Source: Candidatus Parcubacteria bacterium
GTDB lineage: Bacteria > Patescibacteriota > Minisyncoccia > UBA6257 > JAGOQP01
Direction of reading: 5' to 3'
Length of the DNA: 64,000 nt
NCBI GenBank assembly: GCA_025999395.1
Contig: AP024682.1
Coordinates: forward strand, 69,386-133,385
Shown: positions 1 through 64,000 of the stretch, piece after piece
Layout of the letters: each line of letters opens with the position of its first letter
How positions within the stretch are numbered: position 1 is the stretch's first letter
Made by a program: the position numbers and the translations under genes
The notes under the pieces: generated by a model
What the model was told of the DNA's origin: nothing
Seen by the model: only the letters and a program-made list of their open reading frames with translations
Database searches by the model: none

Positions 1-421
1 AAAGATAAAAAACTCTTTTAGCAGGAAAAAGAAGAGGAGAAAAGAAATAATCCATCCGATAATCGAAGAAAAGGAAAAAAATCTTAAGATAAAAGAAAAA
101 ATCAGAAAAGCAAGAAAATAAAAAAAGATTGTTAAGATTAATTTTCCTTTGGAAAAAATAAAATTCTTAACTCCCAGAAGAAGAAAAAATAGAAAAGAAA
201 GAAAAAAAATGAACAAAATGGCTAAAAAATTAGGTACCGAAAAGCGAAGGAAATCTACTAAAATCCAAGAAAGAAAAGAGAAAACAAAAAAAGCTATTTT
301 TAACTTTTTATCCTTAAAAAAATCAAAAAAAATAAAAAGTAAAAAACTAAAAAAAGCCGCTCCCCACCAAAAAGAAGGAAGAAAAAAATTTATTCCTAAT
401 AAAAACCCAAAAAGAAGGGTA

Positions 422-3070
422 TTAAGAGATAGCCACCAGATTGGGTTTTTTGAGACTAATTTTAACCCTTTTCTTTCCATAAAGCTCTCCTCTAATAATT
501 TTATCCGCCAACGGATCCAGTATTTTCTTTTGAATTACTCGTTTTATAGGACGGGCACCAAAAACTTGATCGTAGCCTTCCTTGACTAAGAGATGTTTTA
601 CTGAAGGATCGATCTCCACCTTAAATCCTTTTTCTTCCATCTTTTTAATTACTAAATTCTTTAATTGAATTTCCACAATCTTTTCCAAATCCTTTTCGTT
701 CAAGGGGTTGAAAATAACAATCTCATCTAATCGATTAAGAAACTCAGGGCGAAAATGATTCTTGAGTTCTTCGTTAATTTTTTCTCTAATAAATTCCAAA
801 TTTCTTTTTCTTTTTTCCTCTTCATCACCTCCCCTTTCAAATCCTAATAAAGAGCCTTCCTCTTTAAAATGTTCGCTTCCAATATTGGAGGTGAGAATGA
901 TGATAGTATTTTTAAAGTTAGCGGTTTTCCCTTTGGCGTCGGTAAGGCGGCCGTTGTCTAAAACCTGTAAAAGAATGTTAAAAACTTCCGGATGAGCTTT
1001 TTCGATTTCATCGAAAAGAATTAAGCTGTAAGGTCGATGACGAATAGTTTCGGTTAAATAACCCCCTTCTTCATAACCCACATAACCGGGAGGAGAACCG
1101 ATCAATTTAGCCACCGAATGTTTTTCCATAAATTCAGACATATCTATTCGAATCAGCGCCTTTTCATCATTAAACATAAATTCTGCCAAAGCTTTTGCGA
1201 GCTCTGTTTTTCCTACTCCCGTTGGTCCCAAGAACATAAATGAGCCAATGGGGCGATTCTCATCAGCCAAGCCGGCTCGAGCTCTTCTTAGAGCGCTTGC
1301 TACTGTTGCTACTGCGTGATCTTGTCCAATCACTCTTTGTTTAAGAATCTCCTCAATTTTTAGCATTTTTTCTGCTTCTGACTCCATCATTCGAGAAACA
1401 GGAATCCCTGTCCAGCGAGCTACTACTTTAGCAATATCCTCTTCGTTTACCGCTTCTCGAATGAACCGAAGATCTCCGCTGGAAGACTTTCTTTTGGTTT
1501 TCTTTTCTAAACTCTTCAGCTCTTTCTCTAAAGCTGGAATTTCTCCATAAACAATGCGTGCCACTCTGTCGAAATTACCATTTCTTTCCTCTAACTCAGC
1601 CTCTCTTTTAAGATCATCGATTTTCATTTGAATTTCGTGAAGCCGGTTGAAAAGACTTTTTTCCTTTTCCCATAAATCAGTAAGCTTTTCATTTTCTTTT
1701 TTAAGAACTTCTAAATTTTTTTCGATCTCTTTAAGACGGCTTTTACTTTGAGGAGAAGTTTCTCCGGAAAGAGCTGATTTTTCTATCTCAAGGCGATTAA
1801 TTTCCCGACGGACTTTTTCAATTTCTGCTGGCACACTATCAAATTCTAATCTTTTAGCAGCGGCTGCTTCATCGATCAAATCAATGGCTTTGTCTGGCAA
1901 AAATCTATCAGTTAAATAGCGAGAGGAGAGAGTTACTGAAGCAACGATCGCTTCGTCAGAAATTTTGATTCCATGATGGACTTCGTATTTTTCTTTTAAT
2001 CCGCGCAAAATAGCAATACTATCTTCAATTGAAGGTTCATCAACAATAATTGGAGCAAATCTTCTTTCTAGGGCTGGATCTTTTTCAATATACTTTTGAT
2101 ACTCCTTTATAGTAGTAGCTCCAATTGCTCTTAATTCTCCTCTGGCGAGGGCTGGCTTTAAAAGATTAGAAGCATCAATCGCTCCTTCGGCTGCTCCTGC
2201 TCCCACAATAGTGTGAATTTCATCAATGAAAAGAATTAATCTTCCTTCCGAAGATTGGATTTCTTTAATAAAAGCTTTTAAGCGATCCTCAAAATCTCCT
2301 CTAAATTTGGTTCCAGCAATTAAAGATCCCAAATCAAGCATTATAATTTCTTTATTTTTCAAACTTTCAGGAACTTCTCCAGCAACAATTCTTTGAGCTA
2401 ATCCTTCAACGATAGCGGTTTTTCCTACTCCCGGCTCTCCAATTAAAACTGGATTGTTTTTAGTGCGGCGGGAAAGAATTTGAATCACTCTTCTTAATTC
2501 TTCATCTCTTCCAATTACCGGATCAAGTTTTCCTTCTCTAGCTTTCTGAGTAAGATTAATGGAATATTTCTCCAAAACTCTAAATTTGTTTTCAGGCATT
2601 TCATCTGTTACTCGAGTTGAGCCTCTTACTTCATCTAAAATTCTTTCGGCTGTTTCTTTGCGAAAACCAAACTCTTCCAAAATTCCTGAAGCTGAAGAAG
2701 GAACTTGAGCAATAGCCACCAACAAATGTTCACAGGAAATAAATTCGTCCTTTCTTAAAGCAGCTATTTTTGCAGCTCGATCTAAAACTTTAATTAGTTC
2801 CTGAGAAAGGAAAAGTTGCCCCACCGCTGGCGGCTGACTAGTAAAAATTTTGGGTTGCCTTTCTAATTCTCTTTCAATCTCTCTGTCAATTTCTTCCAAA
2901 TTAATTCCTGCCTTAACTAACATCGGCTGAACCAACGATTGAGAATCAGAAATAAGAGCCGCCAAAAGATGAATAGCCTTAAGCTCGCCGTGATTTTTAG
3001 AGGCTGCGATTTCTTGCGCTCCTTGGAGAGCTTCCTGAGCTTTTATCGTAAAACGATTAAAGTGATTCAT
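422..3070 (-). CDS. clpB: ATP-dependent chaperone ClpB (Hsp100 disaggregase)
   Basis: 882 aa; Clp N-domain; two AAA+ modules with Walker A GEPGVGKT and GPTGVGKT; long coiled-coil middle domain. Confidence 0.95.
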
Positions 3071-3161
3071 ACTTGGATTTTAATTTTAATCCAAAAATTC
3101 AAGAAAAGCCAGACCTTTTGCTCTTTTAAAGCCTTTAAAACAAGAAGAACTTATCTTGGAG

Positions 3162-4514
3162 TTACTTTCTTTCTCCCAAAGTCACCTTTAATTCCAACTC
3201 CTTTCCTTGTCTTAAAATCCTTAGAGAAATAGTGTCACCGGGATTCTTTTGAGAGATAAGGTAAGCGGGGCTGTTTTGAAGACTAATTTTTTGACCATCA
3301 ATTTCTAAAATCACATCTCCCTCTCTTAATCCTGCTTTTTCAGCAGGTGAACCCGGTTCTACCGCAAATCCATCTTCCCCTCCTTTCAAAAGAGCGCCCT
3401 CCTCTACACTAAGATTGTATTTTTTGGCGATTTCGCTATTTAAAAGGATATAACGCACTCCAAGAAAAGCGGTCTTAATCTTTCCAGAGGCACGGACACT
3501 TTCAATCGATTTTTTAGCGGCGTTAATTGGGATAGCAAAACCGATGTTTTGAGCTCCCGAAACCATGGCTACATTAATTCCAATCACTTCTCCCCTGCTG
3601 TTTAATAAGGGCCCACCAGAATTCCCCGGATTAATTGCCGCATCCGTTTGAATAACATTTTCAATTACTTCAGTTTGCCCTAATTTATCAGAAGCCACCA
3701 CATTTCTAGCTAACCCGGAAATTACTCCCACTGAAACCGTGTTTCGAAATTCTCCTAAAGCATTCCCAATAGCAATTGCGGTTTGCCCTAATTTAATTTT
3801 GCTGGAATCTCCCAGCTTGAGAGTGGGGAAATTACTTCCATTAATCTTTAAAAGAGCCAAATCTAAAGAGGGATGGCGATCTAAAATTTTAGCTTGATAT
3901 TTTTTGCCATCGTTGGTTAAAACAGTATATTCGGCTTTGGTGTCGCTTACCACATGCTTATTAGTTACAATCAAACCATCCGAAGAAACAAAGAATCCGG
4001 TTCCTCCTCCCACTTCTTTCTTTTGAGTTCCTTTTTGACAAGGCTGGTAGAATTGGAAAAAACCCCCTCCAAAAAATTGTTGAAATTCTTCCGGTAAATC
4101 AGAGAAGGGATTATAAGGGCATTGTTCAATCACTGGCAAATCTTTGGTAATTACAATCGAAACTACCGCCGGTGAAGCCTTTTCAACAGCAGTCACAACC
4201 ATTTGCTCCCAATCACTTAAAGCTTGGCTTTCCGAGTTAAAGGAGGAATTGAATTGACTTGGAGAAAAATATGAGTTTATATCACCGCCAACATTTAACT
4301 TTTCCTGATTTTTGGCTTTTTCTAAAAGATTAAGCCCTTTTAAAAGATTAGAATAAACATCCTCTAAAATTCCTGCTTGAGTTTGAGGAGGATAGAAAAA
4401 AACTCTGATAAACGAAGCTAAAAGAAAAACTACTAAAAGGGAAAAAAGAAGGCTTTTTTCTTTTTTTAAGTTTTCCTTAAAAGATTTAAACCACCCCAGA
4501 AAACGAGTTAACAT
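3162..4514 (-). CDS. HtrA/DegP-family trypsin-like serine protease with C-terminal PDZ domain, membrane-anchored
   Basis: 450 aa; N-terminal TM segment; GNSGGPL serine-protease motif; PDZ-like C-terminus. Confidence 0.85.
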   Translation of the reverse strand: MLTRFLGWFKSFKENLKKEKSLLFSLLVVFLLASFIRVFFYPPQTQAGILEDVYSNLLKGLNLLEKAKNQEKLNVGGDINSYFSPSQFNSSFNSESQALSDWEQMVVTAVEKASPAVVSIVITKDLPVIEQCPYNPFSDLPEEFQQFFGGGFFQFYQPCQKGTQKKEVGGGTGFFVSSDGLIVTNKHVVSDTKAEYTVLTNDGKKYQAKILDRHPSLDLALLKINGSNFPTLKLGDSSKIKLGQTAIAIGNALGEFRNTVSVGVISGLARNVVASDKLGQTEVIENVIQTDAAINPGNSGGPLLNSRGEVIGINVAMVSGAQNIGFAIPINAAKKSIESVRASGKIKTAFLGVRYILLNSEIAKKYNLSVEEGALLKGGEDGFAVEPGSPAEKAGLREGDVILEIDGQKISLQNSPAYLISQKNPGDTISLRILRQGKELELKVTLGERK

Positions 4515-4614
4515 AGGAAAAATCTCTTAAAACTAATAATTAAGAAAGATTTCCGTAAATATTTTAATCAGAAAGAGAAAAATATCAAGATAACTTTTTC
4601 TTTAAATTAAAAAA

Positions 4615-5862
4615 CTAAGAGGATAAAAACTTGATTATTCTTTTGGCGGCTAATTCTAATTCTTTTTTTGTAGTCGGTCTTCCAAAACTAAACCGCAAAC
4701 TTCTTTTCGCCCTTGTTTCATCAAAGCCTAAAGCCTTGAGAACATAAGAGGGTTTTTCTAATCTTTGAGAGCAAGCCGAAGTAGAAGAAACAGCAATTCC
4801 CATTAAATCCAAAGCTTGAACTAAATTTTCTTTGTAAGGGAGAAAAAGGTTAAGAATATGAGGAGACCATTTGTCTTTTTGTCCCAAAGGAGAATTAGTT
4901 TCAATTAAAGGAAGTTGACTTTTTAAAAGTTGAAAGAAATAAAGAGCCAGATCCCAAATTCTCTGATATTCTTTTTCTCTTAAAGAAGCAGCAATTTCAA
5001 CCGCTTGAGCAAAAGCCCAAGCACTAGCAACATTTTCTGTTCCGGCTCGCAAACCAAATTCTTGATCTCCACCGGTAACTAAAGGAGCAATTAGAGAAGG
5101 CGATTCTTGAAGGAAAGATTTTACATATAAACAAGCAATCCCTATCGGTCCATAGATTTTATGAGAAGAAAGAGTCATTAAATCCACCCCACTTTTTAAG
5201 ACATTCAAATCAAAATAATTTAAAGCCTGGGAGGCATCAGTGTGAAAAAGAGGATAAAGATTAAAAGGAGAAGAAATTTTTTGAGATTTTTTCTCTTCTT
5301 TAAAATCTTTAATAAGACGAGCAATTTGAGAGATGGGCTCCAAAGAACCAACTTCATTATTTACCCACATCACCGAAACTAAAATCGTTTCCGAATCCAA
5401 TTCTTTTTCTAGCGTCTTTAAATCGATAATTCCCTCTCGATTAACAGGCAAATAAACAACTCTTAAAGCTCCATCTTTTTCCAGGTCCTTAGCAGTTTCC
5501 AATAAGGAAGGATGCTCAATTGAAGAAAGGATAACTTTAGGGGCTTGAAAAAATTTTTCTTCTCGAGGGCAGTTGATTTTTTTGAAATGCAAAAGATTGC
5601 GAAAGTAGGCTTTAAGTATTCCCCTTAAAACTAAATTATTTGCCTCTGAAGCTGAAGAGGTAAAGATAATTTCTCTTTGATTGGCTAATAAAATCTTGGC
5701 AATTCTTGCTCGAGCCTCATCTAAAAAAGCAAGTGACTTTTGTCCAAAAAAGTGAAGAGAGCTGGGATTTCCAAAATTCTTCTCGTAAAAAGAAACCAGA
5801 GTTTTTAAAACTCGCTCATCTAAAGGAGTGGAGGAAGCATAATCTAAATAAATTGGCTTCAT
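4615..5862 (-). CDS. cysteine desulfurase (class V aminotransferase, NifS/IscS-like)
   Basis: 415 aa; PLP-lysine region SSHKIYGP; C-terminal active-site Cys region SSTSACS. Confidence 0.85.
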   Translation of the reverse strand: MKPIYLDYASSTPLDERVLKTLVSFYEKNFGNPSSLHFFGQKSLAFLDEARARIAKILLANQREIIFTSSASEANNLVLRGILKAYFRNLLHFKKINCPREEKFFQAPKVILSSIEHPSLLETAKDLEKDGALRVVYLPVNREGIIDLKTLEKELDSETILVSVMWVNNEVGSLEPISQIARLIKDFKEEKKSQKISSPFNLYPLFHTDASQALNYFDLNVLKSGVDLMTLSSHKIYGPIGIACLYVKSFLQESPSLIAPLVTGGDQEFGLRAGTENVASAWAFAQAVEIAASLREKEYQRIWDLALYFFQLLKSQLPLIETNSPLGQKDKWSPHILNLFLPYKENLVQALDLMGIAVSSTSACSQRLEKPSYVLKALGFDETRAKRSLRFSFGRPTTKKELELAAKRIIKFLSS

Positions 5863-5868
5863 AAAAAA

Positions 5869-6432
5869 CTAAAAGAGTCTTTGATATAAAAGCTTTTTTG
5901 ACCAATCAAAATTTACCTTAAGGTATTGAGAAGAATTTCTTTGAGGAACCAAAAGAAAGCCTTGTTTTTTAGCCAGCTCATAAAGTTCTTTAGTTAATAA
6001 AACATCATTCAAACAATAACTTTTAAGCTCATCAATCTTTCCTTGAGCGTATAAAGAAGCCGCCTCAAGACCGGTGCCAGTTTTTCCTTTTCCTAAATTT
6101 GCCTTCGCTAAAAGATCCAAACTAATTCTTTTGCCAGTAAGCATTTCAATTTCATCCAAAATATCAATCCGAGGAATAGCAAATAAATCAAAATCGTAGT
6201 GCTTAGCCATCACTGGTAAATCAAATCGACTAATCGAAAAACCTACAATTAAACCCGTTTCCCTTAGAATTGAGCCCACCTCTTCAAGTTGATTTTCATC
6301 AAAAGCCAAAAAACTATTCCGGTTATAAGAATAAAGGCCCACCAAAGAGATATCCAATCCCTTAAAATTATCTCTGCCCACATCAGCAAAGGTATTTTTA
6401 GTTTCAATATCAATAACAATGGTGTCTTTCAT
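5869..6432 (-). CDS. DEDD-type 3'-5' exonuclease-like protein (RNase H-like fold)
   Basis: The track ORF (5869..6483) overlaps the upstream gene. The likely start is the internal Met (MKDTIVIDIETKN) at 6432. IDIET motif-I-like acidic pair and C-terminal YCLNDVL motif-III-like. Confidence 0.45.
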   Translation of the reverse strand: MKDTIVIDIETKNTFADVGRDNFKGLDISLVGLYSYNRNSFLAFDENQLEEVGSILRETGLIVGFSISRFDLPVMAKHYDFDLFAIPRIDILDEIEMLTGKRISLDLLAKANLGKGKTGTGLEAASLYAQGKIDELKSYCLNDVLLTKELYELAKKQGFLLVPQRNSSQYLKVNFDWSKKLLYQRLF

Positions 6433-6458
6433 ATTTTTAAAAAACCAATCTCTAAAAA

Positions 6459-6974
6459 TTAAACATGTTTGTCGGCTACACAAGAAGCCGCATAGCTTTC
6501 TGGCTTAGTTTTAAAATTAAAGTTATAAGCTCGAATCATTCCAGTAACCTCGGAAATTAAAGAACTACTCTTGCCGTTTTGACCAATATCAACATGAACC
6601 TCAAAATCAAAATTAATATCGGCTTCTTTTTTAAGTAACTCCAGCAAATCAATAGCAGTATTTAGAGATAAAAGTACTTCTTCAATAATCCGATCTCTTA
6701 GGGTATAAAACTTCCCTCCCTCAATTCTCTTCCAGAAATAGCGCCCGCCATTGCCTACTCGATGAACTACAATAGCGGTCACAAAGTCAGCGCTTTTATC
6801 AGGGAAAAGCTGAGAATCGCTGCCAATAATAATTTTATAAAAAGACTCCGGCTTTTCTTTAATAAAGCCGATAATTTCTTCAACCAGTTGGTTTCGATTC
6901 AACTTTTGACCGTTAGTAGCGAAAAAGTAATCTTCCATCACTGGTAGTTTATCTTTCTTAATCAAAAATTTCAA
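6459..6974 (-). CDS. DUF458/YkuK-family RNase H-like protein
   Basis: 171 aa; IIGSDSQ and TAIVVHRVGNGGRYF regions match my memory of the YkuK family. Confidence 0.5.
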   Translation of the reverse strand: MKFLIKKDKLPVMEDYFFATNGQKLNRNQLVEEIIGFIKEKPESFYKIIIGSDSQLFPDKSADFVTAIVVHRVGNGGRYFWKRIEGGKFYTLRDRIIEEVLLSLNTAIDLLELLKKEADINFDFEVHVDIGQNGKSSSLISEVTGMIRAYNFNFKTKPESYAASCVADKHV

Positions 6975-6994
6975 CTCAAGGCAATTTAAAAAAA

Positions 6995-8392
6995 TTAACT
7001 TTTCTTCAACTGAAATTTATATTTTTTAATTAGTCCCAAAATTTCCTTTTTTAAAGAAAGAAGTGACCACCAATCAAGCGCCCTCAAACTAAGTCTTAAT
7101 AAATTTTGAGTGTGAGATTTTCTTAAACTAAACCAGCTTTTACCTAAATCCACTAAAATTCCGTCTCCCCATTTTACCTTTGCCTCCTTTTTTTCAAAAT
7201 AAAGACCAATTCGAGAAACAATTAACTCTCCCTTTGATTGAGAAAGCGGAATGTTAATTGGCAAAGAGCGCTTAATGGAAGGAAGAAAATCTAAAAATTG
7301 AGCTAAAGGGTAAGGAAGGAGAGAAACCTTATTAATCACCAAGATCGCTGCTAAAATTCCCGAATCAGAAAAGAAGAAATCTTTAAAATAATAATGGCCG
7401 GAATCTTCTAGTCCTAAATCCGCTCTTTTTTCTTTAAGCTTCGCCTCCATCGAAATCGGCCCCACCCAAGAAGAAAAAACTGGATAATCCGAAGGAACGG
7501 CTAAATCAGAAGATAAAATTTTCATATCAAAGTCATTAGTTATTGAATAAATGGTTTTTAATCTTCTTTCCCGAATCAAAAAAAGGCGCCAAATTTCAGG
7601 TGGAAAAACTCGCCTTCCCAAATTATCAACGAAGGCTACTCGATCTCCATCTCCATCAAAAACAATTCCTAAATTTGCCTTCTCTTGTTTTACTCTTTTA
7701 GCTACTTGTGTTAAAGCAAACTTTTTTAAGGGATCGGGACCATGAGCAGGAAAGTTTCCATCTGGTTGTTGATTAAGAAGAATAATAGTGACTCCTCTTT
7801 TTTGATATTCTCCTTTAAGCAACTCCCAAATTGGACCGGTAGCTCCATTAGAGCAATCAACAATCACCTTGAGAGGCTTTTCTACTTTAAGAAAACGAGA
7901 AAGAAAATTAACATAAAGCTTATGGAATTGAGTGGGAGTCAAAGAAATATCCTTCTTGATTTTTCCTTTAAGCAAAAAAACATCTTTAAAATCAACCTTG
8001 CCAGAGGAAAGGATTTTTTTAAAGATTTTCTCTCCTCCAATGGCAATTCCTTGGCTATCTACCAGCTTGAAACCGTTTTCTTCTTTAGGATTATGGGAGG
8101 CAGTAACCATTATTCCTCCCCCAGCTTTTTTAAAGCGAGTTAAAAAGATCAGCATCGGCTTAGTAGCAAAGCCAATTTTCAAAATCTTTTTAAAGCCTGT
8201 TTTTTTAAGACCGGCTAAAAGGGAAAAATAAAGAGAAGGAGAGCTCAAGCGAGCATCGTGGCCCACCAATATTAATTTATTAGAAGAAAACACTTTCCCC
8301 AAAGATTGGCCCAACCAAAAAGCTAACTTCTCATTTACTTGGGAAGGATATTTACCCCGAATATCATAACTTCTGAAAATAGAAGAATTCAT
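6995..8392 (-). CDS. phosphoglucomutase/phosphomannomutase family protein
   Basis: 465 aa; active-site TASHNP motif; metal-binding DGDGDR loop. Confidence 0.8.
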   Translation of the reverse strand: MNSSIFRSYDIRGKYPSQVNEKLAFWLGQSLGKVFSSNKLILVGHDARLSSPSLYFSLLAGLKKTGFKKILKIGFATKPMLIFLTRFKKAGGGIMVTASHNPKEENGFKLVDSQGIAIGGEKIFKKILSSGKVDFKDVFLLKGKIKKDISLTPTQFHKLYVNFLSRFLKVEKPLKVIVDCSNGATGPIWELLKGEYQKRGVTIILLNQQPDGNFPAHGPDPLKKFALTQVAKRVKQEKANLGIVFDGDGDRVAFVDNLGRRVFPPEIWRLFLIRERRLKTIYSITNDFDMKILSSDLAVPSDYPVFSSWVGPISMEAKLKEKRADLGLEDSGHYYFKDFFFSDSGILAAILVINKVSLLPYPLAQFLDFLPSIKRSLPINIPLSQSKGELIVSRIGLYFEKKEAKVKWGDGILVDLGKSWFSLRKSHTQNLLRLSLRALDWWSLLSLKKEILGLIKKYKFQLKKS

Positions 8393-8559
8393 AAAAGACT
8401 TTCTATGGATTTTAACTTAATTCAAAGGTAAAATAAAAGTTAATCAATCAGAAGCAAAATTAAGTTTTGTTTACTTTTCGTTCAACAATTATATCATACT
8501 TAAAATTAACTTTTTCCGGTTTTTTAAAAAAATCAAACCTTTGGAAAAACTAAGAAAAT

Positions 8560-10662
8560 ATGTCTAAAAAAAAGAAAAAAGAAGCTGAAGCCATCCAAAA
8601 ACAACGCTCTTTAGCTAAAGAAACAATTCAAAGCATTTGGTCACTAGTTTTCTTGGCCTTGGCTTTAATTTTTAGCTTAGCTGGATTTGCTCAAGCAGGG
8701 AAAGCCGGGAACTTTCTTTATCAATTTTTCTTTCAATTATTAGGATGGGGATATTTTTTGTTGCCAACCACTCTTTTTGGCATCAGCTTGAATTTAGCTA
8801 TTCAAAGAAAAGAGGTAAAAATTTATTCTGCCTCTCTCTGGGGATCGTTGCTTTTTCTTTTAGCTACCCTAGGGATAATCGATGTTTTCTCGGCAAGCAA
8901 AGGAGGGCTGATTGGGAGTCTGGCTGGATATTTAAAAAATTGGTTTGGCCCGATAGCTTGGGGAATTGTTCTTTTAATTACTGCTATTATCGGAATTGCC
9001 ATCTTTCTAGATAAGCCTCTTTTTGTAATTCCAAAAAAGAAAGAGGAGGCTCTTAAGGTTGTTTCTTCGGCTTCTCTCCCTGAAACTATTTCTCCTAAAG
9101 AAGAAATTTATACTTCAGTTCCTCGGGAAGAAAAAGAAGAGGTTTCGAAAGAAAAAGAAGAGGTAAAAATTTCCTCTTTTCCTTCTAAAGAAAAAGAAGG
9201 ACAAAGAAAAGAACCAATTAAAAAATTTTCTGATTATAAAGCTCCGCCCTTAGCACTTTTGAAGGTTTCTTCTGAAAAGCCAGAAGTGGGAGATTTGAGA
9301 GCTAATGCCAACATTATCAAAAGAACTTTAGAAAGCTTTGGTATCCCAGTAGAAATGGGAGAAATTAACATCGGCTCTAAAGTTACCCGTTACACTCTTC
9401 GTCCCGCCGAAGGAATCAAGCTTTCCCGAATTACCGCCCTTAGCCAAGATTTATCCTTGGCTTTATCAGCTCATCCTATTAGAATCGAAGCGCCTATTCC
9501 CGGAAAACCCTATGTAGGAATTGAAGTACCTAATAAGAGCGCGGCAGTAGTAAGATTAGGAAATTTAATGTCTTATCCGGAATTTGTTAACTCTGGCCTT
9601 TTGGGGTTCTGTTTAGGAAGAGATGTTACTGGAGAACCTGTTTTTGCTGATATTGAAAAAATGCCTCATCTTTTGGTGGCCGGAGCGACTGGCTCAGGAA
9701 AATCAATTACTCTTCACTCCATTCTTATCTCTCTGCTTTACAAAAATTCCCCCCAAACTTTACGGCTGGTTTTAATCGATCCTAAAAGAGTAGAGCTTTC
9801 AGCATACAACGGCTTACCTCATTTAGTGGCTCCAGTTATTACTCAAGGGAAAAAAGCATTAGCGGTTTTTCGCTGGGCAATTGCAGAAATGGAAGAGCGT
9901 TATGAAACTCTTCTTCGGGCCGGAGCGCGAGATATTCAAAGCTACAACAAAAAAAATCAGTCCCCTCTCCCATACATACTTATTGTTATCGATGAGATGG
10001 CAGATTTAATGGCGGCTTATGGAAGAGATGTAGAAAACGCTATTGTTCGTTTAGCGCAAATGGCCCGCGCTACGGGAATTCATCTAATCCTTTCCACTCA
10101 ACGACCTTCAGTAGAGGTAATTACTGGTTTGATTAAAGCCAACATTACTGCTCGGATTGCTCTTCAGGTAGCCAGCCAAGTAGACTCTCGTACCATCTTA
10201 GATAACGCTGGAGCAGAAAAGCTTTTGGGAGGAGGAGATTTGCTTTTTGTTTCTGCCGAACTTTCAAAACCCAAAAGAATTCAAGGAGCTTATATTTCAG
10301 AAGAAGAGATAAAAAAAGTTACTGATTTTATTCGAGAAAACAACCAAGATTGGATAGATAGCTTTCAGTCAGTTAGTTTTAACGGCGAAGAAAAGGAAGA
10401 TGAAGAATTGTTAGGATCAGAAGAAGATATTTTTGAAAAATATCAAGATCTTGAAGAAGAAGACGAGCTTTTAGAAGAAGCAATTGAAGTAGTAAGAAAA
10501 GCTCAAAAAGCCTCGGCTTCTCTCCTTCAAAGAAGATTAAAAATTGGTTATGCTCGAGCGGCTCGGCTTTTAGATATTATGGAGGAAAAGGGGTTAATTG
10601 GGCCTGCTGATGGAGCTAAACCCAGAGAAGTTTATTTAAGTAAAGAAGCAGAATCGAATTAA
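8560..10662 (+). CDS. ftsK: DNA translocase FtsK/SpoIIIE
   Basis: 700 aa; N-terminal multi-TM; acidic linker; motor domain with Walker A GATGSGKS; C-terminal gamma winged-helix. Confidence 0.9.
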   Translation: MSKKKKKEAEAIQKQRSLAKETIQSIWSLVFLALALIFSLAGFAQAGKAGNFLYQFFFQLLGWGYFLLPTTLFGISLNLAIQRKEVKIYSASLWGSLLFLLATLGIIDVFSASKGGLIGSLAGYLKNWFGPIAWGIVLLITAIIGIAIFLDKPLFVIPKKKEEALKVVSSASLPETISPKEEIYTSVPREEKEEVSKEKEEVKISSFPSKEKEGQRKEPIKKFSDYKAPPLALLKVSSEKPEVGDLRANANIIKRTLESFGIPVEMGEINIGSKVTRYTLRPAEGIKLSRITALSQDLSLALSAHPIRIEAPIPGKPYVGIEVPNKSAAVVRLGNLMSYPEFVNSGLLGFCLGRDVTGEPVFADIEKMPHLLVAGATGSGKSITLHSILISLLYKNSPQTLRLVLIDPKRVELSAYNGLPHLVAPVITQGKKALAVFRWAIAEMEERYETLLRAGARDIQSYNKKNQSPLPYILIVIDEMADLMAAYGRDVENAIVRLAQMARATGIHLILSTQRPSVEVITGLIKANITARIALQVASQVDSRTILDNAGAEKLLGGGDLLFVSAELSKPKRIQGAYISEEEIKKVTDFIRENNQDWIDSFQSVSFNGEEKEDEELLGSEEDIFEKYQDLEEEDELLEEAIEVVRKAQKASASLLQRRLKIGYARAARLLDIMEEKGLIGPADGAKPREVYLSKEAESN

Positions 10663-10728
10663 ACTTTTTTAATTGAAAGAAAAGAAAACTCTTTATAGAA
10701 TAAGAAGAAGTTATAAAAACTCAGGATT

Positions 10729-11379
10729 ATGGAAATTAAAAATTTTAAGGAAATTTTAAAAAGTTATCTTAAAGAAAAAGGGGTTAGCCCTCAAGAGCTA
10801 TCTCAGGAAACCGGTATTGTTTATCACTATATTCAAGCTTTTTTAGAGGGAAATTTTGAAAAGCTTCCTTCTTTGCCTTATGTAAGAGGATATCTTCAAA
10901 AAATTGCTGATTATTTAGAAATTGATTTCGAAGAACTCTGGCAGCAATATCAAAAAGAAGCTCCTATTAAAAAATCCGGCGAAGAAGACAAAATGCCAAC
11001 CAACCGTTTTGCTCCTCAACCTCTGAATAAAAAAAACATCGCGATTGTTGTTTTGATTCTTATTATTCTTTCTTTGGTTATTCCTCGATTAGCTAAATTC
11101 TTGGGCTCCCCTCAAATTACTATTATTAGCCCCAACAAAGATAATTTAGTTGTTAGTCAACAAAACTTTTTACTAAAAGGACAAGTTGATAACCCTCAAG
11201 ACAAAGTACTTATTAACAACGAGGAAGTTTTTGTTCTCCCCGATGGAAGTTTTGAGAAGGAGGTTTTTCTAACAGAAAAAATAAATCTCTTTCAATTTAA
11301 AGTAAAAAGATTTTTGGGGAAAGAAATCACTTTGGAAAGAACAGTTATCTACGAGCCTCAAGCTTCACCAACCAACTAA
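10729..11379 (+). CDS. RodZ-like helix-turn-helix membrane protein
   Basis: 216 aa; N-terminal XRE-type HTH, single TM, C-terminal extracytoplasmic domain; sits immediately upstream of recA. Confidence 0.55.
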   Translation: MEIKNFKEILKSYLKEKGVSPQELSQETGIVYHYIQAFLEGNFEKLPSLPYVRGYLQKIADYLEIDFEELWQQYQKEAPIKKSGEEDKMPTNRFAPQPLNKKNIAIVVLILIILSLVIPRLAKFLGSPQITIISPNKDNLVVSQQNFLLKGQVDNPQDKVLINNEEVFVLPDGSFEKEVFLTEKINLFQFKVKRFLGKEITLERTVIYEPQASPTN

Positions 11380-11409
11380 TAAAAATAAAATTATTTTTAA
11401 ACAAAAAAT

Positions 11410-12423
11410 ATGCCTAAAAACAAAAAAGAAGTCAGTCAAAATAAAGATTTAGAAAGCTTAATCGAGTCTCTTCAAAGCAAGTTTGGAGAAGGTTCGATTA
11501 TGAAGTTAGATGAAAAAAAATCAGCTCTTAAAGTAGAAGCTATTTCTACTGGCTCTTTTTCTTTGGATGCTGCTTTGGGGGTGGGAGGACTTCCTAAAGG
11601 AAGAATTGTTGAAATTTTTGGACCGGAAATGTCAGGAAAAACTACCTTAGCTTTATCAGTTATTGCTCAATCTCAAAAAAGAGGAGGAAAATGCGCTTTT
11701 ATTGATGCTGAACACGCTCTTGATCCTGAATACGCTAAGCGAATTGGAGTAAAAACTTCAGAACTTTTGATTTCTCAACCCGACAGCGGAGAGGAAGCTC
11801 TTCAGATTTTGGAAAATTTAGTTAATTCCGGATTAATTGAGGTAGTAGTTGTTGATTCGGTAGCCGCTCTTACTCCCCGAGCTGAATTAGAAGGAGAAAT
11901 TGGAGATCAACACATAGGGCTTCAGGCTCGATTAATGTCACAGGCTTTAAGAAAACTAACAGCTATTGCCGCCAAACACGGAACAATTATTATCTTCATC
12001 AACCAACTTCGCTCTCAAATTGGAACGGTGATGTGGGGAAATCCCGAAACTACTCCCGGCGGCAGAGCTCTTAAGTTTTACGCCTCAGTAAGAATCGATA
12101 TTCGCCGAGTGGCCCAAATTAAAAAAGGAGAAGAGATTATTGGTAATCGAGTTAAAGCTAAAATTGCTAAAAACAAAGTAGCTCCTCCCTTTAAGGTGGC
12201 TGAATTTGATATCCTTTACGGTCAAGGAATTTCTTATGCAGCTGATTTAATTAACACCGGATTAAAGTATGGAGTTATCACCAAAAGCGGCAACACTCTT
12301 TTCTTCAAAGAAGAAAAATTAGGAGTAGGCTTAGAAGCAGCTCGAAAACGATTAGAAGAAGACAAAAAGCTTTCCAAAGAAATAGAAAAAGAACTGCTTG
12401 AGGCAATGAAAGAGAAAGAATAA
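11410..12423 (+). CDS. recA: recombinase RecA
   Basis: 337 aa; Walker [10 protein letters not shown]; the rest reads as typical RecA. Confidence 0.97.
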
Positions 12424-13386
12424 TTATTTTAACCTCTCTTGAAGATATTTTCTTACTTGGCTGTAATTTTCAAACCCCGCCGAAGGAACAAGAGCGGAAA
12501 TGTAAGTAGTAGTAGCTGATGATGGAAGAGGAATTTCTTGAGTTTTAAAAAGTTTAGTAGAAAAATCTAAAACTATACTTTCCAAAGACACTTTTTCTAT
12601 AAGAGAGGAATTAAAAAGATAGGGAGAAATCGAAGAAACATCCAGTTGAGCGTTAGCTAAAAAGGAGGGATTAAGAATAAATTTTTTAAAAAATTCTTCC
12701 TTTCGATTATTATCTAAAGAAAGAAATTTCTCAAAAGCGCTTTTAATAATTTTTTGTTGATTTTTTTCTCTAAAAAAATCTCCTTGAGGATTATAACGAT
12801 TGCGAATTAACCAAACCGCATCTTCTCCACTCAAGTGCTGAGGTCCAGCTTTCATTACAAAATTAGTTACCCAATCAACCGCTGGCTCATCTAAAACAAT
12901 CTCTACTCCTCCCAAAAAATCAATAATTTCCTGAACCATTTTTAAATCGATGATTAAATAGCCGTCCGGCTTAAGGCCGGTAATTTCCTTAATTTTTTCT
13001 AGGGCTTGGGGGAGTTTTTTCTTATGAATAATTTCATTAAGCTTATATTGCTCTTGATTATCAGCCACCCAAAGATCGCGCGGTAAAGAAATAAGAAAAA
13101 CTTTTTCTTTGTCGGGATTAAAATGAGCTAAAATCAGGGTATCAGCTAAATTTTCTCCCTGATAGCCGTTTCCCGGTCTTCCCAGAACTAAAATATTAAT
13201 TTCTGAAGGTTTAAAAAGATTTTTAAAAAAATCGGAAATACTTTCTAAACGCCCGGGAGATTCAGAAGAATTCTGATCTTCCCAAGAAAACTGACGAGCA
13301 GGTAGCCGGGAAATAAAAAGAAAGGCAATAATTAACAAAAAAGCTCCAGTCAAAAACCAAAAAATATGTTTTACCGCAGGCTTCAT
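12424..13386 (-). CDS. LytR-CpsA-Psr (LCP) family cell-envelope phosphotransferase
   Basis: 320 aa; N-terminal TM; LCP core region LILAHFNPDKEKVFLISLPRDLWV. Confidence 0.8.
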   Translation of the reverse strand: MKPAVKHIFWFLTGAFLLIIAFLFISRLPARQFSWEDQNSSESPGRLESISDFFKNLFKPSEINILVLGRPGNGYQGENLADTLILAHFNPDKEKVFLISLPRDLWVADNQEQYKLNEIIHKKKLPQALEKIKEITGLKPDGYLIIDLKMVQEIIDFLGGVEIVLDEPAVDWVTNFVMKAGPQHLSGEDAVWLIRNRYNPQGDFFREKNQQKIIKSAFEKFLSLDNNRKEEFFKKFILNPSFLANAQLDVSSISPYLFNSSLIEKVSLESIVLDFSTKLFKTQEIPLPSSATTTYISALVPSAGFENYSQVRKYLQERLK

Positions 13387-13401
13387 AATAGAAATGATAA
13401 C

Positions 13402-14241
13402 TTAATCGATTTTTATCTCATTAAGAAGATAAAAGTTTTTTAATAAGGAGGCAATTAAAATCGGACCCGTTCCTCCAGGAGTAGGAGTATAAAAAGAAAG
13501 ATAATCATCTCCTACTTCTTTGAGAGAAGCCAAATCAAAATCTCCTTCAATTTTTCCAGTTTCTTCATTAAAACTATAGCCAAAATCTATCACTCCAGCT
13601 CCTTTTTTTAACATCTTAGCTTTTACTAAATTCCCTTGGCCTGTTCCTAAAATAACCAAATCCACTTCTTTTAATAAAGAAGGCGAAAAACCTTTATCTA
13701 AAGAAAAAACTTCTGCTACTTTTCCCGAAAACCAACAGGAAAGGGGACGCCCCACTAAAAATCCCTGCCCTAAAATTGCCACTCTCTTAAATGAATTAAT
13801 TTCTAAAGAAAGAGATCGAAAAATTTCCAAAACCACCGCGACAGCCGGAGGCAAAATTGGGCAACGATTATGATAAAAAGCACCGATCATTCTTTCTGAC
13901 ATCACCTCGATATCTTTAGAGGGAGGAATGACATTGACTAAGTAAAAAGGATTAAGATGATTGGGTAAAGGAAGTTGAATCAAAACTCCGCCACAATTTT
14001 TGGCTTCCGCCACCTTCCTAATTCTTTTTCTAAACTCATCATTAGTAATTTCTTCGGAATACTGATAAAGTCGAAAATCTAATCCCAATTTTTGAGCTAC
14101 TTTTTTCTTTTCTTCAACAAATTTTTTCAAAGCTAAATTTTCTCCCACCAAAAAAGCCGCTAAAAATTTTGAGGGAGGAGAAAAGAGACTTAACTTATTT
14201 AAAATTTCCTGAGCAATTTTTTTACCTTCTACTTTAATCAT
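13402..14241 (-). CDS. folD: bifunctional methylenetetrahydrofolate dehydrogenase/cyclohydrolase FolD
   Basis: 279 aa; NAD(P)-binding ILGxGxxVGRP region; overlaps the glyA stop (operon). Confidence 0.8.
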   Translation of the reverse strand: MIKVEGKKIAQEILNKLSLFSPPSKFLAAFLVGENLALKKFVEEKKKVAQKLGLDFRLYQYSEEITNDEFRKRIRKVAEAKNCGGVLIQLPLPNHLNPFYLVNVIPPSKDIEVMSERMIGAFYHNRCPILPPAVAVVLEIFRSLSLEINSFKRVAILGQGFLVGRPLSCWFSGKVAEVFSLDKGFSPSLLKEVDLVILGTGQGNLVKAKMLKKGAGVIDFGYSFNEETGKIEGDFDLASLKEVGDDYLSFYTPTPGGTGPILIASLLKNFYLLNEIKID

Positions 14242-15442
14242 GTTTTCTCTTCAAAACTAAAATCCTATAAATTTGCTGGGCGATTTTTTTCATCTCTTTT
14301 TCCTTCAACCCTTTGGCGGTGACCCAATAGGTTCCCAAGCGAATAGCGGATGGCCGAAGAGGAGAGGTGTCTTTTGCGATAAGGTTGCGGTTAACTAAAA
14401 TATTTTCTTTTTCTAACATTTTCTCTGCTTCCAAGCCATCTAACCCAATTTTTCTAACATCCACTAAAAATAAATGACTTTCAGTTCCTCCGCCTACTAT
14501 TTCAAAACCCAATTTTTTCATCTCCTCACAAAGAGTCAAAGAATTTTTTAGCACTTGCCTAAAATATTTTTTGTTTTTCTTTGTCAAAAAAAGACCGGCC
14601 GCTATCGCGGCAATCGTGTTCTGATGAGGACCTCCTTGAAGACCGGGAAAAACCGCTTTGTCAATTGCTTTTACCAAATCTAATCCGTTTTTTTGAGCCA
14701 CTAAAGATTTTTTAGAAACATATAAAAGAGCAGCCCTTGGCCCAAACAATGATTTGTGAGTAGTGGTCATTACTACATCAGAAAAACCAAAAGGTGAGGG
14801 ATAAAGCCCGGCTGAAATTAATCCAGCATAATGAGAAATATCAGCTAAATGATAAGCGCCTACTTTTTTTGCAATTAAACCAAATTTTTTGAAATTAATT
14901 TTTTTAGGATAAGCCGAGGCTCCAGAAATAATGATTTGGGGTTTATATTTTTGAGCTAATTTTTCTACTTCTTTATAATCAATCTCGTAGTTTTGATTAA
15001 CACCATAATGAACTATTTTAAAAAGTTTTCCCGAAAAACTTACTTTTGATCCGTGAGAAAGATGACCACCAGAAGCCAGATCCATACTTAAGATAGTATC
15101 ACCGGGCTTTAAAAGCGCTAAAAAAACAGCTAAATTAGCGATCGCCCCTGAATAAGGTTGAACATTTACGCTCCAATCTGAAGGTTTAAGGTTAAAAATC
15201 GAAAGCGCTCTTTTCTGAGTTAACTCCTCTATTTTGTCATAGTAAAAATTACCTGGATAATACCTTTTAGAAGGATAGCCCTCAGAATACTTGTTAGTCA
15301 GAGGTGAACCTAAAAATTTTAAAACTTCCCGGGGAGCAATATTTTCCGAGGCAACTAAATTAATAACTCTTCTTTGTCGGGCTACTTCGCCTTTTAAAAA
15401 TTTAATTAGAACTTTATCTTTTCCCCTTAAAAAGTTAAACAT
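14234..15442 (-). CDS. glyA: serine hydroxymethyltransferase
   Basis: 402 aa; PLP-lysine motif TTTHKSLFGPR. Confidence 0.92.
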   Translation of the reverse strand: MFNFLRGKDKVLIKFLKGEVARQRRVINLVASENIAPREVLKFLGSPLTNKYSEGYPSKRYYPGNFYYDKIEELTQKRALSIFNLKPSDWSVNVQPYSGAIANLAVFLALLKPGDTILSMDLASGGHLSHGSKVSFSGKLFKIVHYGVNQNYEIDYKEVEKLAQKYKPQIIISGASAYPKKINFKKFGLIAKKVGAYHLADISHYAGLISAGLYPSPFGFSDVVMTTTHKSLFGPRAALLYVSKKSLVAQKNGLDLVKAIDKAVFPGLQGGPHQNTIAAIAAGLFLTKKNKKYFRQVLKNSLTLCEEMKKLGFEIVGGGTESHLFLVDVRKIGLDGLEAEKMLEKENILVNRNLIAKDTSPLRPSAIRLGTYWVTAKGLKEKEMKKIAQQIYRILVLKRKHD

Positions 15443-15496
15443 TAACTAATCATAAATCAAAATTTAGAATAATGTCCAGCAAAAAATTCCTTTCTG

Positions 15497-15528
15497 AAAA
15501 TAAAAACCGCCCCAAAGGGGCGGCAAAA
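15497..15528 (-). terminator. rho-independent terminator downstream of the 753-aa secreted-protein gene
   Basis: On the minus strand the hairpin GCCGCCCC-UUU-GGGGCGG is followed by a U-run. It lies ~120 nt past the stop of the gene at 15650. Confidence 0.7.
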
Positions 15529-15649
15529 ACAGGAGAAACGAATCTAAGGTCGGCTGTCGCCTTAGGTCCGTTATACTGCTCACTCAAGTAAAAATATTAT
15601 ACTCTAAAAAAATAAGAAAATCAAGAGGAAGAAGAGAGCTGCTTTTATT

Positions 15650-17911
15650 CTATCTATTCAAGATTCTTCTTAAGTTGTTAAGAATACTTCTGATAGAATA
15701 GAGAGTTCCTTGAATAGGAGAGAGAGCTCCCATTGATGGGGTAGCAGAAGCAGTGGTAAGAATCGTTGTAGTACTCTGAGGACTAAAGTCTGAGGGGAGA
15801 GGACGAGGTTGAGTTAAGGTAAGCTTAACCACATCAATTGAGGCGGGATGAATCTGAAAGATAGCAAAGGTTTTATTATCTACTTGCTGAAGGTGGGCAT
15901 CTAAGGTGTTTAGACCATAACTTTGATCACCAGCGGCGGTGACAGTTTTCTTTAATGAGTCTTTAAATTTCATAAATTCATTGGAGGTATCAGGAATAAC
16001 CTTAAGATTGTTACCTACCATTACAGAAGCTACGACCGGAGTGGTGAAACCTATTCCATATGTACTACTATGAGATTTGGTAAGATCCTTGAGCAACAAG
16101 ACTCCATTAAACGCATGAGATCCAGAAAAAGGAAGTAGGGTTATATAACTACCCAAACCATAAAAAGCTTTATCAAAGGTTTTCTGACCATAAAATTCCC
16201 TACTATCACCGCAGGTAATCCGATGATAACTTCCGGAATTAGCGCCAGCTGTTCTTCCTCCTTCTGTTTCACATAAAGTAAACCGAGAAAGATAATCAAA
16301 CTCTCCTTGTTGATTGACTTTTCTAATAATCACGCCATTACGATAACGCCACGGACCTTTTATTTTTTTAAAGAAAATGTCTGCCGCTCTAACCCCCCCA
16401 CCCGAAAGTAAAAATTCAGCATTCTGAAAATCATACATATGGGGAAAGATGTCATAAACATAACCCGTTGCTTTATCAACTTCTATTATTCCCGCATCAG
16501 CATAAATCTTTATTTTTTCTGCTTCTGAAGCGTCAGGGAAATGAGTTTGATTATTCAAGCCGCTTAGCATATCCATCCCAAGAAATTGAGGCGAGGTAGG
16601 GTTACTAAAATCAAAGACAGAAACCCAAGCTCTTTCTACCACATGAAGACGAGCAACAACGTCGTCAGTGGGAACTACCAAATAAAGTTTATTTCCAATT
16701 CTTACTGACTGAGAGGCAGACCACCTAAAAGACTTCCACTCATTATAAGCCACCTCAGAGCCGCATTTATTATTTAAATGAGGCATTTGATCGATTTCAG
16801 CAATTTTAGATGGTTTTGGATTATTAGCATCAAATCTTAACACTGCTATAGGAGCACAGCCAGGATAATATTGCTTTTCTTCATCTGGAGTTAAAGCTAA
16901 TCCGTAGACTTTTCCATCAAGGCCACTAAAAAACGTCATCAACCAGTAGCCAGTTTTATTCGAATCGCCAGCTTGAACGGCAAATTCTTCAATATTTCCT
17001 ATGCTCCAATCAGAGTTAACTTTAAAGAAATAAACGCTGCGCCTACTTTCTCCAGGGCGATATCCAACCCAATAAATGAAAGGAAGGTTATCAATTGTTA
17101 TGAATGAAGAAAGATTTGTTATACCAGAAAATATAGCTAAATATTTATTATCTTTACCTAATTCATTTTCTTTAAGAAGAGCTGGTGAGAAAGGATTAGA
17201 AATATCATAGAAAGAAACAAAGAAAGACCACTCTCCGTCTCCCTGATAACGAGCGTTGGTTATTTTAAATCTCTTATCCTGAATAACCAACAATTTCTTC
17301 CCGTAAAGACTCAAGAATCCAGTGTAGTTAATAGAAGAGTGATCTCCTTTATCACTTATATCCACCACATTTTTAACAAACTGATAGGAACCTAAAGATG
17401 AATCAACTTCTACCATTGGTGGAGCACCGGAGGGTTTTTCTGATGAAGGAATAAGCCCTTCATAGTTACGAGGATCGCTTTTCTTATAAGCTTGAAAGGT
17501 ACAGACTACTGTTTGGCCTGCTTGAATTTCAAAATCAGGGCAATTAGCTTCCTTAAAGGATCCAGAATCATAACCAGAAGGAAGAGAAACCTTTGAAGAA
17601 AGTCTATATTTTCCCGGAGATAAAGAAATTGGGCTTCCAACATCACCAGTCGCGACTTTTTTGCCGTTGTCATAAGCGCTGGTAGGTTGAGTCCAGACTT
17701 CTACTTTACCTGCCCCATTACTAGCTGGAAGGGTTTCATCTTCAACAAAGGTTGAACCCTGCCAATGACCTAATTTAACATAATGAATGAAAGTACCTCC
17801 CCCTGTTTGAGCTTTAACTGGTAAAGAAAGAAAGGGAAAGAAAAGAAGAGAAAATAAAAGAAGAAGATTAAGAGATTTTTTCATAAGAAAGATAAATTTT
17901 AATAAAATCAA
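15650..17911 (-). CDS. large secreted hypothetical protein (signal peptide; possible beta-propeller-type repeats)
   Basis: 753 aa; cleavable-looking N-terminal signal peptide; several LVIVD-like strands (LLVIQD, LYLVVPTDD); Ser/Thr-rich tail; no recognisable catalytic motif. Confidence 0.5.
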   Translation of the reverse strand: MILLKFIFLMKKSLNLLLLFSLLFFPFLSLPVKAQTGGGTFIHYVKLGHWQGSTFVEDETLPASNGAGKVEVWTQPTSAYDNGKKVATGDVGSPISLSPGKYRLSSKVSLPSGYDSGSFKEANCPDFEIQAGQTVVCTFQAYKKSDPRNYEGLIPSSEKPSGAPPMVEVDSSLGSYQFVKNVVDISDKGDHSSINYTGFLSLYGKKLLVIQDKRFKITNARYQGDGEWSFFVSFYDISNPFSPALLKENELGKDNKYLAIFSGITNLSSFITIDNLPFIYWVGYRPGESRRSVYFFKVNSDWSIGNIEEFAVQAGDSNKTGYWLMTFFSGLDGKVYGLALTPDEEKQYYPGCAPIAVLRFDANNPKPSKIAEIDQMPHLNNKCGSEVAYNEWKSFRWSASQSVRIGNKLYLVVPTDDVVARLHVVERAWVSVFDFSNPTSPQFLGMDMLSGLNNQTHFPDASEAEKIKIYADAGIIEVDKATGYVYDIFPHMYDFQNAEFLLSGGGVRAADIFFKKIKGPWRYRNGVIIRKVNQQGEFDYLSRFTLCETEGGRTAGANSGSYHRITCGDSREFYGQKTFDKAFYGLGSYITLLPFSGSHAFNGVLLLKDLTKSHSSTYGIGFTTPVVASVMVGNNLKVIPDTSNEFMKFKDSLKKTVTAAGDQSYGLNTLDAHLQQVDNKTFAIFQIHPASIDVVKLTLTQPRPLPSDFSPQSTTTILTTASATPSMGALSPIQGTLYSIRSILNNLRRILNR

Positions 17912-18054
17912 GATTTTTTTAAAAAGACCTTTTTAATTCTTTAATTAGGATTATAAAGGATTTTTTTAAGAAAGAGAAGAAATGTAAATTTTAGACAAGA
18001 GAAATTTCGAGAAAAAGCTTTAAGCACCCAAAAAATTTGAAGCAATCTTAAATC

Positions 18055-18084
18055 AAAAAACATCCCAAAAAAGGATGTTTTTTG
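18055..18084 (-). terminator. rho-independent terminator ending the copper operon
   Basis: The hairpin AACATCC-loop-GGATGTT is flanked by an A-run and a T-run (bidirectional appearance). It lies ~35 nt past the stop of the Met-rich gene. Confidence 0.7.
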
Positions 18085-18117
18085 AGGGTAAACTCAGTAA
18101 CCTCTTGTTAGCAATCC

Positions 18118-18609
18118 CTACGACTTAAGAGATTTGATTAGTTTAACAATTAAAATCACTAACAACACAAAAACTCCCAAAGGAATGCCGACAAATAAAA
18201 TCACTGCTAAAATCATCAAAAATCCCATCACCCATCCCCAGAAAGAACCAGACCAACTACCCATCATTCCTCCAACTGTTTTTCCATCGCCAATTTCACC
18301 ACAACTTGAAGACCAACCAGTCCCCATCATTGGCATCATTAAATAACCCTTATTTGATTGAAAAGATTTTCCCATAAACTCCTGTATTTTTTGGAAAAAA
18401 TCCTCTCCCATCATTTCTACCATCTCTTTTTTATAATTTTCGTAATTCTGCCCCATCATTTTCTTCATCCACACCTCCCCTACCGAACGCGGATCGCTAT
18501 TTCCTAAATCCCAGTCGCCATCCATCATATGAGCAGAAACAACTAATGGTAAAAGGAATCCGCCACTAATTATTCCCGCCACAATTAAAAGAAAAAGATT
18601 TTTTTTCAT
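18118..18609 (-). CDS. methionine-rich secreted/membrane-anchored protein (candidate Cu(I)-binding)
   Basis: 163 aa; signal peptide; mature region dense in MM, MxM and MxxM clusters (HMMDGDW, KKMMGQ, EMVEMMGE, YLMMPMMG, GGMMGS); C-terminal TM; last gene of the CopA operon. Confidence 0.6.
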   Translation of the reverse strand: MKKNLFLLIVAGIISGGFLLPLVVSAHMMDGDWDLGNSDPRSVGEVWMKKMMGQNYENYKKEMVEMMGEDFFQKIQEFMGKSFQSNKGYLMMPMMGTGWSSSCGEIGDGKTVGGMMGSWSGSFWGWVMGFLMILAVILFVGIPLGVFVLLVILIVKLIKSLKS

Positions 18610-18685
18610 ATTTTTAATATTTTAATTCTAATAAATTTTTAATAATAATTTAACGACAAAGTTTATTAAGGCTAATCTTCTTGAT

Positions 18686-20998
18686 TCATTTTTCAGAAAA
18701 TTTCAATCGTTTCAATCTAAGCGAGTTTAACACAACCGAAAGAGAAGAAAAAGCCATCGCTACCCCAGCCAAAATCGGATTCAAAAGTGGTCCGCCAAAA
18801 GGATAAAGAATACCGCTTGCTACTGGGATAAGAAGCAAATTATAAATGTAAGCCCAAAACAAATTTTGTTTTATGTTAGATAAAGTTTTTCTGGATAAAA
18901 TAATTGCCTTATAAATTCCTAAAGGATCTCCTGAAACTAAAGTAATTTGAGCTGATTCAATAGCAATATCGGTTCCTGTTCCAATAGCAATTCCTACATC
19001 AGCTTGGGTAAGAGCGGGAGCGTCATTAATTCCGTCTCCTACCATCGCCACTGTTTTTCCTTTTTCTTGAAACTCTTTAACTTTTTCAGATTTTTGTTGA
19101 GGCAAAACTGAAGCTAACACATTTTCTCTTTCTATGCCTACTTTTTGAGCGATAGCTTGAGCGGTCTGAGGACTGTCTCCAGTTATCATCCATACCTTTA
19201 TTCCTAATTTTTTTAACCTCTCAACGGTTTGAGCAGCGCTTTCTTTGAGAGTATCAGCAATTCCAATAATTCCCAACACTTGTTTTTCATCAGATAAAAT
19301 TAAAGCAGTTTTTCCCTGTTGACTAAGTTTTTCAATTTCTGATCGAAAGTGACTATTAAGAGAAACACCATTTTCTTCAATAAAGCTGCTATTTCCCAAA
19401 AGATATCTCTTGCCTTCTATATAACCTGCTAATCCTTTTCCGGTTGTTTGTTTAAAGTTATTAACCTCCAAAAGAGAAAGATTTTCTTTCTTAGCCTCTT
19501 CAACTATTGCTTTATCCAAAGGATGATTAGTGTTGACTCCCAAGCTAGCAGCAATCTGTAAAACTTTTTCTTTCGTCAAGGAGTGATTATCAGCACTGAG
19601 TTGAATTTCTGTGACAGCTGGCTGACCTTTAGTAATAGTGCCGGTTTTATCTAAAATCATTATCTCAACTCTTCCTGCTATTTCTAAAGCTTGAGCATTT
19701 CTGATAATAATTCCATTTTCTGCACCCTTACCAGTTCCAGTAATAACCGCAATCGGCGTCGCCAACCCTAAAGCACAGGGGCAAGCAACGATTAAAACCG
19801 CTACCGCATTAATTAAAGCATAGGATAATCTTGGCTCTGGACCAGTTAAAAACCAAATCCCAAAGGTAATTGCCGAAATTACCAAAACCAAGGGAACAAA
19901 AATGTTAGTAATTTTATCAGCTAATTTTTGGATAGGAGCTTTAGAGGCTTGAGCTTCTTGAACAATTTTTACGATTTGAGCCAAAAATGTTTCTTTGCCA
20001 ACTTTCTCGGCTCTCATTTTAAAGACGCCGCTTTTATTTATCGTGGCTCCAATAACTTTATCGCCCGCCTTTTTATCAACCGGGAGTGATTCACCGGTTA
20101 CCATTGATTCATCTAAAGAAGCTTGACCCTCAATAATCACTCCATCAACCGGAACCTTTTCTCCTTGTTTGACTAGCAAATAATCACCAACCTTAACTTG
20201 GTTTACATCAATGTCATGAATTTCTCCTTTTTCATCAAGACGATGAGCAATTTTTGCCTGAAGTTTCAAAAGTTTTTTAAGCGCCTCTGAGGCTGATCCT
20301 TTAGCTTTAGCTTCCAAATATTTTCCCAAGATAATAAAGGTAGTAACCACTACCGCCACATCAAAGTAAGGCTCTAGACGAGCTATAAGCGAACTACTAA
20401 ACTCAGAAATAAGATTAGCCAAAACCACTACCGTCGAAAAAAAATAAGCAGCTCCAGTACCTAAAGCTACTAGACTATCCATCCCCGGCCTTAGATTTTT
20501 CAATTCATAATACATCCCTCGCCAAAATTGCCGACCCACCCAAAATTCAACCGGCGTTGAAATTACCAAAAGAATTAGTAAAGAAAGTTTTTCAGGAATA
20601 AATTCATTCAACTTCCCTCCAAAGCTTAAAAATAGAACTATCAGCGAAGCAAAAACACCAAATGTTAATTTAATTTTCAAAACTTTCAACTCAGCCTCGT
20701 CTTCCATTTTGGCATGATCGTGTTCCTTAAGGGATTGATTAGGATGATCGGTGTGATGATTGCTGTGATCATGATGATGATAACTGATGTTTTCGCTAAC
20801 CACCTCATAACCCACCCTTTCAACGGCTTCAATTATTTTCTGATCATCTATTTCTTCACCGCATTCAACAAAAAGTTGATCTGAGGCAAAGTTAACCGAA
20901 GCACTCTTGACTCCCTCTAATTTTCTTACTGATTTTTCTATACTGGCAGCGCAGGAGGCGCAATCCATCCCCTTTATTTTAAAAATTTTCTTTATCAT
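18686..20998 (-). CDS. copA: copper-translocating P1B-type ATPase CopA
   Basis: 770 aa; N-terminal HMA domain with [13 protein letters not shown]; His-rich linker [12 protein letters not shown]; CPC in TM6; DKTGT phosphorylation site; GDGxND. Confidence 0.93.
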
Positions 20999-21017
20999 AA
21001 ACCCTTCTTAACTATTT

Positions 21018-21302
21018 TTATTCATTATTTTTGCCACAAAATTTATTATGAAGCCAAGCAATTAACCAAGCAATAACATAAGTATAAACCAAAACCTCAA
21101 ACAAGCCGATAACAAATCCTTCTCCAGTAACCCGAGTAGTGACATTTAAATTAACTAAGTGCACAAGATAGCCAAAAAGCTTTAATCCTAAAGAAGGCCA
21201 GAGAGCAACGAAGACGGCGCAAAGAGTATAAATTCCTCCCATCACCAAAGCGGCTGCTTTGGCAAACCCACTTTTATGAATTTGACAAAAATGATTTTCC
21301 AT
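21018..21302 (-). CDS. small integral membrane protein, hypothetical
   Basis: 94 aa; three predicted TM helices; two Cys near the termini; embedded in the copper operon. Confidence 0.4.
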   Translation of the reverse strand: MENHFCQIHKSGFAKAAALVMGGIYTLCAVFVALWPSLGLKLFGYLVHLVNLNVTTRVTGEGFVIGLFEVLVYTYVIAWLIAWLHNKFCGKNNE

Positions 21303-21346
21303 AATTTTGTTTTTAATATTTTAATATTTTATCCGACCTTTTTAGG

Positions 21347-22291
21347 TTACTTTTCAATTGTGTGGTTTTGGTGATGATGACAACAAGATTTATCCTCTCT
21401 CTTATCATTAGAAAAATCGCCAGCTTCATCTTTCCTTCTTAAAGCATTTGCAATGATAATACCAGTTCCCACAACTATTAGGGTTAAAATAAGCCACCCG
21501 CCGCCGGGGAAAACAGATAAAAATTGCTCTAGAGATTTGGTTATTTTGGCTAAATAAAGATTGATTGTCATCTGATAGCTACCTCCCCCCATTGCCAACT
21601 GATTAGTCCAATTAAGATAGAGAATTAAAATTCCTATAAAGAAATACATTAATCCCGCAATGAGCTCTGAAACCGTTAAACTAATTTCTTTACCCAAAAA
21701 AGAGTAGTTAAGTTTTTTCTTAAAAGGCAAAAATTTGGCTGTGAAATTTGTTTTATCAAGAAAATAAGCGATGATAAACAAAGGAACCACCATCCCTAAG
21801 GCGTAAACCAAAGAATAAATTCCTCCCCACAATAATGATCCGGGCAAAACCGAAAGCGCCATCACTCCTGCTAAAACCGGTGCGCAACATAAAGTAGCAA
21901 AACCCGAAAAAATTCCCAAAACAAAAATTGATCCCGCTCCCTCAACTTTCACCTCTTTCATTCTAGATTTTACCGAAAATGGCAAAGAAAGATGTTTGCC
22001 GATAAGCAAAAAAATTCCCAAAATTATCAAGAAAATCCCTCCAGCCGTGTACAACTGGCTGTGGTATTTTTGGAAAAACTGTCCAATAGCCGCTAGCCCC
22101 AAACCCAAAGGAAGAAAAACAGTCAAAATTCCTAAAAAGAAAATTGCCGTCATTAAAATAACCGTTCGTTTTTGTTTAAAAATAGAGGCCAAATAAGTCG
22201 GCAAAAGCACCGAAACACAACAAGGAGCAAAAAGAGCAGCGACGCCAGCAATAAAAGCAGTAATAAGAGAGGTGGTAATTAAAATATCCAT
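21347..22291 (-). CDS. CcdA/DsbD_2-family transmembrane thiol-disulfide (or metal-transfer) protein with Cys/His-rich tail
   Basis: 314 aa polytopic membrane protein; Cys pairs in TM helices (APCCVSV, ATLCCAPV) as in CcdA/DsbD_2; C-terminal CCHHHQNH. Confidence 0.7.
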   Translation of the reverse strand: MDILITTSLITAFIAGVAALFAPCCVSVLLPTYLASIFKQKRTVILMTAIFFLGILTVFLPLGLGLAAIGQFFQKYHSQLYTAGGIFLIILGIFLLIGKHLSLPFSVKSRMKEVKVEGAGSIFVLGIFSGFATLCCAPVLAGVMALSVLPGSLLWGGIYSLVYALGMVVPLFIIAYFLDKTNFTAKFLPFKKKLNYSFLGKEISLTVSELIAGLMYFFIGILILYLNWTNQLAMGGGSYQMTINLYLAKITKSLEQFLSVFPGGGWLILTLIVVGTGIIIANALRRKDEAGDFSNDKREDKSCCHHHQNHTIEK

Positions 22292-22298
22292 ATTAGGT

Positions 22299-22904
22299 TT
22301 AATTTAATTTGTTTATTTCTTCTGCTAATTGATCATTTCTAATAGCCATGGCAGGGTCATCTAGAAAAAATCTCACGATCCCTTCTTTATCAATTATAAA
22401 GTAGGTATGCCCCGGAAAAATTCCCGGATGCATTGAGGATTTTAAAGAAAGAACACCGTAAGCCAAAGAGACTTTTCGATCAACATCAAAGAGAATTTTG
22501 GCTTTTTTGTATTGAGGCATTTGAGCTTCAATCTTGCGCCATTGATCGGGGGTATCGACAACAATTGAAAAAGCAACAACCTGTTCGTTATTAAATCTTT
22601 CGTCGGTTCCCAATTTTTCGATCTGATTCCAACAGGCCGGATAACACATTTGCCCCTCATTGAAAAACAAAACCACCTTTTTCCCTCTTAAATCACTAAG
22701 TCTTACTATTTTTCCGTCAATATCCGGCAAGGAAAAATCGGGGGCGGCTTTTCCTAAAAGATCTTCGCCTGAAACATTTTGGAAGGATTCTTTCTTTTCA
22801 GGAGAAAGATTGCTTTTTGAATTATTGGGAAGAAAAGATAAAATGCCCACCCCAACAATAATAACAACTGCTAAATAAATTAAATTGGTTAATTTCTTAC
22901 TCAT
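22299..22904 (-). CDS. TlpA/ResA-like thioredoxin-fold thiol-disulfide oxidoreductase, membrane-anchored
   Basis: 201 aa; N-terminal TM; redoxin fold with CxxC motif (CYPAC). Confidence 0.75.
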   Translation of the reverse strand: MSKKLTNLIYLAVVIIVGVGILSFLPNNSKSNLSPEKKESFQNVSGEDLLGKAAPDFSLPDIDGKIVRLSDLRGKKVVLFFNEGQMCYPACWNQIEKLGTDERFNNEQVVAFSIVVDTPDQWRKIEAQMPQYKKAKILFDVDRKVSLAYGVLSLKSSMHPGIFPGHTYFIIDKEGIVRFFLDDPAMAIRNDQLAEEINKLN

Positions 22905-22926
22905 AATCCCAATTTTTATTCCTTAC

Positions 22927-23877
22927 TTATAATGAACAACCACTCGCTGATTTCCTTTGAGCTGGTGCTCCCAAACTACACCCTGAAGAAGGCTGCAGCA
23001 CCGGCGCCTGAAGAGAGCAGCCGCTGGCATTAGAATTATTAGAAGAAAGGTTAAGGGTAGCTAAGGGTCTGGCCACATTTTGAGCAAATCCTTGAGCGCT
23101 AGAAAACTTAGCCGAGAGAGCTACTCGCGGATCAACTTCTGAAAGTTTTTTCTTTTCAATTAAAAGAAAGTAGTCAGCTAACTGATTGTACTGATCAGGA
23201 AACCAAACAGAATTAAACTTAAGAGCTAAGTTATAAAGCTCATCATCAGAAAGCCCTTGTGCCACTCCCAAGGATAACACTCCCAGCATCGCCATTCCGT
23301 GATTACAATCAGCGAAACGAGCGCTGTTACCACAACAAGGCCGATAGATAGTAGCAGCAATTTCGGCTACTTTCTTTTGTTGATCAAGAGTAAGGTTTAG
23401 GATATTGTGTTTGGAAAAATGATCAGAGGCAGAACCCTTAGCCACAATCCAGCCGCCGACAGAAGCTAAATTTTCTAATTGCCCTCTTTCCTTGAGAGCT
23501 TTCAACTCAACAAGATATTGATTTTCTTGAGCTAATCCCAATCCCCAAAAAAGATTAAGGAAGGTTTGATTATTATCTGGAGTAATAACAATTTCTCCTT
23601 TCTCCACCGAAAGATTTCCAACCAAATTCTGATACTTTTCCAAATCAATTGTTCCTGTCTCAATTAGTTTTTGAGGAAAATCTTGTAAATCAAGGCCGGT
23701 TTTGAAGGTGTAGGTGTTTTCAGAAACTTTTTGTAAAGTATTATTTTCATTACTTATCTTTTGATTAGAACGAGCGGATTCTTTTTGGGTAGAGTAGGAA
23801 CCCAAATAAGCAATCCCCACCATTGCTATTGCCACCAAGACTACCCCTCCTAAAAAAGTTAGTATTTTGTCTTTCAT
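22927..23877 (-). CDS. membrane-anchored Cys-rich hypothetical protein with C-terminal SGCSL repeats
   Basis: 316 aa; N-terminal TM; conserved-looking PCCGNSARFADCNHG cluster; three SGCSL repeats at the C-terminus; first structural gene after csoR. Confidence 0.5.
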   Translation of the reverse strand: MKDKILTFLGGVVLVAIAMVGIAYLGSYSTQKESARSNQKISNENNTLQKVSENTYTFKTGLDLQDFPQKLIETGTIDLEKYQNLVGNLSVEKGEIVITPDNNQTFLNLFWGLGLAQENQYLVELKALKERGQLENLASVGGWIVAKGSASDHFSKHNILNLTLDQQKKVAEIAATIYRPCCGNSARFADCNHGMAMLGVLSLGVAQGLSDDELYNLALKFNSVWFPDQYNQLADYFLLIEKKKLSEVDPRVALSAKFSSAQGFAQNVARPLATLNLSSNNSNASGCSLQAPVLQPSSGCSLGAPAQRKSASGCSL

Positions 23878-23890
23878 TTTTATTAAAAAA

Positions 23891-24163
23891 TTACTTATTA
23901 AACAATTTCACCACCTGGGAGAGTTCTTTGATCATTTTCTCGATTTGATTTTTGTTTTTTAGGTTGCGCGGATTACTAAAACAAGTTTTTAGATGATTTT
24001 CTAACATTACCTGATGAGCCGATTTTAAAAGGCCAATTGCCGCTAAATTCTGCTGCATAATCTCTACACAATAAGCATCGGTTTCAACCATCTTGATAAT
24101 TTTTTCTATTTGACCGCGAGCCTTTTTAAAAGCTACTAAAGCTAATTGTTTTTCTTTTGTCAT
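23891..24163 (-). CDS. csoR: CsoR/RcnR-family metal-sensing repressor, Cu(I)-type Cys-His-Cys fingerprint
   Basis: 90 aa all-helical; C32, H57, C61 spacing (C-x24-H-x3-C) matches Cu(I)-sensing CsoR; first gene of the copper operon. Confidence 0.85.
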   Translation of the reverse strand: MTKEKQLALVAFKKARGQIEKIIKMVETDAYCVEIMQQNLAAIGLLKSAHQVMLENHLKTCFSNPRNLKNKNQIEKMIKELSQVVKLFNK

Positions 24164-24196
24164 TTCGTTTTTTAATTTTTATTTTGATAAACCTCG

Positions 24197-24211
24197 ACCT
24201 ATGGTATAGGT
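24197..24211. promoter_or_regulatory. candidate CsoR operator (6-3-6 inverted repeat ACCTAT-GGT-ATAGGT)
   Basis: Dyad symmetry ~35-50 bp upstream of the csoR start codon, inside the operon promoter region. Confidence 0.4.
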
Positions 24212-24301
24212 ATATGATAAAAAAGAAAAAATAAAAAAGCAAATGGCTTTTGTGAATAACTAAACTGGTTTAAATTTCTACTAGTTTTTTTCTACTAGTT
24301 T

Positions 24302-25498
24302 TTAAGGATTTAAGTATTCAACCTGAACATTATCTATCCACAAAGTTCCTTCTTCTCCATCGTTGCCATAGAGATATAAAGAAACATCGTGATTATTTAG
24401 TTCCCAATCAGAAGTTAAACTAAACTCTTGGGTAATTTTATTCCATTCTTTCTTTTTGGGAACTACTTTGCTAGCAAGAGCTGTATCAAAAACATAAGCA
24501 TTTTGAGAATTAGACCAATGAAGTAAACCGAATTTAGCTAATTTATTTGGGTTATCAGTTTTAGCCATAAATTTTACTCGAACTATTGTTTGAGCTTTCC
24601 AGCCATAAGTAACACCGGGAATCTGCCAAGTTTGATAAATTTCTTGAAGCCGATGAGGATAACCAAACTGAGTGTTTTTATCTATAAATTCAATGCAACC
24701 AGAATTGCCTATTCCACAATTTGGAGAAAAATGACCATGATAGCCAATCGAGGAGTTAGGAACTGAGGAAAGATAACCAGTGGAAAATCCGCGAGTCGGC
24801 TGATAACTGCCATTTAAATTTGTATCCCAGCCGGGATTATAGGAATCGGAAAGATGATTAAGATTAGTATTAACCACTATATTTCCAGAAATATCCCCCT
24901 CGAAACCATCGTCTTTTTCTTCATAAGAATAATCATTTTTGCCTCCATCGGTTGAGGTTTTATCTTTTTCTCCCCCAAGAGTATATTTATCACTTTCGAG
25001 ATTGTTGGCTGAAATATAAAAATTGTTATTGCTATCTACCGAATAAACATAATAACTTTCTGATAAATCGCTATTTATCGGATCAACGGGTAAAGAATTT
25101 CCAATCGAGGAAGATAATTTATCAAAATCAATGGGAATCCAGCCGCTACCATCGGTTTTGAGTAGGTTTTCTTCAGAAACACAGCTATACGACCATCCTA
25201 AGGGAAGCTCGGGAAGCTTTAAATTACTACAAGTAGGAGAAGAATCAGGAAGAGAAACATAAACGGTGTTAGCGGCCCCCATTGATAAATTTCGAGAACT
25301 GTATTTAGCTTTAAGAAGATTAATTTCCAAATTTTTTATATCGGAAATTCTTTTGATGTCTCGAGATTCCTTTAAAATCTCGGCTGGATTTATCATCAAA
25401 ACAGTTCCACCTCCAAGAATTGCTAAAATCCCCATCACTATTAAAAGTTCTATCAAGGTAATAGACCTCTTCTTGCCTTCTTTAATAAAAAAATTCAT
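24302..25498 (-). CDS. type IV pilin-like protein (prepilin-type N-terminal helix) with large C-terminal domain
   Basis: 398 aa; N-terminus KKRSITLIELLIVMGILAILGG resembles a class III signal/methylation motif, although position -1 is not Gly; ~350-aa Ser/Asn/Tyr-rich C-terminal domain. Confidence 0.6.
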   Translation of the reverse strand: MNFFIKEGKKRSITLIELLIVMGILAILGGGTVLMINPAEILKESRDIKRISDIKNLEINLLKAKYSSRNLSMGAANTVYVSLPDSSPTCSNLKLPELPLGWSYSCVSEENLLKTDGSGWIPIDFDKLSSSIGNSLPVDPINSDLSESYYVYSVDSNNNFYISANNLESDKYTLGGEKDKTSTDGGKNDYSYEEKDDGFEGDISGNIVVNTNLNHLSDSYNPGWDTNLNGSYQPTRGFSTGYLSSVPNSSIGYHGHFSPNCGIGNSGCIEFIDKNTQFGYPHRLQEIYQTWQIPGVTYGWKAQTIVRVKFMAKTDNPNKLAKFGLLHWSNSQNAYVFDTALASKVVPKKKEWNKITQEFSLTSDWELNNHDVSLYLYGNDGEEGTLWIDNVQVEYLNP

Positions 25499-25510
25499 AT
25501 ATTAGCTAAG

Positions 25511-26314
25511 TTATACCACAAAGCCGGAGGAATTAGAAGAAATAGTTAATTGAAATAAATCAATGGTGTTTTTTAGAAGAATATTTTTTGTCTTCTCTAA
25601 ATCTAATTTCTTTATTTCGGATAAAGCAATCAAAACCTCATCCACAAAAGAAGGTTCATTTCTTTCCTTGCGATGATTAAGAGGAGAAACAAAAGGGGCA
25701 TCAGTTTCTAATAAAATTTTTTCCAAGGGAATAAATTTAATTATTTCATCAAATTGACGATTGTAAGTAATTAATCCATTAAAGGTAAAGGAAAAACCAA
25801 ACTCCAAAGCTTTTTCAGCTTCTTCTTTTCCACCAGTAAAAAAATGAAAAATTCCAGCATTTTCTAAAAGAAGATTTTTGTGGGCTTTTAAAATTTCAAG
25901 AGTTTCTTTAAACGCTTGCCGGCAATGAATAACTAAAGGCTTTTTTACCTTTCTGGATAATTCTAAGTGTTTCAGAAAAAGTTCTTTTTGAATTTCCAAA
26001 TTATTTCTATCCTCTTCTCTGTAGAAATCCAGACCACACTCTCCAATGCCAACTACCTTTTCATCACTGGCTAATTTTTCTATTTCATCAAATTTATCAA
26101 AATCTTTAACTTCGGTGGGATGAATACCTACCGTTGCCCAAAGACCAAGATAGCGATAAGCTAAATCAATTGATTTTTTTGACGATTCTAAATCGGCGCC
26201 GGCATTAATCATTCCAATTCCTTTGTTCAGAGATCTTTTAATAACTTCGTCTCGATCATCATCATATTGTTCAAATTGAACATGAGTGTGAGCATCAATA
26301 ATTTCGATTTTCAT
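25511..26314 (-). CDS. tatD: TatD-family metal-dependent hydrolase (DNase)
   Basis: 267 aa; N-terminal IDAHTH motif; follows metG as in many bacteria. Confidence 0.9.
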   Translation of the reverse strand: MKIEIIDAHTHVQFEQYDDDRDEVIKRSLNKGIGMINAGADLESSKKSIDLAYRYLGLWATVGIHPTEVKDFDKFDEIEKLASDEKVVGIGECGLDFYREEDRNNLEIQKELFLKHLELSRKVKKPLVIHCRQAFKETLEILKAHKNLLLENAGIFHFFTGGKEEAEKALEFGFSFTFNGLITYNRQFDEIIKFIPLEKILLETDAPFVSPLNHRKERNEPSFVDEVLIALSEIKKLDLEKTKNILLKNTIDLFQLTISSNSSGFVV

Positions 26315-26333
26315 AAACTTAAATTCTAAAAGC

Positions 26334-27797
26334 TTACTTTAAGCGCAAAAAAAGAGGGGGAACTTTTCTTACCTTCAAAAACTTACTTTTTAAGGAAAAA
26401 AGGGAGGTGATTATCTTGGCTGTTTGAGGAAGAAAGGGGGTTAAAAAAACTCCAACCGCGTTAAGAAGAATAAGAAGATTAAAAAGAGTTTTTTCCCTTT
26501 TAGCTAAAGTTTCTGTTTGATCCCAAGGTTTCTGCTGATTAATGTATTGATCTCCCAGAGAGATTAGAGACCAAATTTCTGCCAAAGCATTATTAAACTC
26601 AAATTTTTCCAAACTTTCAGCGATATTTTTTTGAGCAGATTTTATTTTTTGCTCAATAAAAAGTTCTAAAAAGGAAAAATCATTTTTAATTTTCCCAAAG
26701 GAAGCGGCTAAGGTGGTTATTCGAGAAACAAAATTTCCCAAACCCTTGGCTAAATCGGCATTGTATCTTTCTTTAAATCGCAAATCAGAAAAATCTCCAT
26801 CTTCAAAGGGAGAAATTTCTCTAAGAAAATAGTAGCGCACCGCATCAGTGCCGTATTTTTCAACCAATTCTTCAGGATAAATCACATTCCCCAAAGATTT
26901 GGAAATTTTTTGGCCCTCAATGTTTATAAAACCATGAACCAAAAGTTTTTTGGGGAGAGGTAGTTTCGCCGAAAGAAGCATCGCTGGCCAAATAGCCGCA
27001 TGAAATCTTAAGACATCTTTACCTAAAACCTGAACATCGGCCGGCCACCATTTTTCGAACTCCTCTTCATTTCTTCCATAACCAATAGCTGAAAGATAAT
27101 TAGACAAAGCATCAGCCCAAACATAAATCACTTGAGAATCGTCGTCAGGGACAGGAATTCCCCATCTTAATTTACTTTTGGGTCGAGAAAAACTAACATC
27201 CTCTAATCCTTTGTCAATCAAAGCTAAAATTTCGTTGGCTCTTTCAGAAGGAAAAATTTGAAACTCGCCCGATTCGATTTTGGCTCGCAAAGTTTTTCCA
27301 TAAACCGAAAGCCGGAAAAAATAATTCTCTTCTTCTATTAACTCCGGCTCTTTTTGATGAAGAGCGCAACGACCATTAACCAAATCCTTTTCGGTAACAA
27401 AAGCTTCGCAACCAGAACAATAAAGCCCTCGATAAATTTTTTTATAAAGATCGCCTGAATTTTTTAACTCCTGCCAGATCTTAAAAACTCCCGGCCAATG
27501 CCTCTTTTTGTCGGTGGTTCGAATAAAACTATCCCAAGAAAGATTGAGAACTTTTTTTAAATTTCGCGCTAGGCGACTGTTTTCATCAACAAATTTTTTA
27601 GGAGAAAGTCCCAATTGAGCAGCGGTTTGAGCAATTTTTAGGCCGTGCTCATCGCTCCCTGTCAAAAAAAAGACCTCCTTTTGCTGAGCTCGAGCAAATC
27701 GAGCCAAAACATCAGCCTGAATAAATTCTAGGGTGTGGCCAATATGAAGCCGACCGTTCATATAAGGAATGGTGGTGGTAATATAAAACTTTTCCAT
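26334..27797 (-). CDS. metG: methionyl-tRNA synthetase (short form)
   Basis: 487 aa; class I HIGH motif (LHIGHT) and KMSKS-like KISKS; zinc knuckle CSGCEAF. Confidence 0.92.
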   Translation of the reverse strand: MEKFYITTTIPYMNGRLHIGHTLEFIQADVLARFARAQQKEVFFLTGSDEHGLKIAQTAAQLGLSPKKFVDENSRLARNLKKVLNLSWDSFIRTTDKKRHWPGVFKIWQELKNSGDLYKKIYRGLYCSGCEAFVTEKDLVNGRCALHQKEPELIEEENYFFRLSVYGKTLRAKIESGEFQIFPSERANEILALIDKGLEDVSFSRPKSKLRWGIPVPDDDSQVIYVWADALSNYLSAIGYGRNEEEFEKWWPADVQVLGKDVLRFHAAIWPAMLLSAKLPLPKKLLVHGFINIEGQKISKSLGNVIYPEELVEKYGTDAVRYYFLREISPFEDGDFSDLRFKERYNADLAKGLGNFVSRITTLAASFGKIKNDFSFLELFIEQKIKSAQKNIAESLEKFEFNNALAEIWSLISLGDQYINQQKPWDQTETLAKREKTLFNLLILLNAVGVFLTPFLPQTAKIITSLFSLKSKFLKVRKVPPLFLRLK

Positions 27798-27852
27798 ATT
27801 GAGAAAATAAAAATCAAAAAGAAGATTTAATTCTCTTTAAAAAAATTTTTAA

Positions 27853-28860
27853 TCAGCTTGAGCTCTTTCTTTTTCTAATTGACCAATCATCAATAATTTC
27901 TTGCAAAATAATAATTACCGGCACCGCCAAAACGATCCCTATTAGTCCGGCAATTTTAGTTCCAGCCAACATTGCAATCACCACTGCCACCGGATCTACT
28001 CCAATCGCTCGACTCATTACAAAGGGAACTAAGATATGATTTTCCATCTGCTGAATAATGAAGAAAACCAAAACTACTAAAAGAGCAGTGGTTAAAGATT
28101 GAGGAAGAGCCACCAAAAAAGAAATCACTCCTACCGTAATTGGCCCAACATAAGGGATTAACTCCAAAATCGCTGCCAGCAAAGAGAGCACCAGAGCATA
28201 ATCAAGACCAATAATTAAAGAGCCAATAAAAACTAAAAAGCCTATAATAAAACTTAAAATTAACTGCCCGGAAAGCCAACGAGAAAGCTTTTTGCGAGTA
28301 CGAAGAAAAAGATCGACTGCGTAATCCTCTAAATTAACCGGAAAAACTGCTCGGATAAATCTTTCCACCCCATCTCGACTTAAAGTAAGATAAAAAGAAA
28401 GAACTAAAACAATAAAAACAAAAGCAATATTCCCCAAAAGGGAAGAAAACCAGCCAATTCCTTCCTTAATAGAAAAGAAATCAAATAAAAATTGATTAAC
28501 CGATTGATTAATTTGATTGACAAACTCAGAAGAACCCAAAAAATCTAGGAGAGGAAATTTTAAAGAATCAAGGTGAGAAAGAAAATATTTTAATTGGATT
28601 GAGGCAATCGGCAGTAAAGCGTAAAGAATTAATCCCAGCACTCCCGCTCCTAAAAGAAAAATAAATAAAACACTTAAAAGACGAGGAATTTTTTTCCTTT
28701 CCAGATAAGCTACCGGCTCAAAAAGAGCCGAAGAGATGATAATCGCCAAAAACAAAATCACCAAAACTTCCCGCGCCGCAAAAAGAGCTAACGAAAAAAC
28801 CACCATCGCAAATAGGCGCCAAAGAGTTGACCAAGAAACTTCGATCACTTTCTTCTCCAC
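27853..28860 (-). CDS. AI-2E family transporter (PerM/UPF0118)
   Basis: 335 aa; ~8 TM helices; IPYVGP motif. Confidence 0.75.
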   Translation of the reverse strand: MEKKVIEVSWSTLWRLFAMVVFSLALFAAREVLVILFLAIIISSALFEPVAYLERKKIPRLLSVLFIFLLGAGVLGLILYALLPIASIQLKYFLSHLDSLKFPLLDFLGSSEFVNQINQSVNQFLFDFFSIKEGIGWFSSLLGNIAFVFIVLVLSFYLTLSRDGVERFIRAVFPVNLEDYAVDLFLRTRKKLSRWLSGQLILSFIIGFLVFIGSLIIGLDYALVLSLLAAILELIPYVGPITVGVISFLVALPQSLTTALLVVLVFFIIQQMENHILVPFVMSRAIGVDPVAVVIAMLAGTKIAGLIGIVLAVPVIIILQEIIDDWSIRKRKSSS

Positions 28861-28902
28861 AAAAGTAAGTATATCCCAAAAGAAAAAATATTCAAAGAAA
28901 AA

Positions 28903-30189
28903 TTAAAGGGAAAGAATTTTTTTAAAAGATTGACTTTCCTTATAAGGACCGACCACCGCTAAATTAAGACCTTCGTTTTTAAAAACTCGATGAGCAATAT
29001 TTTTAATATCTTCTCTGGTAAGAGATTTTACTCTTCTTACAATTTCTTGAGGTGAAATAATCTTTTTCCTTATAATTTCCTGTTCTCCATAAAAATTAAT
29101 TAAACTTAAAGGAGTTTCAAGAGAAATCAGTAGTCCCCCGATCCAATGATTTTTTATTCTCTTTAATTCTTTTTCGGTTACTCCTTCCTTAAGAACCCTT
29201 CTGGCTTCTTCTAGGATTACTTTTAAAACATCAAAAGTTTTTTTATGATTTACCCCCGCAAAAATTTCAAAATAGCCATGAGTTTTATAAAAAGAAGAGT
29301 GGGCTCCTACATAATAAGCCGCTCCCATTTCTTCTCTAACCTTCTGAAAAAGGCGAGAGCTCATCCCTCCTCCTAAAATCATATCCAGAGCCATTAAGGC
29401 GTAGCGTTGACGCCAAGGATAATCCTGATTAAATGCTTTAAAGGCTAAGATAAAATGAGTTTGATCCAAATCCTTAAAAACAACAGATAAAGCCGGATTT
29501 TTTTGTTTATCTGTTACTTTGAAAGGAGGAATTCTTCTCCCTTTCTTTAATTTAGAAAAGTAGTCAGCTACCAATTTTTTGGCTTTTTGCGGAGTAATGC
29601 GGCCAGCCATCACAACTACTGTTTTAGCTCCACAATAATGAAGATTTCGGAAATTAAGAAAGTCTTGGCGGTTTATTTTTTTTATATTTTCTTTGGTGCC
29701 AGCAACATCCCAGCCAGCTGGCTGATCCCCGTACATTAATCTCTCCAGGGTTTGCGAGGCTTTGGCTTGAGGTTTGTCTTCGTACATATTTATCTCTTCT
29801 ATAATCACCCCCCGTTCCTTTTCGATTTCTTTTTCATCAAAAAGAGGATCCAGATACATATCTGCCATCAAATCAAAAATTTCGTCGGCCTTATTATAAG
29901 AAACATTAGCCCAGTAGCCAGTATAATCTCTGGAGGTAAAAGCGTTATTGATTGCTCCCAAACCTTCAAATTCAGAAGCAATAGCAAAAGGGGTGGGGCG
30001 CTTGTGAGTTCCTTTAAAACACATATGTTCCAAGAAATGAGAGATACCGTTAATCTCCTTTTTTTCGTAAGAAGTTCCCGCTTCAACAAAAATTCCCATC
30101 GCCACCGAAAAACTTTTCTTTTGAGGAATAACTAAAAGCCTTAAGCCGTTTGGAAGAGTTAATCTTTCAAAATTATGTTTTAAAGCCAT
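28903..30189 (-). CDS. M16-family zinc metallopeptidase (insulinase-like)
   Basis: 428 aa; inverted zinc motif HFLEH and downstream Glu. Confidence 0.85.
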   Translation of the reverse strand: MALKHNFERLTLPNGLRLLVIPQKKSFSVAMGIFVEAGTSYEKKEINGISHFLEHMCFKGTHKRPTPFAIASEFEGLGAINNAFTSRDYTGYWANVSYNKADEIFDLMADMYLDPLFDEKEIEKERGVIIEEINMYEDKPQAKASQTLERLMYGDQPAGWDVAGTKENIKKINRQDFLNFRNLHYCGAKTVVVMAGRITPQKAKKLVADYFSKLKKGRRIPPFKVTDKQKNPALSVVFKDLDQTHFILAFKAFNQDYPWRQRYALMALDMILGGGMSSRLFQKVREEMGAAYYVGAHSSFYKTHGYFEIFAGVNHKKTFDVLKVILEEARRVLKEGVTEKELKRIKNHWIGGLLISLETPLSLINFYGEQEIIRKKIISPQEIVRRVKSLTREDIKNIAHRVFKNEGLNLAVVGPYKESQSFKKILSL

Positions 30190-30214
30190 AAATTCTAAAT
30201 TTAATTAATAATCA

Positions 30215-31591
30215 TTATTTTAAAAGCTTTTCTTTTAAATAAGAAGTAGCTTCTGAAATCTTTATTCTTTCTTGTTTAGTGGTGTCTCGATCTCTCACGG
30301 TAACCGTTTCATCTTCTAAGCTTTGAAAATCAATAGTAAAGCAATAAGGAGTCCCAATTTCATCTTGTGAATAATAACGCTTTCCGATATTTCCTCTTTC
30401 ATCCCAAGCAATCATTCCTAAATCCGCCTCCTTTAAAATTGAAAAAAGTTCAGAAGCCTTCTTTACCAAATCCGGTTTATTTGCCAACAAGGGAAAAACC
30501 GCGGCTTTATAAGGAGCTAATTTAGGAGAAAGCTTTAAAACAATTCTTTCTTCTTCCTCCTGATAAGCATCGATAAGGAAAAAAAGCATCGCTCGATCCA
30601 CCCCTCCTGAAGCCTCAATCACCCAAGGAATAAATCTTTGCCCAGTCTCCTGATCAAAATAACTCATATCCTGACCAGAAAACTCTTGATGGCGGCGCAA
30701 ATCCCAGTCTCCTCGATGATGAATACCTTCGCATTCCTTCCAGCCAAAAGGAGAACGATATTCAATATCCCAAGCGGCTTTAGCATAATGAGCTAACTCA
30801 TCAGAAGCATGCTGGCGAAACCTTAAATTTTCCTTCTTAATCCCCAAATCCTGATACCACTTCATTCTTTCCTCCTTCCAAAACTCATAATATTTCATGG
30901 ATTCTTGCTCATCTGGCTTTACATAGTATTGAAGCTCCATTTGCTCAAACTCAATCGATCGATAGGTGAAATTCCCCGGAGTAATTTCGTTGCGAAAAGC
31001 TTTCCCAATTTGAGCTACTCCAAAAGGAATTTTTAAGCGAGAAGAATTCAAAATATTTTTAAAATTAACATGCACTCCTTGAGTAATTTCTCCTCTCAGA
31101 TAAACGGTTGATTTTTCTCCTTCAACTACTCCAACCTTGGCTTCGACTAAAAGATTAAATTTGCGCGGCTGAGTCCATTCAACTTTTTCTTTTAAATCCA
31201 AGTGTTTTTTTTCGTGAGCTTGAATAATTTCTTCTTGATCAGCCCGAAAACGTTGGTGGCAAGTTTTACACTCAACTAAAGGATCGGTAAAGCTGGTGGT
31301 GTGCCCTGAGGCTTCCCAAACTTTGGGATTCATTAAAATAGAAGCACTAATTCCTACCACATCCTGACGCTTTTGAACTATTGCTTTCCACCAAGCTTGC
31401 TTAATATTAAATTTAAGTTCAGAACCCAAAGGGCCGTAATCCCAGGTTCCCTTCAGGCCTCCATAAATTTCGGAACCGGGAAAAATGAATCCTCTTCTCT
31501 TACACAAAGCCACAATTTTTTCCATTATTTCTTCTGATTCTAACTGATTTCCTTTTTCAGATTTTTTGTTTAATTCTTTAGCCATAAGCAA
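30215..31591 (-). CDS. glyQS: glycyl-tRNA synthetase (homodimeric GlyQS type)
   Basis: 458 aa; class II motifs; N-terminal RRGFIFPGSEIYGG is typical of GlyRS. Confidence 0.9.
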   Translation of the reverse strand: MLMAKELNKKSEKGNQLESEEIMEKIVALCKRRGFIFPGSEIYGGLKGTWDYGPLGSELKFNIKQAWWKAIVQKRQDVVGISASILMNPKVWEASGHTTSFTDPLVECKTCHQRFRADQEEIIQAHEKKHLDLKEKVEWTQPRKFNLLVEAKVGVVEGEKSTVYLRGEITQGVHVNFKNILNSSRLKIPFGVAQIGKAFRNEITPGNFTYRSIEFEQMELQYYVKPDEQESMKYYEFWKEERMKWYQDLGIKKENLRFRQHASDELAHYAKAAWDIEYRSPFGWKECEGIHHRGDWDLRRHQEFSGQDMSYFDQETGQRFIPWVIEASGGVDRAMLFFLIDAYQEEEERIVLKLSPKLAPYKAAVFPLLANKPDLVKKASELFSILKEADLGMIAWDERGNIGKRYYSQDEIGTPYCFTIDFQSLEDETVTVRDRDTTKQERIKISEATSYLKEKLLK

Positions 31592-31627
31592 AAACTTATT
31601 TTAAAAAAATTAATTTTAAAAAAATTA

Positions 31628-33544
31628 TTAAGGTATAACTCTATCATATTTGGGAGGCAAATCGCTATCGCTTAACTCTCTTGAATCCAAAGATTTGAGG
31701 CTTATTTCAGAAACTTTTTCTGTAAAAGCATCGGTGGCGGATAAATTGGTTTTAGAAACAATAATAAAGCGATTATCTAGATTAAGAGAAGAGGGAACAA
31801 ATTCTACCTGAAAAACGGCCTGAGGGCTTTTTTCTACCACCCCCTTATTGGCTTCGATTAAGGGAATTTCCCAAGTAATTTCTTGAGTACGAGGGTTATA
31901 AACTGGAACCGTAGAAATATTGGTCTTTACTTTACCGGTCCATTTTACTCCCGTTCCCAAAAAAGAAGAGATTTTTATATCTTTAAAATCGGTGGCCCAA
32001 GTTTCCAAATCCCAATGAATAGTGTACTGAATAGGAACTCCAACTTTAGGAGGAAGAGAGCCTTGATTTACAATATCTGGGGAAGGCTCAAGGAAATAAG
32101 CTGATTGAGAAAGAAAAATTTGGCCACCAACCTTGTACTCTGCTTGAGCGGTTCCGGTGGTCTTAGGAGCCACGACATTATAAGGAACAGTAGGAGAAGA
32201 GATTTTTCCCTTTAATTGAAGGGTGAAGTTTTTATCCGCCAAACTTTCTACCGGATAAGAACTTAACAAGCCAATACTAAAACTAACCGATCCACCACTC
32301 CTAGCCTTAATTTCTTTCAAAAGAGGCAAATCAGTAGCGGTCCAAGTAATTTTTTTCTGAGTATCATCAAAATAACCCTTGGTTTTCAATGAAGAAAAAT
32401 TAAACATCTTTCCTTTTAATTCCACCTCCAAAATTACATCAGAGAAATTGATGTCGGCTTCATTATTAAAGGAAACCCTAAAGTTCAAATTTTGACCGGG
32501 AAAAACAATTTTATCTTTATTTTGACCTTCTAACTCTATTTTTAGACTTAAAGGCGAGGGGAGAAGAGAAATTGATAATTGTTTTTCTTCTATTGGATAG
32601 TATTTGTCCTTAATTTTTACTTTAGCAACAACTCCAAAAGGAAAGTAAGAATACTCCTCTCCTGATAAAAATCCAGAAATTAAAGCCGCTCTCTCCTGAG
32701 AAGGAGAAAGATTTTCTAAAATCAACTGATTTTTTTCTAATTGAGGCTCAGAACCTTGAAAGGAAAATTCTTTGGGAATTTGAAATTCTATGATTCCACT
32801 TAAAGGCTTAGAATCCTGATTTTGATAACGCAAAGAAACCTCAAATTCCTGACCATCCAAAACCTTCTCCGGACCAGTCAAATCAAGGCTTAAAACCGGT
32901 TCTCTTGCTAGCACCAAAAAACTTGCCTTTTTACTAAAGCGATTAGAAAGAGCCGAAGAAGGATAGGCGTAAGACAAAGAAGAATCAAACCGATAGGTTT
33001 GGAAAGGCTTTCCTATCAAAGCTACTTCAAACTCCTCTTTAACAATCTGAGAAGGAGCAATTTCCTTTAAATCCTTTTCGATTATTCGTTTTGATTCGTC
33101 TTCAAGATAAATAATTCCTTCGGGAAGAACCAAAGAAAGTTTGGGGCTAATTAAGGTTTTGCTTGAACTATTTTCAAAAACAACCGCCACCGTAAAAGAA
33201 GTTCCTACCAAGGCTTCACTGGGGGCTTTAATTTCCAACCCCGTCTCCTTCACTGAAAAATACTGATAAAGATAAAAGCCCGCGATACCAAAAAGCACCA
33301 CCGCCACCCCTATTAAAATCCAAAAAAGCCATCTCCCCCAGCGGATAACCCTTCCTAAATTATTCTGAGAAACTAATGGAGAAGGTTCTGACTTTTCAAC
33401 TTCTTTTATTTCCCAAGGATTTTCTAAGAAAACATCGGAGAAATCCTGGCTAGTTTCTTTTTTTGAAGAACTTTTAACCTCCTCCTTTTTTGAAGAAGGA
33501 GCTTTTTGACCATAGAGTTGTTTTTCTAAATCTTCCAGAGACAT
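31628..33544 (-). CDS. membrane-anchored hypothetical protein with repeated beta-rich extracellular domains
   Basis: 638 aa; acidic N-terminus, single TM at ~residues 70-95, then several ~100-aa repeat-like segments (DUF11-like feel); no catalytic motif. Confidence 0.45.
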   Translation of the reverse strand: MSLEDLEKQLYGQKAPSSKKEEVKSSSKKETSQDFSDVFLENPWEIKEVEKSEPSPLVSQNNLGRVIRWGRWLFWILIGVAVVLFGIAGFYLYQYFSVKETGLEIKAPSEALVGTSFTVAVVFENSSSKTLISPKLSLVLPEGIIYLEDESKRIIEKDLKEIAPSQIVKEEFEVALIGKPFQTYRFDSSLSYAYPSSALSNRFSKKASFLVLAREPVLSLDLTGPEKVLDGQEFEVSLRYQNQDSKPLSGIIEFQIPKEFSFQGSEPQLEKNQLILENLSPSQERAALISGFLSGEEYSYFPFGVVAKVKIKDKYYPIEEKQLSISLLPSPLSLKIELEGQNKDKIVFPGQNLNFRVSFNNEADINFSDVILEVELKGKMFNFSSLKTKGYFDDTQKKITWTATDLPLLKEIKARSGGSVSFSIGLLSSYPVESLADKNFTLQLKGKISSPTVPYNVVAPKTTGTAQAEYKVGGQIFLSQSAYFLEPSPDIVNQGSLPPKVGVPIQYTIHWDLETWATDFKDIKISSFLGTGVKWTGKVKTNISTVPVYNPRTQEITWEIPLIEANKGVVEKSPQAVFQVEFVPSSLNLDNRFIIVSKTNLSATDAFTEKVSEISLKSLDSRELSDSDLPPKYDRVIP

Positions 33545-33556
33545 AAAAAACTGCTT

Positions 33557-34108
33557 TTATTTTATTGATATTATCTTATTTGAAGGAACTTTTAAAGAGT
33601 GTTGGGCGCATAAAAAAATGTGATCCTCCCAAAGGAAAGAGGTTACTTCTTTTCGATGACAAAAAAAGCAGCTGGCTTTTTCAGGATCAAACCCCAAAAT
33701 TTTAAGAAAAGCTCTTAGAGTTTCTTTTAAATCGAAGGAACGGCGAAAAATTTCTTCCAAGAAAAACCAGAGTTTTTTATCTGCTTCTAACTCCATCGTC
33801 ATTTGATTTACTAAAGAAACCAAAGGCAACAAATCAAATCTCTTATGGGTTTGATAATCTCGAAACCTTTCGTCCTCCAAACAATCTACTACTGCAAATC
33901 CATCGTTGGGCCCCGCTAATCTTAAAAAGCGTACCTTAACAAATTTTAGTGGCTGGAGATGTCCAGAGAGTTTAGATTTGATCTTTCTTAATCCTTTTGC
34001 TCGGGCGACTATCTTGCCATAATCTTGAGTAAAAAAGAAAACTAAACCATCCACCTCTCCTAAATCCTTTCTTTCCAAAACCAAGGCTCGAGTAAAAAAT
34101 TCTCGCAT
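33557..34108 (-). CDS. recO: DNA repair protein RecO
   Basis: 183 aa; N-terminal OB-fold region; C-terminal Cys4 zinc motif CFFC...C. Confidence 0.8.
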   Translation of the reverse strand: MREFFTRALVLERKDLGEVDGLVFFFTQDYGKIVARAKGLRKIKSKLSGHLQPLKFVKVRFLRLAGPNDGFAVVDCLEDERFRDYQTHKRFDLLPLVSLVNQMTMELEADKKLWFFLEEIFRRSFDLKETLRAFLKILGFDPEKASCFFCHRKEVTSFLWEDHIFLCAQHSLKVPSNKIISIK

Positions 34109-34153
34109 AGCCTAACTATACCAACTTCTTTCATTTCCTAAAAGTTTTTCCTC

Positions 34154-34181
34154 TTGACAATCAAAACCAAAAGACTATAAT
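34154..34181 (+). promoter_or_regulatory. sigma70-like promoter (TTGACA-16nt-TATAAT) for the 3D-domain gene
   Basis: Consensus -35 at 34154-34159 and consensus -10 at 34176-34181, ~110 nt upstream of the ATG at 34291. Confidence 0.6.
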
Positions 34182-34290
34182 TAACCTAAACTGCGCCAAA
34201 AGCGCGGTTTTTTATTTGCTTATTTTAGGTCAAAAATAGGTAAAAATCAGATTTTAAGCCATTTTTCAGATTATTATTAACTAAACCAAT

Positions 34291-34794
34291 ATGGGTAAAC
34301 GTTTAGCCTTAACCTTTATTGTCAGCTCTTCTCTTTTAGCTTCTCTTTCTCAAAAAGTTCCCCTCCAGTTAGGGCCTCAAGCCCTTTCTCTTCTAAAAGC
34401 CAAGGGAGAAACCTTGGTAAAAGTAGTAAATCAAAGCATCGTCAACAACGATTCGGTTATCGAAAAAACAGTTATCATTCCCCAAGAAAAAAAAGAAGAG
34501 AAAAAAACCTTAACCGTTCTAGTGACTGGATATTCAAGCGATCCCTTACAAACAGATAGTACTCCCTTTCTAACCGCCTCCGGAACGCTGGTTCGAGAAG
34601 GAGTGGCAGCTACTAACTTCTTACCCTTGGGAACAAAGTTTAAAATTCCCCAGCTTTTCGGAGATAAAATCTTTGTAGTGGAGGATAGAATGAATTCCCG
34701 CTTTAACGATCAAAAAATTGTTGACATCTGGTTTCAGAGAGAACAAGAAGCAAGGGAGTTTGGCAAAAGACTGGTAACAATTGAGCTTCTTTAA
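34291..34794 (+). CDS. 3D-domain (MltA-like, cell-wall-binding/lytic) protein
   Basis: 167 aa; signal peptide; C-terminal 3D domain with TGYS..D, GVAA and DRMNSRF...VDIW conserved acidic residues. Confidence 0.7.
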   Translation: MGKRLALTFIVSSSLLASLSQKVPLQLGPQALSLLKAKGETLVKVVNQSIVNNDSVIEKTVIIPQEKKEEKKTLTVLVTGYSSDPLQTDSTPFLTASGTLVREGVAATNFLPLGTKFKIPQLFGDKIFVVEDRMNSRFNDQKIVDIWFQREQEAREFGKRLVTIELL

Positions 34795-34880
34795 ACTTAA
34801 AACCAAATCCTAAACTCTTAAAAACTAAAAACTCTTCCTTTTGAGGAAGAGTTTTTAGTTTGACCTTAACTTGGATCTTT

Positions 34881-37007
34881 TTAATCTGCTAAAGCTTTTA
34901 AGGAAAGACTGATTCTTCCATTTTCATCTATTTTGATAACTTTAACTCTTACCTTATCTCCCACCTTAACAACATCGCTCACTTTTTGAACAAAGCCATT
35001 CTTAAGCTCAGAAATGTGAATTAATCCATCCTTGCCCCCTCCCAAATCAACTATCGCTCCAAAATCCAGAATCTTTACCACTTCGCCTTCCACTATCTCT
35101 CCAACAAAAAATTCGTGGGTAAGGCTTTTAATGAAATCCACCGCTTTTTGAGCTTTTTCCAAAGAATCAGCAGAGACATAGACCTTGCCAGATTCATCGA
35201 TATCGATTGATTCCAGCCCAAAGTCTTCAATTATCTTGTTAATAATCTTTCCTCCCGGTCCAATGATGCTGCCAATTTGATAAGGTTTTACCTCTACACT
35301 TAAAATAACCGGCGCATAAGGAGAAAGCTGGGGACGAGGAGAGGCAAGGGTTTTATTCATTACCTCCAAAATTTGAAGTCGAGCTTCTTTGGCTTGAGCT
35401 AAAGCTTGAGAAAAAATTTCCACATCAATTCCTTCTACTTTGACATCCATTTGAATAGCAGTAATTCCATCTTTAGTGCCAGCTACTTTCAAATCCATAT
35501 CGCCGTAATGATCTTCTGGCCCTTGAATATCGGTAAGAATTTTGTAAGCTGGCAGATTTTGAAACTGTCCTTGATTAGTAATCAATCCCATGGCAATACC
35601 AGCCACCGCCTTCCTTATTGGCACCCCGGCATCCATTAAAGAAAGAGAGCCGGCGCAAACCGAAGCCATTGAAGAAGATCCGTTAGAAGAAAGAATCTCG
35701 GATACTACTCGAATGGTATAAGGGAAACTGTCCGAAGGAGGAATAACATTTTTGAGAGCCTTTTCCGCTAAAGCTCCGTGTCCAATTTCTCGGCGTCCCG
35801 GCATTCCTAATCTTCCTACTTCGCCAGTTGAATAAGGAGGAAAATTATAGTGAAAGATAAATCTTCTTTTTGCTGAAAGCTCCATTGTTTCTATTAATTG
35901 CTCAAATCCGGGAGCGGCTAAAGTAGTTACCGCTAAACTTTGGGTTTCTCCTCGAATAAACAAAGCTGATCCATGAAGGCGCTTAAAAAGCCCAACATAA
36001 GCCTCCAGAGGCCTAATTTCGTTTAATTTTCTGCCATCTGGTCTTTTTTCTAAAGCAAGAATGTTGCGATGAACAATTTCATTAATCAAATCCTCCCAGA
36101 CATTCTCCAATCCTTCCAAACTATCCGATTTTAAATCCTCCGTTAGATATTTAATTAAATCTTCTTTTATTTGAGCCATCCCCAAATTTCTTTCGGCTTT
36201 AGAAGAGGAATAAAGGGCCTGTTCTAATTTTGAAGAAGCAAACTCTCTAACCGCTTCTACTAATTGGGGGTTAGGTTCAAAAAGAAGTACTTTTTCTTTC
36301 TCCTGACCAATTTCTTCAACAATTTTCTCTTGAAAGGCAATGAGTTTTTTTATTTCTTCAAAAGATTTTAGAAAAGCCTCGGCGACTTCTGATTCTTTAG
36401 CTTCATTTCCTTCTAACTCAATCATATTGATTTTTTCCTTGGTTCCCGAAAAGAAAGCCTCAAACCCTCCTTCCTCTTTTAGAGCTCCGTTTTTTTGAGA
36501 GTTTAGGGGATTAAAAATAAGCCCCTCCCTACTTTTTAAAACTCTTAAGCCGGCCACCGGTCCTTTCCAAGGAATATTAGAGATGGCTAACGCCAATGAA
36601 GCAGAGTTAAGAGCAATGAAATCCGGATCGTTTTCTTCGTCGTAAGAAAGAATGGTCACCACTACTTGAACCTCTCTTCGCAAACCCTGATCAAAAAGAG
36701 GTCTGATGGTTCGATCAATTAATCTTCCCGAAAGCACCGCAAAATCGGATGGCCTTCCTTCTCTTCTTAAAAAGCGACTCCCTAAAACTTTTCCGGCCGC
36801 ATAAAATCTTTCCTCGTAATCAACTGTTAAAGGAAAATAATCAATTACTTTATCTTCTTTGCCCATAACCACCGTCACCAAAACCGCTGTTTCTCCGTAC
36901 TGCCCGATTACCGCCGCGTTCGCTTGCCCAGCTAAATGAGAAACAATAAATTTTAAATCTCTTCCAAAAAAAGGAAGGGAGAATTCTTTTTTATTGAGAA
37001 TATCCAT
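34881..37007 (-). CDS. pnp: polyribonucleotide nucleotidyltransferase (PNPase)
   Basis: 708 aa; two RNase PH domains; KH motif (GPGGK); C-terminal S1 domain. Confidence 0.95.
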   Translation of the reverse strand: MDILNKKEFSLPFFGRDLKFIVSHLAGQANAAVIGQYGETAVLVTVVMGKEDKVIDYFPLTVDYEERFYAAGKVLGSRFLRREGRPSDFAVLSGRLIDRTIRPLFDQGLRREVQVVVTILSYDEENDPDFIALNSASLALAISNIPWKGPVAGLRVLKSREGLIFNPLNSQKNGALKEEGGFEAFFSGTKEKINMIELEGNEAKESEVAEAFLKSFEEIKKLIAFQEKIVEEIGQEKEKVLLFEPNPQLVEAVREFASSKLEQALYSSSKAERNLGMAQIKEDLIKYLTEDLKSDSLEGLENVWEDLINEIVHRNILALEKRPDGRKLNEIRPLEAYVGLFKRLHGSALFIRGETQSLAVTTLAAPGFEQLIETMELSAKRRFIFHYNFPPYSTGEVGRLGMPGRREIGHGALAEKALKNVIPPSDSFPYTIRVVSEILSSNGSSSMASVCAGSLSLMDAGVPIRKAVAGIAMGLITNQGQFQNLPAYKILTDIQGPEDHYGDMDLKVAGTKDGITAIQMDVKVEGIDVEIFSQALAQAKEARLQILEVMNKTLASPRPQLSPYAPVILSVEVKPYQIGSIIGPGGKIINKIIEDFGLESIDIDESGKVYVSADSLEKAQKAVDFIKSLTHEFFVGEIVEGEVVKILDFGAIVDLGGGKDGLIHISELKNGFVQKVSDVVKVGDKVRVKVIKIDENGRISLSLKALAD

Positions 37008-37045
37008 ATTGGTTCTAAAAATTAAAAAATGATTTGCTCAACAAA

Positions 37046-37615
37046 TTATTCTCTTTTACCCAAAAGAATTTTGGGATTATCATCCAAATCAATATAAAGA
37101 TCAGCTGCTTCTTTTAGCTTGGCAGAGGTACTGCGTCCAAAGGAAGCTACTTCTACCTGTCTTCCTAACCCCCACTTCAAATAATCTACCAAGGGGACAA
37201 AATCCCCATCACCGGTTACCAAAATTACCACATCCAAAAAAGAAGCCATCCGAATTGCATCCACCGCCAATCCCACATCCCAATCCGCTTTTTTTACTCC
37301 ACCCGGAAAAATTTGTAAATCTTTCACCCTTAAATCCATTCCGCTTTTTTCCAAAGCTTCAAAAAAAGAAGCCTCAGGAGATTTTGAAATAACTCTCTTA
37401 TCCTTCAAACGAAAAGCTTCTCCAATAAGAGGATCACTTTTCACCACATAAGCAATCGCCCGAATCAACTGCCGGCCATCAACTAAAAACTTGATTAGCT
37501 GAGAAAAATTAACTCTTGCCTGATAAAGATGCTTAGCAGAATGATAAAGGTTCTGGACATCAACAAAAATTCCTACTCGCTGATTTTTATGCCGCATAAA
37601 AACATTCTTTTGCAA
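37046..37615 (-). CDS. NYN-domain (LabA-like) predicted ribonuclease
   Basis: 189 aa; conserved acidic residues VDVQN...D...VTGDGDF; inserted between rpsO and pnp. Confidence 0.75.
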   Translation of the reverse strand: MQKNVFMRHKNQRVGIFVDVQNLYHSAKHLYQARVNFSQLIKFLVDGRQLIRAIAYVVKSDPLIGEAFRLKDKRVISKSPEASFFEALEKSGMDLRVKDLQIFPGGVKKADWDVGLAVDAIRMASFLDVVILVTGDGDFVPLVDYLKWGLGRQVEVASFGRSTSAKLKEAADLYIDLDDNPKILLGKRE

Positions 37616-37642
37616 GAAACACCATTATTCCTCTAATAAAAA

Positions 37643-37909
37643 CTACTTCTTCAATCCCAACTTTTTAATCACCTTCGCGTAAGCTTTGGGATCGTTTTTT
37701 TCCAAATAATCCAAAAGTTTTCTTCTTTTAGAAACCATTTTTAAAAGCCCCCGGCGAGAAGAATTGTCCTTGGGATGAGCTTTCAAGTGCTTGGCTAATT
37801 CTTCGATTTGTTTAGTTAAAAGTCCAATCTGAACTTGAGCTGAGCCAGTATCAGTTTCGTGAACTCTTAATTCCTTAATAATATTTTGTTTTTTTCGAGA
37901 AGTAAGCAT
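37643..37909 (-). CDS. rpsO: 30S ribosomal protein S15
   Basis: 88 aa; HETDTGS..QIALLT-type signature. Confidence 0.95.
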   Translation of the reverse strand: MLTSRKKQNIIKELRVHETDTGSAQVQIGLLTKQIEELAKHLKAHPKDNSSRRGLLKMVSKRRKLLDYLEKNDPKAYAKVIKKLGLKK

Positions 37910-38035
37910 AGCCTTAATTTGCTAATCTTAATCGCTTATGGTTATTCCAATATAGCTTTCATTCGCTAAAAAGTCAAATAAAAAATTATCCCGAATTTAG
38001 CATTTTGTCGCAAAATGTGATAAGATAAAAACAAG

Positions 38036-38947
38036 ATGAAAGAGATTCAAAAATACCTCAAAGAATACCTTGATTACTTAGAAATAGAAAAAAACCGCTC
38101 TCCAAAAACAGTGGAAAACTATCGTCGTTATTTATCAGAATTCATTAATCAAGAAAAAATCTCTTCTCTTGAAGAAATAGATCAAGATAAAATTCGCCAC
38201 TTTCGAATTTGGTTGGCTCGACGCCAAGGAAAAGAAGAAGGGTTTCTTAAAAAAAACACCCAAAGCTACTACATCATTGCCTTAAGAAATTTTCTCAAGT
38301 ATTTAATTAAAAGAAATGTAAAACCAAATGTACTTCCCGAACAAATCGAATTACCCAAAATTCCTCAAAGACAAATAGAAATTATAGAATATAGCGACTT
38401 GGAAAGATTTTTGAATGCTCCTCAAGGAGATTCTTTGAGAGCTTTAAGAGATAAAGCAATTCTAGAAATACTTTTTTCTACCGGCCTGAGAGTTTCTGAG
38501 CTTTGCTCTCTTTCCCGCTACCTTAATATAGAAAAAGGAGAAATTACCGTTCGGGGAAAAGGGGGAAAGTTAAGAGTCGTTTTTCTTTCTCCACGCGCTC
38601 AAAAGGCTTTAAAAAATTATTTAGAAAAAAGAAGTGATGCCGAAGAAGCTTTATTTGTTAGTTTAACCAAATCTAAAAATCCTAAGGTAATCGGAAGAAT
38701 TCTTCCTCGCACCGTTCAAAGAATAGTTAAATATTACGCCAAGAAAGCAGGAATTGTAGGAAAGGTTACTCCTCATCAATTGCGTCATCAATTTGCTACT
38801 GATCTCTTGTTAAATGGAGCTGATTTGCGCTCTGTCCAAGCACTCTTGGGTCATGCCAACATCTCTACCACCCAAGTCTATACCCACCTTACTAATAAAG
38901 AGCTGAAAGAAATTCACAAAGCTTTTCACGGGCGAAGAAGAAAATAA
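38036..38947 (+). CDS. tyrosine site-specific recombinase, XerC/XerD-like
   Basis: 303 aa; N-terminal SAM-like domain; catalytic R...HxxR...Y with LGHANISTTQVYTHL. Confidence 0.85.
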   Translation: MKEIQKYLKEYLDYLEIEKNRSPKTVENYRRYLSEFINQEKISSLEEIDQDKIRHFRIWLARRQGKEEGFLKKNTQSYYIIALRNFLKYLIKRNVKPNVLPEQIELPKIPQRQIEIIEYSDLERFLNAPQGDSLRALRDKAILEILFSTGLRVSELCSLSRYLNIEKGEITVRGKGGKLRVVFLSPRAQKALKNYLEKRSDAEEALFVSLTKSKNPKVIGRILPRTVQRIVKYYAKKAGIVGKVTPHQLRHQFATDLLLNGADLRSVQALLGHANISTTQVYTHLTNKELKEIHKAFHGRRRK

Positions 38948-38951
38948 GGTG

Positions 38952-39032
<81 letters not shown>

Positions 39033-39260
39033 ATCATTTGTTTAAAAATAGTATTACAGATATCGCTTTTTTTCAATCTATTTTACCTTAAGTTTGTTTC
39101 ACGAGCGTAGGTAGATTTTTCCTCTTTACAAAAACGATTTTCTGTTAATCATATTTTGATCGTAACAAACACTACCCAAAGTTAATTTTATTGGCATTAC
39201 TCCAACTTAGACTCTTACAATCTCTAACTTTCAAAACAAGACTCAATAACAATATTGAAG

Positions 39261-39289
39261 TTGACAAAATTATAGAAATATTGTAGTAT
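39261..39289 (+). promoter_or_regulatory. sigma70-like promoter (TTGACA-17nt-TAGTAT) driving the GC-rich SPFH cassette
   Basis: -35 at 39261-39266 and -10 at 39284-39289, ~105 nt upstream of the ATG at 39397. Confidence 0.55.
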
Positions 39290-39328
39290 TTAATTTAGAA
39301 CCTTGATAACACCAAACCAACAACCAAC

Positions 39329-39396
39329 CGCTCGTCCTTAGAGAAAGGACGAGCAAAACAAAATCCCCGCTAGGAGGCGGGGAAAGGAGGTGTGAG
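39329..39396 (+). promoter_or_regulatory. structured 5' leader with two GC-rich hairpins and a strong RBS
   Basis: CGCUCGUCCUU-agaga-AAGGACGAGC is a perfect 9-10 bp stem (39329-39354). CCCCGC-uaggag-GCGGGG spans 39365-39382. AGGAGG sits 7 nt before the ATG. Confidence 0.5.
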
Positions 39397-40587
39397 ATGT
39401 TTAACTTTTCTTCTATCTGGGTAAACTGGGTGACAACTATCGCAGTTGCGATTGTTGTCGCCATCCTGCTGGCCAGAGCGGTGCGACTGTTAGCCACAAG
39501 GAAACTCGACATACTTCGTGGAACCTCGGGATTTATCCTCGGATGGGTCCTGTCGCTCACTCTCTCGGGTATGCTAGTTGGCATCGCTTTGCTGGTTGCC
39601 AAGAAGCAGTTACCAGAAGACTTACCAATTGTGACTCGACTTGCTCTGTTCTTCTCTTGGATACTCGCATCAGTTGGTCTTGCTACTATTATGATGTATA
39701 AATGGTACAAGACCTACCCACCAACTCCGCCGTTCAAACTCGCTTTCAAATTTCTCGGCAACTACATACGATCCGGACACAAGATTGCGCTCTACGAAGG
39801 GGGTAATTGGTTCTTGCCTCCCCTCAAGTGGTTACTGACCCCAGTGAAGATATTTCTAGGAAACAGAGAGTTCGAATACAAGATCAAAGGGGTGATGACA
39901 AACGATCAGGTTACATCTGACATCAGCAAGAGATGGCGATACCGCTTAGACGAAGAAAATCTAAGTGCTTTTCTTTTTGTTTGTGGAGAGGTGGATGATG
40001 AAGTTGGAGACGCTCAATTTAAGAAATTCGAAGACTTTCTTGAAGAGGAAGGAGCTCAGGGGGTGAGAGAGGTTGTCGCTAATCCGAACGTTGATCCCCA
40101 CACTTGGGATCAACTCAAGCCTTCTGGAGAGACGCTTGTAGGAGCAACTCTCTGGAAGATTCTCAATGGTGGAGACATGAGAAATGCAGATAAGACAACT
40201 GTTGAAGCACGAGTAGCAGATGCTTTAGCAAAAATGCGCTCTTCTCAAGCTAAAGTGGATCGGTACGGTATCATCATCTTGGACGGCAAAGTCGCGGAAG
40301 TCGATACTGACCCAGATGTGGTAAGAGCAGCCAAGCAAAAAGTTGTTCGCACCAAGGAGTTAGAGGCTGAGAAAGACGCGCAGAACATCGCCTTAGCGAA
40401 CACACTAGCTCAGGCCAGAGGCGTCCGCAAGGCCTTTCCCGGTGCGAGCGACGAAGCCAGGATGAACTTTCTCCAGCGAATCCTCCACAAAATCCCCGGA
40501 GAAGTAAACACCACTGAGATTCAGGGCGGAGCGATCCCTCTCATTAACATCTCAGCCCCAACAAAAACAAAGAAAGGAGGTAGATAA
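39397..40587 (+). CDS. SPFH/band 7 (stomatin/flotillin/HflK-like) domain membrane protein, GC-rich
   Basis: 396 aa; 3-4 N-terminal TM helices; SPFH core (VMTNDQVTSDISKRWRYRLDE ... YGIIILDGKVAEVDTDPDVVRAAKQKVVRTKELEAEKDAQ, the latter matching the WGIKV..VEIKDI..P..I..AM..Q..AEREKRA consensus); Ala-rich coiled-coil tail. GC far above the window background by eye. Confidence 0.7.
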   Translation: MFNFSSIWVNWVTTIAVAIVVAILLARAVRLLATRKLDILRGTSGFILGWVLSLTLSGMLVGIALLVAKKQLPEDLPIVTRLALFFSWILASVGLATIMMYKWYKTYPPTPPFKLAFKFLGNYIRSGHKIALYEGGNWFLPPLKWLLTPVKIFLGNREFEYKIKGVMTNDQVTSDISKRWRYRLDEENLSAFLFVCGEVDDEVGDAQFKKFEDFLEEEGAQGVREVVANPNVDPHTWDQLKPSGETLVGATLWKILNGGDMRNADKTTVEARVADALAKMRSSQAKVDRYGIIILDGKVAEVDTDPDVVRAAKQKVVRTKELEAEKDAQNIALANTLAQARGVRKAFPGASDEARMNFLQRILHKIPGEVNTTEIQGGAIPLINISAPTKTKKGGR

Positions 40588-41093
40588 TGACTAACAAACC
40601 AGCATTTTCCGATAAGACTCGAGAGTGGGGGAAAAAAATGATGACCGCTGCCATTATTATTGCCTCACTCTCGGTCGTGCTCGGGATTTTTTGGAGCGGC
40701 GGCGGAAAAAAGCAGGCTACCGTCACCGCCGTCAGGCAATCGGTGGTCGTCGGTTTTGGCGAAGCCAAAACCGTCGACCTCCGCCAGGGCCCCGTGGAGG
40801 TCACCCTCCTCTTTACTGAGGAGGGGTGGATGGATTTTTGGGGTGATGATCGCCCAGGGAACTGGGTGAAAATCACCCCGGAGAACCACAAAGGGCCGGC
40901 GCTTCTCGTTCGCGCTGGCGAGTACCTCCCTCTTCCAAGAGCGAAGGGAATGTACAGGTTTAAAGTTGAAGGAAATTGTCAAATCACGTTTTGGCTCCAC
41001 CGCTTGGACGATAATGTTCCTCCAGGCGGTGTCCCTACATCACCAACACCACGTACACCACTACCTCAACCTAAATTAGCATCGCACATATAG
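40587..41093 (+). CDS. small membrane-anchored beta-rich protein, possible NfeD-like partner of the SPFH protein
   Basis: 168 aa; start overlaps the upstream stop (TAATGA); one N-terminal TM then a soluble beta-rich domain and Pro-rich tail; same high GC. Confidence 0.45.
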   Translation: MTNKPAFSDKTREWGKKMMTAAIIIASLSVVLGIFWSGGGKKQATVTAVRQSVVVGFGEAKTVDLRQGPVEVTLLFTEEGWMDFWGDDRPGNWVKITPENHKGPALLVRAGEYLPLPRAKGMYRFKVEGNCQITFWLHRLDDNVPPGGVPTSPTPRTPLPQPKLASHI

Positions 41094-41101
41094 CACATCT
41101 T

Positions 41102-41130
41102 AGCCCGACATTGTCGGGCTTTTTCTTTTG
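41102..41130 (+). terminator. rho-independent terminator of the SPFH cassette
   Basis: AGCCCGAC-auu-GUCGGGCU followed by UUUUUCUUUU, 9 nt after the stop codon. Confidence 0.8.
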
Positions 41131-41191
41131 TGTTAGTTCATTAATTCTAGTTAAGACCAATTTTTCAGAACAACAAATACAAATAAAAAAC

Positions 41192-41221
41192 AAAAAGCTG
41201 CTTGATAAAAGCAGCTTTTTG
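41192..41221. terminator. bidirectional hairpin terminator between the SPFH cassette and the paralog array
   Basis: AAAAAGCTGCTT-gataa-AAGCAGCTTTTT is a 12-bp perfect stem flanked by A/T runs, 25 nt downstream of the minus-strand gene 41247..41630. Confidence 0.7.
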
Positions 41222-41246
41222 TAACTTTTGTAAAAATTAATCTTTT

Positions 41247-41630
41247 TTACATCAATCCTCCTCCGGAAGAAAGCGATCTTTGGACAAAATAAACAATGGT
41301 GTAGGAAAGAAGTCCAACCGCAATTCCAATCACTGCATACATCAACATTTTTTTGGCTGTGCCAACCTTCGTTTGATCTCCTTTACTGGTGACGAAGTTG
41401 TAAGCCGCCAAAATAATAAACAGCGTAGCAACGATGAAAAGAATAGTGTAAATCCATTGCACAATCTTAACAAAGACTCCTACTCCCTCACCAATTGTTG
41501 TTGGACCAGTTACTGGCACTGGTGGAGGAGGGGGTTGACCGGGAGTAAACTGAGCAAGAGCAACTAAAGAACCAGTTATTCCCCAAACCAGCAAAAGAGT
41601 GCTAGCACCTAATAAAATCTTTTTAATCAT
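41247..41630 (-). CDS. paralog 1 of 7: small secreted two-helix membrane protein (VirB2/TrbC-pilin-like architecture)
   Basis: 127 aa; signal peptide; Pro-rich variable segment (GQPPPPPVPVTGP); conserved C-terminal module ILAAYNFVTSKGDQTKVGTAKKMLMYAVIGIAVGLLS. Confidence 0.6.
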   Translation of the reverse strand: MIKKILLGASTLLLVWGITGSLVALAQFTPGQPPPPPVPVTGPTTIGEGVGVFVKIVQWIYTILFIVATLFIILAAYNFVTSKGDQTKVGTAKKMLMYAVIGIAVGLLSYTIVYFVQRSLSSGGGLM

Positions 41631-41730
41631 AGTTATTTTTTATTCTCTTTTAGTTATTTTTTATTCTCTTTTATAAACGACCTTTCTTAAAAATTAATTT
41701 TAACTTACTTTGAAATTGTAGCATATTTTT

Positions 41731-42123
41731 TTAAAAAAGGAAGAATCTCATCTGCCCAGAACCCTCTAACAAGAAGTTTTGTATTAAAATTGAAATGCCC
41801 CCCGACATTAAAGCGACAACGATTGCCACAATCGCCCACTTAATCTGATTTTTGGCGTTTTTAACTTTTGTTTCATCTCCTCGGGAAAAAACAAAGTTGT
41901 AGGCTGCTAGAATAATAAACAAAACCGCCACTAAAAAGAAAAAGGTATAAACATAGCCAATAATTCGATAAATCATCAGCCAAATCTGGTTTGGAGCCTC
42001 TATTGGTGAGCCAGTAATATTTTGAGGACCCTGGGGAGTAAATCTAGCCGCTTCTGTCAATAACAGATATCCCCAAAAAAACACGAGGAAAAATATTGAA
42101 ATAAGCTCTTTTTTGTTTTTCAT
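41731..42123 (-). CDS. paralog 2 of 7: small secreted two-helix membrane protein
   Basis: 130 aa; signal peptide; variable N-region; conserved module ILAAYNFVFSRGDETKVKNAKNQIKWAIVAIVVALMSGGISILI. Confidence 0.6.
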   Translation of the reverse strand: MKNKKELISIFFLVFFWGYLLLTEAARFTPQGPQNITGSPIEAPNQIWLMIYRIIGYVYTFFFLVAVLFIILAAYNFVFSRGDETKVKNAKNQIKWAIVAIVVALMSGGISILIQNFLLEGSGQMRFFLF

Positions 42124-42149
42124 AAAAAATATTAATATAGACCTTCTTT

Positions 42150-42563
42150 TTAAGAGGCGGCGGAAAGAAAGCTTCCAATAATAAGAGAAATTCCTCCCGA
42201 CACCAAAGCGACAATAATTGCGATCACCGCATATTTAATTTGAGCTTTGGCTGTTTTTAATTTGTTTTCATTAGTCCCTCCTGTCAAAAAATTATAAGCC
42301 GCTAAAATCAAGAAAAGAATAGCGACAACAAAAAAGGTGTCGAAAATAACAATTACAATATTGTAAACTAAATCGTAAACATCTTCATAATGTTTTAAGG
42401 GAGAGGCTTGCTCTATTTCACGAGGTACAATATTAATATCCTGGGGTTTAATAATAGCCTTTACTTTATTTGCATATGAGACTAAAAGATAGAAAGAAAT
42501 AATCGCCCAAGAAAGAAGTTTGTCTTTTTTTTCTAAGAAAAAATTCATAAAAATAAAAAACAA
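42150..42563 (-). CDS. paralog 3 of 7: small secreted two-helix membrane protein
   Basis: 137 aa; conserved module ILAAYNFLTGGTNENKLKTAKAQIKYAVIAIIVALVSGGISLIIGSFL. Confidence 0.6.
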   Translation of the reverse strand: MFFIFMNFFLEKKDKLLSWAIISFYLLVSYANKVKAIIKPQDINIVPREIEQASPLKHYEDVYDLVYNIVIVIFDTFFVVAILFLILAAYNFLTGGTNENKLKTAKAQIKYAVIAIIVALVSGGISLIIGSFLSAAS

Positions 42564-42575
42564 AATTTTAATTTA

Positions 42576-43001
42576 TTATGAACCAGCTTTTTCAAGAAAA
42601 GAACCAATAATCAAAGAAACACCACCCGATATTAATGCCACCACAATTGCAATCACCGCATACTTAAGTTGAGACTTAGCTTTTCTTAATTTATCCTCAT
42701 TAGTACCGCCAGATAAAAAGTTATAAGCCGCCAAAAGAATAAACAAAATAGCCGCGGCGCCAAAGGCCATATAGATGTAATTTACAATGCTTACAATTAC
42801 ATTCTCCACAAACTTATAAGCATCTGCTTCACTACCTGTTACCACTGACTGCTCCTTGAAAGGAGCAATGGTTTTTTCATCAAGAGCAGCAAAGGCAATC
42901 ATATTTCCGAAAAATAAAAAGAAAAAGAAAAAAGCTAAACCATTCTTCAATAAAAGATGGAGAGAAGCCTTTTTTGTTTTTTTTAGGAACTCTTTTCTCA
43001 T
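42576..43001 (-). CDS. paralog 4 of 7: small secreted two-helix membrane protein
   Basis: 141 aa; conserved module LLAAYNFLSGGTNEDKLRKAKSQLKYAVIAIVVALISGGVSLIIGSFL. Confidence 0.6.
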   Translation of the reverse strand: MRKEFLKKTKKASLHLLLKNGLAFFFFFLFFGNMIAFAALDEKTIAPFKEQSVVTGSEADAYKFVENVIVSIVNYIYMAFGAAAILFILLAAYNFLSGGTNEDKLRKAKSQLKYAVIAIVVALISGGVSLIIGSFLEKAGS

Positions 43002-43044
43002 AAGCCTCTATAAAAAAATAACTCCTAATTCTTGATTAATCAAC

Positions 43045-43428
43045 TCAACTTCCCGCTGATTGAAGAAAGCTTTTGATAATAAGAGAGACTCCTCCCGCTA
43101 CCAAAGCAACAACAATGGCAACAACCGCAAATTTCAATTGGTTTTTTGCTTGCTCAACTAACTTTGCGTCCTGCCCTGCCCTTAGATAAGTAAAAGCAGC
43201 CCATAGTATTGCGCCCACCGCCGCTATAAAGAAGATCGTGTACATATAACCAACAATTCTTTGAAGAACACCGATAATATCATTAACACTTTTTATTGGG
43301 GAATCAATTTGGTCATTATTTTGGTTATTATTACTATCCGCCCCATAAACAGAAAAAGCTCCCAACAAACCCAAAGCCAACACTATTAAAAGGTAATAAG
43401 CTCTTTTAAGATAGAAAGTCTTCTTCAT
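43045..43428 (-). CDS. paralog 5 of 7: small secreted two-helix membrane protein
   Basis: 127 aa; Asn/Gln-rich variable N-region; conserved module WAAFTYLRAGQDAKLVEQAKNQLKFAVVAIVVALVAGGVSLIIKSFL. Confidence 0.6.
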   Translation of the reverse strand: MKKTFYLKRAYYLLIVLALGLLGAFSVYGADSNNNQNNDQIDSPIKSVNDIIGVLQRIVGYMYTIFFIAAVGAILWAAFTYLRAGQDAKLVEQAKNQLKFAVVAIVVALVAGGVSLIIKSFLQSAGS

Positions 43429-43466
43429 ATTCTAAATACTAACATCTTAATTTTAAAAAGTAAAAA

Positions 43467-43865
43467 CTAAGGCAAAACCTGTTCTACTTTAGATGAATCT
43501 ATTCCCAAAATTTCAGCCAAGATATAAATAATTCCACTAGAAATTAAAATCACTACCGCTCCAATAGCAGCGTAGGTGAGAGTTTTTTTGCCTTGTTTAA
43601 ATTTATTTTCATTATCTCCCGCGGTAAGCATTTGAAAACCGCCAATCAAAAACATAATTGTTAAAATTGGCATCGAAACTTTAATCATATAGTTAATGGT
43701 ATCTTTAAGAATGGTAGAAAAGGTTCTCCCTCCCAAGGGATTGTGCAATTCCACAGTTTCGCTTCCGCTATCAGCAGGACCCCCGGGTTGACCTCCGCTT
43801 TGAGCAAAAGAATTCTGCGCTTTTAAAACAAAAAAAAGAAAAATCCAAAATAATTTTTTAATCAT
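43467..43865 (-). CDS. paralog 6 of 7 (divergent): small secreted two-helix membrane protein
   Basis: 132 aa; Gly/Pro-rich variable N-region; module FQMLTAGDNENKFKQGKKTLTYAAIGAVVILISSGIIYIL. Confidence 0.55.
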   Translation of the reverse strand: MIKKLFWIFLFFVLKAQNSFAQSGGQPGGPADSGSETVELHNPLGGRTFSTILKDTINYMIKVSMPILTIMFLIGGFQMLTAGDNENKFKQGKKTLTYAAIGAVVILISSGIIYILAEILGIDSSKVEQVLP

Positions 43866-43923
43866 AAAAATTTAATTTGAAAAATTATATCACTTATTCT
43901 AAAAAATAAAAACTTTTTTGTGC

Positions 43924-44367
43924 TTACTTTTGAATATTTAAAAATCCCACTAAAGTATCAACAATTAGCCAAGCCCCAAAAGCAATCAATAAAGCAATTA
44001 TAACCGACCTGATATAATCCTTTCCCTTAGAAAAGCGAGACTCGTTTCCTGCCGAAGTCATCATCAAAAATCCTCCCACAATAATCCAAATAACCCCTAC
44101 CGGCAAAGCAATATAAAACAAAGCAAACTGAATAATTCTGTCGACCATCACCCAGAAATGAGGAAAGGTGCAGTAAACCCCATTATATCCGCAAGGAACC
44201 AGACCTTCGTTGCTACTGCACTCAAGTCTGGAGTTTTCATCACAAGGAACCGCCAAAACACTCGAGGAAAAGATACTAAAAAAAGCCAATAGTACTGGGA
44301 GAAAAAGAAAAATTTTTTTGGGGAAAGAAAAAAGATTCATCTTTTTCTTTATTTTAATTGAAAACAA
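43924..44367 (-). CDS. paralog 7 of 7 (most divergent, Cys-rich N-region): small secreted two-helix membrane protein
   Basis: 147 aa; mature N-region has 5 Cys (PCDENSRLECSSNEGLVPCGYNGVYC); module FLMMTSAGNESRFSKGKDYIRSVIIALLIAFGAWLIV. Confidence 0.5.
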   Translation of the reverse strand: MFSIKIKKKMNLFSFPKKIFLFLPVLLAFFSIFSSSVLAVPCDENSRLECSSNEGLVPCGYNGVYCTFPHFWVMVDRIIQFALFYIALPVGVIWIIVGGFLMMTSAGNESRFSKGKDYIRSVIIALLIAFGAWLIVDTLVGFLNIQK

Positions 44368-44383
44368 TAAAAATAAGCAAGAA

Positions 44384-45697
44384 CTACTTTCGGTAAAAAT
44401 AATTAATTTCTGTTTCCGCAGCCTTTAGAGCTTGCCTTCTTTGAATTTTTCCGGAAAGAACATCAGAGATGGTTTTTTTCAAAACCTCTCTTATAGCTGG
44501 ATAATTAGCTTTGGGCCACGTCTTGGCAATCAGAAAACCCTTCAGAAAGGGAGCGTTCTCCTGCTCTAACCCTTGATTGATAAGAGATTTTAAGGCTGGA
44601 AGATGGTTAGCTGTCTGTAAATACTGGCTATATAAAGTAGGATTGGTAACAAAAAACTTAATAAAATGCCAAGAAACATAAGGATTGGGAGATTGAGCCG
44701 AAACCCCTAACCCCCAATAATCAGCTAAATTCGCTTGGCGAGAAAAACTCGCTCCCTTTATCTGAGGAAGAGGAGCCACTCCAAAATTCAAGAAGGGATT
44801 TTTTTCTTTTATCTTAGCTAAAGAGCTGTAAAAATCGATCATCATCGCTAATTTTCCAGCCGCAAAAGCAGACAGAGAATCTTCTAAGCCTTCATTCCAA
44901 GTATAGTAAGGATTGAGAGGATCAGAAAACTGGAGATAAAAATCAAAAGCTTTTTGAGCATTGGCATCAAAAGAAATTCCTCCTTCCGAAGAAGCAATTG
45001 GGGATCCGGATTGAATCATTAGCAAAGTTAAAATTTCGGGGGCGTTATTGATGTTAACAGAAGTACCCAAAGCAATGGCCGGCACAGAAATTTTTTTACT
45101 TTCATCAAGCTCTCTTATCTTTAAAACATCATCTAAAACTTCTTCCCAATCAGAAGGAGGAAAAACAACTCCTTTGGCACTAAAAATATCTTTGTTATAA
45201 ATTAAAGCCAAGGAATCCAAATAAAGCGGCAGAGCATAAACATTGTTTGATAAAACAAAATCCTTAAAAACCACCTCCGGATAAATTTGAGAGACCAATT
45301 GAGGAGTGATAACTTTAGCGGGCGCTGGCCTCAACTTTCCCCAATTTTCATTCACCCAAGAAGAGTGGACCATAAAAATATCAGGCCCCCTTCTTTCTGC
45401 CAAAGCATTAACTAATTCTTTCTGATAAGCCTCGGGATCATCAAACTTAAAATAACGAATTTCCACATTTTTGTAGAGGTTCTTGTAAGCCTGAATAACC
45501 CCCTCAAAGGCGCTCGCTGGATCTCCCATCCCCCAAATAGTTAATTGAACTTTGCCGGTGGGAAAATCAGGATCGCCGCTTACCTGTCCCTTCTTTTGAA
45601 AAATGGGTAAAATCCCAACAGCTCCCAAAACAATTACAAGAATTATAAAGAATCCAATCCCGAGAATAATAATTTGATTTTTATCAAAAGCGGGCAT
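44384..45697 (-). CDS. membrane-anchored extracellular solute-binding protein (ABC-type SBP family 1-like), orphan
   Basis: 437 aa; N-terminal TM anchor; MalE-like SBP fold features; no adjacent permease or ATPase genes; 16-bp gap to paralog 7. Confidence 0.6.
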   Translation of the reverse strand: MPAFDKNQIIILGIGFFIILVIVLGAVGILPIFQKKGQVSGDPDFPTGKVQLTIWGMGDPASAFEGVIQAYKNLYKNVEIRYFKFDDPEAYQKELVNALAERRGPDIFMVHSSWVNENWGKLRPAPAKVITPQLVSQIYPEVVFKDFVLSNNVYALPLYLDSLALIYNKDIFSAKGVVFPPSDWEEVLDDVLKIRELDESKKISVPAIALGTSVNINNAPEILTLLMIQSGSPIASSEGGISFDANAQKAFDFYLQFSDPLNPYYTWNEGLEDSLSAFAAGKLAMMIDFYSSLAKIKEKNPFLNFGVAPLPQIKGASFSRQANLADYWGLGVSAQSPNPYVSWHFIKFFVTNPTLYSQYLQTANHLPALKSLINQGLEQENAPFLKGFLIAKTWPKANYPAIREVLKKTISDVLSGKIQRRQALKAAETEINYFYRK

Positions 45698-45750
45698 AGT
45701 TTTTACTTCTTCTTAATATAACAAAAAAATTATCGAAAAGCACCGGCAGT

Positions 45751-48246
45751 CTAAACGCAGGTTATAGCTACAATCTTATCCCCTTCCTTAACCTTCATCA
45801 CTCGCACTCCGCTGGTAGCTCGAGAGCTTTGGCGAATGTCAGAAATTTTAGTTTTGATCACCTGTCCTTTCGCTGAAAGAACAATGAGTTCTTCTTCCTC
45901 AGAAATAATCCGGCAGGCTACCAAATTACCGGTTTTGGAGGTGATTTTAGCTGTCTTTATTCCTTGCCCTCCTCGAGATTGAATTTTGTATTCTTTGAGC
46001 AAAGTTCTTTTAGCAAATCCCTTTTCACTTACAACCAGAAGAGATTGCTTGCCGATCAATTCTTTGCCCACAGAGTGTTTAATAATGTCCATTCCCACTA
46101 CCGCATCACCATTTTTTAATTTTATTCCAGTCACCCCCGAAGCGTTTCTTCCCATTGCTCTTAACTGAGATTCCTTAAAGCGAATAGATTGTCCCTTGGC
46201 ACTAACAATAATTACTTCATCATTTCCGCTCGAAAGTTTAACCCACTTTAATGAATCGCCCTTCCTTAAATTAATAGCAATAATTCCACTTCGGCGAACA
46301 TTGCTGAATTCTTCTAAATCAGTCTTTTTAATAATCCCTTCTTTAGTAGCCATAATCAGATATTTAGCCTCAGAAGACTTTGAATCATAGGCTACTAAAG
46401 CTTGAATGCTTTCCGAAGGAGAGATGTTTAAAAAGTTATGGATCATTTTCCCTTTCGAAACTCGCGAACCCTGAGGAATCTCGTAGACTTTAGTTTGGTA
46501 AACCTTTCCGCTATCAGTGAAGAATAAAATGTTGTCGTGAGTATTAGCTAAAATAAGATGAGTAAGAAAATCATCCTCCCCCACCTCTGAAGCAATAATT
46601 CCTCTCCCTCCTCTTCCTTGAACCTTAAACAAAGAGGGATTAACTCTTTTAATATAACCACTAGCCGACAAAGTAATGATTGTTTCCTCTTGAGCAATTA
46701 GGTCTTCATCTTTAAATTCGGTTAGTTGTTCTTCTACTACTTGAGTGCGCCGAGGATCAGCGTATTTTTCTTTAATTTCCAAAAGTTCTTTTTCAATCAC
46801 CTCTAAGATCTTTTGAGGAGAAGAAAGAATAATTTCATATTCCTTAATTAATCTTCTTTTTTCTTTTAATTCATCATCGATTTTTTTCCTTTCCAAAGAA
46901 GCTAAGGTTTGAAGTTTCATTTCCAAAATTGCTGTGGCTTGAATATCGGTTAACTTAAATTTAGCCACCAAGTTTCGGTGAGCTTCTTCTTTATCTTGAG
47001 ATTTCTTAATCGTAGCAATTACCGCATCAATATTATCTAAGGCTTTGGCAAGCCCTTCCAAAATGTGAGCTCTTTCTTTAGCACGCGCCAAATCAAATTC
47101 GGTGCGTCGGCGAACAACATTTTGGCGATGAGTTAAATAATGTTCTAGAATCTCCTTCAAAGACAAAAGCTGAGGTTGAATACCATTCACCAAAGCAATC
47201 ATATTCAGATGAAAATCTTTCTGAAGATCGGTATTTTTGTAAAGTTGATTCAAAACTTTTTGAGGAGCAGCATCGTTTTTTAGCTCAATTACAATAGAAA
47301 GCCCCTCTTTGTCGCTCTCATCTCTCAAATCCTTTATTCCTTCAATTCTTTTTTCCGCCACCAGCTGAGCAATTTTTTGAATCAATTCGGACTTATTTAC
47401 CCGATAAGGAATTTCGGAAATCACAATGTTGTATTGCCCCAATTTTCTTTCTACAATTTCTGCTTTTGCTCGGCAGGTAATAGATCCTTGTCCGGTAGCG
47501 TAAGCTTCTTGTAATTTTTTGCCACCATAAATAATCCCTCCGGTAGGAAAATCAGGACCTTTAATAAAATTTAGTAACTGAGCAGTGGTTGCGGAAGGGT
47601 TTTTAATAAGAAAGAGGGTAGCATCAATTACCTCCCCTAAATTATGAGGAGGAATATCCGTAGCCATTCCCACCGCAATCCCCACCGAACCAAAAATTAA
47701 AAGATGGGGGATTTTGGCAGGTAATACCACCGGCTCTTGCCGAGAAGCATCGTAGTTAGGAACAAAATCAACGGTATTTTTTTCAATATCTACCAAAAGC
47801 TCTTCAGCAATTTTAGAAAGGCGACACTCGGTATATCTCATTGCCGCCGGCGAATCTCCGTCAACACTTCCCCAGTTTCCCTGACCATCAATTAAGGGAT
47901 AGCGCAAAGAAAAATCCTGCGCCATTCTTGCCAAAGCATCATAAACCGCAATATCTCCGTGAGGATGATAACGCCCCAACACTTCTCCCACCACATTAGC
48001 TGATTTTCGATACTTAGCTGAGTGAGTTAAGCCGCTTTCCCACATTGCCCACAAAATCCTTCGGTGAACCGGCTTTAAGCCATCGCGAACATCGGGTAGG
48101 GCGCGGGCCACAATCACTGACATCGCGTAATCCAAATAAGAAGTTTCCAACTCCTTAGTAATTTCCGCTTCAATCACCCTTCCTTCTTTTTGATTTTCCT
48201 TTTTAGAAGAATCGTCTTCCAAAAAGTTTTTCTTTTTATTAGCCAT
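45751..48246 (-). CDS. gyrA: DNA gyrase subunit A
   Basis: 831 aa; active-site region AAMRYTE(C)RL; C-terminal beta-pinwheel repeats. Confidence 0.95.
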
Positions 48247-48288
48247 AAACCTCTTTGATAATTTTAAACAATATTAACTTTCAAAATC

Positions 48289-48585
48289 TTATTCAAAACC
48301 CTCCACTAGACCCTTCATTATAAAGGAAAAATTAAGAAGGCCAGTTACTATCTTTTCCTTTATAATTGAAATACCATTCTTAAAAGAACTCCAAAAATCT
48401 TTGATTCCCACAGCCTTTTCTGGAGCCGAAGTTTTTTCTGAAAAAAACAGCCATCTTCCCTCCACCACCAGCCAAATAACAAAAACCAAAAGAAAAATAA
48501 TCACCACTCCAATCCGAAACCACTTTTTTCTAACTTCGATGCTGGCGGAACGAATTTGTTCCAATTTTTCCCTTATACTTTTCAT
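48289..48585 (-). CDS. small membrane protein, hypothetical
   Basis: 98 aa; one TM; 4-bp gap to the upstream MBL-fold gene. Confidence 0.35.
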   Translation of the reverse strand: MKSIREKLEQIRSASIEVRKKWFRIGVVIIFLLVFVIWLVVEGRWLFFSEKTSAPEKAVGIKDFWSSFKNGISIIKEKIVTGLLNFSFIMKGLVEGFE

Positions 48586-48589
48586 AAAA

Positions 48590-49225
48590 CTAAATCTTAA
48601 AGGTAACGATTTTGGTCTTTTTAATCTCTACTAAATCCTTTTTCTTAAAAACAAATTTTTCCAGCATCTTTTCTACCTCGCCATTAAAATGAATTAAGAT
48701 TGCTTCTAGCCCTTGAGCCTTTCTTTTTAAGCCAGCCACTTTGTAAAAAGAAGGCAGATAAATCTTGGGATTAAGTTGCTTTACCAACTTAACCAATAAC
48801 TCCTGAGAAAGAAAAGGTTCACCGCCGGCAGGAGCAATTAAAACATCAACCTCTTCAAAATTTTCCAAAATTTCAGGCGAAGGAAGCAAAGAAAGATGCC
48901 CCAAAATCCCTATCACTATTTCTTCCCACTTAACAACAAAAGCACTTTTAAAAAATTTATCAGACGATTCGCTTTTCAAAGAAAAGCCTCTGATTTTAAT
49001 TTCTCCAATATCATATTCGCCCGCTCCCCAGATAACAAAATCAGCGTTATTTTTCTCAGCTTCTTGAGAAAATGGAAAGGGCCAAGGGGTTAGGCTTTTT
49101 ATCAAAATATTACTTCGAAAACGAGGGACACTAAATCCTAAATTAGCTTCCGGAGGATCAATCAAAATTGTTTTCTCTCCATTTTGAATTTTAAAGCATC
49201 CTTCTCCGTACCAAGAAATAATCAT
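48590..49225 (-). CDS. metallo-beta-lactamase-fold metal-dependent hydrolase (UPF0173-like)
   Basis: 211 aa; the N-terminus MIISWYGEGCFKI resembles the UPF0173 start MKITWxGHS; lacks the canonical HxHxDH motif, so may be degenerate. Confidence 0.6.
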   Translation of the reverse strand: MIISWYGEGCFKIQNGEKTILIDPPEANLGFSVPRFRSNILIKSLTPWPFPFSQEAEKNNADFVIWGAGEYDIGEIKIRGFSLKSESSDKFFKSAFVVKWEEIVIGILGHLSLLPSPEILENFEEVDVLIAPAGGEPFLSQELLVKLVKQLNPKIYLPSFYKVAGLKRKAQGLEAILIHFNGEVEKMLEKFVFKKKDLVEIKKTKIVTFKI

Positions 49226-49412
49226 AGCGTTTTAGCTAATTTTATTTAGAAAAATAAAAACTATAAAAAATGCTAAGTTTCTTGCTTAGCAATTTTAGCC
49301 ACAGCCATTTTAACACGCTTGCTCTTGCTTTGCAATAAAATTTTTAGTAGTATTCTCTTGCCTTTTTGATCTCTCTTCTAAAAGGCTCTCGTAGAACGAG
49401 AAATAAAAAAAT

Positions 49413-50534
49413 ATGCTTATTAACAAAACGGAAGAAACAAAAAAGTCTCAGGTTTTGGCAAAAATAATCAAAAACAATCCAAACCTAGTCGCTCCCTTAA
49501 AGGAGGGAGATTCTTTGGAGGGAGAACTTCTTTATAAAGATAATCGCTGTGCCTTCTTTGATTTGGAAGGAAGAGGAACAGGTATTTTATTTGGAGTAGA
49601 ATTTCTTAATGCCAAAGACATCCTTAAAAATGTTAATGTTGGCGAGAAATGTTCTTTAACGATTAGTGGCCCCGAAAATGAAGACGGCTACTTTGAGGTT
49701 TCTTTAATTAAAGCTTTGTGGAAACAAAATTGGCAGGAAGTAAAAAAGCTTAAAGAAGAAGGGGAAAGTGTGATTGTTAAAATCAGCGGCGCCAACACCG
49801 GCGGTCTTTTAACCGAACTTTTTGGAATCAAGGCTTTTATTCCGGTTTCTCAACTTTCTGCCCAAAACTATCCTCATGTAGAAGACGGAGATAAGAATAA
49901 AATTTTAGAAGAACTAAAAAAATTAATTGGTCAGGATTTAGAAGTAAAAGTTTTGGATTTTAATCCTAAAGAAGAAAAATTAATTCTTTCCGAAAGAGAG
50001 GTAACCGGTGAGGAGGTAAAAAAGAGTTTGGAGAAATACAAAGTAGGTGATGTGGTGGAGGTAATTGTTTCAGGGGTGGCTGACTTTGGAGTTTTCGTTA
50101 AATTTGCTGACGATCCCAATATTGAAGGGTTGGTTCATATTTCTGAAATCGATCATAAACTCATCGACTCTCCCAAAGAAGTAGTAAAAGTTAATGATTC
50201 GCTGAAAGCTAAAATTATTGAAATTAAAGATGGAAGAGTTTCCTTATCCTTTAAAGCCCTAAAGCCTAATCCTTGGGATGACGCTAAAAAATACTTTGCA
50301 GTTAATCAGGAGGTAAGAGGAAAGGTAACTAAAATTAACCCCTTTGGGGCTTTAGTTTACTTAGGCCATGATTTGCAGGGATTAATTCATGTTTCTGAAT
50401 TTGAAAATCAAGAAAAAATGAAAGCCACTCTAGAGATTGGTAAAGAATATGATTTCGTTATCACTCAACTGAAGCCCGAAGAAAAAAGAATTATTCTCAA
50501 GCTTAAGAGTAAAACTACCCAATCCGATAAGTAA
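49413..50534 (+). CDS. rpsA: 30S ribosomal protein S1 (four S1 domains)
   Basis: 373 aa; repeated S1/OB domains (GxV..V..FGAFV type). Confidence 0.85.
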   Translation: MLINKTEETKKSQVLAKIIKNNPNLVAPLKEGDSLEGELLYKDNRCAFFDLEGRGTGILFGVEFLNAKDILKNVNVGEKCSLTISGPENEDGYFEVSLIKALWKQNWQEVKKLKEEGESVIVKISGANTGGLLTELFGIKAFIPVSQLSAQNYPHVEDGDKNKILEELKKLIGQDLEVKVLDFNPKEEKLILSEREVTGEEVKKSLEKYKVGDVVEVIVSGVADFGVFVKFADDPNIEGLVHISEIDHKLIDSPKEVVKVNDSLKAKIIEIKDGRVSLSFKALKPNPWDDAKKYFAVNQEVRGKVTKINPFGALVYLGHDLQGLIHVSEFENQEKMKATLEIGKEYDFVITQLKPEEKRIILKLKSKTTQSDK

Positions 50535-50703
50535 AAATTTCCTAAAACCCTAATATCTGGAATCAATTCTTTGAAAGAAATTTTTATTTTGTCTCTCTTA
50601 AATTAAAAGCTTAAAATAAAGTAAGCCTTTAGTTTTAAAGGAAGGTTGTTATTTTTAAAAAAATAAATAAAATTAAACTGGTCAAGAAATAAAAGAAATA
50701 GTT

Positions 50704-52548
50704 ATGCGAAATAAAATAGTTAAAAATATTTTAGTAGCAGTTTTAATCTTTATCTCAATCCTGCTTTTCTTTTCCACTCTTTCTCTTCCTCAAAAAGAAG
50801 AGGTAGCCAAGCTAACCTTAAATGATTTGGCTAAAGGAATTAATGAAAATCGAGTGAGCCGAATCGTTGTTGAAGGAGAAATCATCAAAGCTACTTTTAT
50901 CGATGGCAAAAAGGGAGAAACTAAAAAAGAAGTTGAGACAAGCTTATCAGAAACTCTCAGAAATTTTGGAGTAGCTCCAGAAAAACTTTCTCAAATCCCT
51001 ATTGAGATTAAAGAAGAATCGAGTCTAAAGTTCTGGGCCAGTATTCTTTTACCCAGTTTAATCCCGGTAATTATTATTGGAATCTTTTTCTGGCTAACTT
51101 TTCGGCAGGCGCGTTCGGGAGCTTCTCAAGTTTTTAACTTTGGAAAATCAAACATTCGTCTCTTCACCCCCTTTAAAGACAGAATCACTTTTGCTGATGT
51201 GGCCGGCTTAAAAGAAGCCAAACAAGAGCTGATGGAAATTGTTGATTTTTTAAAAAATCCTAAAAAGTATTTGGACTTAGGAGCTCAAATTCCCAGAGGA
51301 GTTTTACTTTTAGGACCACCGGGAACCGGAAAAACTTTAATGGCGCGAGCAGTTGCTGGAGAGGCTGGAGTTCCCTTTTTTCATATTAGCGCCTCTGAAT
51401 TTGTGGAGATGTTTGTGGGAGTAGGAGCTTCTCGCACTCGAGATGCTTTTGCAACCGCCAAAAGAGCAGCCCCTTCTATTCTTTTCATCGATGAAATTGA
51501 TGCGGTGGGAAGAGAAAGAGGAGCCGGGCTGGGAGGAGGACACGATGAAAGAGAACAAACCTTAAACCAAATCCTGGTAGAAATGGATGGATTTGAAAAA
51601 GATGCTCAAGTAATTGTTTTAGCAGCTACTAATCGTCCTGATATTTTGGATCCAGCGCTTTTAAGGCCCGGACGATTTGATCGCCGAGTGGTTTTGGATC
51701 TACCGGATTTATCAGATCGAGAAGAGATCTTAAAAATTCACGCTCGCAACAAGCCTCTGGCTGCCAATGTTGACTTAAGACAAGTGGCTATTCGCACACC
51801 GGGATTTTCTGGAGCAGAATTAGCCAACTTAGTAAATGAAGCTGCTATTTTAGCCGCTCGCAAAGGAAAAAATAAAATTGAACAAATAGAGTTGTATGAA
51901 GCAATTGAAAAGGTTTTACTAGGACCAGAAAGACGTTCACGAGTACTCAGTAAAAAAGAAAAAGAAATCACCGCCTACCACGAAGCCGGACACGCATTGG
52001 TTGCCGCCTGCCTAAAACACGCTGACCCCGTTCATAAAGTTTCAATCATCGCCCGCGGACAAGCTGGAGGCTACACTCTTAAACTTCCCAGCGAGGATAT
52101 TTATCTTAGAACTCGAAAACAATTTTTGGCTGATATGGCAATAATGTTTGGAGGCTACAGCGCCGAAGAAATTACTTTTGGTGATATTTCTACCGGTGCT
52201 TCCAATGATTTACAAGTTGCCTCAGAAATGGCTCGAAAATTGGTAACTAAATATGGAATGAGCGAAAAGTTTGGCCCCCTAACTTTTGGAAAAACTCAAG
52301 AGCTTATCTTTTTAGGAAAAGAAATAACTACCGAGAAGAATTATTCAGATGCTATTGCCTATGAAATAGACAAAGAAGTAGAAAAATTAATTCAAAGATC
52401 TTATCAAGCGGCCAAAAAAATTATTCAAAAGAAAAAAGGAGTTTTGGAATTTATTGCCAAAACCTTAATAGAAAAAGAAACTATCGAAAAAGATGAGTTT
52501 GAGGAAATCATTAAAAAATTCAAAATCAAAAAAGAAGAGATAAGCTAA
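50704..52548 (+). CDS. ftsH: ATP-dependent zinc metalloprotease FtsH
   Basis: 614 aa; two TM; AAA module GPPGTGKT; HEAGH zinc motif. Confidence 0.95.
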
Positions 52549-52556
52549 GAAACCAA

Positions 52557-52592
52557 ACCAAAAACACTCTCCCTCCACGAGAGTGTTTTTGG
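52557..52592 (+). terminator. rho-independent terminator after ftsH
   Basis: ACACUCUC-ccuccac-GAGAGUGU followed by a U-run, ~10 nt after the stop. Confidence 0.8.
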
Positions 52593-52632
52593 TTATGGAC
52601 AAAAACTCAAGCTCGGTTGCTAATAAAATTTG

Positions 52633-52705
52633 TCGGCGCGGCAGGACTCGAACCTGCGACCAATCGTGTATAAGACGACCGCTCTACCAACTGAGCTACG
52701 CGCCG
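52633..52705 (-). tRNA. tRNA with anticodon UAU (Ile-like; reads AUA)
   Basis: Hand fold: acceptor CGGCGCG/CGCGCCG; D-arm GCTC-AGTTGGTA-GAGC; anticodon arm GTCGT-CTTATAC-ACGAT; T-arm GCAGG-TTCGAGT-CCTGC; CCA not encoded. Confidence 0.65.
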
Positions 52706-52843
52706 AATTCTTATTAAAATCTTTCGATATTTAAGTTTTCAAATTCTTTTTTCCTTATATATCTATAATAAAAAACTCCCATCTTTTCAAGTCAATAAAA
52801 AAATGGTAGCTTATAATCAGAACTCAAAGAAAGGAGGTGAAAA

Positions 52844-53062
52844 ATGATTCCTCTCTCATCTGGATTGTTTATACTGGCATCCATCTTGCTTTTCCTTGCT
52901 ATGTACGAATCCAAAATTCCACCACGCAAGAAAATTGTTATTCTTGCTGCCGCTCTTTTTCTATTCTCTCTCGGTGTGAAAAAGGCAATCGACTTTCACG
53001 CTCAGCCCCCACTTCCCAAAACCCAACTCACTCCTACCGCGCTCCCTTTCCCAGCCCAATAA
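52844..53062 (+). CDS. small membrane protein, hypothetical (higher GC than surroundings by eye)
   Basis: 72 aa; strong RBS AAAGGAGGTG 6 nt upstream; one TM; Pro-rich tail; own terminator. Confidence 0.45.
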   Translation: MIPLSSGLFILASILLFLAMYESKIPPRKKIVILAAALFLFSLGVKKAIDFHAQPPLPKTQLTPTALPFPAQ

Positions 53063-53078
53063 AAGGGCTGGTTTTTTT
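53051..53078 (+). terminator. rho-independent terminator after the small membrane-protein gene
   Basis: CCAGCCC-aauaaaa-GGGCUGG followed by U7. Confidence 0.75.
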
Positions 53079-53123
53079 AACAAAAATTTACTTCTTAGTC
53101 TAAATTCTATATGATGTTTCATT

Positions 53124-53750
53124 ATGCCTTGGCTTCAGCAGATAATTGAAAACTATCCTCATCTAGTTTATCCTCTTATCTTCCTAATAATTATCGCGGA
53201 AGGAGATTTTTTTCTTCTTTTTTTGGGGTTTCTTGTAAGAGAAAAATTTTTAGTCTTTTGGAAAATTTATTTAATTGCTGTTTTAGCTGCCACTCTTCAT
53301 GATCTTTTTTTCTGGGCAATAGGAAGACGTCTTTTTGAACTTAATAGAAAAAAATATCTTTTTATTAATTTAGAAAAAATAACAGAAGTATTAGAAAAAA
53401 TAAGAGCTAATATCGGATTTTTTATCTTCTTTTCCAAGTTTGTCTGGAATTTAAACAGAATTACTCTTGTTTCCGCCGGCTATTTAAAAACCAGTTTTAA
53501 AGATTTTATTAAATATTCCTTTTCTGCTTCTTTAATTTGGCCTTTAGTTCTTCTTTCTTTGGGATATGTTTTCGCTGATCAAACAGAGGTTTTCAAGCAG
53601 AAATTTGAAACTGCGAGCTTGATAATCTTTCTTTTAATAATTTCCTTTGCCGCCGTTCAATTGTGGCTTAAAAAGATATTTCAAACTTATCTTTTAGAAG
53701 CTAAGAAAAAACTAAACGGTATTAAAGACAATTTGAATAACAAGCAGTAA
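53124..53750 (+). CDS. DedA/VTT-family membrane protein
   Basis: 208 aa; polytopic; DedA-type N-terminal region PLIFLIIIAEGDFFLLFLGFL. Confidence 0.7.
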   Translation: MPWLQQIIENYPHLVYPLIFLIIIAEGDFFLLFLGFLVREKFLVFWKIYLIAVLAATLHDLFFWAIGRRLFELNRKKYLFINLEKITEVLEKIRANIGFFIFFSKFVWNLNRITLVSAGYLKTSFKDFIKYSFSASLIWPLVLLSLGYVFADQTEVFKQKFETASLIIFLLIISFAAVQLWLKKIFQTYLLEAKKKLNGIKDNLNNKQ

Positions 53751-53801
53751 AATATATTTGAATAAAAAAAATTTTAGGGTAAAATAAAAAAGCTCTTTTA
53801 A

Positions 53802-53875
53802 GGGCGGCTAGCTCAGCTGGCTAGAGCGCTTCGTTTACACCGAAGAGGTCTGAGGTTCGAGTCCTCAGCCGCCCA
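53802..53875 (+). tRNA. tRNA-Val (anticodon UAC)
   Basis: Hand fold: acceptor GGGCGGC/GCCGCCC; D-arm GCTC-AGCTGGCTA-GAGC; anticodon arm CTTCG-TTTACAC-CGAAG; T-arm TGAGG-TTCGAGT-CCTCA. Confidence 0.85.
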
Positions 53876-53893
53876 CTTGATCAAACCCCTAGT

Positions 53894-54934
53894 TTAAGAA
53901 AGGGCTTCGATAATTTCTTCCAAACTCAAAACGAGAGGATCTTTGTCGTTATAAATCCAAATTCGGCCTCGAATAAACTTTCCTTGAAATTTATTCCCCA
54001 ACTTATTCTTAATTCGTTCTTCATCAAAATCTCTATCCTTTAAAGTTACCGCAAAACTTTTTTGAGGAGTAAAGTTAATAATGCCATCGTATTTGACATA
54101 AGCAGCCGAGGAGCCGACTCTTAACTCATTATTAACATTGACAACCACTTTTCCATAAAAAGTATCAATAACCTTTCCTTCTTTTTCCATTCGTTCCAAA
54201 GTTTCCATTGATTCCTCTACAATTTTTTTCTGTTCCAAAGCGGCCTTACCCAATCCGTATTTCTCCAATTCTTCCAAAGTTAATTCTTCGGTGGGAGACT
54301 CGTGTTCTTGAAAATAAGCGTAAAGAATATCAAAGTCTAAAGAGCGTTGAAGACCAAGAATAGTTTTCCAGCTCCTTAAAAATTCCTCGGGAGGGATTCG
54401 GCGATTATCAATAGCTGTTACAAATTGAACCAAGCGATCTAGGGCGGGAGATTTTTCTAACAAACCCAAATCCGCCATTGTTTTGTAAACAATCTCGGCA
54501 GTTGAGGTTACTTCTTTGGCGCCCGGCGCGTGATGATCAAAATAAGCAGTATAAGTTGGCTCTTCATAAACCGCTCCGAATTTATCGCCGGTATCGAGAT
54601 TAATTGCTCCCTCTAAATATTCTCCCGGTTTCACATACTTAAGATTGGTAGTATCGATCCCGGCCATTCTTAAAAGACCCAACGCCACCTTACCATCTAA
54701 ATCAGTGAAGGGGCGGAGAACTTGTTTTCCTTCTTTCTGATCGAATTGCAATACTCCCGAAACCGCAAATTCTTTCCAATATTTCTTGGTGGCCTCCTTA
54801 AATTTTTCATCTGCCTCCTTTAAAGTAGCGGCGTTTAACTCCTCCCAAGAAGAGACTTTATCTAAGGTAATTTTAGCTGCCTCTCGAGAGTATTGATACT
54901 TTTGCTCTTCAAAATTTTGTTTGTTTTCGTTCAT
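53894..54934 (-). CDS. hypothetical protein (possible degenerate DHH-like motif)
   Basis: 346 aa; soluble; contains DTGD...YFDHH, which faintly resembles DHH phosphoesterase motifs II-III; otherwise unrecognised. Confidence 0.4.
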   Translation of the reverse strand: MNENKQNFEEQKYQYSREAAKITLDKVSSWEELNAATLKEADEKFKEATKKYWKEFAVSGVLQFDQKEGKQVLRPFTDLDGKVALGLLRMAGIDTTNLKYVKPGEYLEGAINLDTGDKFGAVYEEPTYTAYFDHHAPGAKEVTSTAEIVYKTMADLGLLEKSPALDRLVQFVTAIDNRRIPPEEFLRSWKTILGLQRSLDFDILYAYFQEHESPTEELTLEELEKYGLGKAALEQKKIVEESMETLERMEKEGKVIDTFYGKVVVNVNNELRVGSSAAYVKYDGIINFTPQKSFAVTLKDRDFDEERIKNKLGNKFQGKFIRGRIWIYNDKDPLVLSLEEIIEALS

Positions 54935-55165
54935 ATTTTTATTTGGTTAATTTTATTTGAGCTCGTTTACCAAAGCATTTTACACTACACCTGATAATAA
55001 TTCTAATGCTTCTACCATTTTATAATGGCCAGAAAATAATCCTGCTTAGCTAAGGATTTACTATGGGGTTTTTAACGATCAGGTGTGTGACACAGCGTCA
55101 GAAAAGTCACTTTCCGCATGAAATCTAGCTATTTTTAACATTTCCTTCGTTTTGCGACATATGTT

Positions 55166-55221
55166 AAAAAAAGCTAGTATTTATGCGGAAACTCACTTTC
55201 CGCATAAAATCTAGCTTTTTT
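55166..55221. repeat. nested ~55-bp palindrome (AAAAAAGCTAG-tATTTATGCGGAAA-ctcac-TTTCCGCATAAAAt-CTAGCTTTTTT); a half-site copy lies at 55108..55130
   Basis: Read directly from the sequence: a 13-bp inverted repeat nested inside an 11-bp inverted repeat. The right arm recurs 86 bp upstream. Confidence 0.8.
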
Positions 55222-55256
55222 GAAAATCACCCATTTTTACCCCTAAAAAATGACTA

Positions 55257-55280
55257 AAAATGTTTCACGTGAAACATTTT
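55257..55280. repeat. 24-bp perfect palindrome AAAATGTTTCACGTGAAACATTTT (copy 1)
   Basis: Exact dyad read from the sequence; an identical copy lies 227 bp downstream. Confidence 0.85.
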
Positions 55281-55357
55281 TGTCAAAAATTCGATTAATT
55301 GGCACAAATCACTTTCGGCTAAAAATGTTGGCTTTATACACTTTGAATATTTTGCTG

Positions 55358-55395
55358 AAAAAAATCCGGCAATCTACTACATTGCCGGATTTTTT
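55358..55395. terminator. strong hairpin, bidirectional-terminator-like (AAAAAAATCCGGCAAT-ctactac-ATTGCCGGATTTTTT)
   Basis: 15-bp perfect stem flanked by an A-run and a T-run; a third copy of the ATTGCCGGAT arm lies at 55446..55455. Confidence 0.55.
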
Positions 55396-55483
55396 AGCTA
55401 ACAATTAAAAAATTGAGATTTTTAGCGAAAATTTTTAATTGATGATTGCCGGATTCGTATAATTTTGTCGCTTTCTCGAAAAT

Positions 55484-55507
55484 AAAATGTTTCACGTGAA
55501 ACATTTT
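55484..55507. repeat. 24-bp perfect palindrome AAAATGTTTCACGTGAAACATTTT (copy 2), just upstream of the -35 of the YraN-family gene
   Basis: Exact copy of the 55257..55280 palindrome; a putative TTGAAC-16nt-TAGAAT promoter follows at ~55511..55541. Confidence 0.85.
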
Positions 55508-55549
55508 TGTTAATTTTGAACTTATATATTCATATTGTAGAATATTGAT

Positions 55550-56098
55550 ATGGATAAAAAAGAGGTTGGATTCACAGGAGAAACCATTGCCTGTGGATAT
55601 CTTGAGAAAAAGGGGTATCACATAATAGCAAGAAATTATCGAACGAAATTTGGAGAGATAGATATAATCGCTAAATCACCAGAAAAAATCTTGGTATTTT
55701 TTGAAGTAAAGACACTCTTAATGAATAATAACCATCCGGATTCTAACAAATTGAGTTATCCACAGACATCAGACAATGTTGTGAATAATCGGTGGATAAT
55801 TCGGCAATTGTCATATTTAAAAAATATAGTTTTAAAGCCATATTATAAAATTCTTGGTAAAAAAAGCGGCAATAAAGCGGCAATGAAAATATTGCCGGAT
55901 ATCGATAGAAACGACAGATTCCTCCCGGAAGACCAAATTTCACATTCAAAAATGAGGCGCTTTAAAAGAATTTCTCTCTGGTATGCTAATCTTAATCCGT
56001 CGCTTACAAAAGATAATGGCTTCCGTTTAGATGTAATTGCAATAGAAATGAAAGATAAAGATCATTACACAATTAGACACTATGAAAACATAACTTAG
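55550..56098 (+). CDS. YraN-family (UPF0102) endonuclease-like protein with ~60-aa internal insertion
   Basis: 182 aa; the N-terminal G.TGE..A..YL...GY.I.ARNYR...GEIDIIA......VFFEVK and the C-terminal RLDVIAIE match the UPF0102 core, split by a ~60-aa insert; leaderless-looking start. Confidence 0.65.
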   Translation: MDKKEVGFTGETIACGYLEKKGYHIIARNYRTKFGEIDIIAKSPEKILVFFEVKTLLMNNNHPDSNKLSYPQTSDNVVNNRWIIRQLSYLKNIVLKPYYKILGKKSGNKAAMKILPDIDRNDRFLPEDQISHSKMRRFKRISLWYANLNPSLTKDNGFRLDVIAIEMKDKDHYTIRHYENIT

Positions 56099-56240
56099 TA
56101 AGAAACTTTTAAAAAAACATCTCTTGACAACATTAATAAAATATTTCAAAACTAAAATTAGCTTTTGTCTATTTTTGACTTTAGTTATAAAATTTAATCG
56201 CCTTTTAATTCACTGACAAAAAATTAATTCTTTTAAGCAT

Positions 56241-56777
56241 ATGGCTGGACACAGTAAGTGGGCTCAAATTAAAAGAAAAAAAGAAATCTCTGATCAGAAA
56301 CGAAGTCAAATTTTTTCAAAGCTCTTAAGAGCCATTTCAATTGCTGCTAGAGAAGATCCTAATCCTCAGTATAATCCTCGTCTTAAAGCAGCTATTGAGA
56401 AAGCCAAAGAAAATAATGTCCCTCAGGAAAATATCGAGCGAGCCATAAAAAGATCTCAAGAAACTGGCAATTTAGAAAACCTCTTAATTGAAGCCTATGG
56501 TCCCGAAGGGATTGCTTTGCTAATAGAAGCGGTTACCAACAACAAAAATCGAACGGTAGCTGAAATAAAAAAAATCCTTTCCGATCACAACGCCAAATGG
56601 GCTGATCCGGGAAGTGTGATGTGGGCTTTTGAAAAAGATGAAAAGGGAGAATGGGAGTCAAAGTTTCCTCAAAAAGTTTCTCCTGAAACCAAAGAAAGGC
56701 TTTTGGCTCTTTTAGAAGATTTAGATAACCATGATGATGTAGAAGAAATTTATACCTCAGCTGACCTTTCGGATTAA
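56241..56777 (+). CDS. YebC/PmpR-family transcriptional regulator (short form)
   Basis: 178 aa; N-terminus MAGHSKWAQIKRKK is the YebC signature; conserved synteny with ruvC. Confidence 0.85.
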   Translation: MAGHSKWAQIKRKKEISDQKRSQIFSKLLRAISIAAREDPNPQYNPRLKAAIEKAKENNVPQENIERAIKRSQETGNLENLLIEAYGPEGIALLIEAVTNNKNRTVAEIKKILSDHNAKWADPGSVMWAFEKDEKGEWESKFPQKVSPETKERLLALLEDLDNHDDVEEIYTSADLSD

Positions 56778-56795
56778 CTTAAAAAATCAAAACTT

Positions 56796-57275
56796 ATGAA
56801 AATTATAGGAATTGATCCCGGCAGTACTCGAGCTGGATTTGGAATAATCAAGTTTCAAAAAAATAATCCCCTTTTTCTTAAAGGAGGAATTATAAAAGTA
56901 ACCGCCTCAGAAAAAAATCGTCGGCTAGTAGAATTAGAGCGAGAATTTCAAAAATTAATAAAACATCAAAAAATAGAAGCAGCAGGAATTGAAAAACTTT
57001 ACTTTGTAAAAAATCTTAAAACTGGGTTGGAGGTAGCTCAAGCAAGAGGGGTGCTTCTTTTGTGCCTTTCAAAAAAAAGAGTTCCTATTTATGAATGGAC
57101 ACCCACAGAAATAAAACAAATAATTACCGGAAATGGCTCGGCCGATAAACAATCGATCGAAAAAATGGTGAAAATAATTTTAAGAATAAAGGAATTTAGA
57201 CAGCCAGATGATGTTTTTGATGCTTTGGCAATTGCTTTGGTTACCGGCTATCATCTTTCTTCCCGCCTAAAATAA
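56796..57275 (+). CDS. ruvC: crossover junction endodeoxyribonuclease RuvC
   Basis: 159 aa; the N-terminal IGIDPGS with catalytic Asp and the overall length fit RuvC. Confidence 0.9.
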   Translation: MKIIGIDPGSTRAGFGIIKFQKNNPLFLKGGIIKVTASEKNRRLVELEREFQKLIKHQKIEAAGIEKLYFVKNLKTGLEVAQARGVLLLCLSKKRVPIYEWTPTEIKQIITGNGSADKQSIEKMVKIILRIKEFRQPDDVFDALAIALVTGYHLSSRLK

Positions 57276-57388
57276 CTTAAGATCTTGACACTTTATTTTT
57301 TTTAGATATATTTCTTTTTGTTGTAAAGTTTAATAGTCTAAGAGACTTGAATTAAAAAGGTCGCTAGGTTACTAAAAAATAAACAAAA

Positions 57389-57616
57389 ATGTTAACACAA
57401 GAAATTTTTACCTTAAAAAGAGGTATCGTGGTCAGTCAATTGGAAGAAGAGGAAGAAGATTACATCGAGGACGAAGACGAATTAGAATCTGAAGAAGAAC
57501 TTGAAGACGAAGAAGGAGAAGAAGAGGGAGAAGACGAAGAAGAGATGGAGGAAGGAGAAGAAGGAGAGTTAGAAGATTTCGGAGATGAGGAGATGGGAGA
57601 AGAGTTTGAAGAATAA
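57389..57616 (+). CDS. small highly acidic protein (Glu/Asp low-complexity), hypothetical
   Basis: 75 aa; ~20-aa ordered N-terminus followed by ~55 aa of mostly E/D; own promoter-like TTGACA-16nt-TATATT at ~57290; terminator follows. Confidence 0.4.
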   Translation: MLTQEIFTLKRGIVVSQLEEEEEDYIEDEDELESEEELEDEEGEEEGEDEEEMEEGEEGELEDFGDEEMGEEFEE

Positions 57617-57636
57617 AAAATTTAAAAACAAAAAAA

Positions 57637-57680
57637 TAAAATCCCGTCTTTTTTTGCCAAGAGACGGGATTTTATTTTAG
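57637..57680 (+). terminator. rho-independent terminator after the acidic-protein gene
   Basis: AAAAUCCCGUCU-loop-AGACGGGAUUUUAUUUU. Confidence 0.75.
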
Positions 57681-57709
57681 CCAAAGAAAGGGTAAAATAA
57701 AAAAGTCTT

Positions 57710-59836
57710 ATGTTGACCAGATCAAAAAAATTTTTGTTTTTCCTGATTTTATTCCTTTTGGTTTTAGGGGTTTGGAGTGGGTGGCAATTAATTCAAATAG
57801 TTAAAGAACTTCCTCACCCCGAAAGAATAGACAACCTTCAACCAATCCAATCCACCAAAATTTATGATCGCAGTGGAGAAATTTTGCTTTGGGAGATTCA
57901 TGGGGAACAAAACCGAACCGTTGTTCCTTCCGAAGAAATTCCTGATTATGCCAAAAAAGCAACGGTAGCAATCGAAGATCAAGGTTTCTATAATCATTCG
58001 GCTTTAGATCTTAAGGCTATTTTTAGAGCTTTATTAAAAAACATAATTACTGGCAATTTTTCTCAAGGAGGCTCAACTATCACTCAGCAATTAGTAAAAA
58101 ATGTTTTCCTCACTCCCGAAAAAACATTAAAAAGAAAGATAAAAGAAATTATTTTAGCTTATTGGATTGAAAAAAATTATTCTAAAGATCAAATTTTAAC
58201 CCAATACCTTAATCAAATCCCTTACGGCTCAAACGCTTACGGGATTGAGTCGGCAGCTAAAATGTTTTTTGGAAAAAAAGCTAAAGATTTAACCATTGCT
58301 GAATCGGCAGCGTTGGCAGCTTTAATTCAATCCCCCTCTTACTACTCTCCTTGGGGAAGTCATCTAGAAGAACTAATTAATCGAAAAAACTATGTTTTAA
58401 AACAAATGAAAAATTTGGGATTTATTGATGAGCAACAATTAGAACAAGCACTGGGAGAAAAGTTAAATTTCCTTGCGCCAAATATTGGTTCTCTTAAAGC
58501 GCCTCACTTCACTATGATGGTTAGAGAATATTTGATTAACAAATACGGGGAGGAGGCAGTAGAGAATGGAGGGTTAAAAGTTATCACCACGCTTGATTGG
58601 AAAATGCAAGAAAAAGCCGAGGCGGCTGTAAAAGAAGGAGTAAAAAGAAATAAAGAATTATATAAAGGCGATAATGCCGCTCTTGTTGCTCAAGATCCCA
58701 AAACTGGTCAAATTTTAGCTTTAGTTGGCTCGGCTGATTACACTGATAAATCGATTGACGGTAATTTTAATGTTGCCGTCCAAGGGAAAAGACAACCCGG
58801 TTCCACTTTTAAGCCGTTTGCTTATCTAACCGCTTTTAAAAAAGGATACACCCCTCAAACCATCGTTTTTGATGTCCCCACTGAATTTTCTCTAAATAAA
58901 GAAAGATGTCCGCTAGAAGTTAATTTTTCTAATAGAGATCCTTTTTGTTTTCATCCTCAAAATTTTGATGAAATTTTTAGAGGACCAGTTTCTTTTAAAC
59001 AAGCTTTAGCCCAGTCTATTAATATTCCCTCGGTAAAAGTTTTATATTTGGCTGGCTTAAAAGAGACTATTGAAACCGCCAAAAAATTAGGAATCACCAC
59101 TCTGGGAGACGAATCTCGCTACGGACTTTCCTTAGTCTTGGGAGGAGGAGAGGTAAAGCTTATCGATTTAGTGAATGCTTATTCGGTTTTTGCTCAAGAG
59201 GGAATTAAACACCCCCAATCTTTTATTTTGAAAGTAGAAGATCAAAAGGGAAGGGTTTTAGAAGAATACAAAGACGATCCTGTTCAAGTAATCGAGCCTC
59301 AATATGCCAGACTTATTAACGACATTCTTTCAGATGTTAATTTAAGAGCGGGACTTTTCCAATCAAGCCTTTCTTTAACTACCTTTGAAGGTTATCAAGT
59401 AGCTTTAAAAACTGGGACCACCAACGACTATAAAGACGCTTGGGTGGTTGGTTATACTCCTTTTCTAACTGTGGGAGTTTGGGCCGGAAGAACCGATAAT
59501 AAACCAATGGAAAAAAGAGGGGGAAGTATTTTGGCAGCGGTTCCTATTTGGAACTCCTTCTTAAGAGAAATAATTTTCAACTATCCTCCCGAAACTTTTA
59601 CTCCTCCTGATCCGGTTAGTTCAAGCGTTCCTATGCTTAATGGGGAATATATCATTCAAATTAATAATTCTCCTCATATTCATAACATTCTTTATTACAT
59701 CGACAAAGACAACCCTCAACAGCCGGGAAGTCAACCCAACCCCGGCAACGATCCTCAATTTGATAATTGGGAATACGGAGTAATTGAGTGGGCCAAAAAG
59801 AATATCAGCAATTTTCTTTCAGATTACAACCACTAA
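57710..59836 (+). CDS. class A penicillin-binding protein (glycosyltransferase GT51 + transpeptidase)
   Basis: 708 aa; N-terminal TM; GT51 motifs EDQGFY, GGSTITQQL and RKIKE; transpeptidase STFKP and KTGTT. Confidence 0.9.
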   Translation: MLTRSKKFLFFLILFLLVLGVWSGWQLIQIVKELPHPERIDNLQPIQSTKIYDRSGEILLWEIHGEQNRTVVPSEEIPDYAKKATVAIEDQGFYNHSALDLKAIFRALLKNIITGNFSQGGSTITQQLVKNVFLTPEKTLKRKIKEIILAYWIEKNYSKDQILTQYLNQIPYGSNAYGIESAAKMFFGKKAKDLTIAESAALAALIQSPSYYSPWGSHLEELINRKNYVLKQMKNLGFIDEQQLEQALGEKLNFLAPNIGSLKAPHFTMMVREYLINKYGEEAVENGGLKVITTLDWKMQEKAEAAVKEGVKRNKELYKGDNAALVAQDPKTGQILALVGSADYTDKSIDGNFNVAVQGKRQPGSTFKPFAYLTAFKKGYTPQTIVFDVPTEFSLNKERCPLEVNFSNRDPFCFHPQNFDEIFRGPVSFKQALAQSINIPSVKVLYLAGLKETIETAKKLGITTLGDESRYGLSLVLGGGEVKLIDLVNAYSVFAQEGIKHPQSFILKVEDQKGRVLEEYKDDPVQVIEPQYARLINDILSDVNLRAGLFQSSLSLTTFEGYQVALKTGTTNDYKDAWVVGYTPFLTVGVWAGRTDNKPMEKRGGSILAAVPIWNSFLREIIFNYPPETFTPPDPVSSSVPMLNGEYIIQINNSPHIHNILYYIDKDNPQQPGSQPNPGNDPQFDNWEYGVIEWAKKNISNFLSDYNH

Positions 59837-59839
59837 AAT

Positions 59840-60961
59840 CTAAGAAGATCTAATTGGCATTACAATGTAAACAAAAGTTTGATCTCCCACCGCTTTAATT
59901 AAACTGGCTTTTTCTTCTCCATTTAATCCCCAAAAAATCTCTTCTGACTTAAAATTTTTAATTCCATCTAGTAAAAATTTCCAGTTAAAAGTAATTTGAC
60001 TAACACTACCTTTAATTTTAGCGGGTAAAAGATATTCATTTTCTCCAAATTCTGAACTAGAAGAGGAAATTTTTATATTTTTTAAATTATCACTAACCTC
60101 AAAACGGACCTCGTTTAGGCGATTAGAAAAAGAGCTGGTGAGTTTTAAAGCATTAATAAAATCCTCTTTTTCCAAAACAATTTCTGTTTCAAAGGATTTA
60201 GGAATTACCATCTCATAATCCGGAAAATTTCCTTCTATTAAGCGAGAAATAATTGAGGTTTGTTGAGTTTCGAAAAGAACCTGATTTTCTTCGAAAAAGA
60301 TTTTGATATTTCCTTCCTTTAAAGAGGAAAAAATTTTAATCACTTCTTGAATAGTTCTTAAAGGAATAATAAAAGAAACCTCTTTTTCTAATTGAGTCTC
60401 AAATTTTTTAGTAGTAATTGTTTTTTCTGCTAATCGAAAACTATCAGTAGCCACCAACTTAATTTGGTTATCTTTAAAAGAAAAAAAGACTCCGGAAAGT
60501 TCGGGACGAAATTCTGAAGTTTGGCAAGCAGGAACAACATAAAGCAAGCTTTCTATAAAGACACCACTTTCAATAGTAAAAAAGTTGTTCTTTCTTCTTT
60601 CTACTTGAGGGATAATTGGATAATCGTCTTTAGGAACGGTAGTGATTCGAGCTTTGTAATTATCGGTACTTATTAGTAAATTTCCCTTTTTAAGTTCTAA
60701 ATTTACCCTTTCAAAAGAGAGATTATTAATGATTTGAGAAAAAATTTGATAAGGAATTACTACTGATCCCCCCTCAATATTTTTACTAGAAACAAAGTGA
60801 GTAATTCCAATTTCTAAATCAGTAGCCGACATTTTTAATCCTCCGTCAGTTGTTTCTAAAAGAAAATTCTTTAAAACCGGAAGATTACTAGATTCTTTTC
60901 TAGCTCCTGAAATTATCGATAATCCTTCTTTTAAATTAGTTTTTAGTGCGACAACATTCAT
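59840..60961 (-). CDS. dnaN: DNA polymerase III beta sliding clamp
   Basis: 373 aa; three-domain beta-clamp pattern; located immediately downstream of dnaA. Confidence 0.9.
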   Translation of the reverse strand: MNVVALKTNLKEGLSIISGARKESSNLPVLKNFLLETTDGGLKMSATDLEIGITHFVSSKNIEGGSVVIPYQIFSQIINNLSFERVNLELKKGNLLISTDNYKARITTVPKDDYPIIPQVERRKNNFFTIESGVFIESLLYVVPACQTSEFRPELSGVFFSFKDNQIKLVATDSFRLAEKTITTKKFETQLEKEVSFIIPLRTIQEVIKIFSSLKEGNIKIFFEENQVLFETQQTSIISRLIEGNFPDYEMVIPKSFETEIVLEKEDFINALKLTSSFSNRLNEVRFEVSDNLKNIKISSSSSEFGENEYLLPAKIKGSVSQITFNWKFLLDGIKNFKSEEIFWGLNGEEKASLIKAVGDQTFVYIVMPIRSS

Positions 60962-61119
60962 ATCTTCTTCTATTGCTTTAATTATAAAGATAGTAGTAGT
61001 TTTAGTTAGGTTTGTGTTTTTTGGGGAAAATTTATTCTAACTAATTAAGACCTTTGTTTTTTTTAATTCTGATTTTTTATAAGGTGGGGAAGGGTTGTTG
61101 ATTGACTGGGGAAAAGAAA

Positions 61120-62493
61120 TTATCCGGATGAATTGTTTTTATAAATCATTTCTTTAATAATTGAAATTTTTTGGCTTAAAGCTTTATCTTTTATTATTTC
61201 TTTAGAAATTTTTTCATAAGAATGAATGGCGGTGGTGTGGTCTCTTTTTCCCATCTTATCCCCAATGTCTGGGTAAGACATCCCCAGCATATCCCTCATT
61301 AAAAACATTGCGATTTGACGGGGAAGAACCACTTCTTTTCTCCGGGATTTATTAATTAATTCGTTTTGGTTAATTTCAAAGAATTGACTAACTGCTTTAA
61401 TGATTTGTAAGGGATTGATAGCAACAGCGCTTTGTTGAATAACTGAATTGATTATTTCTTCGGCGGTTTTTAAATCAATGTTATTAGTTCCCTTAAATTC
61501 CTGATAAAAATGGAGTTTATTGATAATTCCCTCAATTTCTCTAACACTTCTCTGAAGTTTGGAAGCAATGAGGTGACAAATGTTGTCAGCTAATTCAATT
61601 CCTTTTTCTAAGGTTTTGTTTTTAATAATTGCCAATCTCATTTCATAATCTGGGTAAGTAATATCAGCAATCATTCCTCCCTCAAAGCGGGAACGCAACC
61701 TTTCCTCTAAGGTTGAAATAGCAGAAGGGGGACGATCGGAAGAAATGATAATTTGTTTGTTATTTTGATAAAGAAGATTAAAAGTGTGAAAGAACTCTTC
61801 CTGACTTCTTTCTTTTCCTCCAATAAATTGAATATCATCAATAATTAAAACATCTACTGAGCGGTACTTATTTTTAACATCCTCCATTCTTTTAGAACGA
61901 ATAGCCCAAACCACATCATTAACAAATTTTTCTGAAGGAACATACTTTACTTTAATTTGGTTGTTGTAATTTTTTACAATTTCATTTCCAATTGCTTGAA
62001 TTAAGTGGGTTTTTCCTAAACCCGTACCCCCATAAACAAAAAAGGGATTATACTTTTTTCCTACCGCTTTAGTAATTGCTACTGCTGCTGTATAAGCTAA
62101 TTCATTAGAAGAGCCAACAACAAAATTTTTAAAAGAATAGCGAGGATGAAGGTTGGTTTCGGGATCGGTATTAATTTGAGCAATTTCCTTTTGAGGAAAA
62201 TGATTGGCTATTGGCTTTTGAAAACCATCTTCTTCTTTGTTTTTAGAAATTACCACGTATTCTACTCGACTAATTGAGCTATCGATTTCCTGAAGAGCTT
62301 CCAAAATGATTTTGTGATATTTAGTTTGAATCCATTCTTTAGAGAAAGTGTTGTTAACTCCTACAATTGCTACTCCGGTTTCGTCGTTTTTGTCGAGAAG
62401 ACAGCTATTTTTAAACCAAGTTAAAAAGTTTGGTTTTGAAATTTGTAGCTCTATTGAAGCAAGTACCTTTTCCCAAACTTTTTTTAATTCCAT
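61120..62493 (-). CDS. dnaA: chromosomal replication initiator DnaA
   Basis: 457 aa; AAA+ Walker A GGTGLGKTHL; C-terminal DNA-binding domain with the basic loop and helix. Confidence 0.95.
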   Translation of the reverse strand: MELKKVWEKVLASIELQISKPNFLTWFKNSCLLDKNDETGVAIVGVNNTFSKEWIQTKYHKIILEALQEIDSSISRVEYVVISKNKEEDGFQKPIANHFPQKEIAQINTDPETNLHPRYSFKNFVVGSSNELAYTAAVAITKAVGKKYNPFFVYGGTGLGKTHLIQAIGNEIVKNYNNQIKVKYVPSEKFVNDVVWAIRSKRMEDVKNKYRSVDVLIIDDIQFIGGKERSQEEFFHTFNLLYQNNKQIIISSDRPPSAISTLEERLRSRFEGGMIADITYPDYEMRLAIIKNKTLEKGIELADNICHLIASKLQRSVREIEGIINKLHFYQEFKGTNNIDLKTAEEIINSVIQQSAVAINPLQIIKAVSQFFEINQNELINKSRRKEVVLPRQIAMFLMRDMLGMSYPDIGDKMGKRDHTTAIHSYEKISKEIIKDKALSQKISIIKEMIYKNNSSG

Positions 62494-62732
62494 AGAAATG
62501 AGAGTAAAAGCAAATAACTAGTTAAAAATTTCTCTTATGAATTCTAACTTGTTGATAGTTTAATGAAAATAGGGGAAAAGTCAAAAAAGGGGATAACCTG
62601 TGGATTTCTTTTTGTTGTTTAGATGTTTGTTTTTGTTTGCTATTTTATAGGTTTTTTGTTAGTCTTTTTTTGTTGAGACTAGGGTAGTAAGTTTTTTTAA
62701 TTAGAATTAATTAGCAAAGCAAAAAGATAAGT

Positions 62733-62867
62733 ATGTCTGTAACTTATCAACCCAAAAAAAAGAAAAGAAAAAGAACCCACGGATTTCTAAAAAGAATGAG
62801 AAAGCCGGGAGGAAGAAGGGTTTTGGCGCGCCGAAGAGCGAAAGGAAGAAAACGTCTAACTGTTTAG
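62733..62867 (+). CDS. rpmH: 50S ribosomal protein L34 (missed by the ORF track because it is below the length cutoff)
   Basis: Manual translation gives [44 protein letters not shown], a near-consensus L34. Confidence 0.9.
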
Positions 62868-62881
62868 AATAATTGAGCTTT

Positions 62882-63223
62882 ATGTTGCCCTCTAAATATC
62901 GCCTTTCCACTTCTTTTTTTAAAGAAATAGCTCAACAAGAAAGAAAACCCGATCAAATTGTTTCCTCGAAATATTTTTCCGCAAAGATTTATTTTTCCCG
63001 AAACGATTTTTCTCGATTTGCAGTAGTAGCTAACTCCTCTTCCTTTAAAAAGGCGGTTTTGAGGAATCGCTTAAGAAGAATTGTTTATGAAATTTTAAGG
63101 AAAGGGGATTTTTTTAAAAAACCTGGATTGGATGTAGTGGTGGTTCTTAGGCCTCAAGCTTCCTTCTTAAATCAGGAAACCAGAAAAGAATTGGAAGAGG
63201 AAATTAAGAAAATCTTTTCTTGA
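62882..63223 (+). CDS. rnpA: ribonuclease P protein component
   Basis: The track ORF starts at TTG 62873; ATG at 62882 is the more likely start; RNR motif region LRNRLRRIVYE; synteny rpmH-rnpA-yidC. Confidence 0.85.
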   Translation: MLPSKYRLSTSFFKEIAQQERKPDQIVSSKYFSAKIYFSRNDFSRFAVVANSSSFKKAVLRNRLRRIVYEILRKGDFFKKPGLDVVVVLRPQASFLNQETRKELEEEIKKIFS

Positions 63224-63261
63224 ATTAGAATTAGAAAAATAATTAAGTCTTAATTTTAACA

Positions 63262-63924
63262 ATGAGCTATCTTTTTAATGAATTTCTTTACCGCCCCCTT
63301 TTAAACCTTTTGTTTTTTCTTTATGACTTTGTTTGGAGTGATTTGGGGGTAGCCATTATTCTTTTAACAATTTTGGTAAGATTGTTGCTTTTGCCGCTTT
63401 TTTATAAAAGCGCTCAAAGTCAATCGGTTCTTCAAAAAATTTCTCCTCAAATTAGAGAGATCCAAAAAAAATATAGAGACGACAAAGAAAAGCAAGTTCA
63501 AGAAATGTTGGCGGTTTATAAGCAACACAAGGTTAATCCCTTTTCTGGTTTTTTGTTGATGATTATTCAGTTGCCTATTTTAATTGCCCTTTATAAGGTT
63601 TTTTGGGGAGGTTTTTCGGCGGAGATTTTAAAAAATCTTTATTCCTTTATTGAAATCCCCCAAGATATTAGTTATTCTTTTTTGGGGGTAGTTAATCTTA
63701 ATCAAAGAAATTTGATTTTGGTGATTTTAGCGGCCCTCTTCCAATATTTTCAGTCAAAGCTTTTACTGGATTTGAGTAAAAACAAAAAAGAAAAAAGAGT
63801 TCTCCAAAATCAAGAAAAGTCAGGTTCTTCTCAGGAATTAGCAGAAAAATTTTCCCGACAGATGATTTTTCTTTGGTCCCTTCTTAACTTTAATTATTCT
63901 TTATCCCTTACCTTCGGCAATTAG
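63262..63924 (+). CDS. yidC: membrane protein insertase YidC (short form); apparent frameshift near 63865, with the C-terminus continuing in another frame to the window end
   Basis: The N-terminal TM region and the KQHKVNPFSGFLLMIIQLPILIALY region match YidC. The YidC C-terminal signature (PLPSAISLYWLTTSVFSVIQQ) is encoded in the +1 frame after a T-run. Confidence 0.8.
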   Translation: MSYLFNEFLYRPLLNLLFFLYDFVWSDLGVAIILLTILVRLLLLPLFYKSAQSQSVLQKISPQIREIQKKYRDDKEKQVQEMLAVYKQHKVNPFSGFLLMIIQLPILIALYKVFWGGFSAEILKNLYSFIEIPQDISYSFLGVVNLNQRNLILVILAALFQYFQSKLLLDLSKNKKEKRVLQNQEKSGSSQELAEKFSRQMIFLWSLLNFNYSLSLTFGN

Positions 63925-64000
63925 TCTTTATTGGTTGACAACCTCCGTTTTTTCAGTTATTCAACAAGTAATAATTAATAGGAAATTAAGAGGAAAAGAA

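Follow-up and report, generated by a model that had tools for sequence, protein, structure and literature searches.

Organization of the Operon and Its Control Region

Seven contiguous ORFs on the minus strand, in the order csoR, g2, g3, g4, g5, copA and g7, occupy the locus under study within the window, by which we mean the whole 64-kb stretch of DNA analyzed. Along this order the intergenic gaps are of 13, 22, 7, 44, 19 and 76 nt. No hairpin was found in the 76-nt gap between copA and g7, and an intrinsic-terminator-like hairpin with a U-run (18047..18085, with the hairpin at 18053-18085, minus strand; 14-bp stem, centroid dG -17.7 kcal/mol, z -2.6) was located after g7. The first-pass annotation of this DNA had described seven contiguous minus-strand genes separated by 7-76 nt and ending at a terminator, and the ORFs, gaps and hairpin were all recovered at the places it gave. 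As the flanking genes also lie on the minus strand, the shared orientation by itself is uninformative for the operon call. The seven genes form a unit bounded by a 138-nt promoter/operator gap and by the downstream terminator.

A consensus scan and reading of the sequence placed a promoter-like region 5' of csoR (24214..24256, minus strand), a pattern match that comprises two predicted candidates, TTCACA-17-TATTTT (24256..24228) and TTGCTT-17-TATCAT (24242..24214). Just downstream of the -10 candidates lies a CsoR-box-like inverted repeat, ACCTAT-ACC-ATAGGT (24197..24211, minus strand), which includes TACC-ATA-GGTC. In 31 of 48 related loci a canonical CsoR box, ATACCCC-N3-GGGGTAT, was present about 25 nt 5' of csoR, and the closest csoR relative (L043) is preceded by TCTACC-TAT-GGTAGA, the same AT-rich short form as the box of the window. 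Compared with the CsoR box, the operator of the window is degenerate and rich in A and T, and this counts against the explanation that we favor below.

Sensor, Exporter, g5 and g7

Families were assigned by Pfam and NCBIfam profile searches of all seven proteins. The profiles suggested by the first-pass annotation (CsoR, DsbD_2, redoxin and E1-E2 ATPase) were all matched, and g2 and g7 had no family match in these searches. The csoR product (23891..24163, minus strand; 90 aa) is a Cu(I) sensor/repressor of the CsoR family (PF02583, E 2e-18). Its best solved relative is Mycobacterium tuberculosis CsoR (2hh7, E 1e-14), with whose ligands C36/H61/C65 its residues C32/H57/C61 align, so that the C-H-C sensor already recognized in the first pass is borne out. 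The same is true of the CopA ATPase with a CPC motif and a His-rich stretch. The copA product (18686..20998, minus strand; 770 aa) is a Cu(I)-exporting ATPase of the P1B-1 type (TIGR01511, 611 bits; PF00122, PF00702, PF00403). It bears an HMA motif GMDCASC (10), the His-rich stretch (74-95), CPC406, DKTGT450, N-x6-YN-x4-P (712) and M-x2-SS (748), and carries the P1B-1 Cu(I) signature.

Directly upstream of copA, g5 (21018..21302, minus strand) encodes a small membrane protein of 94 aa belonging to DUF5676 (PF18926, E 1e-14), a family described as '2TM', and not a 3-TM protein as first proposed. Residues C28, H48 and H85/N86 are conserved, and in 8 of 15 related loci the gene precedes that of CopA at a distance of 0-40 nt. 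The last gene, g7 (18118..18609, minus strand), encodes a Met-rich protein of 163 aa, 18 of them Met, which has no Pfam match. By topology prediction its MMG motifs lie in an extracytoplasmic domain, and the protein also has a signal peptide or anchor and, at the C-terminus, a TM anchor. Though small, with 15 representative clusters, its family is genuine and shares the conserved pattern LGExWMxxMMG...MMGxDF...AMGK...MMPMMG. Found in 1 of 86 g2 loci, g7 is the only rare part of the operon.

The Thiol Module

The g4 protein (21347..22291, minus strand; 314 aa) is CcdA/DsbD_TM-like (DsbD_TM E 2e-9, 37.4 bits, cutoff 27.1; also DsbD_2), with 7 predicted TM segments oriented by the positive-inside rule. 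A protein of a Candidatus Parcubacteria MAG is 100% identical to it. The CcdA/DsbD_2-like character and the CCHHHQNH tail had both been correctly noted in the first pass, which had missed that TM1 (APC24C25) and TM4 (LC135C136AP) each contain a vicinal Cys pair. The motifs ALFAPCC and CCAPVL that contain these pairs are invariant in the g4 family, and the tail, C303-C-H-H-H-Q-N-H, predicted to be cytoplasmic, is limited to the closest relatives.

The g3 protein (22299..22904, minus strand; 201 aa) is a membrane-anchored extracytoplasmic protein of thioredoxin fold (AhpC-TSA E 1e-20; Redoxin E 9e-14). It had been annotated as a TlpA-like CxxC thioredoxin, and carries instead a CX3C motif, C87-Y-P-A-C91 within MCYPACW, together with His. 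Family alignments showed this motif, M158, H159 and H166 to be invariant. His166 aligns with the Arg of peroxiredoxins, and the thioredoxin cis-Pro and the Cu-ligand His of Sco occupy this position too. The closest solved relatives of g3 are Bcp peroxiredoxins, Etrx and ResA, with no Sco protein among them, and SCO1/SenC (PF02630) gave no significant Pfam match for g3 (E 0.16 in one archaeal homolog).

The g2 protein (22927..23877, minus strand; 316 aa) is N-terminally anchored and extracytoplasmic, and combines a CcmH-like core with a Cys tail; for both g2 and g3, topology prediction puts the catalytic domain outside the cell. The core reads Y178-R-P-C181-C182-G-N-S...D-C191-N-H193 (RPCC-x8-CNH), and the C-terminus consists of three SGCSL repeats, the last of which ends as C-S-L-COOH. 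Within the g2 family, Cys3His is invariant and a G-C-x-x-COOH ending is present in 114 of 120 members. Escherichia coli CcmH was the Foldseek match of highest probability. In hhalign, g2 aligned with classical CcmH at P 0.004 and with a domain found fused to archaeal g3 homologs at P 7e-5 (probability 63%), and this archaeal domain aligned with CcmH at P 1e-7 (probability 94%); the three alignments agree in register. The archaeal fused domain clears the Pfam CcmH threshold, and g2 itself lies below every Pfam threshold. Thus, g2 appears to be a remote relative of CcmH, partly by a transitive link through the archaeal domain. Of its earlier description as an uncharacterized Cys-rich membrane-anchored protein, the Cys richness and the anchor stand, and "uncharacterized" no longer applies, since a remote CcmH-like domain was detected.

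Conservation and Gene Neighborhoods

Members of the g2 family were detected in no fewer than 581 species-level genomes, nearly every one of which carries a Patescibacteria/CPR label. Neighborhoods were counted in 86 related g2 loci, a selection through g2 that biases the counts toward copper islands: a CcdA-type gene adjoins g2 in about 73 of them, CopA is near g2 in 67 and CsoR in at least 48. The CcdA-type neighbor is of the canonical single-Cys form in about 36 loci, seven of which also contain a WCPHC thioredoxin, and of the CC/CC form in about 36. A fusion of HMA with DsbD_2 is encoded in 15 of the 86. Only seven loci were selected independently of g2, through g3 or g4, and all seven showed g3-g4 adjacency and copper genes. 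Taken over loci chosen via homologs of g2, g3 or g4, the neighbors include P1B ATPases, CsoR, HMA, YHS, cupredoxin and multicopper oxidase.

Also, among the top 120 homologs of g3, 16 have the CcmH-like domain fused to the N-terminus of the redoxin and are encoded immediately before a g4 ortholog, and in DPANN archaea the CcmH-like domain and the CX3C redoxin form one fused protein. Such fusions indicate a functional link between the proteins. The co-occurrence with CopA and CsoR across g2 loci, together with the DPANN fusion, upholds the link between the thiol module and copper that had been proposed in the first pass. No CcmC/E/F homolog was found in the 64-kb window or in the 86 g2 loci, nor any heme-handling Ccm/Res gene among the Pfam-annotated neighbors in 12 looked-up loci; the redoxin and CcdA-like genes of relatives stand beside copper genes and not beside cytochrome c maturation genes. 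Hundreds of CPR genomes, and DPANN archaea as well, have the combination of copper and thiol genes, so that the earlier view of the operon's composition as unusual for a small genome is not supported.

Proposed Function and Alternative Explanations

By homology, the thiol module comprises CcdA, CcmG/ResA-like and CcmH-like proteins, homologs of the cytochrome c thioreduction chain, without the heme-handling genes. We propose that the operon is a CsoR-repressed copper-stress operon that couples efflux by CopA to an extracytoplasmic relay which reduces thiols or maintains Cu-thiolates, in a manner analogous to Scs. This is our best explanation, and we give it about an even chance of being right. 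CsoR would bind the palindrome overlapping the promoter and let go on binding Cu(I), so that cytoplasmic Cu(I) would derepress the operon. CopA would then export Cu(I), probably with g5 as an accessory, given the adjacency of the two genes. On the outer face, g4 would pass reducing equivalents across the membrane to g3, with its CX3C/His site, and to g2, with its CC-x8-C-N-H site and flexible Cys tail. The job of this relay, in an organism presumably devoid of c-type cytochromes, would probably be copper defense: extracytoplasmic Cys, both the Cu(I)-binding thiols of g2 and g3 and those of surface proteins, would be kept reduced while copper is expelled, disulfides formed by copper catalysis would be reversed, and exported Cu(I) could be held by thiolate ligands. 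The membrane-tethered Met-rich g7 may offer thioether ligands to the exported Cu(I). Points that weigh against this explanation are the remote and partly transitive relation of g2 to CcmH, the choice of most loci through g2 and the rarity of g7.

It also weighs against our explanation that the Cys patterns of g2, g3 and g4 differ from the patterns of established dithiol-disulfide relays, in the way expected of Cu(I)-thiolate sites. The main rival, which we consider rather unlikely, takes the module for a Cu(I) thiolate relay or transporter, a second route of copper export or sequestration beside CopA. The g4 protein would be a translocator of thiophilic metals on a CcdA scaffold, its four mid-membrane Cys forming a Cu(I) site and its CCHHHQNH tail collecting cytoplasmic Cu(I), and g3 and g2 would accept and hold the metal outside, through a Sco-like CX3C and His site and through Cys3His with a swinging C-terminal Cys arm, respectively. 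The invariance of the vicinal pairs across the whole g4 family, of the g3 motif with M158, H159 and His166, and of Cys3His in g2, as well as the near-universal Cys ending of g2, the metal-binding-like cytoplasmic tail of g4 and the HMA-DsbD_2 fusions, would suit such a function. In MerT and MerF, CC pairs serve as ligands for Hg(II), and the LysE superfamily, to which the DsbD family belongs, has metal transporters among its members. However, the g2 loci with canonical single-Cys CcdA (NPC...FPC), sometimes with a WCPHC thioredoxin, show an arrangement typical of electron transfer, not of metal transport, and g2, g3 and g4 each have thiol:disulfide oxidoreductases as homologs. The His/Cys tail is confined to the closest relatives of g4, g3 is without an SCO1/SenC match, and it is not obvious why a cell with CopA would need another Cu(I) exporter.

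We regard as improbable that the module serves cuproprotein maturation rather than defense, supplying copper to an extracytoplasmic multicopper oxidase or cupredoxin in the manner of Sco, TlpA or PCuAC. The Sco-like CX3C/His pattern of g3 fits this proposal, and g2 directly adjoins a multicopper oxidase in one locus (L003) and a cupredoxin in three (L005, L105, L106), but the operon of the window encodes no cuproenzyme, neither the Sco nor the PCuAC family was matched, and CopA co-occurs with g2 far more often than an oxidase or cupredoxin does. Control by CsoR also means expression under copper excess, not scarcity. Less probable still is a defense against thiophilic agents other than copper, be it Ag, Hg, Cd or reactive sulfur species sensed by a CstR-like CsoR paralog. 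P1B-1 pumps also move Ag(I), and Cys-rich sites can hold Hg, Ag and Cd as well. The CsoR family has non-copper sensors such as FrmR and TTHA1953 (PMC10318464). Against this, the C-H-C triad of the sensor is of copper type and its best match is M. tuberculosis CsoR, CopA bears the Cu(I)/Ag(I) P1B-1 signature, and related loci contain copper-specific neighbors (multicopper oxidase, cupredoxin, YHS), with no MerA or MerR seen. The least probable reading, to which we attach hardly any weight, is that of a generic cytochrome c maturation system (CcdA/ResA/CcmH thioreduction) adjoining copA by chance. The homology of g2, g3 and g4 to Ccm thioreduction components is in its favor, but the linkage to CopA and CsoR persists across CPR and DPANN, CcmC/E/F-type genes were absent from the window and the 86 loci, and the window ORFs of at least 80 aa contain only two C..CH strings. 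Moreover, Patescibacteria are reported to be without respiratory complexes, yet to encode copA (PMC8672522).

Comparison With Known Systems

In cytochrome c thioreduction (CcdA/DsbD to CcmG/ResA to CcmH), three protein types and their topology match g4, g3 and g2. In contrast, the module of the window is without CcmABCDEF or ResBC and is always embedded in copper loci. The motifs differ as well: the conduit has CC/CC in g4 instead of C/C, the redoxin CX3C and His in g3 instead of CxxC and cis-Pro, and the CcmH-like protein RPCC-x8-CNH or LCPCCG..CC instead of LRCxxC. A further domain, of about 110 aa, and the Cys tail also set g2 apart.

In the ScsABCD system of Salmonella and in DsbD-dependent tolerance, a conduit of the DsbD family feeds extracytoplasmic thioredoxin-fold proteins and thereby confers copper tolerance, a logic like that of the present operon. 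The Scs-like reading of the first pass was sound in this respect; as to the proteins themselves it was not, since g2 is distantly related to CcmH and the three proteins thus have their homologs in cytochrome c thioreduction rather than in Scs. The proteins of the two systems are not orthologous: g4 is without the periplasmic domains of ScsB, there is no DsbA/DsbG-like ScsC, and the module includes a CcmH-like protein and is cotranscribed with CopA under CsoR. Sco1/SenC and CopG (DUF411) share with g3 a thioredoxin fold, CX3C and a downstream invariant His, a pattern that would suit Cu binding, whereas the nearest sequence relatives of g3 are the peroxiredoxin, Etrx and ResA proteins named above.

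The Hg(II) relays of MerT, MerF and MerA offer an analogy only. Vicinal Cys occur there in a TM helix and a cytoplasmic tail as in g4, and MerA has a Cys two residues from its carboxyl end, which resembles the tail of g2. No sequence relationship of Mer proteins to the window proteins was detected, MerR, MerA and MerP are not present, and the pump and the sensor of the window are of copper type. Finally, the csoR-copZA and cso operons of Bacillus, Mycobacterium and Streptomyces share with the window a CsoR with C-H-C, a palindrome overlapping the promoter and a P1B-1 CopA; the present operon differs from them in having no CopZ gene, in its AT-rich short operator variant and in its five additional envelope proteins.

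Results

The copper operon previously delimited at 18055-24220 proved to consist of seven minus-strand open reading frames: csoR (23891-24163, 90 aa), a gene for a Cys-rich protein, g2 (22927-23877, 316 aa), the redoxin gene g3 (22299-22904, 201 aa), the CcdA-like membrane protein gene g4 (21347-22291, 314 aa), g5 encoding a small DUF5676 membrane protein (21018-21302, 94 aa), copA (18686-20998, 770 aa) and g7, encoding a Met-rich protein (18118-18609, 163 aa). The gaps range from 7 to 76 nt (13, 22, 7, 44, 19 and 76 nt from csoR to g7). As the flanks of the operon are likewise on the minus strand, orientation alone carries little weight. Upstream, the limit is set by a gap of 138 nt, in which promoter-like hexamers and a palindrome are found. 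Downstream, a 14-bp hairpin followed by a U-run (18053-18085, -17.7 kcal/mol, z -2.6) supports the terminator proposed in the first-pass annotation; no fold was found in the 76-nt gap between copA and g7. The GC content of the operon (0.36-0.375) is the same as in the remaining window, and thus gives no compositional sign of horizontal acquisition.

The gene directly upstream of the operon (24302-25498, minus strand) encodes a 398-aa protein whose N-terminus, KKRSITLIELLIVMGILAILGG, resembles that of type IV pilins and whose C-terminal domain is large. Its stop codon is directly followed by two copies of a tandem direct repeat with a period of 14, AACTAGTAGAAA (24275-24300, minus strand), and then by AAAAGC-CATTT-GCTTTT, a weak hairpin with a T-run. 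Elsewhere in the window, ARAGORN detected a tRNA-Ile with anticodon TAT (52632-52705, minus strand). In bacteria, AUA is usually read by a lysidine-modified CAT tRNA, and the TAT anticodon is uncommon.

CsoR showed the PF02583 four-helix-bundle repressor domain (66.9 bits, cutoff 22.8, E 2e-18), and its best solved relative was the CsoR of Mycobacterium tuberculosis (2hh7, E 1e-14). In this alignment, C32, H57 and C61 have their residue-for-residue counterparts in C36, H61 and C65, the ligands of Cu(I) (x-C-H-C fingerprint), as the C-H-C reading of the first-pass annotation had it. Among 48 related loci, 31 presented an ATACCCC-N3-GGGGTAT box about 25 nt upstream of csoR, which is the classical G-tract type of CsoR operator (PMC3902906). 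The palindrome of the window, ACCTAT-ACC-ATAGGT (24197-24211), is an AT-rich short form in comparison with the classical G/C-tract box, and locus L043, which holds the closest csoR relative, has TCTACC-TAT-GGTAGA, likewise AT-rich and short. Regulation of the operon by CsoR, via this degenerate candidate site, is likely.

The CopA protein matched TIGR01511 (611 bits, cutoff 397). It presents an N-terminal HMA domain with GMDCASC (CxxC), a His-rich stretch at 74-95, CPC406 in TM6, DKTGT450, N-x6-YN-x4-P (712) in TM7 and M-x2-SS (748) in TM8; all P1B-1 features tested were found, including M-x2-SS-x5-[NS] in TM8. In the established P1B classification, this motif set marks the P1B-1 pumps for Cu(I)/Ag(I). 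The g5 product was assigned to DUF5676 (E 1e-14), a family on which no literature was found. In 8 of 15 related loci (window 21018-21302; L007, L008, L042, L045, L063, L068, L075), the CopA gene is preceded by a DUF5676 gene at a distance of 0-40 nt, and a Cys in TM1, the His of V-H-L-V-N and H/Y-N near the C-terminus are conserved. The DUF5676 protein looks like an undescribed accessory of CopA. The g7 protein had no family match in Pfam or NCBIfam scans; it contains 11% Met and is predicted to be tethered outside. By single-sequence phmmer, g7 was present near g2 in a single locus out of 86, and the seven-gene arrangement with this rare Met-rich protein is one local variant only.

The g2 protein corresponded to no Pfam or NCBIfam family. 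Its own family comprises 554 or more protein clusters, each of them with a hypothetical-protein annotation and nearly all from Patescibacteria, and at least 581 confirmed g2 loci occur in species-representative genomes. The composition of the operon is therefore not, as had been supposed, unusual for such a small genome. Members have an N-terminal anchor and the invariant motif Y-R-P-C-C-G-N-S-x3-D-C-N-H-G-M-A-M-L-G. The C-terminus G-[GS]-C-[GS]-[VIAL]-COOH (C-x-x-COOH) was found in 114 of 120 members (P0001-P0120), with 1-3 copies in the tail; in the window, g2 ends with three SGCSL copies (22927-23020). This tail may be a swinging metal or redox arm, or else a modification signal. Of about 82 g2 loci, 13 have a gene of the ICMT/PEMT methyltransferase family, which in locus L003 is directly upstream of g2.

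The relationship of g2 to CcmH was approached by several comparisons. None of 30 family members matched PF03918 (CcmH/NrfF/CycL), and the alignment profile of g2 searched against PDB sequences gave nothing but a chance match to Hsp40 (E 0.5). With Foldseek against the PDB, Escherichia coli CcmH was the match of highest probability, with modest scores. Comparison by hhalign was not significant with two CcmH sequences only (E 0.16) and reached P 0.004 with 12 CcmH/NrfF sequences, pairing RPCCGNS..DCNH of g2 with LRCPKCQN..DSN, and QG-x-SE-x-E with EGKS-x-x-EI. Then, 16 of the 120 best g3 homologs, mostly archaeal, turned out to carry an N-terminal domain (LCPCCGQ...CC...GLSExDVI..KYG) which passes the Pfam CcmH model (29.5-32.2 bits, cutoff 25) and gives an alignment with CcmH of 94% probability (P 1e-7). 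Aligned with this fused archaeal domain, the g2 family reached 63% (P 7e-5), in a register that agrees with the one between the fused domain and CcmH; the fused domain is the strongest bridge between g2 and CcmH. Taken together, g2 quite probably contains a CcmH-like domain. CcmH proteins are further characterized by a three-helix bundle that carries the Cys motif in the loop between helices 1 and 2, and by G-x-S-D/E-x-E-I, features that g2 may share. The L-R-C-x-x-C redox motif of CcmH was not found in g2, which has Y-R-P-C-C-G-N-S-x3-D-C-N-H. A Bacillota protein annotated as CcmH (L098, 172-669, on a Cytobacillus firmus plasmid) presents PPGC-x8-C instead of LRCxxC, with the spacing of C182...C191 in g2. 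The g2 motif may derive from a CcmH of this Gram-positive type, as such spacing hints.

The g3 protein gave AhpC-TSA and Redoxin matches and has a thioredoxin fold. Topology prediction placed its domain outside, behind an N-terminal membrane anchor, in agreement with the extracytoplasmic location first proposed. However, the TlpA-like CxxC proposed with it is not present: the active-site motif is M-C87-Y-P-A-C91-W, a CX3C, kept in all 120 best homologs, and H159, H166, E83, W92 and M158 are invariant in the family. Among proteins of solved structure, Bcp-type peroxiredoxins, pneumococcal Etrx and ResA come closest. Aligned to 2ywn, His166 occupies the position of the catalytic Arg of peroxiredoxins; this slot also corresponds to the thioredoxin cis-Pro and to the copper-ligand His of Sco proteins. 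Assignment to the TlpA/ResA/CcmG type, defined by W-C-x-x-C and a cis-Pro, was rejected in view of CX3C and His166. For Bcp/PrxQ peroxiredoxins, the P-x3-T/S-x2-C motif is absent, as position -3 is not Thr/Ser and position -7 is not Pro. The CX3C and His pattern of Sco1/SenC proteins is present in g3, yet g3 did not match PF02630 (E 0.16 for an archaeal ortholog). Because there is neither a peroxiredoxin motif nor a SCO1/SenC match, g3 can be placed, by its sequence, in a distinct thioredoxin-fold subfamily, whose site could be redox-active, Cu-binding, or both. More generally, as several defining motifs are missing, we did not file g3 and g2 in the TlpA/ResA, peroxiredoxin, Sco or CcmH families.

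The g4 protein matched DsbD_TM (37.4 bits, threshold 27.1). CcdA proteins are recognized by a single Cys in the PC motif of TM1 and TM4; at these sites, the whole g4 subfamily holds invariant vicinal Cys pairs instead (ALFAPCC in TM1, CCAPVL in TM4), and canonical single-Cys CcdAs are present in other g2 loci. Hydropathy and the positive-inside rule indicated an N-out core of six TM helices and a seventh TM, with a predicted cytoplasmic tail, C303-C-H-H-H-Q-N-H, restricted to the closest relatives. The protein is 100% identical to one from a Candidatus Parcubacteria MAG, which places the source organism of the window in the CPR/Patescibacteria, and family identity is 50-70% across Patescibacteria and Aenigmarchaeota/DPANN archaea. 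Between Patescibacteria and Aenigmarchaeota or other DPANN, homologs of g3 (P0305, P0329, P0345) and of g4 (P0145, P0153, P0170, P0174) share 50-65% identity. Such values suggest that the g3-g4 pair may have moved by inter-domain horizontal transfer among ultra-small organisms.

Neighborhoods were compared in 86 loci with a g2 homolog, neighbors being counted by single-sequence phmmer. CopA was found near g2 in 67 loci, CsoR in at least 48, a DsbD-like protein of the g4 type in 36, g3 in 19 (always with g4), and DUF5676 in 16. When a suitable query was used, about 36 further loci proved to have a canonical single-Cys CcdA (NPC...FPCTGGP) adjoining g2, and 7 of these have an ordinary WCPHC thioredoxin between the two. 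Only 13 of the 86 loci, several of them incomplete, were left with no CcdA-type neighbor. An independent sample of seven loci obtained via g3 or g4 homologs (L099 and L102-L107) showed g3-g4 adjacency in all seven, together with P1B ATPases, HMA, YHS, cupredoxin or DUF5676; in its archaeal cases, MarR, PadR or CopY-like regulators replace CsoR. The g4 gene adjoins a thioredoxin-fold gene in 19 of 19 g3-containing loci and in the 7 independently selected ones. This adjacency is no more than suggestive of transmembrane electron transfer by g4 from thioredoxin to an extracytoplasmic partner.

Further unannotated families recur in the copper islands of CPR genomes. A membrane protein with His/Cys motifs, about 140 aa long, is present in 49 loci, a CPxC membrane protein in 24, and a Gly/Met-rich TM and SHOCT protein in 21; examples are L033 7177-7569, L017 4115-4438, L062 6827-7087 and their relatives. 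DUF3105, DUF302, YHS, DUF1573 and DUF305 genes are recurrent there as well. A search of the window ORFs for the 140-aa His/Cys TM, CPxC TM, SHOCT, ICMT and other island families detected none.

Discussion

Our data show that the operon combines a sensor of the CsoR type with a P1B-1 pump and with three Cys proteins predicted to face outward or to lie in the membrane. These three are homologous to CcdA, CcmG/ResA and, by a remote relationship, CcmH, they are genomically coupled, and two of them are fused in archaea. We propose that Cu(I) would derepress the operon and that CopA would expel Cu(I). The g4 protein would hand reducing equivalents to g3 and g2, which would protect the thiols of the envelope, among them their own Cu(I)-binding Cys, from oxidation catalysed by copper by keeping them reduced, and g7 would supply thioether ligands.

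We prefer electron transfer mainly because the partners of g2 in many genomes are canonical CcdAs and thioredoxins of the ordinary kind. The main rival reads the Cys/His motifs as Cu(I) sites, the chain moving metal rather than electrons. Candidate sites can be named in each protein, i.e., the CC pairs and CCHHHQNH tail of g4, the CX3C and His of g3, and the Cys3His and C-terminal Cys arm of g2; we nevertheless consider this reading somewhat unlikely. In its evolutionary form, g4-g3-g2 would be a dedicated chain for the translocation and hand-off of Cu(I) by thiolates, i.e., a metal transporter with its chaperones, descended from the proteins that transfer electrons in cytochrome c maturation and horizontally shared between CPR and DPANN, which we judge unlikely. 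Moving metal and transferring electrons are compatible, and not mutually exclusive.

Besides electron transfer, cuproenzyme maturation is a lesser alternative, to which oxidase or cupredoxin neighbors in some loci would point, and so is a response to other thiophilic stresses. Plain cytochrome c maturation is effectively excluded: phmmer detected no homologs of E. coli CcmB/C/E/F in the window or the 86 loci, and no heme-handling Ccm gene appeared in any Pfam-annotated neighborhood. The copper linkage of the thiol module advanced in the first-pass annotation is thus confirmed, with CopA and CsoR rather than Ccm heme genes around g2, the thiol genes of the compared loci outside any Ccm-type context, and the C-H-C residues of csoR retained. 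Patescibacteria have been described as being without respiratory complexes, yet with copA (PMC8672522).

We conclude that repurposed thiol proteins of cytochrome maturation make up a conserved module of the CPR/DPANN copper islands. The whole CcdA-CcmG-CcmH thioreduction chain, its Cys motifs systematically altered, is joined to CsoR/CopA in organisms without c-type cytochromes. The module recurs across hundreds of CPR genomes, and in DPANN archaea with a domain fusion. Our literature searches yielded no description of it, nor anything tying CcmH or CcdA to CsoR/CopA in CPR. A functional context is now available for the model-less g2 family, for DUF5676 and for a distinct CC/CC subfamily of CcdA. 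These observations suggest that protecting the thiols of the envelope, or buffering Cu(I), is important to ultra-small episymbionts. The module, directly testable via heterologous expression and relevant to copper homeostasis as well as to CPR biology, is moreover a natural system in which to ask whether a CcdA scaffold can change from electron to metal transport.

A handful of proteobacterial systems, Scs and DsbD among them, are known to give copper tolerance via extracytoplasmic thiol reduction, and this type of tolerance is the closest to the operon in working principle. ScsABCD is composed of ScsB, which is DsbD-like with periplasmic domains, the DsbA/G-like ScsC, ScsD and ScsA. Domain content sets the operon apart from it, as g4 is without extra domains and no operon gene is DsbA-like. 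By descent, the kin of its thiol proteins is the Ccm thioreduction chain.

Follow-up and report, generated by a model that had tools for sequence, protein, structure and literature searches.

A methionine-rich, membrane-tethered protein encoded after copA in a Parcubacteria bacterium: a candidate copper acceptor on the outer face of the membrane

To our knowledge, the fate of Cu(I) once it has left a P1B ATPase is well described only in Gram-negative periplasms (CusF, CueO, PcoC/E), and descriptions of its handling past this ATPase in cells without an outer membrane are, as far as we know, poor. CPR bacteria are assumed to have no outer membrane. SilE and PcoE are small, secreted, Met-rich proteins with helix-forming HxxM/MxxH-type motifs and multiple low-affinity sites. 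SilE is soluble and, when metal-free, disordered.

In Escherichia coli, CopA passes Cu(I) to the periplasmic protein CusF without releasing it freely (PMC7558416). CusF is a soluble, five-stranded beta-barrel that feeds an RND pump, and in its Met2-His site the Met thioethers are complemented by a Trp cap (PMC7558416). The Met-rich domain of CueO, with clusters of the MM/MxxM type, recruits Cu+ transiently via multiple Met (PMC11494321). In cells without a periplasm, the CopL lipoprotein of Staphylococcus aureus and Listeria is located on the outer face of the cytoplasmic membrane; it is encoded with a copper P-type ATPase (CopB/CopX) under the control of CsoR and has been suggested to bind Cu extracellularly against re-uptake (PMC10233261). 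CupA of Streptococcus pneumoniae, encoded in the cop operon and anchored by a single TM, is a copper chaperone that acts with CopA and includes a Met-rich site of low affinity (PMC7558416).

The locus considered here lies in a window of 64,000 nucleotides (the whole stretch of DNA that was analysed) from a Candidatus Parcubacteria bacterium. It contains a copper operon whose last gene, hereafter gene X, encodes a small Met-rich protein (X), for which a copper-related, surface-tethered, Met-based role beside CopA appears to be the best-supported reading.

Gene X and the copA operon

The features of the operon, in coordinates of the window, are the following:
18053..18085, minus strand: hairpin of 14 bp in its stem, flanked by A and U tracts (fold z = -2.8 against shuffles)
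18118..18609, minus strand: gene X, 163 aa, stop codon included (ORF translation, homologs, family profile)
18121..18246, minus strand: codons 122-163 of gene X, Trp-rich juxtamembrane stretch, TM helix and short basic cytoplasmic tail, IVKLIKSLKS (AF2)
18247..18351, minus strand: codons 87-121, flexible linker rich in Gly, Met and Trp, with LMMPMMG and GGMMGSW (AF2, alignment)
18352..18492, minus strand: codons 40-86, helical core of 47 residues with the MxxMMG-type motifs WMKKMMG, EMVEMMG and KIQEFMG (AF2, alignment)
18532..18609, minus strand: codons 1-26, predicted Sec signal peptide (MKK, hydrophobic core, VSA before H; n-h-c layout)
18610..18685, minus strand: copA-X spacer, 76 nt, AT-rich (fold -5.1 kcal/mol, z = +1.2, no stable structure)
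18686..20998, minus strand: copA, ATPase for Cu(I)/Ag(I) export, carrying an N-terminal HMA and a His-rich stretch (Pfam E1-E2_ATPase, Hydrolase, HMA)
21018..21302, minus strand: DUF5676 protein with two TM, which recurs in related copper loci (Pfam)
21347..22291, minus strand: DsbD_TM/CcdA-like thiol-reductant transporter with a Cys/His-rich C-terminal tail (Pfam)
22299..22904, minus strand: secreted thiol-disulfide oxidoreductase of the AhpC-TSA/Redoxin family (Pfam)
22927..23877, minus strand: uncharacterised membrane-anchored protein of 316 aa with the motif YRPCCGNSxxFxDCNHGMAMLG (ORF)
23891..24163, minus strand: csoR, CsoR-family repressor (Pfam Trns_repr_metal, E = 2e-18)
24197..24211, no strand: perfect palindrome ACCTATGGTATAGGT, putative CsoR operator, about 35 nt upstream of csoR

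Gene X is read from an ATG at 18609 to a stop codon at 18118-18120 on the minus strand, and it is confirmed as a genuine ORF with exactly the coordinates given in the original prediction. Two plus-strand ORFs that overlap it (18134-18346 and 18358-18507) were disregarded, as conservation and synteny favour the minus-strand frame. As had been predicted, the protein opens with a signal peptide (residues 1-26) and ends in a C-terminal TM helix; between them lies an ectodomain of 101 aa (residues 27-127), and the hydrophobic TM segment (residues 128-155) is followed by the basic tail KLIKSLKS. The cleavage site was placed by the -3/-1 rule, without a predictor, and the n-h-c signal layout with (V/A)SA before (Q/H) recurs among the homologs.

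Met accounts for 11.0% of X, against a window mean of 1.7% and a next-highest value of 3.8% among the 58 ORFs of at least 100 aa, an enrichment that exceeds chance (binomial probability of at least 18 Met in 163 aa, 7e-10). The mature region is Met-rich, as proposed, but the earlier figure of about 20 Met in some 110 residues was too high: the ectodomain holds 15 in its 101 residues, to which the initiator and two Met of the TM are added to make the 18 of the whole protein. The clusters and acidic residues are as had been described, namely six MM pairs, one MxM (M92-P-M94) and four MxxM (48/51, 63/66, 91/94 and 92/95), together with 13 Asp and Glu in the ectodomain, and the only Cys is C103, which is not conserved. 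X was also said to have no His, and one is in fact found, H27, at the predicted +1 position of the mature protein. This residue is not conserved: P0001 and P0005 share the His, but P0003, P0004, P0007, P0009 and the Wolfebacteria homolog carry Gln, and for this reason an N-terminal "histidine brace" at H27 was rejected.

The operon runs in the order csoR, the gene of the unknown 316-aa protein, redoxin, DsbD_TM, DUF5676, copA and X. The copA translation contains CPC in TM4, N-x6-YN-x4-P in TM5 and P-x6-MxxSS-x5-N in TM6, which we take to be P1B-1 signatures, as well as the N-terminal HMA domain. The related operons L093 and L094 also encode homologs of DsbD_TM and of the 316-aa protein; the latter protein, for which neither Pfam nor NCBIfam gave a match, has homologs in 15 of the best 80 loci of the broad family described below.

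In the csoR product, YC...NHLKTC aligns with the C...H-x3-C positions, and this C-H-C ligand fingerprint is presumably of the Cu(I) type. The palindrome ACCTATGGTATAGGT has its only perfect match within the window upstream of csoR, and the homologous position holds ATACCCATACCTATGGTATGGGTAT in L094 and ATACCCCCCCGGGGGTAT in L093. The published CsoR site of S. aureus is ATACCctggGTGGGTAT (PMC10233261); the classical CsoR box TACCC-N(2-10)-GGGTA was not found in the window. Since there is no second copy of ACCTATGGTATAGGT before gene X, a separate CsoR-controlled promoter for X is unsupported.

The position of X at the end of the copA operon agrees with the earlier description: the gene shares the strand of copA and begins 76 nt beyond its stop, and a hairpin follows it. 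Folding of the spacer gave no terminator-like hairpin between copA and X. The hairpin found about 33 nt after the X stop is the only stem kept in the centroid structure and is likely to be the intrinsic (bidirectional-type) terminator that ends the operon; a consensus terminator scan did not pick it up, as its U tract becomes part of the stem. X is presumably co-transcribed with copA. Two weak promoter-like matches (9/12) lie by the spacer, at 18669-18642 and 18715-18688, and X may be transcribed independently from an internal promoter.

Family relationships, predicted structure and genomic context

By its sequence, gene X belongs to an unnamed and unannotated CPR family of Met/His-rich, membrane-tethered proteins. 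This family comprises 238 clusters, with relatives in at least 273 species genomes, and the best 80 of the at least 273 loci are nearly all from CPR/Patescibacteria. Homologs of gene X were found at 94%, 63% and 42% identity. The profile of a four-sequence alignment (the window protein and three close homologs) finds canonical members, which bear the His, with E between 1e-18 and 1e-4; in a metagenome scan, the same alignment found a single locus, which encodes the same protein as the Wolfebacteria homolog. X has the family architecture (signal peptide, helical core, Gly/Met linker with PMM, C-terminal TM) and all the residues that mark membership (G44, M48, G53, G68, G80 and K81).

Among 146 homologous sequences the core is gapless, with a length of 46-49 aa (47 aa in the window protein). 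Its Gly columns (G44, G53, G68, G80) are conserved at 98-99%, its Met columns at 99% (M48), 79% (M51), 84% (M63) and 82% (M79), and the PMM motif of the linker (M94, M95) at about 91% (91-92%); the linker itself is of variable length, with a median of 18% Met and 21% Gly. Even at identities as low as about 25%, homologs retain the Met clusters in fixed columns, which speaks against a compositional accident.

The canonical motifs of the family are HEAM and MHIAM, and its two His (columns 56 and 76) are 90-91% conserved, while a Cys pair is formed by column 86 (82%) and a Cys of the N-terminal helix. The window protein has Y56, Q76 and N86 and no N-terminal helix, hence no family Cys pair. Both His are absent in 12 of the 146 members, and the window protein shares the loss of both the His and the Cys pair with about eight related clusters. 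The Met-only character attributed to X holds for this subfamily, but not for the family, about 90% of which has the two His and the Cys pair; on sequence grounds, X represents a derived state, a His-less and Cys-less subfamily, and not a canonical member. It also has no Met at four of the 14 Met-majority columns (Y59, E62, I75, T97), and with His, Cys pair and four Met lost, binding by the window protein may be weaker or different.

Within the subfamily, proteins have between 9 and 19 Met and the Met clusters of the linker are poorly conserved. I142 and P143 are invariant in the TM and the tail IVKL(I/A)(K/R)(S/T)L is nearly so; mean pairwise identity is 0.44 for TM plus tail, about 0.43-0.44 for the core, 0.36 for the signal peptide and 0.27 for the linker. 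The broad family has a different TM pattern (W.L.ILG..AL.K.L), and many of its long members carry a C-terminal cytoplasmic SHOCT domain. Scans with Pfam (E <= 0.01) and NCBIfam gave no match for gene X, and those of 42 family members with Pfam (E <= 0.1) and 15 with NCBIfam gave SHOCT only, at the C-termini of long members. In the literature on Patescibacteria/CPR and copper, or on SHOCT with copper and methionine, the family was not found described.

For gene X, AF2 predicts helices at residues 40-67 and 69-84 (pLDDT about 88-94) and at 122-162, separated by a stretch with pLDDT below 50 (residues 88-121), and for the canonical member P0071 a helical core with pLDDT of 91-98. Both cores are confidently modelled as helical and the Met-rich linker as disordered. 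Structure prediction therefore sets X apart from the beta folds of CusF and CopC/PcoC, with which it had been compared. In the PDB, gene X had no match by sequence or by fold, and a search of PDB sequences with the family profile gave only chance matches to TM or low-complexity segments (best E = 0.13).

Gene X directly follows a P1B-1 copA, with spacers of 8-107 nt, in all five independent informative contexts of the window type: the window; L001/L093, with the same Wolfebacteria protein; L002; L094/95; and L096. The whole operon csoR...DsbD_TM-copA-X is conserved, at protein identities of 41% and 57%. Distant members are found in the arrangements CsoR-ATPase-X, CsoR-X-ATPase and ArsR/YHS-CopA-cupredoxin-CopZ-X, and a genome scan found at least one metal- or sulfur-linked neighbour in 59 of 79 loci. 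Among the best 80 broad-family loci, only about a quarter have a P1B ATPase within 6 kb and the genes immediately beside the member most often encode DsrE-like and DUF302 proteins; two-component systems, MerA-like genes or MsrB are present in some family loci. Taken as a whole, the family may serve a soft-metal or sulfur stress response rather than CopA specifically. In CPR, copper and soft-metal stress loci contain it repeatedly.

Relation to known copper-binding proteins

The kinship with CusF, CopC, PcoC and PcoE that had been suggested for X did not survive comparison. Membership was rejected for (i) CusF (Pfam CusF_Ec), given no Pfam match and an all-alpha AF2 model; (ii) CopC/PcoC, given no Pfam match, a helical fold instead of a beta-sandwich and an H27 that is not conserved; and (iii) CopL, as X has no lipobox (its only Cys being C103) and no Pfam family. 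Homology with SilE/PcoE, prompted by the HxxM/MHxxM motifs of canonical members, was rejected as well: when the family profiles were compared with verified SilE by hhalign, the probability was below 1% and only the signal peptides aligned. X appears, then, to be non-homologous to known copper-binding families, yet of a known functional kind, and the original interpretation is partly supported.

The likenesses are functional and of layout. CopL resembles X in its setting, beside a copper ATPase gene, under CsoR and, as proposed for X, on the outer face of the membrane; but it is anchored by a lipid on its N-terminal Cys, while the helical, Met-based X is anchored by a C-terminal TM helix. CusF is comparable as an extracytoplasmic acceptor of Cu(I) from CopA, the role proposed for X, and W47 of X adjoins the 99%-conserved M48. 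Nevertheless, X is alpha-helical and membrane-anchored, its subfamily is His-less and no Cus system is present. The X family shares with SilE and PcoE small size, secretion and Met richness, but X has a folded core of fixed length without His, as well as a TM anchor. The clusters of X are comparable to the Mets motifs of Ctr1-type transporters and to those of CueO; in both of these, however, the Met segments sit in larger transporters or enzymes, whereas X is free-standing and otherwise has only targeting and anchoring signals. CupA, also held by a single TM and encoded in a cop operon, differs in facing the cytoplasm and in its N-terminal anchor, cupredoxin beta-barrel and Cys, against the outward-facing, helical X with its C-terminal anchor.

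Proposed role and rival explanations

On balance, X may well be an exofacial, membrane-anchored acceptor or buffer of Cu(I) for CopA, in a cell probably without an outer membrane. It would be a type-I membrane protein, with its helical, Met-lined domain and linker exposed outside the cytoplasmic membrane and its conserved C-terminal TM helix and short basic tail as the anchor. X would be co-produced with CopA when the CsoR repressor frees the operon once cytoplasmic Cu(I) rises. The thioethers of M48/51/52, M63/66/67, M79, M91/92/94/95 and M115/116 would form several Cu(I)/Ag(I) sites of low to moderate affinity, to which nearby Trp may add. These sites would catch Cu(I) leaving CopA and keep it in a thioether setting at the membrane surface, off exposed thiols and with re-entry limited until it diffuses away; the DsbD_TM and redoxin products of the operon would repair exposed thiols. 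The TM tether would thus stand in for a periplasm. We infer the binding of Cu(I) by X, the identity of the metal and the hand-over from CopA.

A bolder version, put forward tentatively and rather unlikely as it stands, is that X and its relatives are an extracellular "exit subunit" of CPR copper pumps, whose TM docks on CopA and whose Met domain lies over the exit, so that no free Cu(I) is released. If true, no exofacial acceptor subunit that is dedicated and genetically coupled to a P1B ATPase would have been described before in a cell lacking a periplasm, and the His-less subfamily would have been tuned to bind Cu(I)/Ag(I) through thioethers only.

Among the rivals, the one that survives best, though unlikely, is that X is a dedicated single-pass subunit of CopA, whose TM docking modulates turnover or stability while the Met ectodomain lies over the exit site. 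Small TM partners of this kind are familiar from other P-type ATPases (FXYD, phospholamban, KdpF). The strict adjacency to copA in five of five independent contexts is consistent with it, and so is a subfamily TM and tail as conserved as the core, with an invariant I-P pair and a near-invariant tail; TM identity is, however, inflated by restricted composition, and the broad family has another TM pattern and often no adjoining ATPase. This rival overlaps the acceptor reading and makes TM contact the primary function.

Quite improbable is an extracytoplasmic module for sensing metal, which would relay a signal via the TM to a partner (for example a histidine kinase, regulator or oligomerising cytoplasmic domain). 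X itself has only about eight cytoplasmic residues, and the window operon has no kinase and is already under a cytoplasmic CsoR. It is elsewhere in the family that the idea finds its support: response-regulator and histidine-kinase pairs lie beside members in L004 and L007, many long members have the cytoplasmic SHOCT, and P0107 joins ArsR-HTH, TM, Met domain, TM and SHOCT in a single chain, but this is one cluster, which gene calling or assembly could have fused.

Slightly less probable still is a sacrificial Met shield against oxidants (from copper cycling, the host or the environment), recycled by methionine sulfoxide reductases. A SelR/MsrB gene does lie directly downstream of a family member (L004/L005), but in one organism only, and the window operon has thiol-redox repair genes but no msr gene. 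Met oxidation and its repair are known for periplasmic Met-rich copper proteins such as CusF (PMC9302797). Against bulk scavenging, the position-specific Met and Gly of a folded core, with His in the wider family, point to defined sites.

Very unlikely is a chaperone that delivers copper for insertion into an extracytoplasmic cuproprotein, and not for detoxification: cupredoxin-domain proteins are encoded near members in several loci (L006; cluster 12), but the window operon encodes no cuproenzyme, and de-repression of CsoR answers copper excess. A generic small envelope protein beside copA, Met-rich without a metal function, has the same very low probability. In its favour, X has no homology to any characterised metal-binding protein, and as few as 9-11 Met occur in some members of the subfamily; against it, at least 146 homologs share the conserved Met columns, and linkage to a P1B ATPase and a CsoR/ArsR/CopY-like regulator recurs across many CPR lineages.

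If X binds Cu(I) as proposed for an acceptor serving CopA, it would be the CPR bacteria's own answer to the handling of copper after export. Since the tiny CPR genomes keep few accessory genes, the retained gene X is likely to matter. Furthermore, a 47-residue core with defined conserved Met and with natural Met+His and Met-only versions suits studies of thioether copper chemistry. The result also supports the naming of the family and a correction of the NCBI record of the Wolfebacteria homolog, which begins too late and drops the signal peptide.

A methionine-rich protein and its family

The protein considered here is encoded by the last gene of a copA operon:

18118-18609, minus strand: open reading frame of 163 aa, Met-rich protein

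The first 26 residues resemble a Sec signal peptide, with MKK, then a hydrophobic core, then VSA ahead of H27. A hydrophilic region follows (27-127, with 15 Met, 17 Gly, 13 Asp+Glu and 6 Trp), then a hydrophobic one (128-155) and, at the C-terminus, KLIKSLKS. Export and membrane anchoring are predicted from the signal peptide together with the TM helix and basic tail. Met accounts for 18 residues of the whole protein (11.0%; binomial P = 7e-10); among the window's 58 ORFs of 100 aa or more, the mean is 1.7% and the next highest value 3.8%. The translation bears out the original prediction as to the MM, MxM and MxxM clusters, the single Cys and the TM helix (the hydrophobic residues 128-155). 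Its figure of ~20 Met in ~110 residues was an overcount (15 in the 101-residue ectodomain, 18 in total), and the His said to be absent exists once, as H27, the predicted first mature residue; no weight is given to it, because some homologs carry Gln at this position.

A word-indexed search found three relatives only (94%, 63% and 42% identical), the 63%-identical one belonging to Candidatus Wolfebacteria GWA1_42_9. A four-sequence profile of the query and these relatives, searched against 1.84 billion cluster representatives, retrieved 44 proteins at E <= 1e-3, and a second profile, made from the 44, retrieved 238 clusters at 90% identity, none of which carries a name other than 'hypothetical' or 'putative membrane protein'. 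When one genome per GTDB species was scanned with a pattern, 273 genomic relatives were confirmed. Among the best 80 of these 273 loci the family is seen almost only in CPR/Patescibacteria (Daviesbacteria, Woesebacteria, Roizmanbacteria, Gottesmanbacteria, Levybacteria, WWE3, Wolfebacteria, Liptonbacteria, Uhrbacteria, Nomurabacteria, Peregrinibacteria and Saccharibacteria), together with a few MAGs otherwise labelled. Close relatives occur in MAGs titled 'uncultured Gammaproteobacteria' or 'Brocadiaceae' (loci L014, L018, L023, L031, L033, L039, L041, L044, L048 and L070), and these records may carry unreliable taxonomic labels.

The SHOCT domain, found at the cytoplasmic end of many longer members, was the sole Pfam or NCBIfam match; this domain aside, Pfam gave no match for the window protein or 42 family members, and NCBIfam none for it or 15 members. 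The family profile matched no PDB sequence, and no description of the family was found in the searched literature. Judged by these comparisons, the Met-rich protein is a real gene product and a member of a real family. The public call for the Wolfebacteria homolog P0002 (L001 477-931; A2108_01685, 128 aa) is too short at its N-terminus: with the in-frame ATG further upstream, at L001 477, the protein gains a signal peptide, MKKIIFVLAGALLVLPLASSA followed by QMM, and it is readable at full length on L093.

The family consensus consists of a signal peptide, AQGMMG, a Cys-bearing helix, the core (DDDFxxLGEYFMGQMxGxxHxAMNxMMxxMMGExGExQMHIAMGKRxSGC), a Gly/Met-rich linker (PMMxMMG and NMMG repeats) and a TM helix. 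The core runs without gaps over 46-49 aa in 146 sequences. When column statistics are mapped to the numbering of the window protein, Met is found at 48 (99%), 51 (79%), 59 (84%), 62 (58%), 63 (84%), 66 (63%), 67 (68%), 75 (86%), 79 (82%), 92 (59%), 94 (92%), 95 (91%) and 97 (83%); Gly at 44, 53, 68 and 80 (98-99%); His at 56 (90%) and 76 (91%); and Cys at 86 (82%). The pattern is one of three helix-embedded units ending in Met-Gly (MxxMMG, MMxxMMG and MHxxMG), then a PMM motif. The Met clusters are kept in the homologs, so the outcome named beforehand as refuting the original prediction, homologs lacking them, is not what is seen.

In the window protein, Y56 and Q76 replace both family His, N86 replaces the family Cys, the N-terminal helix bearing the partner Cys is missing, and four Met-majority columns are non-Met (Y59, E62, I75 and T97). 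Its close relatives (P0001 and P0003-P0009) share this state, with Y56 invariant among them, and Met counts within the subfamily range from 9 to 19. Both His are missing in only 12 of the 146 aligned members and, therefore, 'Met-only' describes a small subfamily and not the family; the alignment indicates that the window protein is a derived form.

AF2, run for the window protein with the 146-sequence alignment, predicted helices at 40-67 and 69-84 (pLDDT ~88-94), disorder at 88-121 and a long helix at 122-162. For P0071, a canonical His-bearing member, pLDDT was 91-98 over residues 30-110, with helices at 27-40, 51-81, 83-98 and 114-121, then a disordered stretch and the TM helix. In the P0071 model, three main helices and a short fourth can be read as forming a compact bundle, of which the window subfamily would retain the last two long helices. 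The six Met of helix 40-67 lie inside a 160-degree arc of the helical wheel (mean resultant length 0.66, random 95th percentile 0.63), a modest sign of a Met-lined face in the model.

The copA operon and its counterparts

Seven genes make up the operon, all on one strand and 7-76 nt apart; the six upstream of the Met-rich gene are, in order:

23891-24163, minus strand: csoR, with C-H-C fingerprint
22927-23877, minus strand: uncharacterised 316-aa protein, no Pfam/NCBIfam match
within 21347-22904, minus strand: secreted AhpC/TSA-type redoxin
within 21347-22904, minus strand: DsbD_TM/CcdA-like protein
between DsbD_TM and copA, minus strand: DUF5676 protein
between DUF5676 and the Met-rich gene, minus strand: copA, with HMA and P1B-1 signatures

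The DsbD_TM/CcdA-like protein ends in a Cys/His-rich tail, KSCCHHHQNHTIEK, and adjoins the redoxin gene, a pair which we take to resemble the thiol-repair logic of 'suppressor of copper sensitivity' systems. The perfect palindrome ACCTATGGTATAGGT, of which the window has no further perfect copy, lies ~35 nt ahead of csoR, and two related operons have ATACCCATACCTATGGTATGGGTAT and ATACCCCCCCGGGGGTAT at the homologous positions; compared with a published S. aureus site (PMC10233261), these operon-head sequences look CsoR-box-like. The spacer between copA and the Met-rich gene is unstructured (-5.1 kcal/mol, z = +1.2), and a hairpin with a 14-bp stem and A/U-tract flanks is found ~33 nt past the stop of the latter (z = -2.8); co-transcription of both genes is, therefore, likely. 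Weak promoter-like matches occur near this spacer.

The Met-rich gene lies directly past the copA 3' end in all informative window-type relatives, in five independent contexts: (i) the window operon; (ii) L001/L093, with the same Wolfebacteria protein (csoR, DUF1573-like, uncharacterised, DsbD_TM, copA, Met-rich gene, then SHMT, folD and lytR); (iii) L002; (iv) L094/L095, with P0005 (41% identity) and the same operon make-up; and (v) L096, with P0009 after an 8-nt spacer. In the window subfamily, the link is specifically to copA. The Wolfebacteria-type spacer (L001 370-476; L093 ~4895-5000) contains a 13-nt inverted repeat, GACTCCCGATGTC ... GACATCGGAAGTC, with a loop of ~24 nt, which is absent from the window spacer.

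The 316-aa protein combines an N-terminal TM with the motif IYRPCCGNSxxFxDCNHGMAMLG and, C-terminally, three SGCSL repeats. Its homologs occur in the csoR-copA operons of L093 and L094 and in 15 of the 80 best broad-family loci, and the matching gene of L004 includes a Rhodanese domain. After the Met-rich protein, the 316-aa protein would seem to be a second conserved but uncharacterised part of the copper loci of CPR bacteria. Other features of the window are:

24302-25498, minus strand: gene preceding the operon, with a prokaryotic N-terminal methylation (pilin-like) motif
24270-24300: tandem direct repeat, AAAAACTAGTAGAAA x2, directly past the stop of that gene
15650-17911, minus strand: 753-aa secreted protein, no family match, between the Met-rich and SHMT genes
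52632-52705, minus strand: tRNA-Ile, anticodon TAT

The 753-aa insertion is shared by L003, the 94%-identical relative; SHMT directly follows the Met-rich gene in the Wolfebacteria-type L001, L093 and L094. As for the tRNA, AUA is in bacteria more often read by a modified CAU anticodon.

Neighbours of the wider family

More distant members, too, are found in metal loci, in varied arrangements: CsoR, ATPase, family gene, then CDF transporter (L009); CsoR, family gene, ATPase (a JGI contig); ArsR/YHS, CopA, DsbD_2-cupredoxin, CopZ, family gene (L006); DsbD_TM, redoxin, two uncharacterised genes, family gene, response regulator, histidine kinase, with YHS and DUF5676 further on (L007); DsrE, then a family gene convergent with an ATPase (L010); CsoR, DsrE, family gene (L012); and response regulator, histidine kinase, family gene, then MsrB (L004). 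This SelR/MsrB gene (L004/L005 6656-7042) is situated 29 nt downstream of the family member.

When neighbours were clustered for the best 80 of the 273 genome loci, the commonest adjacent same-strand ones of the canonical family were DsrE-like proteins of ~107 aa (30/80; 21 upstream, 9 downstream) and DUF302 (15/80). A P1B ATPase was present within 6 kb at about 20 of the 80 loci, CsoR-like regulators and PadR at 10 each, ArsR, cupredoxins and a MerA-like flavoprotein ending in SCCV at 5 each, and a BlaI/CopY-type repressor at 4. At least one metal- or sulfur-linked neighbour type occurred in 59 of 79 loci (PadR left out, DUF5676 taken in). These neighbours, therefore, link the whole family to stress from soft metals and, perhaps, from sulfur.

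Several CsoR-family genes beside family members, those of L012, L035, L063, L069, L077, L083 and L086, have Cys...His-x3-His, most of these loci still having a P1B ATPase; the Cu(I)-type Cys...His-x3-Cys form occurs in the window, L009, L067, L092, L093 and L094. P0107 (339 aa, JGI contig) joins in one chain an ArsR-type HTH, a TM, the Met/His-rich family domain, a TM and SHOCT, and is either a topologically consistent one-component membrane sensor or a gene-call fusion of arsR with a family gene.

A putative Cu(I) acceptor and its alternatives

By function, the family would fit among the Met-rich proteins that assist copper efflux systems outside the cytoplasm, although it is not homologous to any of those known and has its own architecture. 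E. coli CopA passes Cu(I) to CusF with no free release (PMC7558416); CopL, a surface lipoprotein whose gene accompanies that of a P1B ATPase under CsoR control, has been suggested to bind Cu outside the cell and so to prevent its re-uptake (PMC10233261); and CueO has a Met-rich domain in which multiple Met transiently recruit Cu+ (PMC11494321). By analogy, these precedents support a Cu(I) acceptor role. SilE was tested as a relative because the canonical family shows HxxM-type motifs; the SilE sequence, first checked to be 100% identical to annotated silE genes, was aligned with the family by hhalign over the signal peptides only (probability <1%). The family is new to the searched literature, with no matching model or structure, and its functional kind is already known.

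The core of the window protein is predicted to be folded and helical, with position-conserved Met, and to be followed by a flexible Met/Gly linker; the operon is headed by CsoR and holds the adjacent Cu(I) pump and extracytoplasmic thiol-repair genes. Through its thioethers the protein may bind several Cu(I)/Ag(I) ions at modest affinity; it would take over the Cu(I) that CopA exports and act as a buffer for it on the membrane surface, protecting exposed thiols and limiting copper re-entry. A membrane tether makes sense if, as is assumed, CPR bacteria have no outer membrane to retain a soluble chaperone; a LytR-CpsA-Psr gene in the window is circumstantially in keeping with a Gram-positive-like wall. 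Caveats to this acceptor role, the preferred reading, are the loss of the His, Cys and several Met positions in the window subfamily and its varying Met counts.

The TM and tail are conserved like the core (0.44 vs 0.43) and above the linker (0.27), and an I-P pair is invariant in the TM region, which would suit a TM-docked regulatory subunit of CopA. It seems to us rather improbable that the protein serves the CPR copper pump as a dedicated subunit on its exit side. A sensor or signal module would explain why some members adjoin kinase pairs and many bear SHOCT domains, one of them, P0107, with the ArsR-HTH fusion that may itself come from gene calling. For a sacrificial Met shield speaks the MsrB gene that adjoins a family member, in one organism. 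The readings as a cuproprotein-maturation chaperone or as a protein without any metal role are the least favoured beside the Cu(I) acceptor.

Follow-up and report, generated by a model that had tools for sequence, protein, structure and literature searches.

The open reading frame at 22927..23877 (minus strand) of the window, that is, of the entire stretch of 64,000 nucleotides from contig AP024682.1 of Candidatus Parcubacteria bacterium analysed here, encodes a 316-residue protein that, judging from sequence comparisons, appears to be the founding member of a large unnamed family specific for CPR. The most likely role of this protein is the handling of copper or of reducing power on the outside of the cell. 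In the reading that we favor, with a probability of roughly 55%, it is an outward-facing, membrane-anchored thiol protein and a core accessory of a CsoR-regulated CopA copper-stress operon, in which a CcmH-like bundle carries C-terminal arms that would shuttle cargo, likeliest Cu(I).

The family has members in at least 584 species-level genomes and is found almost only in CPR/Patescibacteria, a group that accounts for a large share of bacterial diversity and in which most conserved proteins have no assigned function. The linkage of this family to CopA is as tight as that of classical copper chaperones elsewhere, and defining it provides the uncharacterised genes of an entire conserved island with a name and with a function that can be tested. 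The preliminary description, which was made from the letters of the DNA, identified the reading frame correctly and did not recognise the family; indeed, neither the single sequence nor the family profile has a match in Pfam, NCBIfam or PDB sequences. Specifically, the window protein yields zero Pfam matches at E<=0.1, the complete set of 113 homologs compared to Pfam at E<=10 points to no consistent family, and a search of PDB sequences with the family profile returns zero matches. Literature searches with motif strings and with the combinations Patescibacteria+copper+CsoR, DUF1573+copper and CPR+CopA+thioredoxin found nothing relevant.

The copper operon and its recurrence

The features of the operon and of the target protein are listed in the order of transcription.

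24197..24256 (-): promoter-like -35 TTCACA / -10 TATTTT (24256-24228) and, further downstream, the palindrome ACCTAT-N3-ATAGGT (24211-24197) as a degenerate candidate for the CsoR operator
23891..24163 (-): csoR, copper-sensing repressor, first gene of the operon (PF02583, E = 2e-18; fingerprint Y31-C32-H57-C61)
22927..23877 (-): target ORF, 316 aa, ATG start, membrane-anchored extracytoplasmic Cys protein (ORF list, family searches)
23800..23874 (-): transmembrane anchor at the N-terminus, residues 2-26; a disordered linker, residues 29-45, comes next (AF2, pLDDT<50 for 29-45; hydropathy)
23416..23715 (-): N-terminal globular subdomain, residues ~55-154 (invariant W111, G114, G142, W143 and an ASTGGW-type motif)
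23044..23415 (-): predicted CcmH-like helical subdomain, residues 155-278
23296..23343 (-): Cys/His cluster R179-P-C181-C182-G-N184-S-x2-F-x-D190-C191-N192-H193-G194 (homolog conservation; AF2 secondary structure)
22930..23043 (-): disordered Pro/Gln/Ser/Gly-rich C-terminal tail, residues 279-316, with three Cys arms (pLDDT<50 for 278-316; tail logo)
23011..23028 (-): arm 1, ASGCSL (C287), the counterpart in the alignment of the one arm that most homologs have
22972..22989 (-): arm 2, SSGCSL (C300) (translation, codon comparison)
22930..22947 (-): arm 3, ASGCSL-COOH (C314, third residue from the C-terminus)
22299..22904 (-): membrane-anchored thioredoxin-fold 'redoxin' (invariant C87-x3-C91 in MCYPACWNQ, H159 and H166)
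21347..22291 (-): CcdA/DsbD_TM-type membrane protein (vicinal CC in TM1, APCC, and TM4, LCCAPV; cytosolic tail SCCHHHQNH)
21018..21302 (-): DUF5676 two-TM protein, a recurrent island member (Pfam, neighbourhood survey)
18686..20998 (-): CopA-type P1B ATPase (HMA GMDCASC, His-rich stretch, CPC, YN and MAFSS motifs)
18118..18609 (-): Met-rich (11% Met) secreted or anchored protein, last gene of the operon

The gene order is csoR-target-redoxin-ccdA-DUF5676-copA-Met-rich, with gaps of 7-76 nt, and the target gene is, as originally described, the first one after csoR (13-nt gap). The operon combines a csoR gene and a gene for a Cu(I) P1B-ATPase, as expected of a cop operon, and the operator upstream is represented in the window only by a degenerate palindrome, which was read directly off the sequence and is absent from the repeat-search listing. 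In related loci, the canonical CsoR box TACCCC-N3-5-GGGGTA precedes 19 of the 41 csoR genes (background 0.014). A mercury (Mer) system was rejected on account of the lack of MerR and MerA and the Cu(I)-type motifs of the ATPase, and assignment of the regulator to the CstR-type persulfide sensors was discarded given its C-H-C fingerprint and the CsoR boxes. Nor does the neighboring redoxin appear to be a peroxiredoxin, the catalytic Thr and Arg being replaced. Both thiol partners bear soft-metal-type motifs, namely CC pairs and a CCHHH tail in CcdA, and CxxxC with two His in the redoxin; the vicinal CC of the CcdA-like partner in TM1 and TM4 recurs in 34-35 of 47. The CcdA of the window is also matched by the u259 and SfLAP HMMs.

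Analysis of the genomic context shows that, in 60 of the 80 species loci, CopA is encoded on the same strand at a distance of no more than 5 kb. When the comparison is confined to the 45 loci whose two flanks each extend over 5 kb or more, CopA is found in 42, any copper gene in 44 and a DsbD-superfamily gene in 39. The homologs are accordingly encoded almost exclusively in copper/thiol neighborhoods, in agreement with the metal-related context anticipated from the window. The direct upstream neighbor nearly always encodes a Cys-bearing membrane protein or a Trx-like protein, usually DsbD_TM, u259 or a Cys membrane protein, and the adjoining gene is often the Trx-like u125 (YGAxWCxHCQ) or a redoxin. 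The seven Pfam-annotated contexts comprise DsbD_TM, redoxin and copper genes. Other conserved island genes beside the family are u131/134, DUF1573, u259, u151a/b, u165, u146/148 and DUF5676, and a YgaP-like_TM gene is present in some islands. The neighborhood HMMs were home-made and iterated, and some drifted (the YHS, HMA and cupredoxin models also match CopA), so that the counts for minor families are approximate.

The target domain is also found fused to HMA, cupredoxin and rhodanese domains, to the island membrane proteins u151a and u151b, and to a GCxxCG multi-TM domain, the latter in 25 of the 36 long fusion variants. These partners were uncovered only by clustering combined with home-made HMMs; when nine of the long variants were first compared to Pfam, only BNR repeats on P0208 were detected. 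The rhodanese fusions (PF00581, E = 1e-11 to 1e-13) form three 50%-identity clusters and account for 3 of the 148 family representatives among 150 listed.

A CcmH-like core with an invariant Cys/His cluster

The AF2 model of the target protein has pLDDT >90 across residues 55-275, with a disordered tail, and the domain-only model reaches a pLDDT of 94. The single N-terminal transmembrane segment proposed at the outset is borne out by an AF2 helix at residues 2-26 and by hydropathy. For the N-terminal subdomain (~55-154), the structure searches gave no match. All 6 Cys residues of the protein belong to the cluster or to the tail, and likewise 200 of the 265 family members have no Cys elsewhere.

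The cluster PCCGNSARFADCNHG at residues 180-194 is present as first described, although it contains three Cys (C181, C182, C191) and one His (H193) rather than four Cys and one His. It holds up in the conservation check: R179, C181, C182, N184, D190, C191, N192, H193 and G194 are invariant in 113 of the 113 aligned homologs, and the strict motif is found in 264 of the 268 family sequences. In the AF2 model, the cluster lies in the loop that joins two helices (164-174 and 192-206), and C191 occupies the N-cap position of the latter; the invariant polar residues R179, N184, D190 and N192 surround the Cys and His.

A structure search identifies CcmH (PDB 2HL7, 2KW0) as the only convincing structural match to the target protein, and a Foldseek search of PDB with the target model found no match (best E = 1.3). 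As in CcmH, the model contains a three-helix-bundle periplasmic domain with the Cys motif in the loop between helices 1 and 2. At the sequence level, hhalign pairs P180/C182/N184/D190/C191/N192 of the target with P26/C28/N30/D35/S36/N37 of CcmH, positions that are invariant in both families; among the Cys residues, only the second one of CcmH (C28) is aligned with a target Cys (C182), the first one being aligned with R179. The overall signal is weak (probability 1-19%, empirical P about 0.01): the full-length comparison gives E=0.045, the domain-trimmed comparison gives P=0.0013 with the probability of 19%, a score reached by 3 of 300 column-shuffled templates, and the comparisons with single CcmH sequences are not significant (E = 0.15 and 0.47). 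Taken at the level of the model, the C-terminal globular half of the target protein appears to resemble the core of the thiol oxidoreductase CcmH.

This resemblance is the starting point of the principal alternative, which we consider unlikely but deserving of serious attention, namely that the protein is a pure thiol-disulfide reductase or isomerase without metal binding, acting as a terminal reductase of the CcmH-like type that CcdA and the redoxin would supply. Such an enzyme would repair non-native disulfides whose formation is catalysed by copper, or reduce one envelope partner, with the C-terminal Cys as a resolving or relay residue. The position of C191 at a helix N-cap is in line with this possibility, as is the frequent presence of u125 or redoxin next to the target gene, and the trio of CcdA, Trx-fold and CcmH-like proteins mirrors the System I relay DsbD/CcdA -> CcmG -> CcmH (PMC3884852); furthermore, copper stress is known to demand envelope disulfide repair (Scs system, PMC10907172). 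However, the canonical CxxC is absent, and a vicinal CC with a distant C-x-H is an unusual redox center and a typical soft-metal ligand set. The same direction is indicated by the fusions to HMA and cupredoxin and by the metal-type motifs of the partners (CC pairs, CCHHH tail, CxxxC with His), and many loci have no Trx-fold partner at all.

It is improbable that the cluster is purely structural, i.e., a Zn(Cys)3His site or disulfides, in a scaffold or surface adaptor that organises copper-efflux proteins. Cys3His also ranks among the classic ligand sets for structural zinc and the N-terminal subdomain, with its invariant Trp and Asn residues, could be a binding surface, but the cluster is surrounded by invariant polar residues, and a position-specific Cys arm with up to three copies under protein-level selection is hard to reconcile with a passive scaffold. 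The obligate linkage to DsbD-type thiol transporters (39 of the 45 full-flank loci) also speaks against it, given that this linkage implies that the thiols of the target protein are kept reactive.

C-terminal Cys arms and the proposed function

The three repeat copies reported for the C-terminus are all there, ASGCSLQAP, SSGCSLGAP and ASGCSL-stop. Their codons (AGC GGC TGC TCT CTT, TCA GGG TGT AGT TTG and AGT GGT TGT TCA TTA) vary at all five positions, and tandem-repeat and direct-repeat searches over the three arms detect no DNA repeat. It is therefore at the protein level that the repeat is maintained, and neither chance nor a slippage artefact explains it; a recent slippage origin was ruled out on the same grounds. 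Across the family, there are one to three arms of the form G-C-[GS]-[VAIL]. The tail Cys is located exactly at position -3 in 229 of the 252 family members, followed in these by G/S at -2 (216 of 229) and V/A/I/L at -1 (215 of 229), and positions -7 to -4 are rich in G/S. Such a strict rule is not obviously needed for simple Cu(I) chelation and hints at a partner or a processing enzyme that recognises the free C-terminus. CaaX-type prenylation with ICMT processing was considered and set aside as an explanation: an ICMT/PEMT gene adjoins in only 11 of the 80 loci, and the Cys is at -3, not -4.

The arm itself is the main reason to consider a persulfide or sulfane sulfur carrier, in which the C-terminal GGCG[VI] arm would bind sulfur covalently in the manner of SoxY, a possible purpose being the sequestration of copper in Cu-S species or the detoxification of sulfane sulfur. 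We regard this possibility as improbable. The architecture is that of the SoxY swinging arm, Gly-rich with Cys third from the end (PMC5336275), and rhodanese fusions as well as YgaP-like_TM genes fit, but these fusions are rare, the fold of the target is helical and not the SoxY beta-sandwich, the regulator has a Cu(I)-type C-H-C fingerprint accompanied by canonical CsoR boxes, and the annotated contexts contain no Sox, Dsr or persulfide dioxygenase genes. Finally, a genuine CcmH ortholog involved in cytochrome c maturation is extremely improbable, considering that the LRCxxC redox motif is absent in the family, which has an invariant R-P-C-C-G-N instead, that PF03918 (CcmH/CycL/NrfF) matches none of the 113 homologs even at E<=10, that no other ccm or ccs genes (no CcmE/F/C or ResB/C) are present in the seven Pfam-annotated contexts, and that the gene is consistently located within CsoR/CopA islands. 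As a rule, Patescibacteria lack respiratory cytochromes.

The invariant cluster, the copper/thiol context and the CcmH-like core lend contextual and structural support to the original suggestion of metal binding or thiol chemistry. In the copper-accessory reading that we favor, copper would derepress the operon via CsoR, as the motifs indicate, and CopA, by analogy with its family, would pump Cu(I) outward. The redox loop of CcmH (LRCxxC) would have been rewired into R-P-C-C-G-N-S-x2-F-x-D-C-N-H-G, which offers three thiolates and one imidazole. The obligate synteny and the fusions suggest that the CC-type CcdA-like protein and the CxxxC/His redoxin keep the target thiols reduced or feed the target directly. 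The Cys arms may then swing back and forth with their cargo and thereby connect the buried CC...C.H pocket to partners, which would be membrane Cys conduits and the redoxin and, in other genomes, cupredoxin or multicopper oxidase. The cargo would most likely be thiolate-bound Cu(I), and thiol-disulfide exchange would be a side activity that cannot be separated from it. As a counterpoint, both the CcmH-like fold and the rhodanese fusions are more indicative of sulfur or redox chemistry than of metal carriage.

A more speculative extension, for which the odds are clearly against us, is a 'metal-on-an-arm' relay common to the entire Patescibacteria lineage, in which a CcmH-derived domain would use its 1-3 Cys arms to transfer Cu(I), or else reducing equivalents, between thiol-lined conduits in the membrane and copper proteins outside the cell. 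Candidate conduits are the CcdA subfamily with vicinal CC in TM1, TM4 and the cytosolic tail together with the GCxxCG multi-TM domains, and candidate copper proteins are cupredoxin, multicopper oxidase and the Sco-like CxxxC/His redoxin; in that case, the partner with the DsbD fold might conduct Cu(I) rather than electrons. Metal homeostasis would gain a new principle if the arm carries Cu(I) or if the CC-type CcdA conducts metal. The small soluble domain is a tractable model for the handling of exported Cu(I) and for the maintenance of reduced surface thiols in cells without an outer membrane.

Comparison with known systems

With respect to the CcmH/CycL/NrfF proteins, the target would represent a reuse of the rare CcmH fold outside cytochrome maturation. 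In both, the Cys loop lies between the first two helices of the bundle (PMC3884852 for the CcmH redox loop; the AF2 model for the target). The target differs in that vicinal CC and C-x-H replace CxxC, in the additional N-terminal subdomain of ~100 residues, extra C-terminal helices and Cys-tipped disordered tail, and in being encoded in copper operons, not ccm operons, of organisms that as a rule have no c-type cytochromes.

The closest working analogs appear to be the ScsC and Sco proteins, in each of which Cu(I) binding is combined with disulfide exchange. In the Scs system, which is induced by Cu, a DsbD-like protein is paired with thiol oxidoreductases that bind Cu(I) (PMC10907172, PMC8900818). 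Like Scs (ScsB/ScsC/ScsD) and TlpA-Sco, the target system seems to be a copper-linked envelope thiol system in which a dedicated DsbD-superfamily membrane protein, found in 39 of the 45 full-flank loci, supplies a soluble or anchored Cys protein, and by this analogy Cu(I) and disulfide roles may be combined here as well. In contrast, ScsC, ScsD and Sco are thioredoxin folds with CxxC or CxxxC, whereas the target model is helical, has no thioredoxin-fold structure match and no CxxC, and carries CC...C.H and a C-terminal arm; in addition, the target operon is under CsoR, not CpxR or CueR, and the family is restricted to CPR.

Vicinal Cys pairs are also characteristic of the Mer relays (MerP/MerT/MerF), and the CC pairs that extend across the CcdA-like protein (TM1, TM4, tail) to an extracytoplasmic Cys protein are reminiscent of these; the target system differs in having no Mer homology, MerR or MerA and a Cu (CsoR/CopA) context.

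The swinging arm of SoxY has the sequence GGCGG-COOH, and other Cys-ended arms are those of DsrC, CCS domain 3 (CxC), MerA (C-terminal CC) and mammalian TrxR (GCUG). The target family shares with these proteins a flexible Gly-rich C-terminal peptide in which Cys is fixed a few residues from the free carboxylate and which can presumably enter the active sites of partners. Neither sequence nor fold relates the target to any of them, its arm being mounted on a CcmH-like helical domain; as regards SoxY, there is no Pfam SoxY match and no sox gene in the annotated contexts. The variation of the arm number from 1 to 3 parallels that in lipoyl domains. If the relay exists, it would extend to copper detoxification a type of carrier-protein logic that has been recognised until now for sulfur (SoxY) and for acyl or lipoyl groups.

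A membrane-anchored cysteine protein family of the CPR

The protein analyzed here is encoded by the following gene of the window:

22927-23877, minus strand: target ORF, 316 aa

The hydrophobic N-terminal helix noticed in the preliminary description is present according to hydropathy and the AF2 model (helix 2-26). The cluster PCCGNSARFADCNHG (residues 180-194) is present as well, but its composition, given as four Cys and one His, has to be corrected to three Cys and one His within these 15 residues. The C-terminal repeat was correctly described as triple: three copies of (A/S)SGCSL carry C287, C300 and C314, and the third forms the end of the protein. These C-terminal peptides (hereafter, arms) and the cluster account for all six Cys of the protein, three in each. 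The codons of the three copies differ at all five positions and a search across them for a DNA tandem repeat detected none, so that the repeat is kept by selection on the peptide, and slippage or chance as its source is ruled out. In the AF2 model, the tail (residues 278-316) is disordered (pLDDT<50).

The family had not been recognized from the sequence, and indeed neither the single protein nor a 113-sequence profile has a match in Pfam, NCBIfam or PDB sequences; a Pfam scan of the 113 homologs at E<=10 yields no consistent family, and a full-text literature search found this one described nowhere. It comprises 554 clusters at 90% identity (E<=1e-3) and 736 representatives at 50% identity, 288 of these with E<=1e-30, and is encoded in at least 584 species-representative genomes, with all members named “hypothetical protein” in the source records. 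Genome titles indicate Patescibacteria/CPR lineages nearly throughout (Paceibacteria/Parcubacteria groups, Saccharibacteria-labelled MAGs, Microgenomates, Gracilibacteria, Peribacteria, Doudna- and Andersenbacteria).

The cluster, whose conservation in homologs was proposed as a check, is invariant in 113 of 113 aligned members (R179, C181, C182, N184, D190, C191, N192, H193 and G194), and the strict motif CC-x-N-x5-DCNHG is found in 264 of 268 family sequences. Beyond the cluster, W111, G114, G142, W143, N222, W225, F226, Y230, G263 and the first tail Cys are invariant in the same alignment. Cysteines are confined to the cluster and the tail in 200 of 265 members, and the tail Cys is exactly third from the C-terminus in 229 of 252 complete ones; among these 229, position -2 is G/S in 216 and position -1 is V/A/I/L in 215. 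Positions -7 to -4 are Gly/Ser-rich and are preceded by a Pro/Gln-rich linker. Members of the family possess one to three flexible Cys-tipped arms, with two or more in 44 of 265. One Sungbacteria genome encodes two adjacent matches, that is, tandem paralogs (L087), and in the 603-aa protein P0208, a BNR/Asp-box repeat region C-terminal to the target domain replaces the Cys-arm end.

Resemblance to CcmH

Among thiol oxidoreductases, CcmH is unusual in not being a thioredoxin: it is a three-helix bundle in which the loop joining helices 1 and 2 holds an LRCPKC motif, and the C-terminal Cys of the motif is the exposed nucleophile (PMC3884852). In the structure model of the target, helices 164-174 and 192-206 flank the corresponding loop, which holds the cluster; C191 is the N-cap residue of helix 192-206. 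An hhalign comparison of the family profile with a 32-sequence CcmH profile places target residues 163-216 on CcmH 9-63 and pairs P180, C182, N184, D190, C191 and N192 with P26, C28, N30, D35, S36 and N37, all invariant in both families. The full-length E-value is 0.045; for the trimmed domains, P=0.0013, a score reached by 3 of 300 column-shuffled templates, with sensitivity limited by a CcmH profile of gammaproteobacterial sequences only (57-77% identity). The sequence link is weak but consistent, and the C-terminal half of the target is CcmH-like in its modelled fold, probably representing a remote CcmH homolog with a rewired active-site loop. For the N-terminal subdomain (about residues 55-154), no structural relative is detectable. 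The target is anchored and faces outward, and its invariant cluster places three thiolates and an imidazole in a CcmH-like redox loop. Assignment to PF03918, the CcmH family, was rejected (no match, no LRCxxC motif, no ccm context).

The copper operon, its counterparts and fusions

In the window, the target is the second gene of a tight minus-strand operon (gaps of 13, 22, 7, 44, 19 and 76 nt) and, as initially reported, directly follows csoR, with a 13-nt gap:

24197-24256, minus strand: csoR upstream region, promoter-like -35 TTCACA / -10 TATTTT, then palindrome ACCTAT-N3-ATAGGT
23891-24163, minus strand: csoR, operon gene 1
22299-22904, minus strand: membrane-anchored redoxin, thioredoxin fold, operon gene 3
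21347-22291, minus strand: CcdA/DsbD_TM protein, operon gene 4
21018-21302, minus strand: DUF5676, operon gene 5
18686-20998, minus strand: CopA-type P1B ATPase, operon gene 6
18118-18609, minus strand: Met-rich secreted protein, operon gene 7, directly 3' of copA

The CsoR fingerprint, Y31-C32-H57-C61, is of the Cu(I) type. The canonical box TACCCC-N3-5-GGGGTA is found in 19 of 41 csoR upstream regions of related loci (background 0.014 per 160 nt), so that the window palindrome is a candidate operator of a degenerate, AT-rich version. In an alignment of related loci, about two thirds of the CsoR homologs show Y-C-H-H instead of Y-C-H-C, a difference that could stem from misalignment or mark a variant metal site. 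The Met-rich protein (163 aa, 11% Met, MMxxM-type motifs, N-terminal signal/anchor, C-terminal TM segment) is probably a Cu(I)-binding envelope protein. The operon is flanked upstream by a gene for a 398-aa protein that combines a type IV pilin N-methylation motif with a large C-terminal domain (24302-25498, minus strand) and downstream by one for a 753-aa secreted protein (15650-17911, minus strand). The stretch separating the pilin-like gene from the csoR promoter contains a direct repeat, AAACTAGTAGAAA x2 (~24275-24300), each copy of which holds the palindrome ACTAGT.

All seven Pfam-annotated loci (homologs on long contigs) encode CsoR and/or CopA along with DsbD_TM/DsbD_2/SfLAP, redoxin/thioredoxin, DUF1573, DUF5676, cupredoxin, YHS or multicopper oxidase. 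In a census of 80 species loci, with ORFs called and searched using HMMs seeded from Pfam-labelled genes, CopA is encoded on the same strand within 5 kb of the target in 60. In the 45 loci whose two flanks each extend to 5 kb or more, CopA is present in 42 and a DsbD-superfamily gene in 39 (robust counts from best-hit assignment), DUF1573 in 30, CsoR in 26 and DUF5676 in 22, the counts for minor families being approximate owing to drift of some iterated HMMs (YHS/HMA/cupredoxin models also match CopA). At least one copper gene is found in 44 of the 45, so that the metal context of the homologs, another check suggested at the outset, holds.

The recurrent gene order is u131/u134, (DUF1573), a DsbD-like membrane protein (DsbD_TM or u259), (redoxin or a small Cys protein, namely u151a, u165 or u125), target, where the u labels denote unannotated families. 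The immediate upstream neighbor is u151a in 17 loci, u165 in 14, DsbD_TM in 10, u125 and DUF1573 in 7 each, and redoxin and u259 in 6 each; in several loci, the target directly follows DsbD_TM and a Trx-fold gene is absent. The target is almost obligately linked to CopA/CsoR and to Cys-bearing membrane proteins, of the DsbD fold or otherwise. The u259 proteins contain NPCaFS and CeFPCtGGPYL motifs, and their HMM matches the window CcdA; u125 is Trx-like, of the VKOR type (YGAxWCxHCQ). These families belong to a conserved CPR copper island (L009-L088; e.g., L003:3689-5972, L005:3279-5993, L008:7968-8860) that includes u131/u134 (2 TMs, H...C...CP...HH, ending in WLSLFE.SPS), the CcdA/SfLAP-like u259, the membrane proteins u151a (CPICAG, C-terminal NCC) and u151b/u149 (MiSCCaHYL), u165 (no predicted TM, ending in DCCDE) and the secreted u146/u148 (THS..L.D...WeG..pGGHHReG).

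Long N-terminal extensions are present in 36 of the fetched family sequences. In 25 of these (the P0148, P0149, P0160 class), the extension is a domain of about 200 aa that has several TMs and carries an intramembrane GCxxCG and a P.GLE.K signature; this domain has no Pfam match and is also a stand-alone gene in some islands (L066:7199-7753, L032:130-720, L077:17825-18379). Other fusions involve u151a (CPICAG...NCC) or u151b/u149 (SCC motif), an HMA domain before the TM anchor (one case; PF00403, E = 1e-16), a cupredoxin (one case; PF13473/PF00127) and, in three clusters, rhodanese (PF00581, E = 1e-11 to 1e-13). The target domain is physically joined to Cys-bearing membrane domains as well as to genuine copper-binding ones.

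The partners themselves are unusual. The window redoxin has its nearest match among BCP-type peroxiredoxins (2YWN, E = 7e-12), yet Tyr and His stand in it where these have the catalytic Thr and Arg; C87-x3-C91 (MCYPACWNQ), H159 and H166 are invariant in 21 of 21 homologs. With these replacements, and C-x3-C plus two His instead, it was rejected as a normal peroxiredoxin or TlpA. CxxxC with His is the Sco-type copper-ligand signature. Where canonical CcdA has single Cys, the CcdA-like subfamily (window; L010, L034, L054, L064, L065, L079) carries vicinal CC in TM1 (APCC) and TM4 (T.CCAPVLAG), in 34-35 of 47 members; its cytosolic tails often carry Cys/His, ending in SCCHHHQNH in the window and in KKSCH or CDHCKK elsewhere. 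The CC-type CcdA could be a soft-metal conduit, instead of or besides an electron conduit.

Predicted mechanism and comparison with known systems

Cluster conservation and the copper and thiol gene contexts support the original proposal of metal binding or thiol chemistry. Conservation, fold, synteny and fusions are best explained, with a probability of 0.55, by a thiol accessory of the CsoR/CopA copper operon engaged in Cu(I) transfer and/or thiol-disulfide exchange. Copper would derepress the operon via CsoR, CopA would expel Cu(I), the CcdA-type protein and the redoxin would keep the target thiols reduced or pass cargo to the target, and the arm Cys would shuttle between the cluster pocket and partners. 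The cargo may be metal or electrons, with Cu(I) favored and thiol-disulfide exchange as the coupled activity; such coupling is known for ScsC and Sco-type proteins of copper-induced envelope systems (PMC10907172, PMC8900818, PMC3322552). A more specific version, in which a carrier relay of the “metal-on-an-arm” type is joined to a DsbD-fold protein that conducts Cu(I), is only tentative.

The strict Cys at -3 is not accounted for by simple chelation, which suggests that either a processing enzyme or a pocket on a partner recognizes the free C-terminus. An ICMT/PEMT-family methyltransferase gene adjoins the target in 11 of 80 loci (L001:5380-5976, L022, L041, L065, L071 and others) and is a lead, no more, to processing of the C-x-x-COOH ending; ICMT-like genes (czcN/nccN) occur in other metal-resistance loci.

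Among the rivals, a pure CcmH-like reductase or isomerase, to be weighed with the modelled fold and the DsbD-type neighbors on one side and the HMA and cupredoxin fusions on the other, is doubtful. A structural Zn site or disulfide scaffold, given the invariant cluster but also the mobile arms, is improbable, and a sulfane-sulfur carrier, which the rhodanese fusions bring to mind amid an otherwise copper-dominated context, marginally more so. A true CcmH of cytochrome c maturation is highly improbable.

The general role thus predicted for the accessory fits already known logic. In way of working, the target is nearest to the copper-linked envelope thiol systems Scs and TlpA-Sco but has neither of their defining features, the thioredoxin fold and CxxC. 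The variation from one to three arms recalls lipoyl domains. Cys-tipped swinging arms are also found in DsrC, CCS domain 3, the MerA tail and TrxR; with SoxY, which has such an arm (PMC5336275), only the arm principle is shared. In looks, it is nearest to CcmH, from which the target differs in the absence of a PF03918 match, the LRCxxC motif and ccm context. The family, large, conserved, entirely unannotated and experimentally tractable, anchors a whole island of unnamed genes; it is unmodelled, CPR-specific and probably a case of the rare CcmH fold being put to use in copper homeostasis with a novel arrangement of its Cys.
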